Origin: an uncultured delta proteobacterium
GTDB lineage: Bacteria; Desulfobacterota; Desulfobacteria; Desulfobacterales; JAHEIW01
Reading direction: 5' to 3'
DNA length: 64,000 nt
Assembly (NCBI GenBank): GCA_963706575.1
Contig: CAVPNL010000012.1
Location: 192,001 to 256,000, forward strand
In this document: positions 1 to 64,000 of the stretch, one piece after another
Layout: each line of letters begins with the position of its first letter
How positions within the stretch are numbered: position 1 is the stretch's first letter
Position numbers and translations under genes: made by a program
Notes under the pieces: generated by a model
Databases searched by the model: none
The model's input: only the letters and a program-made list of their open reading frames with translations
Told to the model about the DNA's origin: nothing

Positions 1-27
1 TGCGGTATGCCCTAACTGGAGGAGTAG

Positions 28-626
28 ATGAAAACACTGGTGTGCCATGGGGATAGTCTGACGGCGCCTGACGAGCTGGAGCACAGGTCTATCTGGCCAT
101 CGTTGGTTGAAAGCAGATTGAAAATAAACGTGATCAACAGCGGTATCGGCGGAGATAGCAGCGGTGGCCTGCTGAGCCGATTTTACCCGCAGTGGTTCAA
201 CATCGCCCCGACGTTGTCCTGATTATGGGCGGCACCAATGACCTGTGGTGGGATCTTGACATAAAAATGATTCTCGCCAATATGTTTACCATGACCTGTC
301 AGGCTGAGCATCATGACATTGTCCCGCTGGTGGGTCTTCCGACCCCCATGGTTATTGAAAAAGCTTGCCAGCAGGAATTTGCTGCACCGGAAGGCGGCTA
401 TGACCGCTGCGTGGAAAAATTGGCTGCCCTGGCAAAGGCCTTAGCCCGAGCGGCGAAACAAAATGATATTGCCTGCCTGGATTTCTATCACCCTTTTTGT
501 GATAAATCTGGCAATGCCAATGGGAAATACTTTCTGGATGATGGTCTTCATCCCAATAAGGCCGGGCACCGGCTGATGGCAGAAATAACGGTTAAAATGC
601 TTAGAAACCGGTTCAATTTCGCTTGA
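28..626 (+). CDS. SGNH/GDSL hydrolase, split by a 1-nt frameshift near 186-188
   Basis: GDSL (28..222), GIGGD, MGGTND and DGLHP blocks (192..626). Adding one C to the ccc run at 186-188 joins the two ORFs as ...RFYPAVVQHRPDVV. Confidence 0.85.
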
Positions 627-641
627 CTCCCCGGGTTTCCG

Positions 642-940
642 CTATAAGCTATCGCAAAATTAGCAGTTCATCTTGGAAGACAGAGAAAAAAGTTCCAAAG
701 GTGCTTGTAAGTTAGAAGTGCCTAAAGTGACTAAAATGAGCTAAAATGCCTAAAGTTGAGGAATTCTGTCATTTTTATAATTAAAGATAGAGCGCCACGC
801 GGCGCAAGCGCCTGCGCTGCGCGAGCGAGGCCGTAATTTTAGGCATTTTAGATCATTTTTAATTTTAGCTCATTTGGTGTTATAAGAACTTTTTATAGAT
901 TTAAAACGCTACCATCGCGTGTTAAATACTTTTTGAGAAG
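642..940. mobile_element. MITE-like dispersed repeat, copy 1 (copy 2 at 27678-27950), with nested inverted 10-mer-periodic arms
   Basis: ctataagctatc(g/t)caaaattagcagttcatcttggaagac...ttttga(g/a)a is shared with 27678-27950. Inner arms are aaatgcctaaa / tttaggcattt. Confidence 0.8.
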
Positions 941-954
941 AGAGGATCGGTTGT

Positions 955-1551
955 TTAAACCGGTAAATGACGGCTCCTTTGAAAATTTTGAACGAAACGG
1001 ATGAGGTCTGGAAAAAAGATTAAAAAATGGGCTTCCAGGCTCCCGTAATGAAGTTTAATTTCTTCGATTGCACCCAGCAGGCGATCGCCGTTCGTCACTC
1101 TTTTAGACAGGCGGCTCAGGGCCTTTTCAACTCCCATTAAATCCTGATAGGAACCCAGCCAATCTTCACGTATCATAACCGGAATCATGGTCGCCAGACG
1201 CGCCGGGAGCGCTGTCCTGTGGGCCATTAAAATATCATAAATGCGGGAGATAAATTGATCCAAGGCCACATCGCTAAACCCCGACCAGTGACGATATAAA
1301 AGATGATCGTAACAAAGGTCAACGATGATACCGGCAAAGCGTCGTCGAGCGGGACTGTAAAGATTGCGACTGGCGCGGGTCGTTGGGTGAGAATCAGTAT
1401 AGGCATCTATTTTGCGATGAAGCTCAATTCCCCTTTTGATCTTTAGCGGGTACCGATCTCCAATTGATCCTTTTACAAAATCGCCCATAATGCTTCCCAG
1501 CAAAGACTCAGTGGAATCTTCTGCCAGGTATAGATGTGCCAGATAATTCAT
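955..1551 (-). CDS. acpH: Acyl carrier protein phosphodiesterase
   Basis: MNYLAHLYLA...GDFVKG...LHRKIDAYTDSH...DLCYDHLL. Start placed at MNYLAH (1551) rather than 1620. Confidence 0.9.
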   Translation of the reverse strand: MNYLAHLYLAEDSTESLLGSIMGDFVKGSIGDRYPLKIKRGIELHRKIDAYTDSHPTTRASRNLYSPARRRFAGIIVDLCYDHLLYRHWSGFSDVALDQFISRIYDILMAHRTALPARLATMIPVMIREDWLGSYQDLMGVEKALSRLSKRVTNGDRLLGAIEEIKLHYGSLEAHFLIFFPDLIRFVQNFQRSRHLPV

Positions 1552-1637
1552 AAGGATCAAATTGACATGCGAAATTTGCGTGTTAATATAAGGACTATCT
1601 AAAAAGCGGGTTTTGATCAAGGGAAAGGATTTTTCAG

Positions 1638-2126
1638 ATGCGATGGTTGCACGCGAGCTTTCGAAAAAAGACGGCGATAGTCATCATCACGATTATGGTT
1701 CTGCCCATGCTTTGCGGAGCGGTGGATATTGAATTGCCGGGTCTTAATCTAAAATACGGCAAGCTGGAACGCAGCCGCGATGTCACCAAAACCTTTGAAA
1801 CACCCCGGGTTTTAGAAAACCATCAATACTATTCCAACGGCTGGGGATCCGTTCCGTATGCGATCATCGCCATTGATCGCAAATACAAACTGCGCCAAGG
1901 CTTGTGGAAAGCGGTTGAGGTTACCGTACCGCTTCTCAGAAGCTGGGTTCACCAGATGGATAGCATCTACGGATACCCGCCCTACGGGTTCCAAATTTTA
2001 GACCATAAGGGCAACCAGGTGGGGGTATGGTATTCAAGCAAGCAATGGACAACCATCGTTATCGAAGAAGGCAATCAGATTGCCGTCTTTGCGCCCGAAG
2101 TGCCGGGTTTTCGAGGAGGCAATTAA
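1638..2126 (+). CDS. Hypothetical exported protein
   Basis: 162-aa ORF with a hydrophobic N-terminal signal-like segment. Confidence 0.65.
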   Translation: MRWLHASFRKKTAIVIITIMVLPMLCGAVDIELPGLNLKYGKLERSRDVTKTFETPRVLENHQYYSNGWGSVPYAIIAIDRKYKLRQGLWKAVEVTVPLLRSWVHQMDSIYGYPPYGFQILDHKGNQVGVWYSSKQWTTIVIEEGNQIAVFAPEVPGFRGGN

Positions 2127-2169
2127 AGCGTTTCGATAGAACCCATTTCGAAAAGTCTATCACTCCCAA

Positions 2170-3150
2170 ATGGCTGTCGCAATGAAAGCCAGTCAATCAA
2201 AAACTGAAAAACGATATCGCTCTTTGCTTCAAAAGGCTGTTAGACGCGGTAATGTCGACTTGGTCCTCACCACCAGCGCCCTTCTTGAATCCCTCGGTTC
2301 TGCAGATAAAAATTGGTACCTCAATCAAACGGCCATCATTACCTTTGAAGAATGCTGGCCGCTGGGAACCGGATTAATTTTCAACAAAAAGTTCCACAGC
2401 AAAGTGGCGGCCTTAATCCGTGTGACCCGTGCCAGCAAGGCGCGGGATGCGACCGGGCTGGGATATTTAGCCTATGCATTGTCCCAGGGAGACACCAGCG
2501 TTCTGGATGACACCGCCGGCGATAAAGCCATTAAGATTGTGGCCAATGCCATCCGGCGGCCCGATGATTTCTGGCAGTGGGTCACCTGGCAAAAAACTGC
2601 TGCTGCTGAAAAAAATCTGATTGATAACGCCGTCCGATTCAAAAAGGTCGGCCTGCCGCATGATAACGCGGTTATTCAAGCAGCCGCTTATCTAGCGGTT
2701 ACCGGTCAATTATCCCGGATTGAAGCGGGCCAGCCGTCGGACCCAAAATTTTCCTACTGGATTGTCTTTGACAATCACACCCCTGAGGGCCGACGGGCGC
2801 TGCGGGACATTGCCCGGGACCTGCATATTTCTCTGGCGCAGCTGGAATGGACATATTTTTATTTTGAAGGCGCACTGGCAAATGGAGAGATTTCTTCAAA
2901 ATGGTGGGACCGGCACTGCCGCTGGCACTTTAAAAAAATAGAACTGCCCGCCAATGAAGCGCATCTGCTCTGGGATCCTGCCCGAGTCCAGTTGGAGGAG
3001 CGGCTGACGGCGGAAGGCCGCCAGTTAAAAAATGAGCTTTATCGCTGGAAATTGGCCAATCGAGAAGGCATTGAATCCCTAAAACGGCAGGTTCAATTGT
3101 ACCTGGATCATATGGAGGAGATCCAGCGGGACCAGGGGGGATTGTTTTAA
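2170..3150 (+). CDS. Hypothetical protein with a motif resembling the MgsA/RarA C-terminal region, no AAA+ domain
   Basis: SLLQKAVRRG resembles the MgsA S(A)LQKSIRRG/RGS motif. Also contains DNHTPEG. No Walker A seen. Confidence 0.55.
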   Translation: MAVAMKASQSKTEKRYRSLLQKAVRRGNVDLVLTTSALLESLGSADKNWYLNQTAIITFEECWPLGTGLIFNKKFHSKVAALIRVTRASKARDATGLGYLAYALSQGDTSVLDDTAGDKAIKIVANAIRRPDDFWQWVTWQKTAAAEKNLIDNAVRFKKVGLPHDNAVIQAAAYLAVTGQLSRIEAGQPSDPKFSYWIVFDNHTPEGRRALRDIARDLHISLAQLEWTYFYFEGALANGEISSKWWDRHCRWHFKKIELPANEAHLLWDPARVQLEERLTAEGRQLKNELYRWKLANREGIESLKRQVQLYLDHMEEIQRDQGGLF

Positions 3151-3226
3151 AAATGGCGCACGCCCTGCCGGCTTTCAGGCCAAAGGCCACCTTGACAATT
3201 CCCGATGCAAATGCCAAATTGGAAAA

Positions 3227-4093
3227 ATGAGCGCCAACGGTATCCAAATCCAGGAATTGCCCGATTTAAAAAATCCGCTGTTGATCGCCGGTTTCGACGG
3301 CTGGGGTAATGCGCTGAAAATATCCAGCGGCATGGCCGCCTATCTTATTCGCACTTTTAAAGCGCAACGATTCGCCGAACTCGATCCCGATGTATTTTTC
3401 CGCTATGATGAAAAACGGCCGGTGGTCCATATAGAAGACGGGAGGTTTAAAAGCCTTTCATCACCGGGAGGTACTTTCTATGCTGCACAGACAGCACCTG
3501 ACGGGCGCGACCTGGTAATTCTGAAAGCCGACGAGCCCAACCTGAGATGGTTTGGTTTTGTTGACGAATTATTGAATCTTTGCAGCCGACTCCACATTGA
3601 AACCATTATCACATTGGGCAGTATGTACGATCATGTCCTGCACACGGACCGAATCTTATCAGGGACCGCCTCCAATGCGGAGCTGTCTTCGATGTTGAAG
3701 CAAAAGGGTGTGAATTCAATTTCCTACCAGGGCCCCAGTGCCATTCACTCCACCATCCATTCAGAGGCCCTGAAAAGAGATATTGCCGGCATCAGCCTGT
3801 GGTGCCATTGCCCCTATTATCTTCAGGGTACCACCCACTTTGGGATTTTAGCCCATCTGGGGGAAATGCTGGCGGCTATCGGAGGCTTTGAGTTGAACAT
3901 CGAAGGTCTGGAAGCCAGCTGGCAAAAACTGAATATCCAGATTGAAAACCTGATTGAAAATAATACCGAACTTCAAGCGGTGATCAATGAATTGCGCAAA
4001 GCAAAGGTGCGAGGGGCAGCCGCCAAAATGACGGGTGCCATCAAATCCGACGAAAAAATTATTAATATTCAGGACTTCTTGCAGCCCAAATAA
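3227..4093 (+). CDS. PAC2 family (proteasome assembly chaperone-like) protein
   Basis: LIAGFDGWGNA, EPNLRW, ITLGS...HT, YQGPSAI, LWCHCPYY. Confidence 0.85.
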   Translation: MSANGIQIQELPDLKNPLLIAGFDGWGNALKISSGMAAYLIRTFKAQRFAELDPDVFFRYDEKRPVVHIEDGRFKSLSSPGGTFYAAQTAPDGRDLVILKADEPNLRWFGFVDELLNLCSRLHIETIITLGSMYDHVLHTDRILSGTASNAELSSMLKQKGVNSISYQGPSAIHSTIHSEALKRDIAGISLWCHCPYYLQGTTHFGILAHLGEMLAAIGGFELNIEGLEASWQKLNIQIENLIENNTELQAVINELRKAKVRGAAAKMTGAIKSDEKIINIQDFLQPK

Positions 4094-4203
4094 ATCCCCT
4101 CAAAATCTAAATTCCAAGCCCAAATCTCTGCCTCAAAACGTCCAATTTTAGTGAAGATTCCCAGATTCAAAGGTTCAGCGGTTGGGTATCGGCAGAAAAT
4201 TGC

Positions 4204-4288
4204 TCACCGCAGAGACGCAGAGTACGCAGAGATTATTATTTTTTAGCTTTGAGGGAATTTCTCTGCGCCCACTGCGTCTCTGCGGTGA
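4204..4288. repeat. Periodic hairpin repeat (caccgcagagacgcagag ... ctgcgtctctgcggtg)
   Basis: Inverted arms built from 9-mer (c)gcagag units. Near-identical copy at 5267-5343. Confidence 0.85.
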
Positions 4289-4368
4289 AAGGCTTTTAGA
4301 ACCTCACTATATATAAGGTGGATCATCAGAATGCTGAAACAACTAAACCCTGAACTCATGAACTTCCA

Positions 4369-5016
4369 CTAAAAGAGGCCATGCCTCCCGCGAAATGCGG
4401 CCACCCGTGAGCGGTGAGTTGGATATCGCCCGCCAGTTAGGTAGTAATGACTTCTGACACCCTGATTTCGTTGGTAGCGGTTATGAAGGGGATGTTTAGC
4501 AGGGTGTTGCTTAGGGTGTATTTTTCGATATCGGTTGCCGTCGAAACGCTTGTGACCCTTTTTATGGTGGTGGGATCCGTACCCGTAATAGGGATAATAA
4601 TAACCATATCCGTAACTGCTGGAAGAACTGTAGTCAGCGTTTTCAGATGCGGCCTGCGCATCCTGCAGAATCCGGTCCGCTTCCCGCAGCGCCTCATCAG
4701 CCCTGGCATTGGCTGCTGCAATCCGCCGCTCGGCCGCCAGTTGCTGCTCCAGTATAAAGGCTTCCCTTTCGGCCAGCTCCTGTCTGGCAACCGCCAGGCG
4801 GTCTATCTCGCGGCGCTGGTTATCGGCTTCTTCATCATAAGGGATTTCAGGCGTTTTCATGAAAAGGGTTGCCTGTTTCGGGGGTGCATGATTGGTAAAA
4901 TATTTAACACCGTTTTCATCCGTCCAGGCGTAAATATCTGCGCCGGCGGTCGAAACCCCAAGACCGGCAAACCCCAAGAGCGCCAGTATCAGCACCCGTA
5001 TGTTCAAGCGTTTCAT
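4369..5016 (-). CDS. DUF4124-like exported protein with a Tyr/His/Arg-rich tail
   Basis: Signal peptide followed by ADIYAWTDENGVKYFTNHAPP. GGAGG RBS upstream of ATG 5016. Confidence 0.8.
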   Translation of the reverse strand: MKRLNIRVLILALLGFAGLGVSTAGADIYAWTDENGVKYFTNHAPPKQATLFMKTPEIPYDEEADNQRREIDRLAVARQELAEREAFILEQQLAAERRIAAANARADEALREADRILQDAQAASENADYSSSSSYGYGYYYPYYGYGSHHHKKGHKRFDGNRYRKIHPKQHPAKHPLHNRYQRNQGVRSHYYLTGGRYPTHRSRVAAFRGRHGLF

Positions 5017-5266
5017 TGGTGCCTCCTCTCGAAATCCTTTCGGAAATCCTATTTTTGAGATGGACTCTATTAATATAACCATGGTTTTCTCACTGTAAAT
5101 GAAAAGACATGGATACAGCCCTTTAGCGGGGCCAGTCTTGTTTGTACCTATAGACGCATCAAACGTCAACCCGGTCGACATATTTTGGTGCGGATCAAAG
5201 TGCCCAAAGCTAAGGAATTCTGCCCGTCGAGAGCCTCAGGGTCGAACGACCATTTTTATTATGGAT

Positions 5267-5343
5267 TCACCGCAGAGACGCAGAGGGCGCAGAGAGAAAG
5301 TTTCTTTATAAAAAACTCTGCGCCCTCTGCGTCTCTGCGGTGA
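5267..5343. repeat. Periodic hairpin repeat, same family as 4204-4288
   Basis: tcaccgcagagacgcagagggcgcagag / ctctgcgccctctgcgtctctgcggtga form perfect inverted arms. Confidence 0.85.
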
Positions 5344-5360
5344 GCGAAGTCAAGACAGCT

Positions 5361-7043
5361 CTAGTTGGCTTCGGCAGAGACACCGGATTCCAGCTCACTG
5401 AGGATCTCGGAGGTGATTTTCTGGTGAAGCCGTTCCTGGCGGGTGGAGAACACGGCCTGATTCAGCTTGCGTGTCTGACGGGCTTCTTCAAGGAAATAGG
5501 CCAAAATGTTAAGCTCGGCATTGATGGAACGCCCGGATTTACGGGCAGCTTCAAGTTTGGCCAGCACAGCGATGATTCCGTATGCATAAAGGCTTAAGGT
5601 GGTGATCCGTCTCAAAAAAAATTCCTTGCGGGTGATCGATTCGCCGTAAATTAAATATCCGATCAGGATCATCAGGCGCATGCGGCGCGCGCTCGCTTTG
5701 GCAAACCGCAGGGCACGATTCATCATTGTTGCATCAAATGTAATTGGCCAGCGGGTGCGGCGAAACATCTTTTTAACAAGTGCAAAAAACTGAGACAGTC
5801 GACCGGATGCTTCAGCCTGCAAACGTTTGTTTAAGGTCCGTAAGACGAACAGGGCCGGATAGATCGAGTGAATTTCAGTCGTACCTTCAAAAATAGTGGT
5901 GACCCGAAAATCCCGCATGCGTTTTTCATAGGGCTGGGTCGTTAGATAGCCTGCCCCCCCTGCGACCTGCAAGGCATCGTAAATCGTATCCCAGGCACGG
6001 GTGGTGCCAAATAACTTGCAATGCGAACTTTCAATTGCCACGGTCGCAGTGGGGTTGCTTTCGAGCATCCCGGCAGTAAAGGTTGTCATCGCCGAGGCCA
6101 CATACCCGTGAACCCTGGCTTTAACCATTTTTTCCTGGATGAGCTCAAATTGATTGATGGGAACCCCGAATTGAGTCCGGCTGGCAGCCCGATCGGACAT
6201 ATCCAACAACGACTGTTTCATCATCCCGGCCGAGGCGGCGCCCAGCGCCATTCTCCCGTAATTTAAAACGACCATGGCGATCTTAAACCCGTCACCGGGT
6301 TGGCCTAAGAGATTCTCTTTGGGAACTTTTACATCTTGAAATTGAATGGCGGCTGTAGAACTCGCCTTCAGGCCCATCTTTGGCATATCCTTACCGATTT
6401 TCACGCCATCCCATGCCGTTTCCACAATGAATGCCCCCATGAATCCGGGGTTATCCGCATCCAGCTGCGCAAATACAGTCAAGCCTCCGGCATAATTGGC
6501 ATTGGTAATATAGGTCTTGGTCCCATTTAAGATGAAATGGTTGCCGTCTTCTGAAACCGCGGCAACGGTCTGGATATTCCGGGCATCTGACCCGGTCTGC
6601 GGTTCTGTCAGCGCGTAGGAAAAAATCATTTCACCCGAGGCCGCCGGCACCAGATATTTGCGTTTCTGCTCCTTATTGCCAAACAGCACAATCCCCTTTA
6701 TACCGATGGAGAGGTGGGCCAGCGCAAGAATTCCCAGTGACATATTTTGGCTGGCCAGGGTTTCAACGATATGAAGATATTGCCTCAGGCTCAGCCCGAC
6801 CCCGCCGTATTCCCGGGGAATGGTGAGGCCGAAAAAATCATTGCGCCCGAGTTTTTCCATCAAATCAGCAGGCACCATCCCTTGTTCTTCTAAAAAAGAG
6901 GCGGGATATTCCGAATTGACTTCAAGGTATTTTTGAATGATCCCCCGGATCGTCTCATTGGTTTCAAATTCCCGGAAGCTATTAAACCGATCGGTATCAA
7001 GCGAGTCAAAATAAGTGTTTATCAAAAAGTTTTCATAAGACAT
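5361..7043 (-). CDS. Acyl-CoA dehydrogenase (long, ACAD9/VLCAD-like C-terminal extension)
   Basis: YALTEPQTGSDA, NGTKTYITN, KMGLKAS, R-x-QFG, RDFRVTTIFEGTTEI. Confidence 0.93.
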   Translation of the reverse strand: MSYENFLINTYFDSLDTDRFNSFREFETNETIRGIIQKYLEVNSEYPASFLEEQGMVPADLMEKLGRNDFFGLTIPREYGGVGLSLRQYLHIVETLASQNMSLGILALAHLSIGIKGIVLFGNKEQKRKYLVPAASGEMIFSYALTEPQTGSDARNIQTVAAVSEDGNHFILNGTKTYITNANYAGGLTVFAQLDADNPGFMGAFIVETAWDGVKIGKDMPKMGLKASSTAAIQFQDVKVPKENLLGQPGDGFKIAMVVLNYGRMALGAASAGMMKQSLLDMSDRAASRTQFGVPINQFELIQEKMVKARVHGYVASAMTTFTAGMLESNPTATVAIESSHCKLFGTTRAWDTIYDALQVAGGAGYLTTQPYEKRMRDFRVTTIFEGTTEIHSIYPALFVLRTLNKRLQAEASGRLSQFFALVKKMFRRTRWPITFDATMMNRALRFAKASARRMRLMILIGYLIYGESITRKEFFLRRITTLSLYAYGIIAVLAKLEAARKSGRSINAELNILAYFLEEARQTRKLNQAVFSTRQERLHQKITSEILSELESGVSAEAN

Positions 7044-7327
7044 TTTTTAACTCCTTTGCTTCGGCAAACACCGCCGATATTGAACCGCAGCAAAATTGCA
7101 TTTCGTCACCAATTATACAGTAATCATTACAAATTTTCGGTCAACTGAGCAACAGATCAACTGCCTTCAGAGCGCTGGCCAGGATACCGAACAACCCAAA
7201 AAAGCGTTTATTCTGTTAAGTGGCTTGTAAATTATTAAAAATTTTAGGATGATTGGACACCCTGGGTTCGAGAATGAACACCATATGCTTCAAGATAATA
7301 ATCAAAAAACAGAATGGACTGACAAAA

Positions 7328-7638
7328 TGAAAATAAAAGTGGAGAGTGAAAAAATCATCAAAGCGGTAAAAAAATTCGAGGGTATTGAGATTGTATTGGA
7401 AAACCTCAATGACGCCAAGGAAGCGATTCAACTGATCTTACATCGTAGCGGCTTATTTGAGAGACAAAAAGCGGATAAGTTTAAAGATGTAGCGGTCACC
7501 TCTTTTCAAAAATATGAAACCACCGCCGTCGATTACAAGATGATTTTTTTACTTGAATTTATCTTTGAGACGGATGTTTCCCTGGATGAAAAAGTCTCAA
7601 TTATCAAGGAACTTCAGGATTTCTTTAATAAAGTCTGA
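7328..7638 (+). CDS. Hypothetical protein
   Basis: ORF 7249..7638. Probable start MKIKVES at 7328. Confidence 0.55.
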
Positions 7639-7711
7639 ACCGTTAGGCGCCCCATTTACGGGATTCAAACATTGAACCGGTTTAATTTCCTTTTGAAAGG
7701 AGATTATTCTG

Positions 7712-8317
7712 ATGGCGAAAAACAAAGGCCATTTGGAAGTAAAACGCTTTGTATCGGATCGGGGCAAAAACCAGTACCTGCTGATCAGCGGCAATGAGGC
7801 CGCGGTCATCGACGTATCCGATGCGTCCGACGAGGTCGGCAAGCTCATCGATGAAAGGGGCCTTACTCTGAAATATGTGCTGATCTCCCATGCCCATCCA
7901 TCTCACGTAGCAGCACTGCCCCGGCTGAAAGAAAAATTCGGCGCAGCCTTCTGCCTGCATGAATACGAATACCAGCATCTCAAAGAAACGGATGTTGCCA
8001 CGGAGCCGGATCAGATTCTGCAGGATAATAATATCCTGCAGCTGGGAGACATTGAAATAAAAATTTTGCTCACAGCCGGACACACAAAAGGTTCTGTTTG
8101 TTTTTGGGCCAAGGCGGCCAAGGCCCTTTTTAGCGGCAGCACGCTTTTAAAAAAAGGCTATGGTCGGATTTGGGGACCCAGCAGCATGTCCCTGATGCAT
8201 TTCAGCATGAAGCGCCTCGGTTCCACAATTCCGGCTGACACCACGATTTATACCGGCAGCGGCGAACTGACCAAAATGGCAAACGAAGGCTGGATTCACT
8301 GTATGCGCAGCGCGTAG
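7712..8317 (+). CDS. MBL-fold protein (glyoxalase II-like) with degenerate metal ligands
   Basis: AVIDV, SHAHPSH, AGHTKGS, FSGSTL. AAGGAG RBS. Confidence 0.8.
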   Translation: MAKNKGHLEVKRFVSDRGKNQYLLISGNEAAVIDVSDASDEVGKLIDERGLTLKYVLISHAHPSHVAALPRLKEKFGAAFCLHEYEYQHLKETDVATEPDQILQDNNILQLGDIEIKILLTAGHTKGSVCFWAKAAKALFSGSTLLKKGYGRIWGPSSMSLMHFSMKRLGSTIPADTTIYTGSGELTKMANEGWIHCMRSA

Positions 8318-8421
8318 CCAGTTGCGTCCACCGAAAGCGGATTAACGTGAAGATACCCCGGTCAACAGACGCTCAACGGGGGTAAACCAATATTGCCCAA
8401 AGCACATTCTGGGTCTTGGGT

Positions 8422-9300
8422 CTAGCGTCCATTGGTCTGAGAAATGATATTCCAGGCGTCTTCAGCGGTTTCAACAAATTGAAAAAGGTCCAAATCTTTG
8501 GCTGAAATCGTTCCCTCCTCTACCAGGGCGTCAAAGTTAATCACCCGCTCCCAGAATTCTCTGCCGAACAGCAGAATCGGTATCGCATTGACTTTTTGGG
8601 TCTGAACCAGGGTCAGCGTCTCAAAAAGCTCATCCAGGGTACCGTATCCCCCCGGAAATGCCACCAGCGCTTTGGCGCGCATCAACAAATGCATTTTGCG
8701 TACCGCAAAATAATGAAATTGAAAGGTTAACTCCGGGGTAATATACGGATTGGGAGCCTGTTCAAAGGGCAGCACAATGTTCATGCCGATGCTGGGGATG
8801 CCGGCTTCATGAGCGCCCCGGTTGGCAGCCTCCATAATGCCAGGGCCCCCGCCGGTAATCACGACCAGCATGTCTTTGCCGGTGTTGCTGGAAATGAGGC
8901 CGCCGAGTTTGCGGGCTTCTTCATAATATTTGCTGTTGGCCAGGGCCCGCCGGGCAATACTGACTTTTTGTTTAAGGGCGTCGTCGTTTTTGTTTTTGCG
9001 ATATTCGGCTTCGGCCGAAACGAGTCGGGCTTCAGCTGTTTGCGGCTCCGGAATGCGGGCGCTTCCAAAAATAACCACTGTGGATTCAATATGGTTTTCC
9101 TGCAAAATCAGCTCGGGTTTGAGCAACTCGAGCTGCAATCTTACCGGACGCAACTCATCCCGCAAAATAAATTCTTCATCCTGATATGCCAGCCGGTAAG
9201 AGGACGAGCGGGTGTGGGGAGAATCAACGTGCAGATGGGCCGATTGGGCATCGTCGAGAGCCGAGATGAAAAACTTTTTTTTGGGTTTCTTGGAAGACAT
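8422..9300 (-). CDS. LOG family (TIGR00730-type) nucleotide-binding protein
   Basis: FGSAR, TGGGPGIMEAANRGA, PGGYGTLDELFE. Confidence 0.92.
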   Translation of the reverse strand: MSSKKPKKKFFISALDDAQSAHLHVDSPHTRSSSYRLAYQDEEFILRDELRPVRLQLELLKPELILQENHIESTVVIFGSARIPEPQTAEARLVSAEAEYRKNKNDDALKQKVSIARRALANSKYYEEARKLGGLISSNTGKDMLVVITGGGPGIMEAANRGAHEAGIPSIGMNIVLPFEQAPNPYITPELTFQFHYFAVRKMHLLMRAKALVAFPGGYGTLDELFETLTLVQTQKVNAIPILLFGREFWERVINFDALVEEGTISAKDLDLFQFVETAEDAWNIISQTNGR

Positions 9301-9606
9301 GGATCACACTCCTTATTGTCGGTTTTTCTATCGATTTGCGAAACGTGCACAGGCCTTGGATCACAGAGAAAAATTCCGGATTATCTAATAAATCTATCAG
9401 GGGCCTCTGCGTCTAGCAAGCCTTTTACCTAAGTTGAGCGTTTCAAATCTTTAAAAAATGGGGTGAACTATTTTCTGAGGCAGGCGGGTCTGTGGCAAAA
9501 AAAATGCGCCTCACGAAAAGTCGCAAAGGCGCAAAGGTGCCAATAACTATTTAAATTTTTAACAGAAAGTTAAAACGGGTGAAAATCAAGCAAATTAGAT
9601 ACTCGC

Positions 9607-9960
9607 CTACCCAACTGTATCCAGCAATGAACCCAGCATTTCATCCTGGGTTTCAATGGTTTTCAGGTTTGCCTGGTAGGCTCGTTTGGTGACCATAAGA
9701 TTTGGAATCTCCTCCGTCAGATCCACATTGGAAGTCTCCTTTTCAACCGTTTTACCATTTTCGGTCACATCATATCGAAGGCCCGGGCTATCATCCCTTC
9801 TGATTTCGACCCGAACACCTCCATTCTGGTCTGTTTGAAATGTTGCCCGGTTTTTCTTGAAGCCATCCGTGTTGACATTGGCAATATTGTCGGCGGTAAC
9901 CCCCAGCTTCGTAACAAAAGCCCTCAAAGCAGATACCGTGCCGTTTAACGCTGAAATCAT
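9607..9960 (-). CDS. Short flagellar basal-body rod/hook-family protein (orphan)
   Basis: ADNIANVNTDGFKK N-terminal motif and SNVDLTEE...AYQANLK C-terminal motif. Confidence 0.85.
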   Translation of the reverse strand: MISALNGTVSALRAFVTKLGVTADNIANVNTDGFKKNRATFQTDQNGGVRVEIRRDDSPGLRYDVTENGKTVEKETSNVDLTEEIPNLMVTKRAYQANLKTIETQDEMLGSLLDTVG

Positions 9961-10001
9961 TTTGCCCCCCGATAAGCGCTCTTATGCACTGCCGTTCTTC
10001 A

Positions 10002-10118
10002 AGAAGCCATCCCAAGCTGGAAAAACTGGGCTCCGCCGCGCCTGCCTCGGCGTAGCCACGCTTTTCGCGTGGCGAAGACGGGATCTTGAACCAAAATCCT
10101 ATTTTTGAGATGGCTTCT
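10002..10118. mobile_element. MITE (agaagccatc ... gagatggcttct ends)
   Basis: Terminal inverted repeats present. The right end aaatcctatttttgagatgg recurs at 5044-5063. A minimal palindromic form lies at 10425-10454. Confidence 0.7.
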
Positions 10119-10252
10119 AATAAAAAACTTCCCAAAATGCCGTTATTCTAACCGGAACATACTCCATCATGTATAGTTGTGAGAGCCCGAATAAGAAGAT
10201 GCACGTGCATCTGAGAAGTTTTAAATGTTTAATTCACTTTGCTGGTCATTGT

Positions 10253-10268
10253 TACAATATCTATGCCA
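10253..10268 (-). promoter_or_regulatory. Putative sigma54 promoter for the flagellar-family gene
   Basis: Minus strand TTGGCAT-AGATA-TTGT. IHF-like aatatcaaatactta at ~10296-10310 and tgaca/tgtca UAS-like repeats at 10336-10390. Confidence 0.55.
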
Positions 10269-10484
10269 ATACGCCTTTATCAATTAATATATATTAATAT
10301 CAAATACTTATACACTTTACAAAAACATGAAAAGTCTGCAAAATGACAAAATGTGTCATTTTTTTTGCCCTAAAATGTCAATTTAAGCAGTTTGAATTTC
10401 AGCCGGGAAGGTGGTAAGAAGCTTGAACCTATCTCAAAAATAGGAGATGGGTTCTTGATGTTGTGTCCAATGGAACAGCAAAAA

Positions 10485-11639
10485 ATGAGATTTCAATTTT
10501 CCACGGCCAATCAAATCTTTTTTGGTTCCGGTACCGTCAACCGTGTTGCCCCGCTGGCGGCTGAGAGGGGAAGCCGGCCCCTGGTGTTGACCGGTGGCAA
10601 CCCAGAAAGGGCGTCCAAGTTGATGGATGCCCTGATGACGGCGGGGATGAATATTACCGGGTACCCGATAACCACAGAACCCACCGTCGATACGGCCCTT
10701 GAGGCGGTGCACAGCGCCCGCCGCGCTGAATGTGACCTGGTCATCGGTATCGGCGGCGGCAGTGTGATTGACACGGGAAAAGTCGTTGCCGCCTTAATCA
10801 CCAATAGCGGCCGACTGGCGGATTACCTGGAGGTTATTGGCAAGGCCCGGCCACTTTTACATCCGTCTGCCCCGTACATCGCCATACCGACCACGGCCGG
10901 AACCGGATCAGAAGTGACCCGCAATGCCGTGCTGGGTTCACCACAGCACCGGGTCAAAGTCAGCATGCGCAGTCCGTTCATGCTGCCGGATCTGGCGGTG
11001 ATTGATCCCGATTTGACGCTTTCTTTACCGTCCGCAATCACGGCTGTAACCGGCCTGGATGCCTTCACCCAGCTCATGGAAGCATTTGTCTCCAATCAGT
11101 CCAATGCCCTAACCGACGGAATCTGCCGTGAAGGGCTGCAGCGCGTTGCCCATTCGCTGCAACGGGCCTATGCGGATGGAAGCGACCGCAGGGCCCGCGA
11201 AAATATGTGCCTGGCCAGTCTTTTTAGCGGAATGGCCCTGGCCAACGCAAAACTGGGAGCGGTCCACGGCATTGCCGGTCCACTGGGCGGTATGATTTCC
11301 GGCGCCCACGGGGCCATCTGCGCGGCATTGCTGCCCGATGTCATGGACACCAATATTAAGGCCCTGCGCAAACGCGCAGCGGATTCACCGTTGCTGGCGC
11401 GCTACAATGAACTCGCACACATTCTGACCCGACGCACTAAAGCCCGGGCTGAAGACGGCATATCGTGGGTAAGGGATCTATGTCAGACGCTTCAGGTCAA
11501 ATCACTGGCGCAATTAGGTCTGAGCAGCGCCGATTTTACGGACGTGGTGGCCAAGTCTCTGAAAGCCAGCAGCATGCAGGGCAATCCAATTCGCTTAACC
11601 GAAGAAGAATTACTGGAAATTCTGCAAATGGCCCTTTAG
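10485..11639 (+). CDS. Iron-containing alcohol dehydrogenase
   Basis: GGGSVID, PTTAGTGSEVT, LGAVHG...HG. Start placed at MRFQFST. Confidence 0.93.
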   Translation: MRFQFSTANQIFFGSGTVNRVAPLAAERGSRPLVLTGGNPERASKLMDALMTAGMNITGYPITTEPTVDTALEAVHSARRAECDLVIGIGGGSVIDTGKVVAALITNSGRLADYLEVIGKARPLLHPSAPYIAIPTTAGTGSEVTRNAVLGSPQHRVKVSMRSPFMLPDLAVIDPDLTLSLPSAITAVTGLDAFTQLMEAFVSNQSNALTDGICREGLQRVAHSLQRAYADGSDRRARENMCLASLFSGMALANAKLGAVHGIAGPLGGMISGAHGAICAALLPDVMDTNIKALRKRAADSPLLARYNELAHILTRRTKARAEDGISWVRDLCQTLQVKSLAQLGLSSADFTDVVAKSLKASSMQGNPIRLTEEELLEILQMAL

Positions 11640-11775
11640 CACAACTGCAGAAACAGCCGGATGGCGGCAGAAATTGCCGGAGGCCAAACGCTTAAAGCGG
11701 TAACTTGAAGGCGGGAATTTGCCGGATTTTTGCCTTTACACCGTAAAATTTTATCGACACCAGGCGATAACCGGT

Positions 11776-12051
11776 TTACCTGAAGACAAACGGTGGTGAG
11801 TCGTCGTCCATGGTTACATGTTTTTTTGCGCGGTTGGGAGGCTTCATATCTTTTTTGATCTTGGGGCGGCCAGCACCTGCGAATAATCCTGAAAGGGTAT
11901 AATGGACAAACCGATACAGCAACCGTAAGAAATTCAATACCAAATAAAACAGGCCCATACCGAACGCCACCTGCACGAAGGTGGGCTGCGTTGAAGTCCA
12001 AAGGCTGAATGCGTTCCAAACTTCTGCCAGCCAATTTAAGGTAAGATCCAT
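11776..12051 (-). CDS. Small hypothetical membrane protein
   Basis: 91 aa with a hydrophobic helix and basic tail. Upstream TTGACT-17-TATCAG overlaps the island att core. Confidence 0.6.
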   Translation of the reverse strand: MDLTLNWLAEVWNAFSLWTSTQPTFVQVAFGMGLFYLVLNFLRLLYRFVHYTLSGLFAGAGRPKIKKDMKPPNRAKKHVTMDDDSPPFVFR

Positions 12052-12366
12052 CTTTTAATTCTTTCCTGTATGCTCTTCTGATACCGTCGTCCTGATTTAA
12101 AGTCAATATTTAATGCGTTTGCAAGTATCGGTAATTACATAAGTTATTGTTTTCATTAGAACCGACTGTATAAACGATGGAATTTATGAACCTAAAATAA
12201 ATAGTTCATGTCAGTTATGTCAGTTCTCGGTGATCATAGTTGATTTAACAATCACCACTGTTAAGATTCACTTGACTTGACAACTACCAATTATGGTATC
12301 TGTACTTTTATGAGAATTGGGATATCATCTACGTATCTGTATTTTAGCGATTTTGCATGTATTCTC

Positions 12367-12476
12367 AGAGACTGTCGAAAAACCCAAAATCCGTAAAATT
12401 GGTGTTTGTAAATTATTGATTTCATTGCATGCGAAATTACTAAAATCACCATTTTGGGACTTTTTCGACAGTCTCT
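12367..12476. mobile_element. 110-bp MITE with 16-bp perfect TIRs
   Basis: agagactgtcgaaaaa ... tttttcgacagtctct. The ends resemble IS1182/IS5-type termini (inference). Confidence 0.8.
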
Positions 12477-12787
12477 CAATATATCACCAGTGGCATTAGG
12501 CTGAAAATGAACAAATTAATTAACAAGTTTTTGCAATTAATATCTACCACAAAGTATCGCTTTCCTATTGACAAGAGTATAGTTATCAAATATCAGAGGG
12601 TCACATGTGTTCTTTTTTAAGCTTGATTTCAGTTGAAATTGTTTTCCAAATTTAATTCTCTATGCAAATCATATTTACCTGTTGAGCGACCCTTCAAACT
12701 CTATTTTTCCATTCCCGCTAAAGTTGAGAGCGCCTTCTATTTAAATTTTATCATTGGCTATTTAACCGTTCCAAAAAGGAGGAGATT

Positions 12788-13855
12788 ATGGAAATGGACG
12801 TTTACAAAAAATTGGCCGACCATCTTGATAACCTCCCAGGTGGTTTTACACCCAGCGATACTGGAGTAGAACTTCGCTTGCTTAAAAGGCTGTTCACGCC
12901 CGAAGAAGCCGAATTATCAGTACATCTGACTCTGGAACAAGAGGAAGCCAGTGCTATAGCTAACCGAGCCGGAATATCCATAGACGAAACAGAACAGAGA
13001 CTGAAAGTGATGGCTCGTAAGGGGCTCATTTTTTCTATAGAGACTGACGACAGTTCAGCGCTGTACCAAGCTGTTCCATGGATTATTGGTATCTACGAAT
13101 TCCAGGTGAACAAGTTGGATAAAGAATTTGTTGAGGATCTAAACGAATATAGAAACACAATGCGCAAAGACCCTCGACCGCAGCCATTACCACAGATGCG
13201 AACGATTCCAGTGGGTCAAAGTATTGAAGGCAATTTGGAAGTGCTCCCCTATGAACGTGCTGAAGAGCTGGTGAAAGCCCACGAAAAATATGCAGTAGCG
13301 CCTTGTATCTGTCGTCGAAAAGCCAAGCTAATGGGTTCGGGATGTGAAGCACCAGAGGAATCTTGCCTCTATTTTGGTGACTGGGCGGACTATTACGTTC
13401 GAAACGGTCTGGGACGGTACGTTGACAGGGACAATCTACTGGATATTTTGGCTAAAGCTGACAAGTCCAACTTGGTGTTGCAACCCAGCAATTCCAAGGA
13501 AATCTCTTTGCTTTGTACTTGCTGCGGCTGCTGTTGTGGTGGGCTGTTACGTCTCAAGCAGCTTCCCAAACCCTCTGAAGCAGTTGCCAGCTCTTTTGTT
13601 GCAACGGCCACACCTGAAACTTGCGATGGCTGTGGGACTTGTCTGGACCGATGCCAGATGGAAGCTCTGACTCTTGAGGATGAGCAAGTGGTCTTGAATT
13701 CGGATCGCTGTATTGGTTGTGGATTATGTGTATCAACATGCCCTACGAGCTCATTGATTTTGAAGCGTAAATCTGTGAGTAAACATGTTCCCTTGAATAT
13801 GGAAACTACTTGGAAAGAATTAAGCTTGGCACGAGCAGAAAAACAACAAGAATGA
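12788..13855 (+). CDS. 4Fe-4S dicluster-binding protein with N-terminal HTH-like region
   Basis: CICR, CTCCGCCC, CDGCGTCLDRC, CIGCGLCVSTCP. AGGAGG RBS. Confidence 0.9.
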   Translation: MEMDVYKKLADHLDNLPGGFTPSDTGVELRLLKRLFTPEEAELSVHLTLEQEEASAIANRAGISIDETEQRLKVMARKGLIFSIETDDSSALYQAVPWIIGIYEFQVNKLDKEFVEDLNEYRNTMRKDPRPQPLPQMRTIPVGQSIEGNLEVLPYERAEELVKAHEKYAVAPCICRRKAKLMGSGCEAPEESCLYFGDWADYYVRNGLGRYVDRDNLLDILAKADKSNLVLQPSNSKEISLLCTCCGCCCGGLLRLKQLPKPSEAVASSFVATATPETCDGCGTCLDRCQMEALTLEDEQVVLNSDRCIGCGLCVSTCPTSSLILKRKSVSKHVPLNMETTWKELSLARAEKQQE

Positions 13856-13909
13856 TCAATAACTTCATGTGTCGATCTTAACCAATTACCATTATTGATT
13901 TGTGTCGAA

Positions 13910-14006
13910 GGGATTCCTAATTAAACCTCTGATTACTCTCCAACATATCGGCGAAATTGACCGGCCTCCAGAAGTTGTGATATTTTCGCATATCTGTAAA
14001 ATTGAG
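13910..14006 (+). repeat. Island spacer repeat A, copy 1
   Basis: gggatt..taa..aaac..tgatt..ctccaacatatcggc...aagttgtgata...atatctg.aa aligns with 16251-16280 joined to 18396-18458. Confidence 0.7.
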
Positions 14007-14277
14007 ATAGTTGGGTTTCTCTCAATGTATCGGTAGTTGGCTGATAATTGGTTTTTTGGTAAGGTATCACCACATGTCGGAACTCCCAATATTGATTGAA
14101 AAACCCCGTCGATTCGTTTATAAATTCTATTATACAATTTCTGATGCACCACTCCAGCTAACCGGAAGCTGTTCTCCTTTTCCTGAATCGAATCTTGCTG
14201 CTGATCTGATGCTACGCTTCACTGATTGATCTACATACTTAGTTCTTTAGTTTGAAACCTTAACGAAGGGGTTTCCT

Positions 14278-16171
14278 ATGGCAGATGAAGGTTTTAAGCG
14301 CAAGCTAACCGCAATTCTCAGCGCCGATGCAGTTGGGTACAGCCGTCTCATGGCAGAAGATGAGGCTGCCACTGTAAAAACTATCGCTATCTACCGTGAA
14401 ATCATGTCATCTCTGATCAAACAGCACAGGGGTCGAGTCGTTGATTCACCAGGGGATAATGTGCTGGCCGAGTTTTCCAGTGTGGTCGACGCCAGTGCAG
14501 TGTGCTGTGGCTGTGCAAAAGGAAATTCAGGCCCGAAACGCAGAGTTGGCCGAGAACCGTAGAATGGAGTTTCGCATTGGAATCAACCTTGGGGATGTCA
14601 TTGATGAAGAAGGTCGCCTCTACGGCGATGGAGTCAACATCTCGGCCCGGCTGGAGGCACTGGCAGACCCTGGGGGTATATGCGTTTCAAAGACGGTTTT
14701 TGATCAAATCGAGACCAAACTACCGCTGGGCTATGAATATTTAGGAGAACAGTCAGTTAAAAATATACCCAAGCCGGTTGGTGCTTATCGGGTCTTGATG
14801 AAGCCTGATGATGCTGGCAAAGTGATTGGTGAAAAAAAATTTTTAGGTCGGTATTCACGCAGGACAGCGATGGCCACCATTATAATTCTGATCGTAGTAG
14901 CAGTAGGTTTAGTTAGCTGGAATATTTATCTTCAGCAATCTAAACGAGTAGAGCCAGCATCTTTAGATAGAATGGCCTATCCATTGCCAGATAAACCATC
15001 GATCGCAGTATTGCCATTTGTTAACATGAGCGACGACCCTGAGCAGGCGTATTTCAGTGACGGGATCACGGAGGATATCATCACGACCCTGTCCAAAGTC
15101 CCCAAGCTGTTCATCATCGCACGGAACTCGACATTTACATACAAGAATAGATCGGTCAAGGTTCAGCAGGTGGCAGAGGAACTGGGTGTGCGGTACGTGC
15201 TTGAAGGCAGCGTAAGGAAGGCGGGAGAAAAGATCCGTATTACGGCCCAGCTGATCGACGCCGTTAATGGCCATCACCTCTGGGCGGAACGATTTGACAG
15301 GGATCTGAAAGACATCTTCGCCCTTCAGGACGAGATCGCCATGAAGGTCCTAACCGCGCTGGAAGTTAAGTTGGTCGGGGGACATACTTCCCTTTTAATC
15401 TCAAGAGGGACCGATAACTTGGAGGCGTACCTGACTGTCTTACAGGGTCGCGAGTTTCATGAGCGCTCGAACAGGGAAAACAATTTCATGGCTCGACAAA
15501 AATTCGAGGAAGCTCTGGCCTTGGATCCCAACTATGCCGCCGCCTTCAACCTGCTTGCCCGAACCCACTTCATGGACGTCTGGCTCGGATCCAGTAAATC
15601 CCCCAAGGCGTCGCTCATAACGGCCATTGATCTAACACAGAAAGCTATTGTCTTGGACGATTCACTTGCGGATTCGCACGCACTCCTCGGCTACCTCTAT
15701 ACCCTGACGCGGCAGCACGACAAGGCGATTGCGCAGGGGGAGCGGGCCGTGGAGCTCGATCCCAACTCCAGTTTAGCTTATCTTTGGCTGGGAACCAGCC
15801 TCAATTATATTGGAAGAACTGAGGAGGCCGTGGCCATGATTGAAAAGGCGATCCGCCATAACCCAATGCCCCCCAGTTCGTGGTACGTTTTCTTAGGCTC
15901 GGCCCTGTCAAACGCAGGGCGGTATGACGAGGCGGTAACCGCGTCCCGGAAGGCCGTAGAACTGTCACCAAACAACATTTTCGCACAACTCGCACTGGTG
16001 TTGTCTTGCAATCTGGGCAGCCGCGATGAGGAGGCCCGTTCCGCAGCGGCCGAGGTCCTCCGGATACAGCCGAATTTCTCAGTAGATAATTTCGCTAAGA
16101 GAATGCCCTATAAAGACCCGGCGGACATGCAACGGATAGTGAAAGCGTGGCGCAAGGCGGGGCTGAAGTGA
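14278..16171 (+). CDS. Class III adenylate/guanylate cyclase + TM + TolB-like + TPR protein, 1-nt frameshift near 14491-14494
   Basis: RKLTAILSADAVGYSRLM, GDNVLAEF, FRIGINLGD, YGDGVNISARLE, PSIAVLPFVNMS, TPRs. Removing one base at gacgccagtg restores VVDAVQCAVAVQ. Confidence 0.88.
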
Positions 16172-16368
16172 GGGAAAGCAAGGCACTACATGTTATGGCT
16201 TGGCTTATTTTCTTTAGATTGCATATATCATTAAAAATCACAGCCGTTTTGGGATTGTTAAAAACTGTGATTTCTCCAACCTGTACGACATAAAATGATA
16301 ATTGACTAAACAGTCGATCGAGGTCATTATCTACCTGTTTTTTCTGCAAAAAGCGAAAGGAGGTAGTG

Positions 16369-17448
16369 ATGAACCTCGAGCATGTGTCTGCAGGAAAAAG
16401 CACATACAGCCCCACAGCGATCCAGCCCAAAGCGATTCAACTTTCAATTTTTCCCAAAATATCTCTTCGCCCCGCCTATCATGTATCTAATGAACAGATC
16501 GAGCGCACCCTGCGGCGAATATCCGCTGAAGGGTTGTGTGGCAGCGATATGGTGCGCGATTACCTTTGCCGGCAGCTACGGCACAACTGCCGGCCCAGCA
16601 CCATTCGCAGCAGCGGAACCACTATCGTGCTATTTTTAGAGTTTTTTAAGCAAAGCGGCGGTCAGCAGTTGGCGGCAGCAGGTCCAGAGCATATCAGCGC
16701 TTTTGTTGAACATGAGCAAGATCGTGGTATGGCGCCAAACTCGGTGGATGGACGGCTAAAGGGATTGTATGCGTTTTTAAATTTTTTAGTTGAGCACGAG
16801 GTTATCAGCGCGGATGTGATCAAGCGTAAGCTTCGCATCAGGGTGCCCCAGGCCCTGCCGCGGGCCATTGATCCGGAGGATATTAAGCAGCTGTTGGCGG
16901 CAATAGAAAAGCCTCGGGATCGGGCGCTGATACTAACGCTTCTTCGCACCGGCATGCGTATCGGCGAGCTTTTAAGCACCAGGGTTAAGGATATCAATCT
17001 GCGCGAGCAACTGGTTCAGATCTTTGAAGCACATAAAAATCGGGTGGGCCGGGTGGTCTATCTTAGCGCTGATGCGGTGGGCACCTTGGAAAAATGGTTA
17101 AAGACAAGAAAATATCAGAGCAAATTTATCTTTTATGGCTATGATGTTGGACCGCTTTGCTACCAAGCGGCCCGTGCGATGTTCAAACGCTATATAGACA
17201 AAACCGGTCTGGCCCACAAGGGCTACACGCTTCACTGCCTGCGTCACACATACGCCAGTGAGCTGTTAAATGCCGGTATGCCGCTGCAATGTCTGCAGGA
17301 GCTTTTGGGTCACAAAAGCATTGAGATGACGCGCCGATATGCGCGGCTAACCGACAACACGCGTCGCAAGGCTTATTACCAGGCGATGACCATCATTGAA
17401 GCAGGAGAGATCAATGGGCATTACCGACTCGATTATCAACTACCGTAG
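16369..17448 (+). CDS. Tyrosine recombinase 1 (XerD-like, N-terminal SAM-like domain)
   Basis: TGMRIGEL, K, HCLRH, LGH, TRRY catalytic set intact. GGAGG RBS. Confidence 0.93.
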   Translation: MNLEHVSAGKSTYSPTAIQPKAIQLSIFPKISLRPAYHVSNEQIERTLRRISAEGLCGSDMVRDYLCRQLRHNCRPSTIRSSGTTIVLFLEFFKQSGGQQLAAAGPEHISAFVEHEQDRGMAPNSVDGRLKGLYAFLNFLVEHEVISADVIKRKLRIRVPQALPRAIDPEDIKQLLAAIEKPRDRALILTLLRTGMRIGELLSTRVKDINLREQLVQIFEAHKNRVGRVVYLSADAVGTLEKWLKTRKYQSKFIFYGYDVGPLCYQAARAMFKRYIDKTGLAHKGYTLHCLRHTYASELLNAGMPLQCLQELLGHKSIEMTRRYARLTDNTRRKAYYQAMTIIEAGEINGHYRLDYQLP

Positions 17449-18334
17449 ATCGTTAAAAAGGCGCAACTTCTCTAAATACACCATCAGAAATTACATGAGC
17501 ACACTGAAGCAGTTTGTCATTTGGCTGGATGTGCCCATCGATAAGGTAACCCACCAAAAGCTGGTGGGCTTTATCGATGATCTGTTGGCCAAGCGCCTGA
17601 AACCCAAGACCATCAACTGCTACCTGGACAGCATCCGCGGCTTCTATGACTACCTGATCTGTGAGGAGCAACTTAAGATGCAAAATCCGGTGAAACTCGG
17701 AGATACACTGCGCATGTCCAAGCCACTGCCGCGCTTTTTGCGAGATGAGCAGGTGCGGACGCTTTTTGCACAGATCGATGATCCAAGGGATTTGGCCATC
17801 TTCAAGCTGATGCTGCGCTGCGGCCTTAGGGTGCAAGAGGTGGCCAAGTTGACTCTTGCCTCTGTGGATTTAAAACGCGCCCAGGTGTTTGTCTACCATG
17901 GCAAGGGCGCCAAAGAACGGATGGTTTATTTAAGCAAAGATGCCTATCAGGCGCTTTTGGCCTATCTGAAGGTCAGGCCTTTCTCCCGGGCCAAAAGGCT
18001 TTTTTTGGTCAACAAGGGCCGCTTTAGAGGCCAACCGCTCAACGTTCGCGGCATCCAGCACCGTATCAAATACTACTCGAAAAAGGCGGGCTTTAAGGTC
18101 AGCTGCCACCAGCTGCGCCACACCATGGCCACCCAGATGCTCAATGCCGATGCGGATTTAGTGACCATCCAGGACCTTTTGGGCCACGCCTACATCACAA
18201 CAACCGAGCGGTATTGCCGTGTGTCGAACCAGAAAGTGCGAAGGGATTACTACCGGGCAATGGATAAAGTAATCGAGCGCCACAGCCCGGTCGGAAACAA
18301 AAGACTTGACAAAGAAGAAATTTTGATTAATTAA
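17414..18334 (+). CDS. Tyrosine recombinase 2 (XerC/D-like)
   Basis: CGLRVQE, GKGAKER, HQLRH, LGH, TERY. AGGAGA RBS before ATG 17414. Overlaps recombinase 1. Confidence 0.93.
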   Translation: MGITDSIINYRRSLKRRNFSKYTIRNYMSTLKQFVIWLDVPIDKVTHQKLVGFIDDLLAKRLKPKTINCYLDSIRGFYDYLICEEQLKMQNPVKLGDTLRMSKPLPRFLRDEQVRTLFAQIDDPRDLAIFKLMLRCGLRVQEVAKLTLASVDLKRAQVFVYHGKGAKERMVYLSKDAYQALLAYLKVRPFSRAKRLFLVNKGRFRGQPLNVRGIQHRIKYYSKKAGFKVSCHQLRHTMATQMLNADADLVTIQDLLGHAYITTTERYCRVSNQKVRRDYYRAMDKVIERHSPVGNKRLDKEEILIN

Positions 18335-18459
18335 AATGGAAGCTAACTAATTAATATTAATAGAAATAACAGGGTTTATGTCGTACAGCTCCAACATATC
18401 GGCACTTTTGAACCCCTCGCAAAAGTTGTGATACTCGTTTTATATCTGCAATCATAAGG

Positions 18460-18547
18460 GCCAAGACAGTTCCGACCATTCTAATCTAATCGAACTATTT
18501 TTCCTCTACCAACCTCCGTCCTTGAAAGCTACACTTAGCTCTGATAT
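18460..18547 (+). repeat. Island spacer repeat B, copy 1
   Basis: gccaag(a/t)cagttccgaccatt.t.atctaatc.aact...aacctc.gtcc(c)ttgaaagc...tgatat, repeated at 19492-19580. Confidence 0.85.
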
Positions 18548-18591
18548 CAATTATGTATAAAGTTGACCTTTAGAAATACAGGAGCTGCGAA

Positions 18592-19479
18592 ATGCCACTT
18601 TACAAAATCCTTCCAGACGGACAAACACTTGAAATTGTTAAGAGAAAAGAATTCTCATATGAAAAAGACCTTCATATTCTTATAGACAGGAATCTCCTCA
18701 GTTTATTGGGAATAAGGTTAATTGCGAGTGAGTACCCAATTCCAAATGGAAGAATCGACACTCTTGGACTTGATGAAGATGATATTCCTGTAATAATAGA
18801 ATATAAAAAAAAGAAGGATTTAAGCGCAATCGTTCAAGGCTTATTTTACCTTGATTGGATTATGCAGAACAAAAAGCCCTTTGGGTCGATAGTTAAAGAT
18901 AAGCTAGGCAAAAGCGTGGATGTCAACTGGTCAAAGCAGCCTCGCCTTCTCATCATTGCACAAGATTTCGATGTCAAAGAATTAACGGCTATTAATCAAA
19001 TGGGTCCAAGAATTGAGTTGGTCAAATATTCATTCTACGAAGGATTATTCAATATTGACGGTGTGAATATCGTTGAGGCCAAATCACCACCCAAAAAAGA
19101 TGAGGGCGAAAAGCCTTCTGAAGATTATACGGTTGAGCAATTGGTTAAGAAAGCAACCCCAGAAATTCAATCCCTATATATGGAATTGCGAGAGAAAATA
19201 ACCGCTATTTCTGAATCTGTGTGGGAGAAAGTTCATTCATATTATTGCGATTTCCGCACTACCTCAACTTTTACCACTGTAAATGTGCAAAAGACTCAAC
19301 TTAAGATCTTTTTAAAGATGGGTGAACGCGAGGTTGATGATCCTAAAGGTCTTACTAAACCAGTCCCTTCAAGTTGGGGCTATGGTCACTTAAATACTCA
19401 GTTCCTTATTTCAAAAACTGATGAAATTGATGACGCAATGCATTTGATAATGCAGGCTTATGATTATGTTTCAGGATAA
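18592..19479 (+). CDS. NucS/EndoMS-like PD-(D/E)XK nuclease fused to a DUF5655-like domain
   Basis: EKDL...GRIDTLGLD...VIIEYK...QGLFYLDW. C-terminal DDPKG...WGYGH...LIMQAY. Confidence 0.8.
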   Translation: MPLYKILPDGQTLEIVKRKEFSYEKDLHILIDRNLLSLLGIRLIASEYPIPNGRIDTLGLDEDDIPVIIEYKKKKDLSAIVQGLFYLDWIMQNKKPFGSIVKDKLGKSVDVNWSKQPRLLIIAQDFDVKELTAINQMGPRIELVKYSFYEGLFNIDGVNIVEAKSPPKKDEGEKPSEDYTVEQLVKKATPEIQSLYMELREKITAISESVWEKVHSYYCDFRTTSTFTTVNVQKTQLKIFLKMGEREVDDPKGLTKPVPSSWGYGHLNTQFLISKTDEIDDAMHLIMQAYDYVSG

Positions 19480-19491
19480 TTTTTAATTCGC

Positions 19492-19580
19492 GCCAAGTCA
19501 GTTCCGACCATTTTGATCTAATCAAACTTTATTACCTCATCGAACCTCAGTCCCTTGAAAGCCGCACGCACCTTTGATAT
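19492..19580 (+). repeat. Island spacer repeat B, copy 2
   Basis: Direct, degenerate copy of 18460-18547, starting 13 bp after the nuclease stop codon. Confidence 0.85.
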
Positions 19581-19721
19581 AGATGCATATCAAATAGTTC
19601 CCGCATTCTGATGTTCTCTATATATTAACATTGCTTGGTAATAAAAATGCTTAGGTTTATACAGATCCTTTTAGGGGTCACTATCCCGGCGCCGGCCAAT
19701 ATTGTTCAATTCATATTTCAA

Positions 19722-19761
19722 CAAAAAAGCCGAGTCACCCACTAATCGGGCAATCTCGGCT
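19722..19761 (-). terminator. Intrinsic terminator for the minus-strand island genes
   Basis: aaaaaagccgag ... ctcggctt hairpin with a U-run on the minus strand. Confidence 0.6.
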
Positions 19762-19828
19762 TGCTGGCTACTTTGGCCAATACCATAAGGTCTGGCCGTT
19801 TTGCTGGCTTGGTAATATGTGTAATTGA

Positions 19829-20023
19829 TTACCTTAGCTGCAATTTTCTGTTTTTAGTATGTTGCAGCTCGTAAACTCTCTCCAATTGGTCTCCCTTTAG
19901 CAACAGGGGAAATAGTCCGTCGAAGTCCTCAATGTGAAATACGAAACGCTCAGAGACTGAATCGTAATAGATCTCATAGGGCTTTCTGAATTTGCTTTTT
20001 TTAAAAACTATAGGTTTTTTCAA
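19829..20023 (-). CDS. Small hypothetical protein
   Basis: 64-aa ORF with a TTG start overlapping the upstream stop by 4 nt. Confidence 0.45.
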   Translation of the reverse strand: MKKPIVFKKSKFRKPYEIYYDSVSERFVFHIEDFDGLFPLLLKGDQLERVYELQHTKNRKLQLR

Positions 20024-20889
20024 CTTGGCTCCTTGTCTAACAATTTATATAGATCCACTGATACGGGAGACTTTGACAAAAATTTTTCAAGCTTTTTATC
20101 TGTTTTCAACTTTTGTTGTTTTTCCGTGTAAGTGCGTTCAAATTCAGATTGATAAGCGTCTAGGGCATTTTCTATAAAGGAAAGGTCGTCAAGCACCTGT
20201 CTGTGTTCCTCCGAGCTAAATGTTCTCTTTGATTCGACAATATCCCTGATCGCTCCGACCCTTTTTCTTGCGAAGATGGGCGGTGTCACTATCATTTCCC
20301 GAGTTTCACGGTATTTAAGCATGTTAAACAGGAGTATTGCTAATGCTGATTTTTTATCAAACTCATCACCATCAACCTTTTCCAATTTCCTTTGCAATGT
20401 GATAACAAATCTTAGGAGTAGAAAAAAAACAGCCTCGCTGTAATGGTTTGCCTCAAACAGCATCTTTTGGTAATCATCCGATGGAATGCCAGGATCAATC
20501 TCGTAGGGATTCCAAGCGGGCAGTGTGGTTTTTGTCCGTTTAATAATTTCAGACGCAAACTCGATGGCGTGAGCATAAGAAGACTCATAAAATTCGGGGT
20601 CAGTCCTCCATTTCCGCAACAGACCGTATGAAACATCACAACTTTTTGCGATATCCTTTAGCGTCCAGTTTGTTATACCAGCCAGCATAGCAGCATAATA
20701 TTTTTTCCGTGAAAAACCGATTTTCTCGCCTTTGGAGGTGCCTGCTCTTGTCGGTTGCTCGTAATCGTGGAGATGATATAGAACATATTCACCAATGAGC
20801 GCAGAGATATTGCTCTCGGGTTTCTGGGTAAGCCGTCTGATCTCCTCCCATAAACGATCTGATTCTGTCATTTTGTTAGATTGTGCCAT
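20020..20889 (-). CDS. Phage/island-type HTH-containing protein
   Basis: WTLKDIAKSCDVSYGLLRKWRTDPEF helix-turn-helix. GGGAG RBS. Confidence 0.7.
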   Translation of the reverse strand: MAQSNKMTESDRLWEEIRRLTQKPESNISALIGEYVLYHLHDYEQPTRAGTSKGEKIGFSRKKYYAAMLAGITNWTLKDIAKSCDVSYGLLRKWRTDPEFYESSYAHAIEFASEIIKRTKTTLPAWNPYEIDPGIPSDDYQKMLFEANHYSEAVFFLLLRFVITLQRKLEKVDGDEFDKKSALAILLFNMLKYRETREMIVTPPIFARKRVGAIRDIVESKRTFSSEEHRQVLDDLSFIENALDAYQSEFERTYTEKQQKLKTDKKLEKFLSKSPVSVDLYKLLDKEPS

Positions 20890-20936
20890 TTCGCTCCCTA
20901 CTGATTGAATCCAGTGTGATAATCAAAAAACAATAT

Positions 20937-20971
20937 AAGTAACATATATAAAAAAATGTTACTTTTGTCAA
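20937..20971 (-). promoter_or_regulatory. Inverted-repeat operator overlapping a TTGACA promoter of the HTH gene
   Basis: aagtaacat (20937-20945) / atgttactt (20956-20964). tgtcaa at 20966-20971. Confidence 0.55.
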
Positions 20972-21169
20972 ATGTTTTTTTCATCAAATTGAATTTTGGG
21001 CAAAAGCTATTGGAATGATTCGATTTTTATACAATTAAGGAAGGGATATTAGAAAACAAAAACCCGCTGCCGAAACTGCGGGTCGTGAGATTCAAAATAT
21101 AATAGTATGGTAAGCAGGGATATAAAATCCAGCCATAAACTGGGCGTAAATTATTATTCGAAAAATTTA

Positions 21170-21580
21170 TTAACCGACTTCATCGGGTTTTTTTATCGCA
21201 AAATTTTTTTCGTTTTTGCTTTTTTCATCATCATTAATTAAAGTTATTAATTTATAATTCCCCTCTTCCTTTGCTGTCACTGGGGAAATAATCATATGAA
21301 ATTGAAATCTAGTATATCCCTTGATGTGTTCTGGGGGGCCACCCTTTACTTTTTTCCCAATCCGATTCCCAGAAGGATCTAAGAGTTCAGCTGAAAAAAT
21401 ATCGCCTCCTTTAATGTTTTCATAATTTATTACAAAACAGAGCTTGGGGAAGGTAAAGGGAAATTTTGGAACAAAGATATCTTTGGCATAAACGCCCATC
21501 ATCGAAATTTTATTTCCCACCTCTTCCCTTATATCATCACAGATTAGTGTGAAATTACATTTCGGTTTTTTCGCTGGCAT
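21170..21580 (-). CDS. DUF6941-like beta-rich protein, third gene of the TA operon
   Basis: LICDDIREEVGNKISMMGVY...FPKLCF...EEGNYKL pattern. Start at MPAKK overlaps the antitoxin 3' end. Confidence 0.7.
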   Translation of the reverse strand: MPAKKPKCNFTLICDDIREEVGNKISMMGVYAKDIFVPKFPFTFPKLCFVINYENIKGGDIFSAELLDPSGNRIGKKVKGGPPEHIKGYTRFQFHMIISPVTAKEEGNYKLITLINDDEKSKNEKNFAIKKPDEVG

Positions 21581-22244
21581 ACCATCCCTCTGAAGAAGCA
21601 TCTGAATTGGAGGAAAACACTTGTTCTGTATCCATCTGCGAAACCCCTGATGAAAATAAACTATCCTCCGCGTATGTCGATTGTGGGTCTCTCACACCCA
21701 AAAAAACCGTCTTAGGTCTCTGTGTGCAAGGATTAGAGATTTGCTGCAACCTGACTTTGTAATCGTCTTGATAAAACTCAGCAATAATTTGATAGAACAT
21801 CTTTGTTTCTTGAAGACGTATCTCAGATAGATTTTTCAGTATTTTTTGCGAATCTTCAATCTTTATTCCCTTATAAATCATATAGGTAGCTCTAATTAAT
21901 CGGTCATTTGTCTCGCTGTGATTTTGAAGGTCATTTTCCCATTTTGAATAAGTTGTGCTCCCTACCCCCAAAGCAGATGCAAATTTTTTTGATGGAAAAT
22001 GCATATTTTTTCTTAAAAATTTAATTTCGCTACCATTTAGCAAAGAATGTTTTTCCAAAAGAACCGACGCAATTAAATCGCTCAGATATCCCACTCGAAA
22101 AATTGAAGGGTACATTATGCCGCAATTGCACTCATAAACGGGAATATTATGGATATTTACGTTGTATAGACCAGATTCTCTATACCAATAATCCCCTATT
22201 TTCGGCTGAATTAATTTGCCACAACCGGGACATTTATTTTTCAT
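21555..22244 (-). CDS. MqsA/YgiT-type zinc-finger + HTH antitoxin with a long C-terminal extension
   Basis: CPGC...YRESGLYNV...ECNCG zinc ribbon. LNGSEIKFLRK...FASALGV...YSKWEN HTH. About 100 further residues, the last ~60 Ser/Asp-rich. Confidence 0.85.
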   Translation of the reverse strand: MKNKCPGCGKLIQPKIGDYWYRESGLYNVNIHNIPVYECNCGIMYPSIFRVGYLSDLIASVLLEKHSLLNGSEIKFLRKNMHFPSKKFASALGVGSTTYSKWENDLQNHSETNDRLIRATYMIYKGIKIEDSQKILKNLSEIRLQETKMFYQIIAEFYQDDYKVRLQQISNPCTQRPKTVFLGVRDPQSTYAEDSLFSSGVSQMDTEQVFSSNSDASSEGWYASEKTEM

Positions 22245-22253
22245 TATACAGTC

Positions 22254-22562
22254 CTATTTGTCCATGATTGTTATACAAGCCACTTCTCGATGACCAACTA
22301 TTACTGTTACTACAGTTGCCTTATCACCATCAATTGCATAACCGGTGGCCTTATATTTCCAATCATCATGCTTTTTATCATATTCTGGGGCTTCGGTAAC
22401 CATGCAATTCGAAAGCAGGTATTCTAGATCCTGCATATCGAATCCCCTTTCTTTCATTCTTTCCTGGCAATGAGATCTTGGTGTAATCCATCCCAATTTA
22501 GCAATCTCCCTGATTTTTTGCTGGGCCTTTTGTGGTGAAAGTCTATATTTATTATCGGTCAT
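22254..22562 (-). CDS. DUF4258-family (RelE-superfamily-like) putative toxin
   Basis: HCQERMKERGFDMQDLEYLL...WKYKATGYAIDG...VVTV...ITIM. Confidence 0.85.
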   Translation of the reverse strand: MTDNKYRLSPQKAQQKIREIAKLGWITPRSHCQERMKERGFDMQDLEYLLSNCMVTEAPEYDKKHDDWKYKATGYAIDGDKATVVTVIVGHREVACITIMDK

Positions 22563-22583
22563 AACAACAAAAAGTCAAGAGAA

Positions 22584-22606
22584 AAAGTTGGTTTTAAACC
22601 AACTTT
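22584..22606. promoter_or_regulatory. Palindromic operator upstream of the TA operon
   Basis: aaagttggttt-t-aaaccaacttt with perfect 11-bp arms. Confidence 0.7.
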
Positions 22607-23043
22607 ACAAAAACTCACGGGTTCATATTTCATCATGGGGATATCTATTTTAAATTTTTAAAACCGTTCTGTGCAAGAAAAAAATAAAAACCCCGACCGA
22701 AATCGAGGCTTAAAAAAATGACATAAAAATGACAATCACACAAAATACTGACAATCAATTTAAAGCCCTATTCCAAATTGGAACTTTAAAAACGGCATGA
22801 AAATATTCCATGTCAGTTAATGTCAGTTCTGATGGTTTTCAGTTTAATTCTAATCCCCCAACTTATTGTATTCCTATATAAAATAAATTTTTGGCCTCCT
22901 GATTTAAAGTCAAGCGAACATTCAACTGCTTGAGCGGTCAAAATTTTGACAACCACCGGTTGCTCCCAATTGATTTTCTCTCCCAATCATAGCGCAGCGC
23001 TTAAGCTCTCAATTATTTCGCAGGGTAGTATGCCGGTATAATA

Positions 23044-23060
23044 TTGGCATGGAAATTGAA
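23044..23060 (+). promoter_or_regulatory. Putative sigma54 promoter
   Basis: TTGGCAT-GGAAA-TTGAA. Upstream dyad gtcaaaattttgac near 22937-22950. Confidence 0.6.
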
Positions 23061-23071
23061 TTAAAAATTAT

Positions 23072-23190
23072 CGAGTGCCCATGGACGTTCAAACAGCTTT
23101 AACCCGTGCGGCATTTGTCTCAAGGGTCTTAACGCCCAGGAAGACGCTCCTCCTTTCACCGCCCCCGGGGCCTAGCTCACCCCGGGGGCC
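23072..23190 (+). ncRNA. Candidate sigma54-dependent sRNA or structured leader
   Basis: Anti-SD-like ctcctcctttc followed by the GC hairpin gcccccgggg...ccccgggggc (23161-23189). Confidence 0.35.
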
Positions 23191-23248
23191 AACATGATAT
23201 CAGCGTTATGGATTAAAAAGTCCTATAAAATGAAAGGTTTAACAAATC

Positions 23249-23440
23249 ATGATTTGCGTGGTGGAATACGGCGAACACATCGGAACCCTGAGAAACCTTT
23301 TTCCCGACAGCCAGCAGGCGCTTGTTTTTGCGAAATGGATTATTGCTTTATCCGATGGTGAATATCGATGTATCGGACCGCATCAGTGGTACTGTCAGGA
23401 GAAAAAGGAATATGTCAAAATCGAAGGCATGGGGAATTGA
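23249..23440 (+). CDS. Small hypothetical protein
   Basis: 63-aa ORF with plausible composition and an AAAGG RBS. Confidence 0.55.
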   Translation: MICVVEYGEHIGTLRNLFPDSQQALVFAKWIIALSDGEYRCIGPHQWYCQEKKEYVKIEGMGN

Positions 23441-23485
23441 AATTTCATCTAACCCGGATTTCGGATAATGGATGAATTTTTCAGT

Positions 23486-23599
23486 TAAAGTTTTCTCTAA
23501 AAGGACCGATCATTAGAACAACAGTGTGCAGGCGGGCACGCTGTTTGATATAATTCCTTAGGGAGGGGGTGGCTCGTAATGGGCCACCCCTATTTTTTT
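23486..23599 (+). ncRNA. Candidate sigma28-promoter sRNA (~80 nt) with terminator
   Basis: TAAA-N15-ACCGATCA (23486-23512). Hairpin aacagtgtgc/gcacgctgtt. Terminator ggggtggctc/gggccacccc + T7. Confidence 0.45.
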
Positions 23600-23759
23600 G
23601 CTTTTTCTCGCCGATCCATAAAAAAACCACCTCTTGACCGCATAGGCTTCCCGAAAACATGAATGATATCGCATTCAGTACCGCAGCGCATAGGGTTGAC
23701 CCGTTCAAAATGAAATCCTATAGTACCATCAGCACATTGGACAGAAAACTCGTAAATTT

Positions 23760-23841
23760 GTCAAATGGTTGACTGGTTAAATAGTCAAAATTGAAAATGT
23801 CCACATACGAATTAACCATTCAACGATTTAACTATTTAACT
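23760..23841. repeat. 8-mer-periodic inverted repeat
   Basis: gtcaaatg gttgactg gttaaata gtcaaa ... ttaaccat tcaacgat ttaactat ttaact. Confidence 0.6.
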
Positions 23842-23880
23842 AAAGCCTAGCGCTTATTTCATGGACAAAAAGGGATCCAA

Positions 23881-24303
23881 ATGATCATGCGAAATCCTGT
23901 TGCTGCGGCCGTTTTGATCACGGCACTGATGGCTGGCAATCATTTTGGCCCGTTGGCGGCTTCAGCAGCTTCAATTGAAGTGCCCCGCATTTCCATTGAA
24001 CGCACCAAACAGATGCTTGCCAACCCGGATGTGGTTATCATCGATGTGCGTACGGTAAAAACCTGGTGGCGCAGTCCCACCAAAATCGAAAATGCGGTAA
24101 GAGAAGAGCCCGGCTCGCTGGAGCGCTGGGCGGAAAAGTACCCCAAAGATAAAACCCTGATTTTTTATTGCACCTGAAAAAATGAGAGAACCAGTGCCCG
24201 GGCGGCACGGCATTTCATAAAAAAAGGCTATCCGAATGTATACGCCCTTAAAGGCGGCTGGTATGCCTGGAAAAAGGCGGGGTACCCGGTAGAAAAAAAA
24301 TAA
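23881..24303 (+). CDS. Rhodanese-related selenoprotein (UGA-Sec at 24175-24177), with signal peptide
   Basis: IIDVRT...LIFYCT-UGA-KNERTSARAA...VYALKGGWYAWKKAGYPVEKK continues in frame to TAA 24301. SECIS-like hairpin gtgcc-cgggc-ggcac at 24194-24208. Confidence 0.85.
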
Positions 24304-24420
24304 GCTTGAAAAATAATTTCTCAGGATATATGTTTTTGGCGGCCACCCCCCTTTTTGAATTCAGAAAAGCAAAAACTCCGGATTATTGTTTACAGCTGGT
24401 ATTTTTCGGGAGAATCATCC

Positions 24421-24621
24421 ATGAGTGGTTTGGATAACTTAATCGCCTTCATCGATAACGGCGGCACCCGCTCGGGCTCTGAGAGACGGCGTTTTTTTGA
24501 AAACGAGTATATGCCCGAAAGACGAATGCGGTATGATCGCAGAAGCGGTGCCGATCGCAGAAGGTCCCTCAACAAAAAAAGAAAGCAGGGTAAAGAGCGC
24601 CGCACCATATTTGTTGACTGA
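24421..24621 (+). CDS. Small Arg-rich protein with tandem RxGx(E/D)RR repeats
   Basis: RSGSERRR, ERRMRYDRRSGADRR, RKQGKERR. GGAGA RBS before ATG 24421. Confidence 0.65.
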   Translation: MSGLDNLIAFIDNGGTRSGSERRRFFENEYMPERRMRYDRRSGADRRRSLNKKRKQGKERRTIFVD

Positions 24622-25206
24622 CACGCTTGCCTGAAAACCAAACACCCGGCAAAACGCTGCCCGCATACCCCCTCTCGCAATCCTCAGGCTGTTAAATCAA
24701 ACTGCCCAGCCATCCCTCGCATCTGATCGCCCGATCGCCCGTGACCATTTTGGACGGAACCGATGGCACCGCTGCTGGCCATATTGATTTCAGGCTTTTG
24801 TAACTTCAACCCTACATTTGGCTCTTCACATATACCCACAAAGGAGTTGGTGCACGTATTCAACAGTTAAGAATACCCTCCATAAATTTTTCCTAACAAA
24901 GCGAATTCGATAAAATCGGCTTATATTAACCAAGGTGCGTCGTTCGGGACGGCCTACAAACCCCGGCCCCAAATGACGAGCTGCCGGTTTGTCAACGATT
25001 TTGGAATTTAAATCGTCCATTGATTTAGATCAAACAGCCCAACCTGGCAAAGTGATAAATAGGCCGCTAAGATTCGTTCGAAGCGTTTTTGTCCCGGCAT
25101 CTGAAAAGAGATACCGGCATTTATTGATTTTTGAAGGAGGATTCATGGCGGACGCGAAATTTGGAACCGGATCACCGGAATCCGCGCCGTCTGGATCGGC
25201 AATAAC

Positions 25207-25485
25207 ATGGCTAAATGCATAGCGGATGAGAAAAACAGTTGTCTGCTCCGTAAAGATGATTACGAAGTCCGGCTGGAGTGCGCAAACTACTGCGTGGCAG
25301 GCTTGATGTCGCGTTGCAGCGCCGGCACGGTCTGGAAAGATCAGAATAGATGCAAATTCGCTGAAAAATCAACCGTTAGCAATCGATGCATGCATTATAT
25401 TGAAGCCATCGGCGGTCACTGTGACTGCGAGCAAGCCCAGAGAGAGCTCAGATGTATCCTGCATGCCAAAGACGATAAGCTTTAG
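25207..25485 (+). CDS. Small Cys-rich hypothetical protein
   Basis: 11 Cys in 92 aa. The strong AGGAGG RBS precedes an out-of-frame ATG at 25145, so the true start may be frameshifted. Confidence 0.55.
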   Translation: MAKCIADEKNSCLLRKDDYEVRLECANYCVAGLMSRCSAGTVWKDQNRCKFAEKSTVSNRCMHYIEAIGGHCDCEQAQRELRCILHAKDDKL

Positions 25486-25525
25486 CGCTTTGTATCGATC
25501 TGCTGAATCGCAACGATCTGGCATT

Positions 25526-25730
25526 AAAAAACCCCCGGGCAGCCCTCACACCACCCGGGGGTGATTTAATTGTGGCCACAGTGAAACATGATCAAAATCC
25601 GAATTCAACTCGTTTAACGATGCCCCGTCGCTGTTCACTATGACCGATGTGGGCAAAACCACTAAGGGGGCTTGCCCTGCCTGCCCTCAAATGATTATTA
25701 CCAATGGCCAGCAACAATCATCTTTGTGCT
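25526..25730 (-). ncRNA. Candidate structured sRNA downstream of an NrdR-box promoter
   Basis: Minus-strand TTGACA (25766-25761), several hairpins, terminator acccccgggt...gcccgggggt-tttttt. Only a 7-codon ATG ORF noticed. Confidence 0.45.
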
Positions 25731-25742
25731 GTAATATTTTTA

Positions 25743-25788
25743 TCACAATATATTGATAAATGTCAAGAAAAAATACTATATGTTGTAT
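25743..25788. promoter_or_regulatory. Tandem NrdR-box-like sites
   Basis: tcacaatatattgata (25743-25758) and atactatatgttgtat (25773-25788) both fit acaCwAtATaTwGtgt and start 30 bp apart. Confidence 0.65.
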
Positions 25789-25838
25789 ATCTATGCGCTT
25801 ATCGACAACCGTAAATTGCGCTAAAATCAAACTTTAAT

Positions 25839-26085
25839 TAGAGGTGGTTTCAAAACCTCAGATTAGGTTCAAGGGTCCCGCTGCAGCGGGATTACATATC
25901 TTATCTTAAAAATATTAATGTATGCATCAAGCGCAGGCCGATCGGGAAAGCGCAGTCCGCCTGAGGCGGATGAGCATTTACCGGAGGCCTGTGCTGCACC
26001 CTAATCTAAAACAATCAGATGCGAATCCCGCTTAGCGGGGCAACGCAGCCATTGGGCCTTAGATGGGGTTTTGAAACCACTTCTA
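25839..26085. mobile_element. MITE with ~19-bp TIRs (TA-bounded) and internal GC palindromes
   Basis: tagaggtggtttcaaaacc ... ggttttgaaaccacttcta. Confidence 0.82.
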
Positions 26086-26212
26086 TTAAATATGAGCATC
26101 TATTGACGAATTATCCAGAAATAGGGCAATATGGCTTTATTCGTTTAATTTTATGTTTATTATTGAACTTTAAAGCCTTTTTCAGGGACTTTTTTAGACT
26201 TTTAGGAGCAAA

Positions 26213-27661
26213 ATGCTGATAAAAATAAAAACACGAATGATTCTTTGGGTGGTTCTGATAGTCGCGATTTCCTCACCGGTCACGGCAGTCACCGATTTGA
26301 CCGAGCTGGTAAAATCCATCCAGCCGGCGGTAGCCACTGTCGTTGTCTATGATGTGAATCGCAATGTCGCCAATCTGGGTACCGGATTCTTCATTGATAA
26401 AACCGGAATTTTAGTAACGAATCATCATGTGCTTCTGGGAAAATTCAGCGCTGAAATCAGAACAGCCGACGGCAGCACCTACCCCGTAAAAACAGTGATT
26501 GCCGAGGATCAAGCAACCGATTTGATAAAAGTCAGGGTCGATATCCCACCCGAAAAGGTCCACTGGTTACCCGTGAGCGCTGAGCCGCCCCTGGTGGCCC
26601 AACACGTGGTTGTCGTAGGCAGCCCGATGGGACTCGAGCAATCTGTCAGTGACGGGATTGTTTCTTCGGTGCGGGAGATACCGGGCCTGGGGACCTTTTA
26701 CCAGATGTCCGCCCCGATATCCCCCGGTTCCAGCGGCAGTCCGGTTGTCAATCTGAAGGGAAACGTTGTCGGTGTGGCAACCTTTCAATTTTTACAGGGT
26801 CAAAATCTAAACTTTGCCATAGCGGGCAATTCCATCCTTGACCTGAAAACCGATAAACCCGGGCAATCACTCTCGGAATGGACCTTCAAACAAAGCAATA
26901 AAAAGTCCCGATTGGCGGAGGAGATGTGCCGCAAAGGATTCAGTTTTTCGATAGGCGGGCAGGATCAGAAAGCCCTCGAATATTTTAAGATGGCAACCGA
27001 AAATGACCCGAACAGTACGACGGCATGGTACGGTCTCGGATATTGTTACGCCGGTAAAGATTCCCACACGGATGCCATCGAAGCGTATAAACAGGCCATT
27101 CGAACAGATCCGACAAACGAGACCTCCCATTTCCATCTGGGAAATTACTACTTCAAAATCGGTCGCTACGAGGACGCGATCGAAACATTCAAACAGGTGG
27201 TTTTGATAAATCCTGAATTCGAAGCCGCGTATTTTAACATCGGATTGATTTACAACAGGGTGGGCCGCGATGAGGAGGCAAAAAAAGCATTCGAAAATGT
27301 GGTTCGCCTCAATCCGCAATCCAAAACAGCCTATTATAATATCGGGGTGGCTTCCACCAAACTGGGCCAATATGAACAGGCTGCCGTCGCTTACCAAAAA
27401 GCAATCGACATCCAGCCGGAATTTGCCGAGGCGCTTTTTAATCTGGGTTTTGTTTACGGCGAGCTGGGCAATACTCAGGATGAAATGGAAGCATATAAAA
27501 AAACCATCCGGGTTGATCCGGATTTTGCGCCCGCTCATTATGCCATCGGGCAGGCCTATTTAGATCAGGGAGATAAGGCCTCCGCACTGGATCAATATAA
27601 AATCCTTAAAAAACTCGATAGCGATATGGCCGATAAATTATTTGAAAAGATTTATCGCTGA
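26213..27661 (+). CDS. Trypsin-like serine protease with C-terminal TPR array, exported
   Basis: LGTGFF, TNHHV, DLI, ISPGSSGSP catalytic triad motifs. About 7 TPRs. Confidence 0.9.
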   Translation: MLIKIKTRMILWVVLIVAISSPVTAVTDLTELVKSIQPAVATVVVYDVNRNVANLGTGFFIDKTGILVTNHHVLLGKFSAEIRTADGSTYPVKTVIAEDQATDLIKVRVDIPPEKVHWLPVSAEPPLVAQHVVVVGSPMGLEQSVSDGIVSSVREIPGLGTFYQMSAPISPGSSGSPVVNLKGNVVGVATFQFLQGQNLNFAIAGNSILDLKTDKPGQSLSEWTFKQSNKKSRLAEEMCRKGFSFSIGGQDQKALEYFKMATENDPNSTTAWYGLGYCYAGKDSHTDAIEAYKQAIRTDPTNETSHFHLGNYYFKIGRYEDAIETFKQVVLINPEFEAAYFNIGLIYNRVGRDEEAKKAFENVVRLNPQSKTAYYNIGVASTKLGQYEQAAVAYQKAIDIQPEFAEALFNLGFVYGELGNTQDEMEAYKKTIRVDPDFAPAHYAIGQAYLDQGDKASALDQYKILKKLDSDMADKLFEKIYR

Positions 27662-27677
27662 GACACAATTTATGGTA

Positions 27678-27950
27678 CTATAAGCTATCTCAAAATTAGC
27701 AGTTCATCTTGGAAGACCGAGAAAAACAAGTTCCAAAGGTGCTCTAAAATTAGAAGTGCCTAAAATGACTAAAATGAATTAAAATGCCTAAAATTATGGT
27801 TTCGCTGCGCTCCATCTTTGATTTAATATGATAGAATTCCTCAACTTTAGGCATTTTAGATCATTTCAAATTTTAGTGCATTTGTTGTTATAAGCACTTT
27901 TTTTAGGTTTAAAACTTTAGCATCCGATGTTAAATGCATTTTTGAAATAG
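27678..27950. mobile_element. MITE-like dispersed repeat, copy 2 (centre inverted relative to copy 1)
   Basis: Outer parts align directly with 642-940. The centre 27793-27845 is the reverse complement of 755-836. Confidence 0.8.
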
Positions 27951-27956
27951 GTACTA

Positions 27957-28451
27957 ATGAACGAAGAATACATCCAGCTGCCAAATCGGGTTGATCACAA
28001 TTGTTTCGGCTGCAGTCCGGTGAACACATCCGGTCTGCGGATGACCTTTTATACAAACGAAACAGCGGTATACTCAAAAGTAACGGTACCTGAACATCTC
28101 AGCGGCTGGAATAACCTGGTTCACGGTGGCGTCCTGACCACGATTCTGGACGAAATCATGAGCTGGTCCGCGATCTATTTGCTCAAACGGGTAACCATGA
28201 CAAAATCCATGACCGTTGATTTCCTCAAGCCGGTTTACGTTGGCAATCCATTAAAAGCCGAAGGCCTGGTTTTGGAAAAAAAAGGCAAACACGAGGCTTT
28301 AATGCAAGGGCGGATTTATAATAAAGAGGATGTTTGCTGTGCCAGTGCCACCGGAACCTTTGCCGTTTTTTCGCCGGCCGTGGCCAAACGGCTGAGTATC
28401 ACCGATGACGAATCGTCGAAATGGTTTGAGCGAATTTTCAACCTCACTTGA
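27957..28451 (+). CDS. PaaI family thioesterase
   Basis: CFGCS..N..GL, VHGGVLTTILDEIM, VDFLKPV. Confidence 0.9.
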   Translation: MNEEYIQLPNRVDHNCFGCSPVNTSGLRMTFYTNETAVYSKVTVPEHLSGWNNLVHGGVLTTILDEIMSWSAIYLLKRVTMTKSMTVDFLKPVYVGNPLKAEGLVLEKKGKHEALMQGRIYNKEDVCCASATGTFAVFSPAVAKRLSITDDESSKWFERIFNLT

Positions 28452-28460
28452 GGTTGAAAA

Positions 28461-28678
28461 AGGTGTCAGAAAAAATAAGAACTGAGGACTGAGCAAAAAA
28501 GCCTGCTTGGTGGCTGACCATTTCAACATGACGTGTCGGTTTCCGTCATGAATCGTCCTCCTGGGGCCATGAGTTGTCATTTTCCGTCCGTGAGCTGGCA
28601 CGGCCATTTTGTGCCCCTTTCTATTTCGATACACCTCAGACCTCAGCACTCAGTCCTCAGTCCTATTTTTTGACACCT
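28461..28678. repeat. Inverted-repeat element with 7-mer ctcagtc periodic arms
   Basis: aggtgtcagaaaaaataagaactgaggactgag ... ctcagtcctcagtcctattttttgacacct. Confidence 0.7.
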
Positions 28679-28683
28679 GTAAC

Positions 28684-30468
28684 CTACTTGCGGTTGGCTT
28701 CCGCCAGAGCTGCCAGGCCCAGAACGGTTTCGAGCTGGGATTTTAGCGGATTTTGATTTAAGGCATTCAAATGATCAAGCTGGCCTTTTAACTTCTCAAA
28801 GGCCTTGCCGCTGATCCGTTCGCTGGAGGCGGCCACCCGGATGCACAGCTGCAGGATGAAAAAACTTAAAAACAGGATCAGGCCGATAGCCCAGAAGGCG
28901 TGCATAAAAAAATCACCCGAAAGATAACTGCCGCTAAAGAAAGTCTGCAGGGTTAACCAGCCACAGTAGCCCAGGAATGCGACGGCGGGCAGGTTAAAAA
29001 GGGCTTGCAGGATCAGACCGCTGAGCTTGGCGGTTAAGCGTTCGAGTTCGGCGTCTAAAGCGTCCGTCCAGATGGCCGCGAGCTTGTGCTCGAAATCTTC
29101 CGTGCCGCTCAATGCATCTTCCACTTTGCGAATCGAGCTGTCAAAGCCGCCCTGGACCATCGATCTGGCAATCTCCGGCCAGTTTTCCAGGACCACAAGC
29201 CGGTAATTCCTGAAAGCCGCTGTCATCTGTCGATCCTTTTGGGGATCTTCAATTACCGCTTGGGTTTCCTTCGAGCGCTTTAGCGCCGAGAGCGTGCTCA
29301 ATACCTGGCGCACCGGGCGGCCGTGTCGAAAAACAGCCATGATGCCGCTGCTAAAAATCAACAGCCGCGCCCAGATGGCAATCATCCATCCCATGGGGCC
29401 CAGCCACCGCTGGGCCAGCTTCTGGTAAACCAGGACATTCAGCCCGAGCAAGGGCTGCACTCCGCTTGCCTGCATGCCGCAAACAGCGCTGCCCAGTGCC
29501 TTCTTTTCGGTATCGATAATCGCGCCGGCCGCATCAGCCAAAACAGCTTTATTTTTCAGCACTTCGACACCGGCTTCCTCAAAGACAAAGTCCCGCAGGC
29601 GTTGAGCGTTTTCAATTCGGCGGTCGATGACATATCCGGCCCGGTTGATGGTGTTTACCACCAGTTGTTTCAGATCCTCAAATTCATCAAAATCATGTCG
29701 GGGACCGGCGTCGGCGTCCCAGTCTGGATCTTGCAGGTTCCGTCGGGCGGATATACAAAACACCCGATCGGCCGGCATTTGCCAGCCCATCCGGATGTGC
29801 TCGAGAAAATCCGGCACAATTTGATTTTTGAGTTCGGGTTCATCCAACCGGTCGCATTTGTTCAGGACGCAAACCAGAGATTCTCCGCTGAATTTTCGGA
29901 TGAATGGCGCCAAAAAATCCAGGTGATCGCGTCTCTTGGGGTTTTCGGCGTCAAACACACAGATCAGCATATCGGATTTGGCAATGGCCCGTTCAACCAG
30001 AGGGATATGTTTCTTAAACGCCCGGCTGTCCGTATCGGGGGTATCGATCAAAAGCACATGCTCGAAATCTTCGGCTGCCGGGGTTGAACGCGTTTCGACG
30101 ATTTCGCTGTCAAGGGCCTCGATGAGTTGCATGCCATCGTCTGGATTCCCGCTAAAAATGATGAGATGATCGGTGGTCGGCCGCCGATGGCCGATCTCTG
30201 AAAGATCATCCACACCGGCCAATGCATTTAAGAGGGTGGATTTACCCGAACCGCTGGGCCCGACAAGCGTGACCACCAGCTTGCGGTCGAAGCGCTCGGC
30301 GATGCCTTCGATCATGCCAATCGCCTGGCTGCATTGTTTTTCAAGCCGGCGGCCCGGAAGCCACAGGGGCGCATCGCTGAGTTCGGAATTCAGCCGGTGC
30401 AAATCATTTTTAAATCCCTCTATTCTGCCCATGGCCTTTAAGAGAGCTTTCTGGCGATCTAAATTCAT
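28684..30468 (-). CDS. Dynamin-like/TRAFAC GTPase with C-terminal TM helices
   Basis: G1 GPSGSGKST, G2 RPTT, G3 DTPD, G4 NKCD. Long helical region and a hydrophobic hairpin. Confidence 0.8.
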   Translation of the reverse strand: MNLDRQKALLKAMGRIEGFKNDLHRLNSELSDAPLWLPGRRLEKQCSQAIGMIEGIAERFDRKLVVTLVGPSGSGKSTLLNALAGVDDLSEIGHRRPTTDHLIIFSGNPDDGMQLIEALDSEIVETRSTPAAEDFEHVLLIDTPDTDSRAFKKHIPLVERAIAKSDMLICVFDAENPKRRDHLDFLAPFIRKFSGESLVCVLNKCDRLDEPELKNQIVPDFLEHIRMGWQMPADRVFCISARRNLQDPDWDADAGPRHDFDEFEDLKQLVVNTINRAGYVIDRRIENAQRLRDFVFEEAGVEVLKNKAVLADAAGAIIDTEKKALGSAVCGMQASGVQPLLGLNVLVYQKLAQRWLGPMGWMIAIWARLLIFSSGIMAVFRHGRPVRQVLSTLSALKRSKETQAVIEDPQKDRQMTAAFRNYRLVVLENWPEIARSMVQGGFDSSIRKVEDALSGTEDFEHKLAAIWTDALDAELERLTAKLSGLILQALFNLPAVAFLGYCGWLTLQTFFSGSYLSGDFFMHAFWAIGLILFLSFFILQLCIRVAASSERISGKAFEKLKGQLDHLNALNQNPLKSQLETVLGLAALAEANRK

Positions 30469-30471
30469 TTT

Positions 30472-32505
30472 TTAGTTTATTTCCTCCGCGCAGATATTCA
30501 TGCTGCTTTGGATGTCGGAAACCATGGTGGCTGCCTGCTCAATGGTCTCGTTGGCGTTGCGGATCGTACCGGCGGTAATCGTTTCTTCAAAAAGCTGCTG
30601 CACTTTTTTTAATTTGTGATTAAACCAGGCCTGGGCAATGGGCTTCAGCATGGTTTTGAGCTGCTGTTGATCGGCCTTTTTCAACTGGGTCGTCACCGGT
30701 ATGGCAACCAGTGCGTAAAGGTCTTTGGCACCGAAAAGGCCGGTCAATTTCACTTTGATCCCGGCAGCACCGACCGGGTCACCGGTGGACAGGACATAGG
30801 TAACTGCCGCGGTGGCCGGCAGCACGTTCAGCGAGGCCCAAAAGGTCTGACTGATTTTGGACCAGATCCCCATTTTGCTGCGAAAATGGTCGGCCAGCTT
30901 TTTTAGATCCGCCAGCATGTCTTTGGGAATGTCCACCAGTTCTTCCTTTTGGGAAAGGATTGTTTGCAGCATGGACCGAAAATCCTGATCCCGCAACCGC
31001 TCCTGTTCCGCAAAAACCGACGGATGGGTATCAACAAAAATACGCAGAATCTGATCTTGCTCGGCGGATTCCGCCCGGGGGTTTTGCGCAGCGGGATTCT
31101 CCCGTTGCACGCGAATGCGATCCACCAGATCAGACATCCGCTTGACAACCGGATCGTTTAACGATCCGGTAACGGTAATCTGGGGGCCGATGGCCTGGGC
31201 ATGCAAACTGGTTACCGCGGTGACCAGATCTTCTTCCAGCTTTTTGTTAAAATCTCCGGAATCCGCCGGCGCGGCTTTGCCGGAGGCGAGGCGGTCTTTG
31301 GCCCAGCCGGCGGCTCCGAACAGTACTTTCAGTGGAAACTCGATCACATTGCCGGTTTTGCGCATAAGCTTGATGTGGGGCGGATCGGTTTTGGCCCAGA
31401 TTTTGGCAAAGCGCTTCATGACGCGGTCCATCGGGAAATGTTTGAGGGCCTCATGCACGTATTGGCTCTGGACGGTCTGAAAGGCATCCAAATAAAGTTG
31501 CAGCTCATCCAGGGAGCATTGCGCATCGGCAAGGAGGTTTTCGGCTTTTTTCAGTGTATCTTTTAATATCGAAGCGTGCAGTTCAAGTCGCAATTCGGGT
31601 GCGTCAACGGCTGTCAGGGCAGAAAGAAATTCGAGGCCATCGTCCGGAACGGGCCGCAGCTTCATGAAACTTTTTTCAGCTGCCACCCGGTTGTCTTCGT
31701 CGGCACGGTAAATCCCCAGAAGGTTATTTTCGGCATCATCACCGTAAATACCACCGGCCACGGTCATGGCATGCTCGCGCACCTCCTGGTCGGTAAAGCT
31801 GGGATAAACGCGATAGATCAGGAAACACTTGCGGGTACCGATGCCGGTGAGCATCTGGGACATAAAATCGGTGTTGTCCCGGTTGTTGTAATTGGAATTG
31901 GTAAAAATATAAATAAACATATCCGAGGCTTCCAGGGCCAGACGGGTCACGTCCCGGTTGACGTACGCACCTCCGGCACCGGTGTCAAAGTCAGGCGTAT
32001 CCAGCAAGACCAGGTCTTTGGGGCCCGAGCGGTTGATCACATAAAGCGGGTTGCCGGGATGGGTGAGGTCGGCGCTGTCTTTTAGCGGCTGCAGATCCGA
32101 TCGAAACGGTTCGACCAGATCGGAAACCACGCGGCTATGTTCCACCAGGCTTTTAGGAATTGAGAACAGCACGCGGCGATTCATACCGGCCCGGCCGCCG
32201 GCGGGCGCCAGCCGCTCCCCCGACAGCGAATTAAACAGGGTCGACTTGCCCGAGGAACCGCCGCCGCAAATCGCCGCTACAATGGGAAAATCTGATGAAA
32301 ATCGGGGGATCAGCTTGGCTTCGATGATATGCATCCAGGAAGCGATATCGGATCTGTCACCAAATTTAAGCAATTGCGCCAGTCGCGGAATGCCTTCTTT
32401 TAAATTTGACAATGCCTTGTGAAAAGCGGAGTCCATAACATGTTTTTTTAACATATTGAGATCATTAAGACAAAAGATAATTCGCAAACGCCCATATTCA
32501 AGCAT
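30472..32505 (-). CDS. Dynamin-like GTPase with degenerate G4 (true start probably 32454 or 32436)
   Basis: G1 GGGSSGKST, G3 DTPD, YRVY at the G4 position. Helical C-terminus with a hydrophobic patch. Confidence 0.75.
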   Translation of the reverse strand: MLEYGRLRIIFCLNDLNMLKKHVMDSAFHKALSNLKEGIPRLAQLLKFGDRSDIASWMHIIEAKLIPRFSSDFPIVAAICGGGSSGKSTLFNSLSGERLAPAGGRAGMNRRVLFSIPKSLVEHSRVVSDLVEPFRSDLQPLKDSADLTHPGNPLYVINRSGPKDLVLLDTPDFDTGAGGAYVNRDVTRLALEASDMFIYIFTNSNYNNRDNTDFMSQMLTGIGTRKCFLIYRVYPSFTDQEVREHAMTVAGGIYGDDAENNLLGIYRADEDNRVAAEKSFMKLRPVPDDGLEFLSALTAVDAPELRLELHASILKDTLKKAENLLADAQCSLDELQLYLDAFQTVQSQYVHEALKHFPMDRVMKRFAKIWAKTDPPHIKLMRKTGNVIEFPLKVLFGAAGWAKDRLASGKAAPADSGDFNKKLEEDLVTAVTSLHAQAIGPQITVTGSLNDPVVKRMSDLVDRIRVQRENPAAQNPRAESAEQDQILRIFVDTHPSVFAEQERLRDQDFRSMLQTILSQKEELVDIPKDMLADLKKLADHFRSKMGIWSKISQTFWASLNVLPATAAVTYVLSTGDPVGAAGIKVKLTGLFGAKDLYALVAIPVTTQLKKADQQQLKTMLKPIAQAWFNHKLKKVQQLFEETITAGTIRNANETIEQAATMVSDIQSSMNICAEEIN

Positions 32506-32537
32506 TGCATTATTATCAGATTTCGTTAAACTTTGAT

Positions 32538-32709
32538 CTGGCCGCTGGTCACTGGCTGCTGGCCTCTGGCCGCCGGCACCTGACTACTGGATTACTACCA
32601 GGGTTTCAGTGTTCAGGTGTCAGAAAACAGAAGACGGGGGACAGAACCTGAGAATTCCGCATGTCTTCTGGCTCGTATTGCTGACACCCGAAACCTGACA
32701 CCTGAAACC
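32538..32709. repeat. 7-mer tract (ctggccg-like) followed by a periodic hairpin (ggtttcag..caggtgtcag / ctgacacctgaaacc)
   Basis: Direct reading of the intergenic sequence. Confidence 0.7.
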
Positions 32710-32738
32710 TTTTGAATTGAAAATTCTGCCGAATAATT

Positions 32739-34505
32739 ATGAACCTTGCCGACTTAGAAATTTTAGCCCTTGATTGTCAGGCCACTGGCGCCAACCCGCA
32801 AAAAGGGCACCTGCTTGAAATCGGCTGGATTCAAACCTGTGCTGCGGCAGCCGTCAAACCGGAGACATTGACTGCAAGCGCCTATCAAATCGCTTTACCG
32901 GTGGATGTCGACATCCCTCCGGCGGTGCAACGCATTACCGGCATAACCCGGACGGATTCAGCGCGGGCATTTCCTGCAGCCGACGTCTGGCACAAACTCG
33001 TCCAGGCCGCAAATGGAGCCGCCATTGCCAATCAGATAGAAAAGTGCCCCGTCATCATTCATTATTCCCGCTTCGAAACCCCGTTCCTGAAGCACCTTCA
33101 CGCGCTGGAGCATCCGTCGGGTACATTTCCGTTCCGCATTATCTGTACCCACGAAATCGCCAAACGTCTGCTGCCCGGCTTGCCACGCAGAGGGCTGCGG
33201 GCGGTGGCGGGTTACTTTGGACACTCGGTACCGCGGCAGCGTCGCAGCGGTGCTCACGCTGTTGCCACGGCCGTGATCTGGCAGCATTTCGTTCGGAAGC
33301 TCCAGGCCCGGCATGACATCCAGCATTTAGATCAGCTGACTGACTGGCTGGATCGAACCAGGCCCCAAAACCGAACCGGTCGGGACTATCCGATGAAGCC
33401 GGAAATTCGTCTCAATCTGCCGGACAAACCCGGCATTTATCGCATGTTACGCTCTAATGGCGATTTGCTTTACATCGGGAAAGCGACATCCCTGAAGCAG
33501 AGGGTCAACAGCTATTTCCGACAAAAAGGGCCCTGTGCGGAGCATACCCTCGAAATGCTCAGCCAGGCCGCCGATCTGGATGTGACCCAGACCGGCTCCG
33601 CGTTGGAAGCCGCTGTGCTGGAATCAGACGAAATCAAGCGGCATTCTCCACCATATAATGTCGCCCTGCAAAAAGGGCAGCGCAAACTAACATTTCTTAC
33701 CAGGGATCTCCAAAGGTGCTCTGATGAACTCGATAAAACCCATTGCCTGGGCCCGCTTCCCGCAGGAAACACAGTAAATGCCATGGCTGCCTTTGGAAGT
33801 TGGCACGAGAACCTTCAAAACATACCCCGTGATGAAGTTCTCGAACTCGGATATGTCATACTGGGTGTGCCGCAAGCCTATGCCCCGGAGCCGGACTGCC
33901 TGGCAGAGGGGCTGGACCTGTTTGGGCACAACCACCTGACGCATTTATCCCACTCGCCTCCGTTGCGAACCTTGACCGCATTGGGTCATCGTCTCTGGCG
34001 GGAGCGGCTTGCGGAGCTTGCAAAGGCTCCAATTGAATATACGGAAGAAAGCGTTGAAGCGGCATCTGCTGATTCTGAGCTGGAAGTCGATGAAGCACCG
34101 AGCTGGTCACCCGAAATGGTGGCCCGCGGAATTGAAAAATTTAGCATGCGCGCCGCACTGTTGATTCGCCGCGCCCGCTGGCTGTGCCTGCTGAGTGAAT
34201 CCTCACTGGCCTGGAAGGTGCGAGACGCGGACGATCATCGCAAAATCGTCTTGCGGTTTGAAAACGGCACTGTCGCGCATCGGGAAGAACTGCCGGGCCA
34301 GGCCGAAGTGCCCCTGTCGGCCGGATATGTTAAACGCATGGCCAATCGACAGAAAATATTCGATTTGGCAACCTACGAGCGCCTGCGGGTGGTGACCACC
34401 GAACTGCGACGACTCGTCGCTGCCGGCCGCAGCGTTGAGATTCGCTTGAGACCGAATGCAACCCTGAGCCGCAGGCAGCTCACCAGAATGCTACCATGGG
34501 TCTAA
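32739..34505 (+). CDS. DEDDh(DnaQ)-like domain fused to a UvrC/Cho-like GIY-YIG nuclease
   Basis: LDCQATG...EIG, ITGIT. PGIYRM...LYIGKATSLKQRVNSYF...LESDEIK..PPYN. Confidence 0.85.
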   Translation: MNLADLEILALDCQATGANPQKGHLLEIGWIQTCAAAAVKPETLTASAYQIALPVDVDIPPAVQRITGITRTDSARAFPAADVWHKLVQAANGAAIANQIEKCPVIIHYSRFETPFLKHLHALEHPSGTFPFRIICTHEIAKRLLPGLPRRGLRAVAGYFGHSVPRQRRSGAHAVATAVIWQHFVRKLQARHDIQHLDQLTDWLDRTRPQNRTGRDYPMKPEIRLNLPDKPGIYRMLRSNGDLLYIGKATSLKQRVNSYFRQKGPCAEHTLEMLSQAADLDVTQTGSALEAAVLESDEIKRHSPPYNVALQKGQRKLTFLTRDLQRCSDELDKTHCLGPLPAGNTVNAMAAFGSWHENLQNIPRDEVLELGYVILGVPQAYAPEPDCLAEGLDLFGHNHLTHLSHSPPLRTLTALGHRLWRERLAELAKAPIEYTEESVEAASADSELEVDEAPSWSPEMVARGIEKFSMRAALLIRRARWLCLLSESSLAWKVRDADDHRKIVLRFENGTVAHREELPGQAEVPLSAGYVKRMANRQKIFDLATYERLRVVTTELRRLVAAGRSVEIRLRPNATLSRRQLTRMLPWV

Positions 34506-34939
34506 TCCTGTTTCAGGTATTGCAAAAGGATCTGAAAGGAATGCCGCTCAACGCGCCGGTATTTTATCCCGGTTCGATCGAGCGCACGTCTTTTGCAGAG
34601 AAAGATGAGCCCAAGGGCTATCTAATCCTGGAATTTGAAACCGGAGGAGCCTCAACCGGAACTTTAAGGAATTGGACCTTTCACGAGCTGCCGGCCCGTC
34701 CCATGAACCAGCTGGACCTGCATGCCGCCGCAATGACCGGCCCGCAGATCCAGTCCTGGATCCAGTCCCGTCTCTATGAAATCCCCGCAGACAGCGTGGT
34801 CAAACTCAAAGTGCACGGCAAAATCTCAACGGAAGCCCTGGCCGTCATCAGGGCCCCCGCCCTGAGGGCGCTAGCACCGGAGACCATGAACATCGACGCC
34901 ATTCTGGTTGATTATCGCTATTATCGAAATCGCCGATAA
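34496..34939 (+). pseudogene. C-terminal fragment of an Mre11/SbcD-like metallophosphoesterase
   Basis: YPGSIERTSFAEKDEPKGY is the post-GHxH motif of Mre11/SbcD. The N-terminal DxH/GD/GNHD motifs are absent. Confidence 0.7.
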
Positions 34940-35050
34940 AATTTTCACACCCCTGTACCCCAATTTTTTATTTGTATTCAGTTTTTGAAATCAGTATGAA
35001 ATACATAACGCGAAAATTCATATATTCCGTATTAACGAGAGAAAATATCC

Positions 35051-35761
35051 ATGTTACCAGACATAGCAAAATATCGGGTTCTGGGTATCTCAATGGTTCT
35101 GATAAGCATTTTTTACCTTTGCGGGGCGGCGGTGAATGCCCAATCAGAGTACAAGGAAACCATATCCGTTCTGCAGTCACTCCACCAGGACGAAATGCAG
35201 GCCATGCATAACTATCAGGCCTATGCCAAAAAGGCAGTATCACAAAAATATCCAAATATCGCCAAATTATTTATGACCCTGGCCGCTTCCGAATCCGTTC
35301 ATGGCCGCAACTTTAAAGCGTGTTTGGCAAAATTAGGGGTCGCGGCGGAAAAATTACCGCAACAGCCGGTCAAGGTTGGCAGTACCCGCAAAAATCTGAA
35401 ATTTGCCATCGCGGTGGAATTGGAAGAAATTGACCAAAAATACCCCCAGGTCCTCGAGCAGATAAAATCCGAAAACCATGCGGCAGCGATTCAATACATC
35501 ACCTATGCCTGGGAATCGGAGAAACAGCATCGCAAACTGCTAAAAAGAATCCAATCGGGCACGGGTATATTTTTTGGATTGTTGACCAAACGGATCGAAG
35601 GGAACCCCTATCAATATTTTGTCTGTCAAAACTGTGGTTCGACACTTACCGAGATTCCCGCATCCGTGTGCCCGGTCTGCGGGGGGCCGCCTGCAAAATA
35701 TAAGGAAATCATATTGGACGTCCCCGACGACGTCCCCGACGAAAAACATCCTTATAAATAA
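35051..35761 (+). CDS. Rubrerythrin family protein with N-terminal signal peptide
   Basis: E..A..Y, ESVH, EE...Y, EKQH di-iron motifs. CQNCG/CPVCG rubredoxin-like domain. Confidence 0.88.
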   Translation: MLPDIAKYRVLGISMVLISIFYLCGAAVNAQSEYKETISVLQSLHQDEMQAMHNYQAYAKKAVSQKYPNIAKLFMTLAASESVHGRNFKACLAKLGVAAEKLPQQPVKVGSTRKNLKFAIAVELEEIDQKYPQVLEQIKSENHAAAIQYITYAWESEKQHRKLLKRIQSGTGIFFGLLTKRIEGNPYQYFVCQNCGSTLTEIPASVCPVCGGPPAKYKEIILDVPDDVPDEKHPYK

Positions 35762-35787
35762 ACCTTGAGAGGTTTCAAATGAATGAC

Positions 35788-35904
35788 CTGCTGCTTTCTT
35801 TCGGATTCATGGAAGACATCCCGGAAGCGGCTCAGTATAAAGAACAAACAGTGCAGCTGCAGGCCGGCGACTCAGCGCTTTTATTCAGCGACGGTGCCTT
35901 TTAG
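35788..35904 (+). pseudogene. Short remnant of a SpoIIE/PP2C-type phosphatase
   Basis: Translates ...YKEQTVQLQAGDSALLFSDG, the PP2C motif, then stops. Confidence 0.5.
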
Positions 35905-35916
35905 ATGATCATCACG

Positions 35917-36320
35917 CTATACGTAACAAATGCCAATTTTTCTCTTAATATTAATTAGTTATATTCTGTTTAATAATTCGTATTTTGCTGGCTATCAAGC
36001 AAAATTAAAGATGATTACCTCCGGTTCGCTGCATCACCAGCCTCATTGCTTTAAAATAATCACGCTGTACTTTGAGATTGCACACCTTGCAATACCTCTG
36101 GGTTGTCTTGATTCTCGCATGGCCTAACAGATCCTGGATGGTGACCAGATCCGCATCGGCATTGAGCAGTTGAGTCGCCATCGTATGACGCAGCTGGTGG
36201 CATGATATCGGCAAACCGGTTTTGTTGGCATAGTGCTCCATTCGTTTTTGGATGCCTCGCACCGATATCGATTTGCCTCTGTGAGTGCCTTTTTCAACCA
36301 GGAACAGCTTCTTGACTCTG
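35917..36320 (-). pseudogene. Remnant right end of a second two-recombinase element (C-terminus of recombinase 2 plus terminal sequence)
   Basis: SCHQLRHTMATQLLNADADLVTIQDLLGH nearly matches 17414..18334. ttaatattaattagtta (35945-35961) is the exact reverse complement of 18344-18360. ctatacgtaacaaa resembles the TIR. Confidence 0.85.
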
Positions 36321-36519
36321 CAAAACAGAATCTCACATGGCCTCCTTTTCGCGTATTTTCCGACAGGCAAGGAATTCAATATCATCAAGAGAGAGTGTTT
36401 TTTCTTTTCTTTTGCAAGCGAATGCGGGAAAATCTCTAATCGGTAATTTCTTTGTCAATCACGGATGCATTGAAATTCGAAGATTCTCTTAGACTAAAAT
36501 TGGAAAAATACAATCGAAA

Positions 36520-37353
36520 ATGTCCGATGTCATCGAAAAACTAAACCATTCGATCGTCCAACATGGTTCATATAACAGTCGCATCTATCTGATGAAACTT
36601 CATGAGCGCGATATGCCATCTATTGTACCTGTATTAGAGCGCCTCGCCCGCGAAAAAGGCTATGAGAAGATTTTAGTCAAGACACCAGCTCGCCACAGAG
36701 ATGGGTTCGCAAAAGAAGGATACCATCAGGAGGCGATTATCCCCCGTTATTTTAAAGATCGAGAGGATGCGGTTTTTATGGCTAAATATTATTCCTCGAT
36801 CCGGAGACGGGTCAAAGATCGTCAGCGCATCATTGCAATTCTTTCACAGGCAGACAGATACGAACAGACCCGATCGCACCAAACAAATGACCTCTTTTGG
36901 GGAGTACAGATCTGCCAGCAGGACGATGCCCCTGAGATGAGCCGATTGTACAAAGCGGTTTTTAAAACATATCCGTTTCCGGTCTTTGATCCGCATTTTT
37001 TGATTGAATCGATAAATCATCATGTAACCTATTTTTGTATTCGCACGGACAATCGAATCGTGGCTTTGGCTGCATCGGAGAAGGACCCTGACAACTTGGC
37101 TGTCGAGATGACGGACTTTGCAACCCTTTCCGGGCACCGCAGTCAGGGGATGGCCAGCTGTCTGCTGAGGGCGATGGAACATGAGATGATTCAACAGAGC
37201 CTTAAAACAGCTTTCAGTATTGCCAGGTCATTCTCACCGGAAATAAATATTACATTCGGCAAGAACGGCTATCGGTATGGCGGTACCCTGGGAAACAACA
37301 CCAATATTGCCGGGCGGATCGAAAGCATGAACATCTGGTACAAACATCTGTAA
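36520..37353 (+). CDS. ablB: Putative beta-lysine N-acetyltransferase (AblB-like GNAT)
   Basis: QHG..N.RIYLMKL, GYEKI, F.TYPFP, EMTDFAT, GTLGNNTNIAGRIESMNIWYK. Confidence 0.85.
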   Translation: MSDVIEKLNHSIVQHGSYNSRIYLMKLHERDMPSIVPVLERLAREKGYEKILVKTPARHRDGFAKEGYHQEAIIPRYFKDREDAVFMAKYYSSIRRRVKDRQRIIAILSQADRYEQTRSHQTNDLFWGVQICQQDDAPEMSRLYKAVFKTYPFPVFDPHFLIESINHHVTYFCIRTDNRIVALAASEKDPDNLAVEMTDFATLSGHRSQGMASCLLRAMEHEMIQQSLKTAFSIARSFSPEINITFGKNGYRYGGTLGNNTNIAGRIESMNIWYKHL

Positions 37354-37425
37354 AGCATCAGAGGCTGCTTTCAACTTCACTCTCAGCTGAAAATCTTTTA
37401 CTTTGCGGGATGTATTTGACAATGA

Positions 37426-37443
37426 ATTCGGCCATGGTATACT
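37426..37443 (+). promoter_or_regulatory. Putative sigma70 promoter (-10 part) for the KamA-like gene
   Basis: ttgaca near 37416-37421, then 16 nt, then TGgTATACT (extended -10). Confidence 0.45.
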
Positions 37444-37535
37444 GGCCGTCAAAGAAGAGTAGACCGGTAACGCTTTTCTCTCGCCGCCGGTCGTTAAGAA
37501 AGCCTAAGGCTCAAACTGTTTTCTAAATCGACAAG

Positions 37536-40013
37536 GTGAATAAAATGAATCTTGAAAATACGGTCTATGAAGTGGAATTTGTCAACTCGCGGGAACAGAC
37601 AGATGTCGCCCTTTCCTCGCTCTCCGATGATGCTGTTGATTTCCTCGAGCATTTTGGAGAGGAATATCTATTAGGGAAAGTCTTTCATGACATCATCGGT
37701 GAAGGCGACGGCCAAACCAAATTTCACAGGTTGTTAAACGCTGCCGGGTATGAAAATAACCCGCCTGGCTTTTTTTTAGAGATGACCGAAAAACTGGGAA
37801 ACGCAAGCAGTGCAAAGGGGGTTCCGATCGAAGTCAACGGCATTGACCTGCCCAACCTTTTCGTATTGTCAATCCTGGAAAAAATCATACCGGGCAACCG
37901 CTTTATCTCCATACGAGATGTGAGCCAATATGAAAAACTGGCCAATATTGCGGTTGGCGAATCGGAGCGGGATGCGCTGCAGGAGGTCATTGAGACCTAT
38001 CCGGTCAGGCTCTCCCTGCATACCCTTCGCCAGATGCGGGTGTCAAAGAACGTTGCCTACCAGTATGCGCCGTTTGTCGAGGAACTGGATCCGGTCGGAC
38101 AGGTCAACACCTGGATCGGTCAATTCCATCAGGGGCTTTTAGAGCGGATGTACCGTAATCGGGTTATCTTTTTGCTGAACATGAGCTGCCCGGTTTACTG
38201 TCGCTTCTGTTTCAGAAAACATAAAGATTCCAGAAACCAGGTCAATCCAACGGAAGCAGATGTGCGCGAGTCGGTCGATTATGTAGGGCAATCTCCCAAT
38301 ATTAAGGAAATTGTGATTACCGGGGGGGACCCCTTTTTGAACAAGAAAAACATGATGGCTGCCATTGACGGCTTGAAAGAGATCCCGCATGTTCAGACCC
38401 TTCGGCTGGCAACACGCTCCATTTCTTACTACCCGCATCTCTTCTACAAAGACAATTCCTTCTGGCTGAACTTTGTTAAGATGAAGAACCTTGAACTGCA
38501 ACAGCTGGGAAAACGCTTAGAGGTTGCCACCCATTTCATCCATCCAGATGAGATCTCCCTGGACAGCCTGGATATCATTTCGACGCTTGTCAAAAACGGC
38601 ATCAGCGTTTATGTCCAGACGCCTTTTCTGAGCAACTGCAATGATGAAGGCCCCGAACTAACAAGGCTCTTCAGCCTCTTAAGGGGCGCGGGGGCTGAAC
38701 TTCACTACATTTATATCCCCTGCAGTCCGATACAAGGTAACAGCGTTTATTGGTCGCCGATCTCAAAAGGGTTGGCCGCAGCCCAATATCTGCGGGCCCA
38801 CCTGTCGGATCGGATCATGCCCAGAATCTGTACGGCCACACCCATCGGAAAAATAGACTGGCACTCGAGCGGCTGGGCGGTTGAAAAAGATAAGCAAGAT
38901 GATCACTTTTTCTGGATCAGAACGCCCTATACCCCGGAATATTTTAAGGACTTCGCCCAGAAAGTCGAGGAGCAGGATGTCGTACGGGTCAACTCGGAAG
39001 GCACGCTGGATGCGCGCTTTATGGCACAAATCGGGGATGATTCGATATTCATTGGTTCCCGCAAAGCAGCGCCCGCCAAAGCAGATGAGACCGATCAGGA
39101 TGCCCTGGAAACGATGCAGGCCCTTACAAAAAAAGATCAGAGAATTGGATGTTCGATCGTTTCGACTGGATCGGCAAGCATTTTCAGAGCCCACGAGACG
39201 CGAGTTGAAATCGATGCGACGGCCAGCGATAAAGATTTGGATTATATTCGACAGGATAACCGAATCACCGATGTCGTCATTTCATCTGAGCAAGATGCCA
39301 TAGAGAACCTTTATGGCATCGGAAAGCTGATCGGCGATCTGCGCGAAATCCATCATGTCAACGCCGTCCGGTTGCGGAGTCTCAAATTCAACTATGAACC
39401 CGCGGTTTATACCAGGGCTGTCATTGAGCGGCTGGGTGAGCTCAACCGATTGGCGGTGGTCAATCCCTTGCGGCTGGAAATCGAGACGCAATTTCTGCAT
39501 TCCAGCGAAATCGAGCAAATCCATGAGGACCGAATAAAGGCTTTACACAATAAAGGCATTACCGTTTACAATAACACACCCCTTTTGGCAAACATCAATG
39601 ACAATGAGGAAGAAATACACCGCTTGGCGCACACTTGTCGAAAGATCGGCCTCGAATACCACCATCTGTATGTGGCCGGTTTGCCCCTGCAAAAAGATTG
39701 GAGTCAAAAACATCCCGTCGACATTTCTACTGTCATCGACATTGCAACGCGCGTCCGCAAGGACGGCAGCGGTCGGGAGATACCGCGCTATATCATCCTT
39801 ACGGAGCTGGGCGAAGTCGATTTCGGTCTTACATCGAGACTGTCGGAAGAAAACGGGGGGATGGTGCTAAAACTGACGCCATATACGCTGGATTATTTTA
39901 AAGGCATGGATCCGACTTACGACTGGCCGCCGCATGTCAGAATCGATACAGACGGTAAACCGATCATAGCGGTTGCCGGACTGGTGAACCCCAGCGGTTT
40001 TTTTATGACCTGA
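37536..40013 (+). CDS. KamA (lysine 2,3-aminomutase)-family radical SAM protein with a second degenerate repeat
   Basis: CPVYCRFCFRK, ITGGDP, RLATR, THFIHPDEI, QTPFL, PIGK. The C-terminal half repeats RLRS, TQFLHSSEI, NTPLL but lacks CxxxCxxC. Confidence 0.85.
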   Translation: MNKMNLENTVYEVEFVNSREQTDVALSSLSDDAVDFLEHFGEEYLLGKVFHDIIGEGDGQTKFHRLLNAAGYENNPPGFFLEMTEKLGNASSAKGVPIEVNGIDLPNLFVLSILEKIIPGNRFISIRDVSQYEKLANIAVGESERDALQEVIETYPVRLSLHTLRQMRVSKNVAYQYAPFVEELDPVGQVNTWIGQFHQGLLERMYRNRVIFLLNMSCPVYCRFCFRKHKDSRNQVNPTEADVRESVDYVGQSPNIKEIVITGGDPFLNKKNMMAAIDGLKEIPHVQTLRLATRSISYYPHLFYKDNSFWLNFVKMKNLELQQLGKRLEVATHFIHPDEISLDSLDIISTLVKNGISVYVQTPFLSNCNDEGPELTRLFSLLRGAGAELHYIYIPCSPIQGNSVYWSPISKGLAAAQYLRAHLSDRIMPRICTATPIGKIDWHSSGWAVEKDKQDDHFFWIRTPYTPEYFKDFAQKVEEQDVVRVNSEGTLDARFMAQIGDDSIFIGSRKAAPAKADETDQDALETMQALTKKDQRIGCSIVSTGSASIFRAHETRVEIDATASDKDLDYIRQDNRITDVVISSEQDAIENLYGIGKLIGDLREIHHVNAVRLRSLKFNYEPAVYTRAVIERLGELNRLAVVNPLRLEIETQFLHSSEIEQIHEDRIKALHNKGITVYNNTPLLANINDNEEEIHRLAHTCRKIGLEYHHLYVAGLPLQKDWSQKHPVDISTVIDIATRVRKDGSGREIPRYIILTELGEVDFGLTSRLSEENGGMVLKLTPYTLDYFKGMDPTYDWPPHVRIDTDGKPIIAVAGLVNPSGFFMT

Positions 40014-40021
40014 TTCAAGTA

Positions 40022-41662
40022 TTAATCGGATCGATAGACAATCCGGCCGTCAAAAATCGTCATTTCCACCCGGGTATCGGCGATCTGCATCGGATCCACC
40101 CCAAAAATATCTCTGTCTAAAACAGCCATGTCGGCCCTTTTTCCGGGCGTCAACGTGCCCATCTCCCGGGACTGACCGTAAAATGCAGCGGGCGCCGTCG
40201 TGTAACCCCGAACCGCATCTTCCACACTGATCCGTTGTTCGGGATACCACCCCCCCGCCGGAGTGCCGTCGCGCCTTTGGCGGGTAACGGCGGCATGAAT
40301 TCCCACCAGCGGGCTCGGATCACAGACCGGCGCATCGGAACTGAGAAGCACTGGAATGCCGGCATCGATCATTTCTTTATACGCATAGGTCCAACGGCCA
40401 CGGGGCCCGACCGATTCTTCAATCATATTGATGTCCAGAATCATGTTGTGCGGCTGGACACAGGCCGCCACCTTGAGTTTGGCCAGTCGTTGGATGTCTT
40501 CGGATCGAATCATCTGGGTATGCTCAATGCGATGGGGCAGCAGCGGCGGCACGATGGATTGCTCCTTTGTCTCGTTGCGCAATTTAGCGAGTCTCTCGAA
40601 AATGGTAATGACCTCGCGATTGGTCCGATCTCCAATGGCATGGACCATTACGGCCAGTCCTGCCTTTTCCGCCGCGGCGATGCTGCGGCTCAGTTCAGCC
40701 ATGGAGCCCAGCGGCATGCCGTATTCGGCATCCAGATAGGGTTCCAGCATCCAGGCAGTGCGCGCGCCCATGCCGCCGTCCGCAAAGTATTTGAGGTGGC
40801 CAATGCGAAGACATTCATCACCGAGCCCGGTTCGCAGTCCCAATGCGATGGCCTCCTCCAGGCATTCACCGGCAAGACTCACCCAACACCGTAAATCAAG
40901 TTTCCCTTTTTCGTTTAAAAGTTGCCAGGCCTTTAAAGCCGGAGCACCCTCCAGACCGCCCATGAGGCGTACATCGTGAAGGCCCGTCAGACCTAAGGTG
41001 TGCAAGTATTTGATGCCATCTCGCATTGCAGCCACAAGTTCATCAGCACTTGGCGCCGGGATAACCGCTTTGACCAGATTGGGAGCCAGTTCCCGCAGAA
41101 TGCCGGTTGGACGCCCGGATGAATCCTTTTCAATCACACCGTCGGGAGGGTCCGGGGTTGTTTCATCAATACCGGCCAGTTCCAGGGCACGCGAGTTAAC
41201 CGAGACCAGGTGCAAATCACAGCGCCAGAGGGCGACCGGATGGGCCGGAGCCATTGCATCGAGATGATCCCGGCGGGGCATGGTATGTTCGGGCCAATCG
41301 GACTCATTCCAGCCCTGACCCAAAATCCAATTCGCCGGCGGTAACTTTGCGGCAGCCCGCGCAACCTGGTTGAGTAATTCATCTAAAGATTTGACACGCG
41401 CCAGATCGAGTTGCTGTCGCCCCATGGCCCAATCATAGAAATGAAAATGAGAATCCATCATACCCGGAATTCCCAGACGACCATTGAGGTTGACCCGCTC
41501 TGTTTTTGAATCCGCCAGGGCGCTAATTTCGTCATTATCACCGACAGCCATAATCCGGCCGGCTTTGACAGCCAGGGCCTGGGCCCGGGGTCTTTGAGCG
41601 TCCAGTGTTCGTATCTGGCCATTAAATAAAATCAGATCTGGCATAAAGGGGCTGCGGGTCAT
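40022..41662 (-). CDS. Amidohydrolase 3 family (YtcJ-like)
   Basis: PGMMDSHFH, KYFADG..GARTA, HAIGD, RIEHTQ, SSDAP, GKRADM. Confidence 0.92.
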   Translation of the reverse strand: MTRSPFMPDLILFNGQIRTLDAQRPRAQALAVKAGRIMAVGDNDEISALADSKTERVNLNGRLGIPGMMDSHFHFYDWAMGRQQLDLARVKSLDELLNQVARAAAKLPPANWILGQGWNESDWPEHTMPRRDHLDAMAPAHPVALWRCDLHLVSVNSRALELAGIDETTPDPPDGVIEKDSSGRPTGILRELAPNLVKAVIPAPSADELVAAMRDGIKYLHTLGLTGLHDVRLMGGLEGAPALKAWQLLNEKGKLDLRCWVSLAGECLEEAIALGLRTGLGDECLRIGHLKYFADGGMGARTAWMLEPYLDAEYGMPLGSMAELSRSIAAAEKAGLAVMVHAIGDRTNREVITIFERLAKLRNETKEQSIVPPLLPHRIEHTQMIRSEDIQRLAKLKVAACVQPHNMILDINMIEESVGPRGRWTYAYKEMIDAGIPVLLSSDAPVCDPSPLVGIHAAVTRQRRDGTPAGGWYPEQRISVEDAVRGYTTAPAAFYGQSREMGTLTPGKRADMAVLDRDIFGVDPMQIADTRVEMTIFDGRIVYRSD

Positions 41663-42699
41663 AGTAAAAATCCTTTCTGAAATGGATCGCGCGCATCAAT
41701 GATGAATTCGTGTCTGCCGGTGATATGAGCGCTTCCGCGCACTTCTGCAACAACTGCCTTTTTATCCCCCAGCCGGGTTTCTTCCACGAGCCGGCCCTGA
41801 AAGGTGGTTCCGAGCGGACTTGTGTTAATGAAGGTTTTGTTGAGCCCGAGTTGGCCCCGGTGATGGAGCAGGGTCATTTTGGCCGTGGTACCGGTGCCGC
41901 AAGGCGAGCGGTCCATATGTTCTTCGCCCAAAATAACAATGCTTTTTCCTTTGCCCTGAGCGTCCGATGCTGGATCATAAAATTCCGTTACATCCACCGT
42001 GTTGACTTCAGGCCGCGTGGGATGGCGCACGGTCAATTGTTGATTGGCTGCTTGAATGAGGGCCATCCCCAATTCGATGAAACGGCGCCCATTGGACGCG
42101 GTGAAGTCCAGACCGATCTGATCCGATGAGACCATGACGAAGAACCCACCCACACAGACCGTTGCAACCTGCAGCCGACCCAACTCAGGAATGGATAGGG
42201 TTTCATCGTCGCTGTAAACAAACGAAGGCACCATCTGGATCGCAACCGATTCGACCTTGCCGTTCTGCAGGTAGGCCGTCGTTTGCATGGGGCCCGAAGG
42301 TGTGTCAACCATAACCTGTTGCGCGTCGCCGTCTGCATCGATTACACCCGCCTCGATCAGGGTCATGACCGCACCCATGGTCGCATGCCCGCAAAGATAA
42401 GGATAGCGGCGCGCATCCATATAAATCAGACCAAACCGGGCACCGTCCGATACGGGTTCGGTGACACATGCGGCAAACATGTCGCGATGACCGCGGGGTT
42501 CGCGCGTCAGCAACAGACGGATGTGATCATAGCGTTCCATGAAAAAAGCCCGTTTTTCCTGCATGGTCTCACCCGGCACGGGACCCACCCCGCCCACAAT
42601 CAGGCGCGCCGGTTCCCCGGCGATGTGCGAATCAATCGAAACAATTCGGTCTGGATAGCGCTCAAAGAATTGGTTTGCGATCCGATCCAGTTTCAGCAT
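41659..42699 (-). CDS. Proline racemase / hydroxyproline 2-epimerase family
   Basis: DSHIAGEPAR, EPRGH.DM, LCGH, DRSPCGTGT (Cys/Cys dyad). AGGAGG RBS before ATG 42699. Confidence 0.92.
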   Translation of the reverse strand: MLKLDRIANQFFERYPDRIVSIDSHIAGEPARLIVGGVGPVPGETMQEKRAFFMERYDHIRLLLTREPRGHRDMFAACVTEPVSDGARFGLIYMDARRYPYLCGHATMGAVMTLIEAGVIDADGDAQQVMVDTPSGPMQTTAYLQNGKVESVAIQMVPSFVYSDDETLSIPELGRLQVATVCVGGFFVMVSSDQIGLDFTASNGRRFIELGMALIQAANQQLTVRHPTRPEVNTVDVTEFYDPASDAQGKGKSIVILGEEHMDRSPCGTGTTAKMTLLHHRGQLGLNKTFINTSPLGTTFQGRLVEETRLGDKKAVVAEVRGSAHITGRHEFIIDARDPFQKGFLL

Positions 42700-42846
42700 A
42701 CGCGCCCCTCCTTTTTTTACCCTTGTTGTCTTAGGAAGCGAGTTCACATTCAGGTCGGCCAACAACCGCAGAAAAAAAACCTGAAAACGGCAGTGTCTGC
42801 TTTCAGGTTTCAGATCGGAAAGTTTGCCGAAAAACGGTCTGCCGGG

Positions 42847-43947
42847 TCATTCTACGAGAATCAAATGGCAGTGGTGTGGCGATACCTGCACGCTGACCTC
42901 CTCGCCGATGTTGAAGATCTGTGTTCTCATCATACTGATGACATGAATTTCCCGGTCGGCGCTCAGTTCAATGAAGTAACTGACCTCTCCGCCCATGTAA
43001 CTGCGGTCTTTGATGCGGCCCTGAAAGTGGTTCATCCCCTCCACCGGTTTGAATTCATCTTTGGGAAAAACATCGAACCGCTGGGCGCGGACGATGATTT
43101 CCACCTGGTCACTTTTCGAGAATCCGCCTTTATTTTTAGCAAAGAGGACATCGCCGGTCTCAATTTTGACGTTTACCTGCTGGTCGTCGACATCGACGAC
43201 TTGGCCCAAAATGAAATTAGAGTGGCCCAGAAAATCGGCCACAAAATGGTTGGCCGGCTCATTGTAAACCGCTTGGGGGTGTCCCTCCTGTTGCTTTTGG
43301 CCGTCTTTCATGACGAGGATCTTGTCCGACATGCTCAATGCTTCCCGCTGATCATGGGTGACAAAGATGGTGGTGACGCCAAGCATCTGCTGCAGGTTGT
43401 CTACCTCGCGCCGCATCTCTTCCCTCAAGTTCTCGTCCAGCGCGGAGAGCGGTTCGTCCATCAACAGGACATCCGGCTCGATTACGATGGCGCGTGCCAT
43501 GGCGATGCGCTGCTGCTGGCCGCCGGAAAGCTGGCTCGGCATACGGTTCTCCACGCCGGGCAGGCGAACCATCTGCAGTGCCCGTGTCACCTTTTTGTTG
43601 ATCTCCTCTTTTGACACATCCCTGTACTTCAAACCGAAGGCCACATTTTCAAAGATGGTTTTGTGGGGAAACAGGGCGTAGTTCTGAAAAATCATTCCCA
43701 GGTTTCGTTTGTGGATCGGTGTGTCGTTGATCCGGATCCCCTTGATGAAAATATCGCCTTCGGTGGGCTCCTCCAGACCGGCCACCATGCGCAGCAAGGT
43801 GGTCTTCCCGCATCCGGAAGGACCCAGCAACGTCACCAGGCTCCCTTCTTCGATGTCAAAATCCATTTTCTCAACGGCGACAACGCTGCCGAACCGTTTT
43901 AAAATGCCTTTGAACTGCACAATGGGCTGCTTCTTGTCGGTCGCCAA
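42847..43947 (-). CDS. ABC transporter ATP-binding protein (PotA-like, TOBE domain)
   Basis: GPSGCGKT, LSGGQQQR, DEPLSALD. Confidence 0.93.
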   Translation of the reverse strand: MATDKKQPIVQFKGILKRFGSVVAVEKMDFDIEEGSLVTLLGPSGCGKTTLLRMVAGLEEPTEGDIFIKGIRINDTPIHKRNLGMIFQNYALFPHKTIFENVAFGLKYRDVSKEEINKKVTRALQMVRLPGVENRMPSQLSGGQQQRIAMARAIVIEPDVLLMDEPLSALDENLREEMRREVDNLQQMLGVTTIFVTHDQREALSMSDKILVMKDGQKQQEGHPQAVYNEPANHFVADFLGHSNFILGQVVDVDDQQVNVKIETGDVLFAKNKGGFSKSDQVEIIVRAQRFDVFPKDEFKPVEGMNHFQGRIKDRSYMGGEVSYFIELSADREIHVISMMRTQIFNIGEEVSVQVSPHHCHLILVE

Positions 43948-43982
43948 TTTATTCTGTCTCCCTGTTCACGTTTGCCTAATAC

Positions 43983-44022
43983 CGGGGTCGGACAGCTCCC
44001 CTTAAAGAGCGTCCGACCCCGG
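43983..44022. terminator. Strong hairpin between the SBP and ATPase genes
   Basis: cggggtcggac ... gtccgaccccg. Confidence 0.55.
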
Positions 44023-44065
44023 CGATCAAGTCGCATTTACAAACATTGATCTATCGAAGGTTGAT

Positions 44066-45229
44066 CTAACTGCCCGCCTTGACTCGATCCCATTTCTCGG
44101 CCCATTCCACCTGATTGGCATTCCAGTAGGCCGGATTGGCAAACAGGTACCCTTCCAGTTTGCCGGTGGGATCAAAGGCCGGCATCTTCTGGATCTTCTC
44201 TGTTAATTTAACCTTGGTCGGATCGAGGCTGGGCGGATAATTCTGCCCTTCGGCCACAGCGATGGCCGCGGCTGGCTCAAGCATGAAATTGAGCAGCTGC
44301 TGGGCAATCTCCATATCAGTGCCTTTCAGGACGAAAAGATATTCCATCCAGGAGTAGGTGCCACTGGGGGAGAGGTAGCCGATGGGGTGGCCTTCCTGCT
44401 GAAGTGCGGCCACCCGTCCGGACCAGGCCACCGTGGCATAGATCTCCCCGTTGGCCAGCAAGCTCATCAACTCGGCGCCGGAGCTCCAATATTTCTTCAT
44501 CAGGCCGCGCTGTTCACTCAATGCGGCCCAGATGGCCTTCAGGTCGGTCATGTTGTTGGGGCTCTGGCCGGTGTGAAGCGCCGCGTACCACATGTTGGTC
44601 CTGTGGTCGCCGCCCCAGCTGCCCAGTTTGCCTTTCAAGTCTTTGTCCCACAGCAGGGAAGCGCCGAGCTTTTCGGCCTTTTCCTTGCTGATATACTTGG
44701 TATTGTAAGCAATACCGGTCTGTCCCAGATCGTAGGGGACGGCCGAGAGGGTTCCCTTGGTGATCTCCCGTAAGGGTTTGATCATTGACGCCATGACATT
44801 TTTTAGGTTGGGAATTTTGGATTCATCCAGTACCGAAGCGTATCCCAAATCCACATAGCGGGCGTAATCGAAAACGGCGCTGAGATGGGCGATGTTGAAC
44901 TCCCCGCCCGGTGGGAAAGAGGCTTTGACGCGCGTCAGGTAGGAGTCCATTCCACCGAATTCGCCATCGATGACCTTAATGCCCGTGGCTTTGGTAAAAG
45001 GCTTAAACGCGTGTTCCCGGAACGCCTCGGAAACCACGCCGCCCCATCCGTCGAAACGGATGGACTTGGCTGCCCAGGCCTTTTTCACGGCATTTCCAAA
45101 GGGCGACCCGACCAGCCCGATGGCGGCGCCGGCAAGGCCAAGGTACTTGAGAAAGTGACGTCGGCTGAGGGTGCCGTTTTTGTACGCCTCATATAAATTA
45201 TCCAGTTTTTCTTTCGTTACGTTAGCCAT
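44066..45229 (-). CDS. Tat-exported ABC substrate-binding protein (PotD/PotF-like)
   Basis: SRRHFLK twin-arginine signal. WGG, AYNT, AWSGR. Confidence 0.9.
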   Translation of the reverse strand: MANVTKEKLDNLYEAYKNGTLSRRHFLKYLGLAGAAIGLVGSPFGNAVKKAWAAKSIRFDGWGGVVSEAFREHAFKPFTKATGIKVIDGEFGGMDSYLTRVKASFPPGGEFNIAHLSAVFDYARYVDLGYASVLDESKIPNLKNVMASMIKPLREITKGTLSAVPYDLGQTGIAYNTKYISKEKAEKLGASLLWDKDLKGKLGSWGGDHRTNMWYAALHTGQSPNNMTDLKAIWAALSEQRGLMKKYWSSGAELMSLLANGEIYATVAWSGRVAALQQEGHPIGYLSPSGTYSWMEYLFVLKGTDMEIAQQLLNFMLEPAAAIAVAEGQNYPPSLDPTKVKLTEKIQKMPAFDPTGKLEGYLFANPAYWNANQVEWAEKWDRVKAGS

Positions 45230-45259
45230 TGGTTCTCCTTTCAGCTGAGGGTTGTCAAT

Positions 45260-46057
45260 TTATGTCTTTACTTTCGAAAACTTGCGTGACAAGTAACCTG
45301 CCAGCAATGGGGTGGTAACGGTCAGTACGATCATGACGGCGCCCAGGGCATTGATTTCCGGGCTGATGGAATTTCTCAGCATGCTGAAAATCTTGACCGG
45401 AACGGTTTGATTTTGTGCCGTGGCCCAGAAAAGTGTCGCCGTGATATCATCGAACGAAATGGTAAAGGAAAAAAGGGCGCCAGCCAATATGGCCGGCAAC
45501 AATAACGGTAAAGTGATCTCTTTAAATGTTTGAAAGGCATTGGCGCCCAGGGATTTTGCCGCCTCTTCGTACTCTTTTTTAATGCCCACCAGACGTGCCT
45601 GAACGATCAAAAGCACATAGGGCAGGGTCAATACGACATGCCCGATCAGCAGCAGGGCGAAACTCTTGGGCTGCTGAAGAAACCGTAAAAACAGCAAAAG
45701 CGCAACCCCCAAAACCACTTCCGGGATCATGATCGGAGATAGCAGCAGGGTGTTGAGGGTGTTTTTGCCGGGAAATTCGAAACGGATAAATGCCAGCGCT
45801 GCAAGAATGCCGATAGCGGTGGATAGCACCGCGGTCAGCGAGCCCAGGACGAGAGAGTTTTTAAAAGCGCCAATGATCGCTTCATTTTGAGCCAGTTTGA
45901 TGAACCACCGGAAGCTGACACCCTCCATGGGGAAGATACCGAATTGCTTGGGGTTGAATGAAAGCACGATGACCACGACGATAGGCGCGAACAGGAATAC
46001 GTAGACGATAACCGTGTAGATTCGGATCAATGACCATCCTATTGAGAATTGTTTCAT
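45260..46057 (-). CDS. ABC permease (PotC-like)
   Basis: EEAAKSLGA loop, FTISFDD, PEINA. Confidence 0.92.
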   Translation of the reverse strand: MKQFSIGWSLIRIYTVIVYVFLFAPIVVVIVLSFNPKQFGIFPMEGVSFRWFIKLAQNEAIIGAFKNSLVLGSLTAVLSTAIGILAALAFIRFEFPGKNTLNTLLLSPIMIPEVVLGVALLLFLRFLQQPKSFALLLIGHVVLTLPYVLLIVQARLVGIKKEYEEAAKSLGANAFQTFKEITLPLLLPAILAGALFSFTISFDDITATLFWATAQNQTVPVKIFSMLRNSISPEINALGAVMIVLTVTTPLLAGYLSRKFSKVKT

Positions 46058-46060
46058 GGT

Positions 46061-46927
46061 CTAATTTCCCTGAAGGCTTTTGAAAATCTGATTGATTCCC
46101 AGGTAGCGGTTGTAGGTCCACACGATCACAAACAACAGGGAGAGCAGGATTACGCTGATGGCCGAGCCGAATGGCCAGTCCAGCGTGCCGACGATCCGCT
46201 TGAAAATGAGATTGGCAATCATTTCGTTTCCCGGTCCACCCAGTATCATGGGCGGCAGATAGGTCCCGGCAGTCAGCACGAAAACCAGCAGACAACCGGC
46301 GCTGACACCCGGGAGACTGAGCGGCAGCGTCACCTCTCGAAATGCCTGCCATTCAGTACAGCCCATGCAGCGTGCAGCTTCGAGAAGACTCTTGTCGATG
46401 CCTTCCAGGCTGACATAAATATTCAGCACCATAAACGGCAGCAGATACATGATCAATCCCATGAGCACGGTGAATTCATTATAAAGCATGGATATGGGCG
46501 ATTGAATCAGTCCGATCTTCAACAGGAAGTGGTTGATCAGTCCCGAATCGCCCATAATGTTGATCCAGCTCATGGTACGGATGATGAAGCTGACCCAGAA
46601 CGGCAGCATGATAAGCAGAAGAAAAGCCTTTTTATAACGGCTTTCGCTGCGGTAGAAAAAATAGGCGGGGATATATCCCATGAAAACGCAGAGAATGACG
46701 GTCTCAAAGGAGATGCGAATCGTTCGTATGAGAATTTTCGGGTAGAAGAAATCTTCGAAGAATTTGGCGTAATTCCCTAATTGGAAGGCGGGGATGTCCG
46801 CTCCGCTGGGAGATCTCAACCAAAAGCTGTAAACGACGATGAAGCATACGGGGATAACCAGTAAAAGAAATATGGCGCTAAGCGCCGGGGACAAAAGGCC
46901 CCAAGGTTTCCATGATTTTTTTAGCAT
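46061..46927 (-). CDS. ABC permease (PotB-like)
   Basis: LPFWVSFIIR, EAARCMGC, DWPFGSA. Confidence 0.92.
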   Translation of the reverse strand: MLKKSWKPWGLLSPALSAIFLLLVIPVCFIVVYSFWLRSPSGADIPAFQLGNYAKFFEDFFYPKILIRTIRISFETVILCVFMGYIPAYFFYRSESRYKKAFLLLIMLPFWVSFIIRTMSWINIMGDSGLINHFLLKIGLIQSPISMLYNEFTVLMGLIMYLLPFMVLNIYVSLEGIDKSLLEAARCMGCTEWQAFREVTLPLSLPGVSAGCLLVFVLTAGTYLPPMILGGPGNEMIANLIFKRIVGTLDWPFGSAISVILLSLLFVIVWTYNRYLGINQIFKSLQGN

Positions 46928-47493
46928 TCTTTCTCACAGGTTTGAAAGAATATAAATTAAAAATAATTTAATTAAGAAACACTTAATTGAACTGCTGCTC
47001 AAAGTCAAGGACGACGATCTATAAAATACCGGTATTTACGTTTGATTCCGGCTGTAGAAGAAGTATCGACGCTACTTCGCCAAAATTTGTATCTTTAATA
47101 GAGTAAAATTATCAAATTATGATTATTTTTTTGTCGCAATCGTCGTCAAGTCAATATTCTAGGGCATTTATCCTCATAGACCATTAAAAAAATTGATGAT
47201 TTCAGAGAATTTGTATGCTTGACGTTTTTGGGAATTTTTTGTAGGAACCTAATCAACAGAACCCGACAAAACTGCAAGTGAACCGCCTGATTACTGCCAA
47301 AGCTTTTGAGAATGGACTAATCATTTATGCGCTACGGTCAATCAATGGCCCTGCAGGGGACCATGTCCTTATTGCTCACCGGTGCAGATATTCGCATACC
47401 ACAGGGGGATATCCCCGGGTTTTGAGCGCATCAATCTAAAACTACCTGCCAGTCGATCTGAAGCAAATCGGTTATAGAGTAATTGGGAAAAGT

Positions 47494-48768
47494 ATGAATA
47501 TGAATGCTCAAGAAACTCACATCATTAAAACTGTCGATGCCATGCAGGACGACATTGTGGATTTGACAAAACGCTTGGTAAGCGAGCCCAGCACTTTAGG
47601 CAATGAAGCGGCGGTTTTATCCTTAATGGAAGGAAGCCTTGCACAACTCGGTTTGCAGCCGAAGAGAATACCGATCGATGTGCAGAGATTAACTTCTTCT
47701 GGGGGATTTGCACCCGTTCCATGGGAATATGAAAACCGTTACAACCTTGTAGCCACTGAACCCGCAGCAGGCAAAGGTGGTCGCAGCGTGTTGTTTAACG
47801 GTCACCTGGATGTCGTCAGCCCTGAACCTGAAGATTTGTGGCAACATGATCCCTTCAAACCGTTTATTCGGGATGGCTGGTTGTACGGGCGTGGGGCGGG
47901 AGACATGAAATCCGGGGTGGCAGCCATGGTGTACGCCCTGCACGCTTTAAAAAAGGCAGGGTTCGGGCTTAAGGCACCAGTAACCATAGAGTCCGTTATC
48001 GAGGAGGAATGCAGCGGAAACGGTTCATTGGCATGTATTTTGGCAGGACATGATGCCGATGCCGTACTGATTCCTGAGCCATTTGGCCCCACTATCCTCA
48101 CCCACCAGGTCGGGGTGGTGTGGTTCAAAATCGTTGTAAAAGGGGTCTCAAGTCATGTGCTGGCAGCTCCAACGGGAACCAATGCCATTGAAAAAATTTA
48201 TCCTTTGATTTCAGGATTACGTCAGCTTGAATCGGAATTGAATAATTCCAAAATCCCTGAACCATACGATAAAATTGATCATCCAATAAATTTGAACATT
48301 GGAGTCATAAAGGGTGGCGATTGGCCGTCGACTGTTCCAGCGGAGGCTGAGTTTCACGCACGGTTGTCCTATTTTCCTGGTATCAGCTTCCAGGAAATCA
48401 ACCAACAAATTGTTCAGGCTGTGGAACGCGTCTCTAAGGCTGATCCATGGTTATCCGAAAATCCACCGAAAATCGAGTTCTATGGCTTTCGCTCCGATGG
48501 TCACAGTATTTCTAAGGATCTGACAGCATTACGAACCTTAAACGATAGTCACCGGGCTTTAACCGGGCATGAGGCTGCAGAATATATTGCCACCTGTACA
48601 ACCGATCTGAGAGCGTTTATTCATTTTGGTCGAGGACAAGCAACCTGTTACGGTCCCATCGCTGAAAACATCCATGCTGCAAACGAACGCGTAAATATAG
48701 ACAGTGTAATGCTTGTTGCACGATCATACGCGCTTTTTTTAGCACGCTGGTGCGGGTTGGTAGAATAA
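47494..48768 (+). CDS. ArgE/DapE family M20 deacylase
   Basis: FNGHLDVV, YGRGAGDMKSG, EEECSGNG, IHAANE. Confidence 0.92.
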   Translation: MNMNAQETHIIKTVDAMQDDIVDLTKRLVSEPSTLGNEAAVLSLMEGSLAQLGLQPKRIPIDVQRLTSSGGFAPVPWEYENRYNLVATEPAAGKGGRSVLFNGHLDVVSPEPEDLWQHDPFKPFIRDGWLYGRGAGDMKSGVAAMVYALHALKKAGFGLKAPVTIESVIEEECSGNGSLACILAGHDADAVLIPEPFGPTILTHQVGVVWFKIVVKGVSSHVLAAPTGTNAIEKIYPLISGLRQLESELNNSKIPEPYDKIDHPINLNIGVIKGGDWPSTVPAEAEFHARLSYFPGISFQEINQQIVQAVERVSKADPWLSENPPKIEFYGFRSDGHSISKDLTALRTLNDSHRALTGHEAAEYIATCTTDLRAFIHFGRGQATCYGPIAENIHAANERVNIDSVMLVARSYALFLARWCGLVE

Positions 48769-49040
48769 ACCTGATAATTGAATTCTATCTATCGAAAATT
48801 TTGCCGACGTGCTAAGGCCCAATTCCAGTGATGAGTATAGAAATCAAGGCAAAAAGCTAAAAACTGGCACTAATAGTATTGTGGCGATGGTTATTTTTCC
48901 ATGTGCCAGTGAAATATACACCTCGTTTGATTGATCTGCAAGTTTCCAACTAACTAGCCATACTGAAGGTCTTCCGTAAAAAAATAGTGACAACCTGCCA
49001 CCTGTGCCGAGGAGAGAATTAGCGCACTCCACCAGGCACC

Positions 49041-50030
49041 TTATCTATGGTGAGATGAAAAGAAAATCACCAGGCTTTCCACCACCTCGGCCATAAATTC
49101 AAAATCCAGCTTGTCCATGGTGTCGGCCGCAGTGTGATAATAGGGGTTGCGGAAAAAGGCCGAATCGGTCACCATGACGGCTTTAAAGCCCTGATCCCAG
49201 AATGAGGCGTGGTCACTGAGCCTGACCGCCGGCATTACCCAGCCGTTCAAGGGAACGGTCAGTTTGACCACCGGAAGCTGCCGGTTCTTTTGAAACTGCT
49301 CAACCAATCCTCGCGCAAACCCACGGCTTTTAAAATTATTGACGATGCCGATAAAGTCGCCCTTTTGGGGGTAGTCCAGGAACATCAACGGGAAGGGGTA
49401 TTTCTGGCAGCCCGGCTCATGGCAGGCATAGCCGACCATTTCCAGGCAGATCATGCCGTCAATTTTTTCTTTTTGGCGACGCGCCATTTTGGCGTACACC
49501 CGACTGCCCATATGCGGGGTTCCATAGGCCGGCGGCTCTTCCAGCGCAAAAAAAACAAATTTCACCGCCAGATCGAGCGTATTGGTACCCGCCTGCTCGG
49601 CCAAATGCCGAGCCACCTCGAGCTGCACGGCAACGGCGCTGGCATTATCATCGGCGCCGACAGTTCCGCTGACCGAATCATAGTGGGCTCCGATCAGAAA
49701 GCGGTGCTTCGGGTCGGCGCGGAATGATATTTCAGCAGCGATATTATCAAGCGATTGTTCGGCGTATGAATACTTTTGGCGATCAACGGCGACATCAAGA
49801 TCCTCGAGAAAGGCGGTGATATATGCGGCCGTTTTCTCAAGGTTTTGCGGAAGGCGGACGCTGCGCTCGCCGATGGTCACGGTCAACGCATGCAGATGGT
49901 CCCGCAGGCGCTGCTGGGTTTGCCGGATGTCAATCATTGCCCCCTCTCTGCTAGCGGCATAAAGCACCCCGCTTGTAATCCATCCAAGGATAACGCCAAG
50001 AAGGCAAACTATGGTTGAAAATTTAATCAA
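49041..50030 (-). CDS. M28 family peptidase
   Basis: GAHYDS, GADDNASA, LEEPP, LEMVG, SDHASFW, YHTAAD. Confidence 0.9.
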   Translation of the reverse strand: MIKFSTIVCLLGVILGWITSGVLYAASREGAMIDIRQTQQRLRDHLHALTVTIGERSVRLPQNLEKTAAYITAFLEDLDVAVDRQKYSYAEQSLDNIAAEISFRADPKHRFLIGAHYDSVSGTVGADDNASAVAVQLEVARHLAEQAGTNTLDLAVKFVFFALEEPPAYGTPHMGSRVYAKMARRQKEKIDGMICLEMVGYACHEPGCQKYPFPLMFLDYPQKGDFIGIVNNFKSRGFARGLVEQFQKNRQLPVVKLTVPLNGWVMPAVRLSDHASFWDQGFKAVMVTDSAFFRNPYYHTAADTMDKLDFEFMAEVVESLVIFFSSHHR

Positions 50031-50040
50031 CTTCCCTATG

Positions 50041-50733
50041 ATGGCAGTCGTGGAAAAATTGATCGAAAAACCGATTCACTCCTGGGATTTGGAAATTCCG
50101 GAAGCAGCGGCCCTTCAAACCAGGCTTTGCCGACGCGTGGTGCGACAAACGCTCATAAATTTTGAGGATATCGACACCGTTGCCGGCGTAGACATCGGGT
50201 ACCGCGACGACACCGCCCGTGCAGCTGTTGTGGTGATGAGCCTGACAGACTTGAAGATCCTGGAAGAGGCGGTGGCGACCAGACCGGTTCAATTTCCCTA
50301 TGTTCCCGGTTTGCTTTCGTTTCGCGAGGGGCCGGTGATCATGGAAGCACTGGGCAAATTAAAAACAGCGCCTGACCTTTTAATGATCGATGGCCAGGGG
50401 ATCGCTCACCCCCGCCGTTTCGGTGTTGCCAGCCATATCGGCATGCTGCTGGATATGCCGACCATCGGCTGCGCCAAAACCAGACTGGTGGGCGCTTATG
50501 AACCGCCGCAACGCTCCGCCGGAAGCACGTCATTTCTGACAGACGCAGAAGAAACCATCGGGGCGGTGGTGCGCACCCGCACAGGTGTAAAACCCGTATT
50601 CGTCTCAATCGGGCACCTCATGAATTTAAACGACAGCATCCGGGTGGTTTTAAAATCCTGCCGCGGCTATCGCCTGCCCGAACCCCTGCGCAGAGCCGAT
50701 CACCTGTCGCGAAAAAACTTGTCTTCCGTCTAA
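50041..50733 (+). CDS. nfi: Endonuclease V (deoxyinosine 3' endonuclease)
   Basis: GVD, PYVPGLLSFRE, DGQGIAHPRRFG, IGCAK, LPEPLRRAD. Start is approximate. Confidence 0.95.
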   Translation: MAVVEKLIEKPIHSWDLEIPEAAALQTRLCRRVVRQTLINFEDIDTVAGVDIGYRDDTARAAVVVMSLTDLKILEEAVATRPVQFPYVPGLLSFREGPVIMEALGKLKTAPDLLMIDGQGIAHPRRFGVASHIGMLLDMPTIGCAKTRLVGAYEPPQRSAGSTSFLTDAEETIGAVVRTRTGVKPVFVSIGHLMNLNDSIRVVLKSCRGYRLPEPLRRADHLSRKNLSSV

Positions 50734-50764
50734 CCTCGAAGAGTTGAATCCAAGCAGTTATATA

Positions 50765-50847
50765 ACCACGAAGGACACGAAGAACACAAAGATAACATCC
50801 AAAGACTGATTTTAACTGCCCTTCGTGAACTTCGTGTTCTTCGTGGT
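50765..50847. repeat. 9-mer-periodic hairpin (accacgaaggacacgaag ... cttcgtgttcttcgtggt)
   Basis: Inverted arms between convergent genes. Confidence 0.8.
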
Positions 50848-50903
50848 AAGAAAAGCTCTGCGAAAAACGTAAGACAATTATTAGGAGTTAAGTGGTCGGC
50901 TCA

Positions 50904-52196
50904 TCACCCTTGGTTCATCAAATCTTCAATCTCTTCGGCCTCCCGCGGGATGGTCTTCGTTAAATCAACGGGACCTTTTGGGGTGATAAGGATATCATTT
51001 TCAATGCGCACCCCGATGGATTCGTCCCGAATATAAATCCCGGGCTCACAGGTGAAAACCATCCCCGGTTCAAATTTGCGATATTTATCACCATAGTCAT
51101 GCACATCCAGCCCCAGGTGATGGGAGGTCCCGTGCGGAAAGAATTTTTTATAAAGCGGCGAGTCCGCCGGCTGTTTTTTTATGTCCGCTTTTTTTAACAC
51201 GCCCAGGCGGATCAGCTCGGCTTGCATTAATTTGCCCACCTTTTCCTGGTAGGCTTCCAGGGAATTGCCCGGTCTGAGCATTTTAATGGCGGCTTTTTGA
51301 ATCTTCAGGACGGCATTGTAAACTTCTTTTTGTCTTTTTGAAAACTTCCCGTTTACCGGAACGGTTCGGGTCACGTCAGCGGCGTAATTGGCATATTCGG
51401 CGCCGAAATCAATAAGCACCAGATCACCCTTTTTGCATTGTTTATCATTTTTAACGTAATGCAGGGTGCAGGCGTCGGTGCCGGAGGCCACGATGGTTTC
51501 AAAGGCCGGGCCCCTGGACCGATTGCGCATAAACTCATGCACAATCTCGGCTTCCACCTCATATTCCCACACCCCGGGTCGAATAAAACCGAGCAGGCGC
51601 CGAAATGCTTTAGCGGTTATCGAGCAGGCCTCCTTGATAAGTTCGATCTCCTGTGGTGATTTGACAGCCCGCAAATCATGCATAATGGGCGCCAGACGCT
51701 CATAATGATGCAGCGGAAAAGCCTGTCGGCACCATTCAAGGAATCGCCTGTCCCGGGTCTCAACGGTAACTGCGGCCCGCACGTGTTCATTGGTATTTAA
51801 ATAAACATTTTCAGATTGAATGATCAGCGCCCGCAATATCCCACCTAGCTCGGAGGTCCAGTGAACCGTCTTGATTCCGGAAATATCCTTGGCTGTCTCT
51901 TTCGAGTATTTCTGCCCTTCCCAGGTGGCAATCTGCTCGTTGGTTTCCTTTATAAACAGGATTTCTTTGTGCTTCTTTTCGGGAGCATCCGGATAAATCA
52001 CCAACACGGTTTCTTCCTGATCGATGCCGCTCAGATAAAACAGGTCCGTTTGCTGAATAAACGGGTGGGTACCGTCGGCACTGGTCGGCATGAAATCATT
52101 GGAGTTGAGAACTGCTACTGAATTGGGTTTTAGTCGCTTGCTGAAACGCTGCCGGTTTTTGACGAATAAACGCGGATCAATTTTCGGATATTTCAT
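50904..52196 (-). CDS. pepP: Xaa-Pro aminopeptidase (M24B)
   Basis: LHY, DFGAE..YAADVTRT, HGTSHHLGLDVHD, TCEPGIY, GVRIEND. Confidence 0.93.
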   Translation of the reverse strand: MKYPKIDPRLFVKNRQRFSKRLKPNSVAVLNSNDFMPTSADGTHPFIQQTDLFYLSGIDQEETVLVIYPDAPEKKHKEILFIKETNEQIATWEGQKYSKETAKDISGIKTVHWTSELGGILRALIIQSENVYLNTNEHVRAAVTVETRDRRFLEWCRQAFPLHHYERLAPIMHDLRAVKSPQEIELIKEACSITAKAFRRLLGFIRPGVWEYEVEAEIVHEFMRNRSRGPAFETIVASGTDACTLHYVKNDKQCKKGDLVLIDFGAEYANYAADVTRTVPVNGKFSKRQKEVYNAVLKIQKAAIKMLRPGNSLEAYQEKVGKLMQAELIRLGVLKKADIKKQPADSPLYKKFFPHGTSHHLGLDVHDYGDKYRKFEPGMVFTCEPGIYIRDESIGVRIENDILITPKGPVDLTKTIPREAEEIEDLMNQG

Positions 52197-52385
52197 ATTG
52201 TTTTACCCATGGGATTTAAGAGGTTATAACAAGGCTGCCTCGCTGTCCGATTCGAAGCGTTTTCAGAAATTATACACTATCTTAAGTTAGAATGCAGGAT
52301 GAAACGTGTCAAGCAAACAATCCTGGGTCGAGTTCGATAGGGGAAGAAAAGCGCGATGATAAGATTTCAGCGGCAGCTATAAAAA

Positions 52386-52438
52386 AGCGCCTAAAGCTGA
52401 AAAGCTTATCATCTATTTTTCTCAGCTTTAGACGCCTT
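52386..52438 (-). terminator. Hairpin terminator after 52493..54034
   Basis: agcgcctaaagctga ... tcagctttagacgcct preceded by an A-run. Confidence 0.55.
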
Positions 52439-52492
52439 CGCTAATTTAAAAATTTTTGCTACGTATTATTTTAAAACGCCGGTAGTGGCATT

Positions 52493-54034
52493 TTAAGATA
52501 ATACCAGCGGATACACCTTTATCACGGCATCAAATTTGGCTTTTTTATTTCCCTCACCGGCTTCAACGCCTTCCTGACCTTCGACTATCGTTAAGATCGT
52601 CTTGAGGGGGTAACTGTACTGCAATTTTTTATCTTTTACTCTGACACTGAAAAATTCTTCATTGGCATCCACCAGTTCGGCTTCTCTTATATCAGAAGAA
52701 TTATCATAATTAATCCCGATGGCCTTGCCTTTGTATCTTTTGAGCAAGCCCAGCATACGCTCATAGGGCTTGATGCTTGCAGCGGCAGTCTGCGCCATCC
52801 CGGTGCAGGCACACTGAACTTCCTGGGATGATGCTTCGGCCCTGGTCTGAGCTTCTTTCTGTTTTTTCAGTGCATCTGCCCTCGCCTGGGTTGCCTCCTG
52901 ATTTTTTAAAGCTCGTGCTTTGGCCAGGGCTTCTTTCTTTTTCTTTAAGGCTTCAGCTTTGGCCTGAGCCGCTTTTTGCTTCTTTAAGGCCTCGGCCTGA
53001 GCCCGGACCAGTTTTTTCTTTTTCATGGCCACGGTCTGGGCAGTTTTTTCTTTTTCCTGAGCTTCAATCTTGGCCTGAGCTTCCTGCTGCTTCTTGAGCG
53101 TATCTTGTTTCGCTTTTTCCGCCTGTTGATCCACCTTGGTGTTCTCTTCAACCAATTCAATCGGCATTTCAATGGTTGCCTTCACATCGGGCCTTTCTTC
53201 TACCTTAACCGGCGCCGCTTCAGCCACTGTTAATTGGGGCTTTTCTTCACTTTGGATTTCTTGTTCTGCCGGCGCAGCCGCATCTGCCGGTATTGAAGTT
53301 ACGGGTTCGACAACTTCAGTTACTGCTGTTTCTGTTTCGGCGGCTGTGTCCGTCTCGGATTTGGCTTCCGCTGACTCTTTTTCCTCCCGGTTTTCTTCCT
53401 TTTGGGGCTCGCCCAGGAGTTTGCCCCATGGGGATGATTTCACCGGAAGCGCCTCAGCCTTGCGATTCTGGCTGTCTTCTTTATCGGCCTTCGAATTAAG
53501 GGTTTCAGCACTTTGATCGTCTGCCTTTTCAACCGCGAAGGGGGTGCCGGTCGTCTTTTGGATAGTCTCCATAGTGGCCGCTTCGATCGATTTGTCTGTA
53601 TTGACTTCCGATAGAAAAAGCGCTTCAGGATCTGCCGTTGCGTCTACGGTTTCCATGGCCGCTTCAATCGCTTCCATCTCAATCTCTTGATTTTCCGGAT
53701 GGTTATCCGCCTCCGGTTTGGGCACTTCCGGCGCTGCAGCTTCGGGTTTTATATCCGTGGTTTCTTCTTTTGGAATCTCCATTTCAGCGGTATCCTCATG
53801 GGGGTCGGGCCCCTTGATAATCTCATTTTTGAAAGCGTCGATTTCAGACGATGCTTGCGTTTCGTCCAACATCGCCTCGGCCTCTTCAATCGCTTTTCTT
53901 TTTCGATCATCCTGTATGATATGGGTGCTCATACCAGGATTCTTAATGAAAATGATACCGCATTGTACACACGACTCTGTGAGCTCATTATTGGCAAGGC
54001 CGCATTGCGGGCAGATTATCTCGTTTGCTTCCAT
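52493..54034 (-). CDS. Hypothetical protein: zinc ribbon + acidic disordered linker + K/A/Q coiled coil + small C-terminal beta domain
   Basis: CPQC...CVQC, an E/A/P-rich middle, and repeated A(Q/K)AEALKKQK. AGGAG RBS. Confidence 0.75.
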   Translation of the reverse strand: MEANEIICPQCGLANNELTESCVQCGIIFIKNPGMSTHIIQDDRKRKAIEEAEAMLDETQASSEIDAFKNEIIKGPDPHEDTAEMEIPKEETTDIKPEAAAPEVPKPEADNHPENQEIEMEAIEAAMETVDATADPEALFLSEVNTDKSIEAATMETIQKTTGTPFAVEKADDQSAETLNSKADKEDSQNRKAEALPVKSSPWGKLLGEPQKEENREEKESAEAKSETDTAAETETAVTEVVEPVTSIPADAAAPAEQEIQSEEKPQLTVAEAAPVKVEERPDVKATIEMPIELVEENTKVDQQAEKAKQDTLKKQQEAQAKIEAQEKEKTAQTVAMKKKKLVRAQAEALKKQKAAQAKAEALKKKKEALAKARALKNQEATQARADALKKQKEAQTRAEASSQEVQCACTGMAQTAAASIKPYERMLGLLKRYKGKAIGINYDNSSDIREAELVDANEEFFSVRVKDKKLQYSYPLKTILTIVEGQEGVEAGEGNKKAKFDAVIKVYPLVLS

Positions 54035-54423
54035 TTTAGGCCACTCCTTTGGCGTTGGGATCTATCCGGCGACATTTCATGCAAAATTGGTTGATTTTAT
54101 CTATTTTTTAAGTTTGAAACGCTCGATTTAGCATTTAATTCCTATTACCGGATTATAATGAGGTTATCGGTCCAAAGTCGTTTTTTCTTGAATAATATAT
54201 CCACTGTGCCACTTTTTATTTCGGAAACCCGGGAACACGATCGCGGAAAAGATAATAATTAAAATAATTACAGAATATTAAAAAATACCGCCAAAAGTAA
54301 CAACTCGGCGATGGATGATTGAAAGCACCCATTTTTTATGGTATCTGCTGGCATCTTAAAAAAACTCATTATCAACATTCAGTTAGACACAAATTTTCAG
54401 GGCTATTGGGACGCTATGAATTT

Positions 54424-54528
54424 TTCACCACAGAGCTCGCAGAGCACACAGAGAAAAATTATTAAATTATGCCGAATCACCTCTAACTTATTGAATTCAA
54501 TCTCTGTGTTCTCTGTGGTTAATAAACG
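54424..54528. repeat. Periodic hairpin repeat left of the OsmC gene
   Basis: caccacagag.tcgcagagcacacagagaaaa ... tctctgtggttaataaacg. Close copy at 54952-55067. Confidence 0.85.
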
Positions 54529-54548
54529 AGGATGAAAGGAGATACGGT

Positions 54549-54945
54549 TATGGCAATGGAAATCAGTTTCCCGGGCGGTAAAAAAGTCAATGCGGTTTTT
54601 AAGGGCTTTACGATCAAAACCGATCAAAGTGAAAAAGATGGTGGTGAGGGCTGCGCACCTACGCCTACTTTTCTGTTTTTGTCCTCGCTGGGCACCTGTG
54701 CGGGTCTGTATGCATTGAATTTTTGCGAGAAACGCAAAATCGACACGCAAGAATTAAGACTGGTGCTTGATTTTAAAACTCATAAAAAGACTCATATGGT
54801 GGAAAAAATCAGAATGACACTCACTCTACCACCAGATTTTCCGGAAAAATATACAGCGGCAATCGTCAAAGCGATGGATCTTTGCTATGTCAAAAAGCAC
54901 CTGCATGAGCCCCCCGAGTTTGAAACCATCACTCTAAAAAAATGA
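54549..54945 (+). CDS. OsmC/YcaO-associated OsmC family protein
   Basis: TDQ...GG.G.APTP..LFLSSLGTCAG, C.VKKHL..PP.F. AAAGGAG RBS. Confidence 0.88.
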
Positions 54946-54951
54946 AACTTT

Positions 54952-55067
54952 TTCCACCACAGAGTTCGCAGAGCACACAGAGAAAAATATTAAATCCAAA
55001 TCTTAATCTATTCTAACTTGCAGAATTTAATCTCTGTGCCCTCTGTGTTCTCTGTGGTTAATAAACG
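54952..55067. repeat. Periodic hairpin repeat right of the OsmC gene
   Basis: Direct copy of 54424-54528. Confidence 0.85.
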
Positions 55068-55113
55068 CAGATTTATCTGCCTTGGATTTTTAACCCCGAC
55101 AGAGAGACCAGCC

Positions 55114-56325
55114 ATGCCAGAGGAATCCGTTCCGGATAGAGCTTCAACGTCTGTTTCCCACTTGATCCTGAGCATCGTGGTAACCACCCTGTGCCGCCTG
55201 GTGCTCAATACGGCGCGCCGCTTCGTCTATCCCTTTGCCCCGGCATTAAGCCGGGGGCTGGGGGTACCCCTTACCGCAATTACCTCATTAATTGCCGTGA
55301 ATCAGGCCACTGCCGTTTTGGGCCTTTTCTTCGGGCCGATTGCGGATCGTCTGGGGTATCGTTTGATGATGCTCAGCGGGATGACCTTGCTGGTCGCCGG
55401 AATGTTTGCCGGGGGTCTGTTTCCTTTTTACGGGGTGATTCTGATCGCACTATTCATGGCCGGTCTTGGGAAAAGCATTTTTGATCCGGCCTTGCAGGCC
55501 TATGTCAGCGAACGGGTACCATTCCATCGCAGAGGCCTGGTGATTGGTATTCTTGAATTTAGCTGGGCCGGAAGCACCTTGCTGGGGATCCCGCTTATCG
55601 CTGTTCTGATTGACCGCCTGGATTGGCGGGCACCGTTCTTCGTGATGGGCGGACTGGGAGTTTTGGGTATTTTGGCATTAAGCATCCTGATCGAAAAAAC
55701 CGGGCAAAAGAAAGCAGCCGGGCAGTCTTTACCCGTATTCAGAGGGGCATGGCGGCAATTGCTGCGGGAACGCGCAGCGCTGGGAGCACTTTCTTATTCC
55801 TTCTGGATCAGTGTGGCCAACGATAACTTATTCGTCGTCTACGGCGCCTGGCTGGAAAAACAATTTGACTTGAGCATTGTGGCGCTGGGTCTGGGAACCG
55901 CGGTTATCGGTATCGCCGAATTGGCCGGTGAATCGTTCACGGCAGCACTGGCCGATCGCCTGGGTTTAAAACGATCATTGATCGGGGGCCTGACTGCCTG
56001 TCTTATCTGCTACGGCATCCTGCCCTTTCTCGGCCAGACCCTGGGGATGGCTTTGACCGGTCTCTTTTTTCTTTTTTTGACATTCGAGTTTACCATTGTA
56101 ACCGGCCTATCCCTGTTTACCGAGCTGGTGCCCGCATCGCGGGCAACGATGATGGCCACCTATCTGGCATCCGGCGGCGCCGGCCGGGTCGTGGGCGCGC
56201 TGATTGGCGGCCCCATATGGCTGGCGGGCGGCATATATGTCACAGCTCTGGTTTCTGCGGCCATCAGCGGCCTGGCGCTGGTATCATTGATCTGGGGACT
56301 GCGCGGCTGGCAAAAGCCTCATTGA
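55114..56325 (+). CDS. MFS transporter
   Basis: GPIADRLGYR and ADRLGLKR motif A, ~12 hydrophobic helices. Start placed at MPEES. Confidence 0.9.
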   Translation: MPEESVPDRASTSVSHLILSIVVTTLCRLVLNTARRFVYPFAPALSRGLGVPLTAITSLIAVNQATAVLGLFFGPIADRLGYRLMMLSGMTLLVAGMFAGGLFPFYGVILIALFMAGLGKSIFDPALQAYVSERVPFHRRGLVIGILEFSWAGSTLLGIPLIAVLIDRLDWRAPFFVMGGLGVLGILALSILIEKTGQKKAAGQSLPVFRGAWRQLLRERAALGALSYSFWISVANDNLFVVYGAWLEKQFDLSIVALGLGTAVIGIAELAGESFTAALADRLGLKRSLIGGLTACLICYGILPFLGQTLGMALTGLFFLFLTFEFTIVTGLSLFTELVPASRATMMATYLASGGAGRVVGALIGGPIWLAGGIYVTALVSAAISGLALVSLIWGLRGWQKPH

Positions 56326-56507
56326 GTGCCCAGCTCTCAATGAGGCGTTAGTTATTATTCGTTATTCGTTATTAGCCTTAATGATGCGAGCGATATACAC
56401 TGCTGTATTCTTCTGAAGCGATTGACCCATAACCATATCGTTGCGGGTTATTTTTTTATCGCTTTATTGCTATTGTTTAATCGGTTAAATGGATTACATT
56501 TCAATAT

Positions 56508-58802
56508 ATGCTGAAAAAAATCCTTAAATACACCCTCCTCATTTTTGTTTTAGGCGGCGTGGCTTTGGCGATCTACGCTTGGTATCTTTCAACCCAGGTT
56601 GAAAAACGCTTCTCCGCCCGACGCTGGAGCATCCCCTCAACGGTTTATTCGGATACAACGCTTCTATACCCGGGGCAGCGCTTGAATCCATCCCTGTTCA
56701 ACCAGAAGCTGGTTAATTTAGGCTATCGCCGGGTGCAGCATTTGCCTTCCCAAAAAGGTGAAATCCGGATAAGACCGGATGCGCTGGATATTTTTTTAAA
56801 CGACCTGAAAACACCCTGGACCCAACGCCGGGGGTTTTTGGTTCAAATTGGCTTCAGTGAAAACAGAATCGGCGCGATCAGCCGAATGGAAAACGGCGAG
56901 ACGATACCGATCCTGGAATTGGAACCTGAAGAAATCATGCAGTTTTTCGGCCAGGAACGTGAACGCCGGCAACTGATTTCGCTCGAGCAGGTTCCCGAGC
57001 ACCTGATTCAGGCCGTTCTGGCAGCCGAGGACCATCGGTTTTTTCAACATTACGGCGTCGATCTGCGAGGTATTCTGAGAGCCCTGATCTCCAACCTGCG
57101 TCACGGGTCCATCCGGCAGGGCGGCTCGACTTTGACCCAGCAGCTGGCCAAAAATTATTTTTTAACACCGGCCCGTACCATTACCCGCAAGTTTAAAGAA
57201 GTTATTCTATCGGTGATCATCGAATTAAAATACGACAAGCGTGAGATTTTAGAGATTTATTTGAATGAAATCTATCTGGGACAAAAGGGTTCGGTTGCCA
57301 TTAACGGATTCGGGGAAGCGGCTTATTTTTATTTCGGCAAACCGGTTAAGCACCTGACGCTTTCGGAAGCGGCCATCATTGCCGGTTTGATCAAAGCACC
57401 CAATCATTATTCACCATACCGGGATATCACGCGCTGCCGCAGCCGCCGTGATGCGGTTTTGCAGGCCATGCACCGCTGGGAATGGATTACCGAAACAGCG
57501 CTTCAAACCGCGCTGAAACAGCCGATCAAAGCCGTCGGATTCATCGCGTCCCATACCAAAGCCCCCTATTTTATCGATTACCTGACCGAACAGCTCAACA
57601 CGTTGTATCGCCCGGAAGATCTTTCGAGCCTGGGGCTTTCCGTGTACACCACGCTGGACACCCAGGTCCAAGGGGCCGCCGAAGAGGCTCTCGCAAAAGG
57701 GTTGACCCGTTTGGAAAATGCGAATGCGGCGCTGCAGCGCGAAGTGCCTGCAGAAAAACTCCAGGGGGCCATTATCGTCATGCAGCCCAAAACCGGCCAC
57801 ATCCTGGCCCTGGTGGGCGGACGCAACTATAGCGTCAGTCAGTTTAACCGAATCACCCAGGCCCGGCGGCAGCCCGGCAGCGCATTTAAACCCATTGTCT
57901 ATTTGAGCAGCCTGTCTCAATTTACACCCACTTCACTGCTGTCAAATGACCCCAAATCGTATACGGTAAACGGCGAATTGTGGGAGCCTCAGAACTTTGA
58001 ACCGGTGACCGAATATACCGTCAGCCTGAAAGACGCCCTTAAAAAGTCGTATAACCTGGCCACGGTCGACCTGGCCATGCAAACCGGCCTTGAACGCATC
58101 GTGGATGTGGCCAGACGGTTTCAATTTTCAACACCGATTAAGCCGTATCCGTCACTGGCTCTGGGCGCTTTTGAGGTCATACCCATGGAGCTCACCCGGG
58201 CCTATTGCGTATTTGCAGCCGAGGGCGTGCAGCCGTTTCCGCTGTCATTAAAGGGGGTTGTGGACGAACATGACAAAATCCTCGAACAACAGCATCTCAA
58301 TATCAAACGCCTGATTACACCGGCCGAAGCATTTGTTATGAACAGCATGCTGCAAAACGTGGTTAAAGAAGGCACGGCGCGCGCATTGCAATGGCGCGGC
58401 GTTACCTGGCCGGTTGCCGGCAAGACGGGAACGACCAACAATTTTAGAGATGCCTGGTTTGTGGGGTATACCCCGGATATACTGGCGCTGGTCTGGGTCG
58501 GCTTTGACAATGGCGATTCGACCGAGGCAACCGGCGCAGCGGCCGCGCTGCCGATCTGGGCCGACCTCATGAACGCCATCCCCCAATACCGATCTGAAAC
58601 CGACTTTAAAATGCCCAAAGGCGTTGAAAAAATCCGGGTTTGTTCGGTCACCGGCCGGCCGGCGGTCGCCGGCTGCCCGGAACCGGCGGAGGTGTATTTT
58701 TTGGCCGACCGCAAACCGGACGGGTATTGCCCGTTGCATGACAAGGGCGGAATTGCTGGAAAAATCATCAAAGGCGTAAAGGACCTCATCGATGGGGATT
58801 AA
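56508..58802 (+). CDS. mrcB: Class A penicillin-binding protein 1B
   Basis: UB2H-like region, EDHRF, QGGSTLTQQLAKN, RKFKE, SAFK, SYN, KTGT. Confidence 0.9.
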   Translation: MLKKILKYTLLIFVLGGVALAIYAWYLSTQVEKRFSARRWSIPSTVYSDTTLLYPGQRLNPSLFNQKLVNLGYRRVQHLPSQKGEIRIRPDALDIFLNDLKTPWTQRRGFLVQIGFSENRIGAISRMENGETIPILELEPEEIMQFFGQERERRQLISLEQVPEHLIQAVLAAEDHRFFQHYGVDLRGILRALISNLRHGSIRQGGSTLTQQLAKNYFLTPARTITRKFKEVILSVIIELKYDKREILEIYLNEIYLGQKGSVAINGFGEAAYFYFGKPVKHLTLSEAAIIAGLIKAPNHYSPYRDITRCRSRRDAVLQAMHRWEWITETALQTALKQPIKAVGFIASHTKAPYFIDYLTEQLNTLYRPEDLSSLGLSVYTTLDTQVQGAAEEALAKGLTRLENANAALQREVPAEKLQGAIIVMQPKTGHILALVGGRNYSVSQFNRITQARRQPGSAFKPIVYLSSLSQFTPTSLLSNDPKSYTVNGELWEPQNFEPVTEYTVSLKDALKKSYNLATVDLAMQTGLERIVDVARRFQFSTPIKPYPSLALGAFEVIPMELTRAYCVFAAEGVQPFPLSLKGVVDEHDKILEQQHLNIKRLITPAEAFVMNSMLQNVVKEGTARALQWRGVTWPVAGKTGTTNNFRDAWFVGYTPDILALVWVGFDNGDSTEATGAAAALPIWADLMNAIPQYRSETDFKMPKGVEKIRVCSVTGRPAVAGCPEPAEVYFLADRKPDGYCPLHDKGGIAGKIIKGVKDLIDGD

Positions 58803-59208
58803 ATTCATAAAAATTATTTTATTCGTAGTAGTGGCCGCCTGGCTGGCTGCCTGCCCGAAGCCGCCGTTGCAAGAGGTACGCGTTGAAGGGGAAGAACCCA
58901 CCAGCGTAGAAGAAACCACCAAAGAAAACCCGCGGGTGGTGGCCTCGCAGCAATTGACCGACCAGGGCCGCCGCCTGCTGGAGGACCGCAAGCCGGATAA
59001 AGCCATCCGGGTACTGGAACAGGCGGTCAGCCTCCATCCGACCAATGGCCGCAATTACTATTATCTTTCCGAGGCATGGCTGATGAAAGGTTCCGCGACC
59101 CAGGCCAAAGAATTCAATAACCTGGCAGAAATCCACCTCAAAGAAGACAGCGCGTGGATGATTCGGGTGGCAAACCAGGCGGACCGGATCGCGGAGCTGG
59201 AAAAGTAG
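58792..59208 (+). CDS. TPR lipoprotein (LpoP-like candidate PBP1B activator)
   Basis: LAAC lipobox, linker, two TPRs. Overlaps the mrcB stop. Confidence 0.75.
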   Translation: MGIKFIKIILFVVVAAWLAACPKPPLQEVRVEGEEPTSVEETTKENPRVVASQQLTDQGRRLLEDRKPDKAIRVLEQAVSLHPTNGRNYYYLSEAWLMKGSATQAKEFNNLAEIHLKEDSAWMIRVANQADRIAELEK

Positions 59209-59375
59209 CAGCGACTTTCAAAATGCGCTTTATGCGCCTCAGGTGGAGGGGTTATAAAAATCGCATGGCGCATAGCGCAAAGAGTTAAAACCCAAGCTCG
59301 CAATCGCGAGCCGATCAATTTGACAGGCTGATTGTGGCCCGGTCAGAAAGAAAAAATTATCAACATAATAATCTT

Positions 59376-59407
<32 letters not shown>

Positions 59408-59549
59408 TCTATTCCAATTTCTCACCAAAAAACCAGCGATGGCGGCCGATGTGCGCATTGTCGTAATCTAAAAATTGCCCGCTGAATTCCGGGGGCCTTG
59501 CAGCGCCAGCCAGGCAATCATGCGCCCCGGCACCTGCGCTGTTTCAAGT

Positions 59550-60763
59550 TCATTTCGAAAGATCCAGTAATGCCACAACAACATTCGTATCACTTTTTCC
59601 CATGGCGTGTTTCATATATTCCACCATCAATACCGACTGCATGGCTTCCGTTGACATCTGAAACCAGGGTCTTTTGTCTTTAAATACTTGAGGGGACCAG
59701 GTGCGGGCCGGCCGATAGTCGCGGCCGTATCGATTTTCCAGGATATTGAGATAGATTTTCATTCTTTCTTTAAGCTCATCTGCAGACATGGCATTTATTT
59801 TAGAAAAAGCGTCACCAAACGCGCTGATGCCCGGCAGGGATGGATATTCCATTATCTGTTTAAAGGATTTCGCAAAACGTCTTATCCCATTGTAAATATG
59901 GTGTTTTTTAACGACGTTGATCTTGGACCAGCCGGCCCGGACCCATTTAAATGCCGCACAGCGCAGCAAGGGTGCATAGGGGTCAATTTCGTAATATATG
60001 TTAATGCCATATGAATCATACATGCGGGATCGCACCCAGCCCAGCCCGGGCTTCGTCAAACCCGGCTTGCCGGAATAAAAATAATCCCAATTATCGTCAG
60101 AGCCCAGCACATATCCTTTCTTGCCCACATCCGATTTACCCTTTTGTTTGGATATCGATATGATCACCTTACGATTGTTGACTTTAAACAGTATCAGGGT
60201 GCGATACAAATCATAACTGTAATAGGCACCTGAGGAGATATCCGGTGTGTTTTCGACAAATTCGAGCCCTTTGACAAAGATCGGCGCGTCGCGTTCATCG
60301 ATGATCTTCCACAGCACCGGCATTTGGCCGCTTAAACCTTGCACCTGCTTCCAGTGCGACAACCGGATAGAAGAAGGTGTCGTTAAATGGAGGGCACCTT
60401 TGGATTAAACGCATATTTAAGCATATGGTCAAAGCGCTGCCGGATATCAAAATCGAAGTAGGCTGACGGGGATCCGAGTTTGGGGTCCGCAAAATACAGG
60501 GCACCCGGCTCTTTGGGTCCTTCCACAAATTCCAGCAGTTTTTTGATTTTATCGGGTTGAAATGAGGGTTGCTTCTGCGGATCCGCCAGATCTAAAAGAT
60601 GCATCAGACCCGGCGAAAGGCTATCCGGAACCTCAATTTGGGTAAGTGGCTCTGCGCCCGGGGCCGAAGCGGCTTGAAACAAGAAAGTCATTATTGTCAA
60701 GGCGCAACAGCAAACCATTTTTAACTGTGATGTCATTTTTTTTATTGAGCTTTGTATTGTCAT
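59550..60763 (-). CDS. Hypothetical exported protein split by a 1-nt frameshift near 60385
   Basis: Adding one T to ATTTAA fuses 60383..60763 with 59550..60362 (…VPSILTTPSSIRLSHWKQV…). Confidence 0.7.
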
Positions 60764-61014
60764 ATTGATAAATACCTCGATACCTTATGAGAAACCGGAA
60801 TAACCAGCACAGATCAGATTAGATTAGAACATGAATCTTATTAGAGAAAATAGGGATTTTGGTCTTCCAGATCACCACTAAGAAAAATTTTGTATCTGCC
60901 CGATCAATTGTTATCTTATTAACCTAATCTCGAATAAAAAATTTTCCACCCTATATCAAAAAATTTTCGAACGATTTTTAAAAATTTGAACACTCTCATA
61001 AGGGAGGTACAAAA

Positions 61015-61209
61015 ATGAAAGTTAAAATTGATTATGATTTATGTATGGGTGATCGCAATTGCAACAAACTTTGTCCGGAAGTCTTCGATTACGATGCCGA
61101 TCAATTGCAGGCCCGAATTAAAGTCGATGAAGTCCCCGAACATCTGCAGGATCTGGTTCGGCAGGCCGCTGCTGAATGTGCGCCCGGCGCCATCATTGTT
61201 GAAGAATAG
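61015..61209 (+). CDS. Mono-cluster ferredoxin (3Fe-4S/4Fe-4S)
   Basis: CMGDRNC...CPEVF...CAPGAI. GGGAGG RBS. Confidence 0.88.
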   Translation: MKVKIDYDLCMGDRNCNKLCPEVFDYDADQLQARIKVDEVPEHLQDLVRQAAAECAPGAIIVEE

Positions 61210-61215
61210 AAAGCA

Positions 61216-64000
61216 ATGAAAACACAGTCGATTCGGGTCAAAGGTGCCCGGCAGCATAATCTGAAAAATCTTGATATCGAAATCCCGCTGAACCGCATTA
61301 CGGTGGTAACCGGGGTCAGCGGTTCCGGCAAGTCTTCTCTGGCCTTTGATACGCTCTATGCCGAAGGCCAGCGCCGCTACGTGGAAACGTTTTCACCCTA
61401 TGCCCGCCAATTCATGGATCGCATGGACCGGCCCCAGGTGGATAAAATCGAAGGCATCCCGCCGGCCATTGCCATCGACCGCAAAGATCCGGTTCGAACC
61501 TCGCGGTCGACGGTCGGCACCATGACTGAAATTACGGATTATGTCAAACTTTTATATGCCCGGCTGGGACAACTCCATTGTAAATCGTGTGGCCAACCGG
61601 TCATACCCGAAACACCGGCGCACGTTTGGGATTTTTTAGAACGCCAGTCGGCCGGCGGCCAGATCGTTATCACTTTTCCGTATCGGCTGGAGGCTGCGCC
61701 CTTCAAAGAAGTGCGTCAACTTCTTATGCAAATGGGCTTTGACCGACTTTACCTCGACGGCCGCATTACCCATCTGGAAGAATGGCAGCCGGCGAAACGG
61801 CCAATAGAAATTCCGGTCCTGGCCGACCGCGTGATCCTGCGCGCCAAAGAGCGCGAGCGCATCCTGGACTCACTCGAATTGGCCTACCGCTTTGGCGGCG
61901 GACGGCTGGATGTCTGGATCCCGCCGGACGGCCACCAGGCCTTCAGCAATCAACTGGAATGTGCCGATTGCAAAATCAAATACAACACGCCCATGCCGAA
62001 TCTTTTCTCATTCAACAGCCCGCTGGGCGCCTGCGACACCTGCCGGGGATTCGGCCGCACCATCGGTATCGATCTGGACCTGATTATTCCGGATCCCTCG
62101 CGTTCACTGGAAGACGGCGCCATCAAGCCCTTCGGAGCGAAAGAAAACGGGCGCATGGAGTTTGATGACCTGATGGATTTTTGCCGGCGCCGCCGGATTC
62201 CGATGCGGGTCCCGTTTCAACACTTAAAGGCGGCGCACAAAAAGGCAATTATCGAGGGCACGTCGACCTATTACGGCATCCACGGCTTTTTCCGCTGGCT
62301 GGAAACCAGAACCTATAAAATGCCGGTGCGGGTATTTCTTTCGCGCTACCGCAGCTATGACGTCTGCCCGGATTGCGACGGCACCCGTTTCAAAGACGAA
62401 TCCCTGCTTTATCAACTGGCCGGCCGCACGATCGCCCAGGTATACCGAGGTAATGTGGATCAGACCCTCGATTTTTTCAAAACGCTCAAGATTGCGGCCC
62501 GGGATGAAGCCGGCCTGCTGGTGCTGCAGGAAGTCCGTAACCGCCTGGCCTATTTAAGAGATGTCGGCCTGGGCTACCTGACCCTTGACCGGCAATCACG
62601 CACCCTGTCCGGCGGTGAGGTCCAGCGGGTAGCACTGGCCTCGTCCCTGGGGTCTTCTCTGGTCAATACGCTATATGTGCTGGATGAACCCAGTATCGGG
62701 CTTCACCCGCGTGACAATCACCGGCTGATTCGTATTTTAAAAGGGCTGCGCAATCTGTCCAATACCGTGGTGGTTGTCGAGCATGACCCCGAAATAATAC
62801 GTGAAAGCGATTTTCTGCTGGATCTCGGGCCCCGGGCCGGAGAAAGCGGCGGCGAGGTCATGTATTTCGGCCCCACCGCAAATGTCAACGGCTCCCTGAC
62901 CGGCCAATATTTAAAAGGCGAACGCCGGATTCCCGTTAGAGAAACGCGGCGCCGTCCTCAAAAAGACCGATGGATTACGATAAAAAATGCGGCCGAAAAT
63001 AATTTGAAAGACATCGATGTCCGCATTCCCCTGGGATTGTTTGTCTGTCTCACGGGCGTATCCGGATCGGGCAAATCGACCCTGGCCGAAGAAATTCTTT
63101 ATAAAGCGGCCAAACGGGCGCTGGGCGATCCCCTAGATCGACCCGGCCGGCACAAAAAAATCACAGGGATCCATAACATCGATGATGTCGTCCTGGTGGA
63201 TCAGCGCTCCATCGGTCGAACGCCCAGAGCCAATGCCCTGACCTACACCAAAGCGCTGGATCCCATTCGCAAGCTGCTGGCGCAGACCGATGCTGCCAGA
63301 GCCAAAAACTTCGGGCCGGGTTATTTTTCATTCAATGTTTCCGACGGGCGCTGTGAGACTTGCAACGGAGACGGATTCGAAAAGGTTGAAATGCAGTTTC
63401 TTTCCGATGTCTATATCACCTGCCCCGATTGCAGGGGCAAACGCTTTAAAGAAACCGTATTGGAAATCACCTATCAGGGCAAAAACATACACGACCTTTT
63501 GAACCTGACCGTCAATCAGGCCCTTGAATTTTTTCAGGATCATCATAAAATTATCGCCGCTTTACAGCCGCTGGCGGATGTCGGCCTCGGCTACATTCGC
63601 CTGGGCCAGCCCATCAATACGCTGTCCGGCGGCGAAGCCCAGCGCCTGAAACTTTCGCGCCACGTAAAGCTCAACGGCCACGGGGACGCCCGCAGACTGT
63701 TTATCTTTGATGAGCCCACCACCGGCCTGCATTTCGACGACATCGGCAAACTGCTTACGGCCCTGCAGCAACTGGTGGATGGTGGAAATACGGTTTTGGT
63801 CATCGAACACAACATGGATGTGATCAAGACCGCGGACTGGGTCATCGATCTGGGGCCCGAAGGCGGCGACAACGGTGGCCGGGTGGTGGCCAGCGGACCT
63901 CCCGAAAAAATCGCTCAAAAAAATAATTCGCACACCGGGCGGTTTTTAAAAGTATACCTGGATGGAAGCGGGCGCCTGAAACGGAAGAAATCAGGGCCGG
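61216..64000 (+). CDS. uvrA: Excinuclease ABC subunit A, runs off the window end
   Basis: GARQHNLKN, TGVSGSGKSSLAFDTLYAEGQRRY, LSGGE, DEPSIGLH, a second GVSGSGKS and DEPTTGLH. The end of the window is in frame with the start and still open. Confidence 0.95.
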   Translation, partial: MKTQSIRVKGARQHNLKNLDIEIPLNRITVVTGVSGSGKSSLAFDTLYAEGQRRYVETFSPYARQFMDRMDRPQVDKIEGIPPAIAIDRKDPVRTSRSTVGTMTEITDYVKLLYARLGQLHCKSCGQPVIPETPAHVWDFLERQSAGGQIVITFPYRLEAAPFKEVRQLLMQMGFDRLYLDGRITHLEEWQPAKRPIEIPVLADRVILRAKERERILDSLELAYRFGGGRLDVWIPPDGHQAFSNQLECADCKIKYNTPMPNLFSFNSPLGACDTCRGFGRTIGIDLDLIIPDPSRSLEDGAIKPFGAKENGRMEFDDLMDFCRRRRIPMRVPFQHLKAAHKKAIIEGTSTYYGIHGFFRWLETRTYKMPVRVFLSRYRSYDVCPDCDGTRFKDESLLYQLAGRTIAQVYRGNVDQTLDFFKTLKIAARDEAGLLVLQEVRNRLAYLRDVGLGYLTLDRQSRTLSGGEVQRVALASSLGSSLVNTLYVLDEPSIGLHPRDNHRLIRILKGLRNLSNTVVVVEHDPEIIRESDFLLDLGPRAGESGGEVMYFGPTANVNGSLTGQYLKGERRIPVRETRRRPQKDRWITIKNAAENNLKDIDVRIPLGLFVCLTGVSGSGKSTLAEEILYKAAKRALGDPLDRPGRHKKITGIHNIDDVVLVDQRSIGRTPRANALTYTKALDPIRKLLAQTDAARAKNFGPGYFSFNVSDGRCETCNGDGFEKVEMQFLSDVYITCPDCRGKRFKETVLEITYQGKNIHDLLNLTVNQALEFFQDHHKIIAALQPLADVGLGYIRLGQPINTLSGGEAQRLKLSRHVKLNGHGDARRLFIFDEPTTGLHFDDIGKLLTALQQLVDGGNTVLVIEHNMDVIKTADWVIDLGPEGGDNGGRVVASGPPEKIAQKNNSHTGRFLKVYLDGSGRLKRKKSGP

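Follow-up and report, generated by a model that had tools for sequence, protein, structure and literature searches.

The 2,108 bp at positions 16281-18388 of the window, the whole 64,000-nucleotide stretch analysed here from contig CAVPNL010000012.1 of an uncultured delta proteobacterium, look like an intact, recently moved and active-looking copy of an apparently undescribed family of mobile elements. The element is probably an insertion sequence-sized transposon driven by two tyrosine recombinases, moving via a circle and bringing along a 7-bp crossover core that largely sets the target.

Element structure and proteins

An earlier note on this DNA, made from the sequence alone, had described two overlapping, intact recombinase genes and nothing else between perfect 14-bp inverted ends, with CTCCAAC on each side, and took the whole for a minimal two-recombinase mobile element. 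That description held. The ends and both heptamers could be placed exactly (Table 1), no gene besides intA and intB was found between the ends of the window element, and both proteins score above the Pfam Phage_integrase cut-off and have all six catalytic residues (R197, K223, H289, R292, H315 and Y324 in IntA; R139, K164, H232, R235, H258 and Y267 in IntB). A second copy at positions 17-2124 of contig C1 in the same genome differs by 8 substitutions over 2,122 bp and has other flanks, with CTCCAAC again on both sides; at the level of sequence, it is direct evidence that the element recently moved as a unit. Given this near-identical copy and the 53 of 67 homologues with the same end structure, the arrangement is not due to chance.

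Table 1. Positions in the window of the element, its target repeat and a related remnant.
Feature	Position	Strand	Basis or remark
Intact, unoccupied repeat copy, core 13938-13944	13923..14006	+	
Upstream arm of interrupted target repeat	16259..16273	+	Rejoined site scores over model positions 10-80
Left 7-bp core CTCCAAC	16274..16280	+	Sequence; polarity in homologues points to a target-derived crossover region
Left terminal inverted repeat, 14 bp	16281..16294	+	Positions 2-7 kept in 80-100% of 67 elements
Sigma-70-like promoter match TTGACT-17-CATTAT	16302..16330	+	Inside imperfect dyad conserved in most aligned left ends
Left inner (subterminal) repeat	16335..16345	+	10/11 match to inverted right inner repeat; conserved, 29 aligned ends
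intA, 359-aa tyrosine recombinase	16369..17448	+	Pfam Phage_integrase; structure model
intB, 306-aa Xer-sized tyrosine recombinase	17414..18334	+	Pfam Phage_integrase; 35-bp overlap with intA
TTGACA, about 80 bp inside right end	18306..18311	+	Kept in most aligned right ends
Right inner (subterminal) repeat	18362..18372	+	Sequence and end alignment
Right terminal inverted repeat, 14 bp	18375..18388	+	Exact reverse complement of left; no extension beyond 14 bp
Right 7-bp core CTCCAAC	18389..18395	+	Probably carried by the element
Downstream body of interrupted repeat, with second dyad TGTGATA-N-ATATC	18396..18459	+	
Sister-lineage remnant: 3' part of intB and right end, heptamer CGTGATG	35917..36385	-	

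The short non-coding ends hold several conserved features. The promoter-like dyad before intA is a possible autoregulated intA promoter; a promoter scan of the element gave one match against 2.8 expected in shuffled sequences, which alone is not significant. The TTGACA near the right end may be the -35 box of an outward or circle-junction promoter, and the inner repeats are a candidate accessory binding site.

IntA and IntB are about 29% identical. Their best library matches are XerC and XerD, with scores of 154-203 bits against NCBIfam XerC/XerD cut-offs of 330-335, and both are also under the IntI cut-off. In the structure model of IntA (pLDDT 83.7), a disordered segment (residues 1-40) and one extra helix precede a single SAM-like core-binding domain and the catalytic domain, and N-terminal strands are absent. 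The predicted IntA-IntB complex scored 0.33 against a mark of 0.34. Across the family, IntA reaches 404 aa and IntB ranges from 291 to 323 aa, and the six catalytic positions show no variation in 69 of 69 IntA and 67 of 67 IntB sequences.

Distribution and relatives

GTDB genomes hold 128 IntB-related stretches. The best 80 of these loci all come from genomes whose titles call them MAGs; most are deltaproteobacteria/Desulfobacterota, and a few are bins of Nitrospirota, FCB or Gammaproteobacteria. In the same 80, intA precedes intB wherever both are covered, and an extra, distant recombinase is within 4 kb at four loci, always outside the ends. IntA matches were found in 17 of 401 genomes of the phylum, the source genome included. 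The elements are 2.05-2.55 kb long, their genes mostly overlap by 14-140 bp (by 4 bp in just 3 of 63 pairs), and the 29 aligned ends have in common the 14-bp terminal repeat, the inner inverted repeat, the promoter-like dyad before intA and the right-end TTGAC. Several genomes encode multiple near-identical copies at unrelated sites, with five in one (L039, L041, L043, L045 and L068).

The earlier note had been prepared to give up its reading if homologues normally carried a third recombinase or a TnpC, or had other ends. Neither was seen across the homologues, since no conserved ORF of at least 50 aa besides intA and intB, and no TnpC-like gene, was found inside them, the other recombinases lie outside the ends, and the end structure is the same. 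In IMG/VR, neither family homologues nor the end-junction pattern were found, and a plasmid search returned just XerC/XerD-level or ~30% matches. Databases currently label these genes XerC/XerD or generic integrase, so annotation does not reveal the family. No published description of it was found in full-text searches of openly accessible articles.

Among the closest relatives of the two proteins are fused forms, about 20 chains of 450-700 aa that each contain two recombinase domains (phmmer, 1.8 billion representatives). In the full-length ones, the N-terminal half is IntB-like, and both halves of those inspected have the catalytic motifs. One is named from Anaerolineae, most of those looked up are on 2-3-kb contigs, and none of their loci was found in viral contigs or plasmids. 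A FastTree phylogeny of 71 sequences unites IntA and IntB with the fused halves (support 0.93-0.96) and separates them from the sampled Rit, Tn554-like and host Xer proteins; the Rit trios were those of L212, L213 and L217, labelled Rit from gene order and 4-bp overlaps. An IQ-TREE tree without support values places the fused C-terminal halves and one outside protein differently, and the deep order is therefore uncertain.

The flanking heptamer

Flanking heptamers were compared in 67 elements, drawn from the 57 of 82 loci with both ends plus 12 new elements, minus those with doubtful ends; four loci with doubtful right-end calls, all mismatched (L051, L057, L119 and L142), loci missing an end and duplicates were left out. 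Identical 7-mers were on both sides of 53 of the 67 (53 of 71 with the four doubtful loci kept). Among these 53 are 16 different words: CTTCCTG in 13, GTAGGTG in 11, CTCCAAC and CAAATAC in 5 each, and the rest in fewer. The word tracks the element tree, being common to 36 of 36 pairs at 85% identity or above and to 0 of 1,103 pairs below 65%; a near-complete switch from CTTCCTG to CAAATAC separates elements with IntB 85-89% identical. The earlier note had expected a constant heptamer if the element were site-specific and variable ones if the repeat were a true duplication, and neither was found: each lineage keeps to one heptamer, and different lineages have different ones. Upstream flanks of same-core insertions are mostly unrelated (~13 of 20 bases differ), and pooled target arms are slightly symmetrical (3.17 versus 2.86 matches of 8, p ~ 0.03), with a weak GAT../..ATC preference.

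Unequal 7-mers flank 14 of the 67 elements. Eight of these, two of them (L054 and L056) from one genome, have a perfectly flanked relative of at least 70% identity, and in all eight the left 7-mer is the deviant one, while the right is the lineage word in seven and one base off in the eighth. Three positions, those farthest from the left end, account for 20 of 28 mismatches, and as many as five of seven bases are mismatched in L074. An apparent right-side deviation was seen in L008 and L120, among the less informative cases. The left-side deviation in eight of eight elements and the single 7-mer in the joined ends described below bear out the proposal that the 7-mer behaves as a crossover overlap and not as a DDE-type duplication. 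That CTCCAAC belongs to the target was right for the left copy, which is reliably target-derived, but not for the right copy, which appears to arrive with the element.

A guide or copy of the core inside the element was also considered. The element's own core is present inside 9 of 67 elements against 13.4 expected; this lack of enrichment, together with the shortness of the non-coding ends, makes an RNA guide unlikely.

The pattern of right end, 7 bp and left end had one exact match in JGI metagenomes, the 2,246-bp contig L117, which reads right end, TTCCTGT, left end, intA, intB, right end, TTCCTGT and flank. Such a junction is as expected of a circle or tandem dimer, and being on one contig it could be a misassembly. 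Contigs from four sediment sequencing runs (X1, X2, X3 and X5) listed no circle or empty-site joints; run contigs end at 16280 and 18400, giving only a weak hint of branching, and a copy ~96% alike in X5 continues into other repeat-type sequence. For remnants, only matches with inner repeats were used, because across the family the short end pattern did no better than a control. The solo right-end remnants in the source genome bear four different heptamers, which means either that the right core can vary or that the remnants have decayed.

Proposed mechanism

Recombination between the element ends would yield a circle with a 14+7+14 palindromic core site. The circle would then integrate at a matching chromosomal 7-mer, preferably one with weak GAT.. 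/ ..ATC arms, and the element's own DNA core would thus largely set target choice. Exchange would be strand-biased, leaving the target 7-mer at the left and the carried 7-mer at the right, a polarity reported for SEs and Tn554 in the available portions of PMC10214605 and PMC9345347. If the bottom strands were exchanged first, at the core edge by the left end, homology would be sensed at the bases nearest that end, which would produce the observed polarity and mismatch gradient and agrees with the footprints described for SEs and Tn554. Since element arms and target arms differ in sequence, two enzymes may be needed, one on the element arms and the other on the target arms of a mixed tetramer, so that IntA and IntB would, hypothetically, divide the work. 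Within this genus, insertions of the CTCCAAC lineage would go into a co-oriented repeat that bounds accessory modules, where many copies exist, insertion does no harm and other mobile elements land as well. Rare capture of a mis-targeted core might give rise to a new lineage.

A conventional element that is cut out and pasted in would exchange both strands and leave an empty site, with protein-DNA contacts and strict core homology setting the target and mismatch repair or selection producing the left bias. The palindromic junction of L117 is a textbook core site for such an element, whose cores would be expected to match perfectly, as they do in 53 of 67; some right-side deviations (L008, L120 and the solo remnants) and the lineage-specific one-sided flank motifs, like that downstream of CTTGCCA, are also in its favour. 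Nevertheless, this explanation is unlikely given that all the informative mismatches are on the left, with up to five of seven bases tolerated, that the presence of several near-identical copies in a genome fits a copying mode, and that there is no excisionase-like gene.

Help in trans from host XerC/XerD or a TnpC/Srap-like protein would make the family in effect a reduced RIT, Tn554 or SE. Three or four proteins are described for Tn554, SEs, GInts and RITs in the available part of PMC10214605, and Tn554-like pairs without TnpC are known from that of PMC3414803. We consider such help quite improbable, as neither protein is of the long TnpB type, elements of this size have no conserved third ORF, recent multi-copy spread has occurred in many families, and the tree places IntA and IntB among each other's relatives and the fused forms, apart from the sampled RitA/B/C, Tn554-like long recombinases and host Xer (the FastTree support given above). 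A true target-site duplication, from staggered cuts at a heptamer read by proteins, would explain the identical 7-mers but can practically be set aside, as seven clear cases with the lineage word at the right and another word at the left are impossible by duplication, the joined ends hold a single 7-mer, and tyrosine recombinases are not known to make target duplications.

The target repeat

When the window flanks are rejoined over one heptamer, they form a full member of a repeat family (E 1e-14 with a model from 14 other copies). The copy near 13938, which the earlier note had called intact, is a member of the same family, found genome-wide, and together the occupied and unoccupied copies bracket an adenylate-cyclase/TPR gene module. 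A profile of the sequence around 13938 gave 50 matches in the genome, 38 of them at E < 0.001, and 16 of 21 other genomes of the genus had blast matches. The repeat reads GAT-N2-CTCCAAC-N2-ATC followed ~30 bp later by a second dyad, both dyads having 7-bp spacers. Many copies begin a few to tens of bases past the stop codon of an accessory gene, and neighbouring copies less than 10 kb apart are co-oriented in 20 of 20 pairs. Only 24 of the 396 CTCCAAC words in the genome are inside the repeat, yet it appears to house both genomic copies of the element; all four heptamers with both GAT and ATC arms are also within it.

Other insertions bear on how the repeat is used. At the C1 copy, the nine available downstream bases fit the repeat consensus and are too short to score (E 1.2), and two CTCCAAC-lineage insertions, L001 and L003, are outside the repeat. 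A group II intron (Rfam) occupies the same repeat position elsewhere (rejoined site E 3e-15), as do two insertion sequences, one of them IS110-like, recognized by visual inspection of sequence and ORFs. In one subtype of the repeat, another conserved word ~130 bp farther downstream harbours a sister lineage (L092 and C18). Homology between genomes often begins at the repeat core. A repeat-gene-repeat unit is common with genome G005 at 86%, with homology from a core to just before the next core (L144).

The hallmark of attC sites is a hairpin pairing the inverse core with a downstream core. By this criterion, as generally understood, the repeat is not attC: mean folding z is -0.58 over 33 copies, and even the best-matching downstream partner for the first 12 bases shows 4-6 mismatches. 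No integron integrase IntI scored over the cut-off in the 92%-complete genome (best 85 bits versus 265), a relaxed dif-like pattern gave four unconvincing matches, and one 20-kb stretch with several copies had no Rfam match to the repeat. A third recombinase family (C18:107744-108544), a candidate repeat enzyme, is encoded in 7 of 21 genomes of the genus, with a clear repeat match near one locus only. Of the earlier claim that the element targets another system's recombination site, what stood is that the repeat family is real and a mobile-element hotspot; it is not attC, no IntI was found, and the claim holds at most for the CTCCAAC lineage in this genus.

The repeat behaves like a module boundary, and that it is the recombination site of another system is plausible and slightly favoured. 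It may instead be a regulatory or promoter module whose dyads bind regulators, hit because it is multicopy and non-essential, a possibility to be taken seriously if short of probable. The repeat is upstream of the next gene, its TGTGA..TCACA-type dyads resemble regulator sites, no cognate recombinase was identified for it, and a single clean repeat-to-repeat shared module (L144) was found. The consistent co-orientation of close neighbours, the copies starting just after stop codons, the homology between genomes often starting at the core and the 7-bp spacers in both dyads all speak against a regulatory module.

Comparison with known systems

Judged from sequence features, the family appears to work like SEs and Tn554 but lacks the defining gene content of SEs, GInts, Tn554 and RITs. 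With SEs, as far as the available sources describe them, it shares a pair of catalytic tyrosine recombinases, short inverted ends (13-19 bp), a short-spacer circle junction, and central target bases at the intA-proximal left end with carried bases at the right one. The four conserved genes, long IntB, 6-bp spacer, cargo and Gammaproteobacteria hosts given for SEs in the same sources are missing; here there are only two ordinary-sized recombinases, a 7-bp core and ~2.1 kb, mostly in Desulfobacterota, along with a strand bias that we infer. The SE/GInt gene set, including Tfp/GinC and Srap/GinD, is absent from the family, while the short-spacer end junction of these elements is matched by one contig with a 7-bp spacer, from a circle or tandem.

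Tn554, in the available parts of PMC3414803 and PMC10214605, likewise has an adjacent tyrosine recombinase pair, site preference and a footprint relay in place of a target duplication. Carried bases at the right end without target duplication are seen here too, in eight of eight informative mismatches, with L008 and L120 as possible exceptions. However, the family has no TnpC-like third gene, and in place of one ordinary and one long recombinase, IntA is at most 404 aa and IntB 291-323 aa; in the actinobacterial Tn554-like pairs without TnpC, as given in the part of PMC3414803 available, one recombinase is 611-828 aa. TnpA of Tn554 has a helix insertion and N-terminal strands according to the accessible text of PMC8138268; such strands are absent from the IntA model.

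RITs are also small, cargo-free, multi-copy elements with overlapping tyrosine-recombinase genes between terminal inverted repeats, as described in the available portions of PMC3414803, PMC8138268 and PMC10214605. In the same portions, they have three genes, 4-8-bp overlaps and 34-bp repeats, against the two genes, 35-bp overlap and 14-bp repeats found here. IntA and IntB are 24-29% identical to the sampled Rit proteins and group apart from them, and RitA has two core-binding domains (PMC8138268, accessible text) where the IntA model has one. In the passages available of PMC5737581, ritABC elements are among mobilome-enriched sequences and two-gene units do not appear.

XerC and XerD resemble the pair as simple paired recombinases and best library matches; the family pair is mobile and below the NCBIfam cut-offs, and the genome has separate XerC/XerD-like genes. 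DDE insertion sequences have a DDE transposase and a target-derived duplication, neither of which is found in the element. IS1111-attC elements and group IIC-attC introns also target recombination sites, as does the IS1202/ISAba32 group at xrs (10.1101/2022.12.17.520857). All of these rely on a DDE or DEDD transposase or on reverse transcriptase, in contrast to the tyrosine recombinases here. What the family shares with such elements is a repeated intergenic site that bounds accessory modules and serves as a safe landing place, here neither attC nor canonical dif-like.

The 2023 overview (PMC10214605), in its available portion, recognizes five groups of prokaryotic tyrosine-recombinase transposons. 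It is conceivable, if less likely than not, that the family is a sixth and smallest group, in which a two-enzyme, sometimes fused, recombinase is retargeted by its carried 7-bp core, and that in this genus it parasitizes an undescribed non-attC cassette system sharing that core and may help to shuffle its cassettes. In the same portion, RIT and GInt transposition had not been reproduced in the laboratory and the route of Tn554 was unresolved. With only two genes in 2.1 kb, no cargo and naturally occurring core variants, such a system would offer the simplest setting in which to study why several recombinases are needed and what happens at mismatched cores. Should target choice indeed follow the carried 7-mer, the element would amount to a compact DNA-programmed integrase, with the fused relatives as its single-chain versions. 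As for the target repeat, it hints that uncultured sediment Desulfobacterota may have a cassette system.

Related recombinases and solo ends

Among the phmmer relatives, several proteins (P0020, P0029, P0030, P0033, P0044, P0046, P0053 and others) carry two complete tyrosine-recombinase domains in a single chain of 600-700 aa, the N-terminal one being IntB-like. One of these fused proteins is from Anaerolineae, and several are encoded on 2-3-kb contigs, a pattern as for multi-copy elements. They likely represent a single-gene sister family of the two-recombinase element. Solo right ends (intB-side termini) of sister lineages, some accompanied by intB fragments, are found in the window and on contigs C4 and C18 of the source genome with differing heptamers (Table).

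One gene downstream of a tyrosine recombinase of 267 aa or more (C18:107744-108580, locus L083) is a CTCCAAC site whose upstream arm is repeat-like. The start of this recombinase is out of frame, separated by an A-run also present in several homologues of the genus, possibly a programmed frameshift.

Target-repeat arrays

In the source genome, and genus-wide, the target repeat forms arrays of co-oriented copies; those of the source genome alternate with unrelated accessory genes in a cassette-like layout, and no IntI scored over the cut-off in this 92%-complete genome. One array contains a c-di-GMP-I-GGC riboswitch (Rfam; locus L082 1042-1116, C4 about 289050). The CTCCAAC core is split by a group II intron with a reverse-transcriptase ORF at C4 about 301240-303090 (L082 13233-15036), and is also where an IS110-like element and another IS end (C8 about 356800-357490; C1 about 180720-182560).

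Solo right ends of sister lineages and target-repeat arrays
Feature	Sequence	Position	Strand
Solo right end	Window	35917-36385	-
Solo right end	C4	297328	
Solo right end	C18	69324	
Solo right end	C18	104768	
Solo right end	C18	about 89570	
Array	C1	2-11 kb	
Array	C1	176-184 kb	
Array	C4	266-309 kb	
Array	C4	350-361 kb	
Array	C8	354-360 kb	

Other genes and repeats in the window

In the window, an apparent frameshift near 14490 divides an adenylate-cyclase/TPR gene (14278-16171) into two parts; the gene has many paralogues in the genus, often with the target repeat ahead of them. A NucS-like/DUF5655 gene (18592-19479) is bracketed by a second direct repeat of about 120 bp (18460-18547 and 19492-19580, about 80% identical), with more copies in the source genome and relatives. 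On the minus strand (21555-22562), a zinc-finger/HTH gene comes after a DUF4258 gene, an arrangement that resembles a toxin-antitoxin pair. A dispersed AT-rich repeat of about 300 bp with internal inverted arms occurs at 642-934 and 27678-27942 (83-96% identical).

Follow-up and report, generated by a model that had tools for sequence, protein, structure and literature searches.

The window analysed here, a stretch of 64,000 nucleotides from an uncultured delta proteobacterium, carries a three-gene operon in which a DUF4258 toxin and an MqsA-like antitoxin with a disordered C-terminal tail are followed by a gene of the family DUF6941. Among relatives of this antitoxin, the DUF6941 gene accompanied long-tailed members and was never found next to short ones, and the DUF6941 protein likely guards the antitoxin as a chaperone or sensor of a new kind, unrelated to SecB.

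Operon, operator and genomic surroundings

Three open reading frames were found on the minus strand, at 22254-22562 (102 aa), 21555-22244 (229 aa) and 21170-21601/21580. These frames and their family matches agree with the first-pass annotation, which had proposed an operon of a DUF4258 toxin, an MqsA-like antitoxin and an overlapping third gene. The features are as follows.

22584..22606, either strand: palindromic operator-like site with perfect 11-nt arms
22551..22578, minus strand: sigma70-like promoter match (10/12), weak alone
22254..22562, minus strand: DUF4258 toxin, a predicted BECR-fold RNase of 102 aa (Pfam PF14076, E 8.8e-9, above cut-off)
21735..22244, minus strand: folded core of the antitoxin, residues 1-170, with a CxxC/CxC zinc ribbon, an Xre-type HTH, two helices and a beta-hairpin
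21555..21722, minus strand: disordered tail of the antitoxin, residues 175-229, a candidate addiction tag with the conserved aromatic F210 (pLDDT <50)
21585..21590, minus strand: ribosome-binding site of the DUF6941 gene as read from the sequence, within the last codons of the antitoxin and the source of its terminal E-G-W-Y
21170..21580, minus strand: DUF6941 protein of 136 aa, a predicted all-beta Ig-like sandwich

The first two genes follow the type II order of the DUF4258-MqsA kind, with the DUF4258 toxin ahead of a zinc-ribbon/HTH antitoxin, and the palindromic operator-like site at the promoter is a further feature of that kind. Antitoxins of the MqsA type counteract a BECR RNase and act as repressors of the promoter from which they are transcribed. 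The antitoxin matched TIGR03830 (E 5.4e-14, below its cut-off) and the YgiT finger (E 3.5e-4). In the available part of PMC11980606, DUF4258 toxins are called uncharacterised or undescribed and are placed among the BECR RNases, a placement also made in that of 10.64898/2026.08.28.747851. For the third gene, 21580 is the most likely start, since its homologues align from that methionine and a GAGGGA box immediately precedes it; the predicted product then has 136 aa, and the overlap with the antitoxin is 26 nt. No PADLOC model matched the three window genes, and among 28 related proteins the DUF6941 proteins and the toxins were likewise without a model, generic HTH matches being the only ones obtained.

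The palindrome had also been proposed as an operator, and the sequence agrees with this: its arms are perfect over 11 nt, the 5.67-Mb genome contains its core (GTTGG-N7-CCAAC) only once, and upstream of the toxin gene the outer arms are found again across the clade, around a variable centre. An HTH dimer of the antitoxin likely binds this site. Six sigma70-like matches were found vs 8.7 expected by chance, and the -10 hexamer of the best of them falls inside toxin codons 3-4 in the window and in related loci. No Shine-Dalgarno sequence was found before the conserved toxin ATG in the window or in related loci; a TTGAC-like box lies 10 nt 5' of this ATG in the 14 loci shown.

The GC content of positions 18340-23000 is 37%, vs 48% genome-wide. 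Because this region also follows two tyrosine-integrase genes and contains a PADLOC candidate, PDC-S18, the data suggest an acquired island. The integrase genes lie in tandem at 16366-18334, and 45-nt direct repeats (13938-13982 and 18389-18433) bracket both of them together with one further gene, presumably adenylate-cyclase/TPR-like. PDC-S18 corresponds to a NucS/DUF5655 gene (18592-19479, E 4e-74) that is flanked, in a cassette-like arrangement, by 62-nt direct repeats of 82% identity (18460-18521 and 19492-19553). A perfect 17-nt direct repeat (12090-12106 and 22897-22913, spaced by 10.8 kb) may delimit an island to which the triad belongs. Next to the triad on its downstream side, the minus strand encodes a 289-aa protein (20020-20889) with weak HTH matches only.

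The antitoxin tail and the DUF6941 protein

The C-terminal antitoxin sequence quoted in the first-pass annotation is present, and its description stood in part. The antitoxin had been described as continuing ~100 aa past its HTH and ending in a low-complexity tail. In the AlphaFold model, confidence is high up to about residue 170, residues 111-169 are folded and only residues 175-229 (~55 residues) are predicted to be disordered; disorder over the whole ~100 aa was therefore rejected. In 49 relatives, the part past residue 170 is 49-78 aa long and about 15% identical to the query, vs 57% for the core. Of the proposed Ser/Asp composition, the hydroxylated half was borne out, since Ser and Thr make up 22.5% of the tail vs 10.6% of the core in these relatives; an Asp-rich tail was rejected, the share of acidic residues being no higher than that of the core (10.7% vs 11.2%). 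The terminal aromatics noted earlier did not survive the comparison as a signal. Trp occurs within the last 12 residues in 3/49 relatives, and the terminal Tyr column, missing in 17/49, reads Y/H/N/D because the overlapping ATG of the DUF6941 gene forces xAT codons, which were present in the 7 relatives checked. A terminal WY recognition motif was therefore rejected, these residues being the ribosome-binding site and ATG of the next gene read in another frame. Position 210 (F210 in the window) is F or Y in 38/49 relatives, and a folded beta-hairpin at antitoxin residues 150-169 is present in the clade.

In 10 close, non-independent pairs, the core had a dN/dS ratio of 0.20 and the tail one of 0.72, which is near neutral; in 6 of those pairs, the ratio for DUF6941 was 0.28. 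The tail is thus kept open and at a similar length with its sequence barely constrained, which fits the ChAD-like variability described in the available part of PMC5105189 and also fits a near-neutral spacer.

The third gene had been called DUF6941-like rather than SecB-like, and this was supported. It matched Pfam DUF6941 (PF22091) with an E value of 1e-11 and 45.7 bits vs a cut-off of 27, Pfam gave no SecB match for its product, and hhalign of DUF6941 against TA-linked SecB returned a probability of 0.2%. Its model (pLDDT 93.8, pTM 0.85) is all-beta with no helix, so that the check for a SecB fold left the call standing; SecB is an alpha/beta protein. The DUF6941 protein is not SecB, and the model predicts an Ig-like all-beta sandwich. 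SecB was also not found in the window's own genome (91.8% complete), nor is it among the fold matches listed, an absence that excludes nothing.

The best matches were RhoGDI, PDE-delta and the Wzt binding domain by Foldseek (E 2e-4 to 1e-3, TM about 0.4-0.5) and the macroglobulin domain MG2 and SoxZ by VIA (Z 8.1-9.1, rmsd 2.4-3.7 over 94-116 residues). These Ig-like sandwiches (RhoGDI/PDE-delta/UNC119, the Wzt carbohydrate-binding domain, SoxZ and MG2) have the overall fold alone in common with DUF6941, at 9-16% identity, and since the matches are tied and generic, no one family can be named as the relative and no function follows from them. The nearest structural matches were uncharacterised phage proteins (TM up to 0.75). 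Unlike the Ig-like matches, DUF6941 has a conserved inserted hairpin region at about residues 14-45; its conserved residues are C14-D15-D16, R18, E20, K24, G29, P41 and G107. A sequence search of the PDB found no DUF6941 relative (best E 0.15), and an Atlas search excluding DUF6941 returned only DUF3859 (0.77), a lead at best. The family comprises 4,162 clusters at 50% identity, and no natural antitoxin-DUF6941 fusion was found among 7,999 longer candidates, which is weak evidence.

Association of DUF6941 with extended antitoxins

The first-pass annotation had proposed asking whether the three genes co-occur elsewhere and whether tail presence goes together with DUF6941; both associations were found. 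We assembled 225 loci of antitoxin relatives (65/65, the best 80 of 151 and the best 80 of 98), of which 1 carried a deletion (L004), 16 were cut by contig ends and 3 were unparsed. Long-tailed MqsA-like antitoxins were followed by DUF6941 in 23/26 loci, by SecB in 2/26 and by another gene in 1/26, whereas DUF6941 lay next to short antitoxins in 0/179 loci; removal of near-copies left 16 of the 23 long loci with DUF6941 and 86 of the 179 short ones. Because the same toxin type lies upstream in 102/117 usable short or cut loci among L001-L155, the short loci are fair comparators.

The DUF6941-linked antitoxins form one branch (support 99) together with four rows labelled short or cut, which are probably L004 and contig-cut loci; given this single branch, the association within the MqsA clade counts as one evolutionary event. 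L004, in which a deletion has fused what is left of the antitoxin with the last part of DUF6941, was set aside. Within the clade, no locus that keeps a long tail intact was seen to have lost DUF6941. Across 18 related loci, the divergence of the tail tracked that of DUF6941 (partial r 0.73) more than that of the antitoxin core (0.45). In L085, the HTH region resembles that of L078 and the tail and DUF6941 resemble those of L001, with the switch near the core-tail border, the pattern that joint movement of tail and third gene would leave, although it was observed in one locus only.

Several individual loci deserve mention. L004:600-1500 is a decayed copy from which the tail and most of DUF6941 have been deleted together and in which the toxin gene also looks broken. 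L040:3998-5173 and L143:1513-2769 are classical DUF4258-MqsA-SecB triads; their tails end in ALAA/ALGA, which we take to resemble a ClpXP degron. The third genes after long-tailed antitoxins at L126:3185-3634, L356:1979-2242, L365:1625-2329 and L360:953-1402 match neither SecB nor DUF6941, the one in L360 being SecB-like by eye only, and further families of third partner may exist.

At least five TA classes include triads with DUF6941. Besides the class of the window, it takes the third position after HicAB, after a second MqsA-type pair and after two prophage toxin-HTH classes, and the antitoxin extensions in these classes are mostly Ser/Thr-rich: the Ser/Thr shares of extension and core in four classes are 22.5/10.6, 25.5/13.7, 22.6/11.5 and 17.5/12.3%. 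No sequence motif common to the extensions of different classes was found. In one class, the extension (~50 aa) is N-terminal to an HTH antitoxin, as judged from predicted start codons, and therefore could not be produced by read-through towards DUF6941; the toxin of this class has weak ParE-type matches. Phage MD8 carries this class as cI-higB-higA-'Ig-domain protein', of which the available part of the MD8 paper (PMC8508860) mentions the TA pair only.

A HicB search gave loci in 71/401 genomes. Among the best 30 loci, DUF6941 follows 6/12 long-tailed and 0/15 short antitoxins, 3 being atypical or cut; 5 of these 6 long loci had contributed to the search profile, and the remaining one is closely related to one of those five. 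SecB follows one other long-tailed HicB among the same 30. In 50 viral DUF6941 loci, one of two putative toxin classes lay two genes upstream in 44, the profiles of these classes having been built from the same loci and the viral sample drawn with patterns from the clade studied; the remainder comprised three MqsA-like pairs, one HTH gene, one contig edge and one solo copy. In prophages, toxin-HTH-DUF6941 cassettes often stand directly after a phage repressor-like gene, as in L377 (KX198612) and several of L241-L289. No short comparators were found for either prophage class, the alignments being too diverged and single-protein scans giving 1 and 3 loci.

The context of DUF6941 varies among bacterial samples. 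In a phylum sample centred on the L024 genome, 8/331 genomes carried DUF6941, and in 7/8 cases the preceding gene is antitoxin-like, although several assignments were made by inspection only and the toxin of L383 was not identified; the prophage toxin class occurred in 3 of the 331 genomes, with DUF6941 as the third gene in 3/3. In the phylum of the window, for which two largely overlapping genome draws were counted once, 17/401 genomes passed the DUF6941 cut-off; five of these 17 copies follow HicB, one an HTH pair, one a HicB-like fragment and one two unknown genes, and nine are not TA-linked. In Acidobacteriota, DUF6941 was present in 36/201 genomes and 0/30 inspected loci looked TA-linked, part of the upstream genes having been scanned. 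An exclusive link of DUF6941 to TA systems was therefore rejected, copies outside TA loci being numerous (9/17 in the window phylum and 30/30 of the inspected Acidobacteriota loci). One solo gene (L303:1477-3303, minus strand) lies some 300 nt downstream of groEL, and this neighbourhood hints that solo copies may serve a chaperone-related function. In a sample of 23 genomes, DUF6941 was not found in a dnaK-dnaJ context, the single match above the cut-off having other neighbours. On a quick tree built from 79 DUF6941 proteins, with weak deep support, 11 context changes over 7 labels were required, which suggests repeated partner switching.

Proposed role and comparison with known systems

By analogy with the SecB systems, we proposed that DUF6941 binds the antitoxin extension and stabilises the antitoxin, the RNase being released when a competing ligand appears, and to this reading we give an even chance of being right. 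It is favoured over the others because the anatomy parallels that of SecB-dependent toxin-antitoxin-chaperone (TAC) systems and because, where short antitoxins are comparable, DUF6941 occurs only with extended ones. The tail would render the antitoxin prone to aggregation or proteolysis, and DUF6941 would shield it, probably by adding strands of the tail to its own beta-sheets. A competing ligand, either a phage protein or an unfolded protein under stress, would draw DUF6941 away; the antitoxin would then be lost and the RNase would stop translation. That the window locus itself senses phage appears somewhat unlikely.

DUF6941 could instead bind the tail with the opposite sign, as a sensor or protease adaptor which, when triggered, hands the antitoxin over to be degraded. 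The co-occurrence and the co-inheritance of tail and DUF6941 fit this equally, and the invariant charged motif of DUF6941 could dock a host protease or chaperone rather than the variable tail; however, the known analogues are stabilisers, and the lack of any DUF6941 loss with an intact long tail in the clade fits a gene that cannot be dropped; we rate an adaptor as improbable. We regard it as just as improbable that DUF6941 is a second antitoxin or a co-repressor acting on the toxin or the antitoxin core, with the tails as near-neutral spacers kept open for translational coupling. The tail dN/dS of 0.72 and the origin of its last residues in the start region of the next gene would accord with a spacer, and the folded hairpin (150-169) could be the binding site. 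Nevertheless, toxins and cores are unrelated across the classes (HicA, DUF4258, RelE-like) and the extensions are their common feature; moreover, coupling needs no 50-70 extra codons, the tail stops before the next gene in L002 and L088, and N-terminal extensions occur. Less probable still is an independent stress or defence cargo that rides in TA operons for its regulation and makes no contact with the TA proteins, for although solo copies are common and the prophage cassette lies downstream of cI, a known cargo position by analogy with lambda rex, this leaves unexplained why 0/179 short MqsA-like and 0/15 short HicB antitoxins carry DUF6941 when long ones do.

Extending the stabiliser reading, we tentatively suggest, with rather less than even confidence, that addiction chaperones or sensors comprise a second family, DUF6941, with no structural relation to the first. 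On this view, an Ig-fold protein of proteostasis, which does housekeeping work where its gene stands alone, would have been drawn more than once into TA operons, of at least five classes; it would read N- or C-terminal Ser/Thr-rich antitoxin tags and would let prophages and islands detect phage proteins, a re-invention of the SecB TAC principle. In the literature cited, chaperone-addicted TA systems are defined by a SecB-like chaperone. If the suggestion is true, a second, unrelated fold does the same job in several TA families and chaperone addiction evolved more than once; a large unstudied family would gain its first function, and a class of swappable phage sensors would be added. Versions of the triad are present in temperate phages that have been isolated, Pseudomonas phage MD8 among them. 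In the literature searched, subscription journals and supplements lying outside the search, no publication naming DUF6941 or PF22091 was found, nor any description of the triad, including in the available parts of PMC13069673 and PMC12619734.

The closest two-gene systems are the DUF4258-MqsA (YgiT-type) modules, which have the same toxin family and antitoxin core as the window triad but whose antitoxins extend only 58-85 residues beyond the KWEN motif, with no gene for DUF6941 following. The variable, disordered antitoxin extension that these two-gene relatives lack is a TAC feature and is present here. Similar to the SecB TACs, namely M. tuberculosis HigBA1-SecB(TA), E. coli HigBAC, MqsRAC and CmdTAC, the triad has the order toxin-antitoxin-third gene in one operon, and one third-gene family is common to HigA-, MqsA- and HicB-type antitoxins; prophage location and solo copies beside TA-linked ones are further likenesses. 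According to the available part of PMC5105189, antitoxins of the same families, with highly variable extensions, occur in the SecB TACs, and a ChAD remains functional when grafted onto the N-terminus; the ligand of HigBAC is a phage tail protein, as stated in the available part of 10.1101/2024.02.24.581848. In SecB-type TACs generally, the third protein binds the extension, with conserved aromatic residues mediating recognition, toxin neutralisation depends on that protein unless the extension is deleted, and phage-triggered defence is shown for some of these systems; in the triad described here, F210 is the conserved aromatic of the extension. True SecB triads occur within the same MqsA-like family (L040 and L143), and unlike theirs the window tail does not end in ALAA/ALGA. 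The third protein also differs from that of the SecB TACs, having no sequence similarity to SecB and a predicted all-beta Ig-like sandwich, and one DUF6941 class carries its extension at the N-terminus. The triad is therefore not a TAC by definition, its third protein not being SecB, but it is TAC-like by anatomy and, judged by that likeness, likely works like one.
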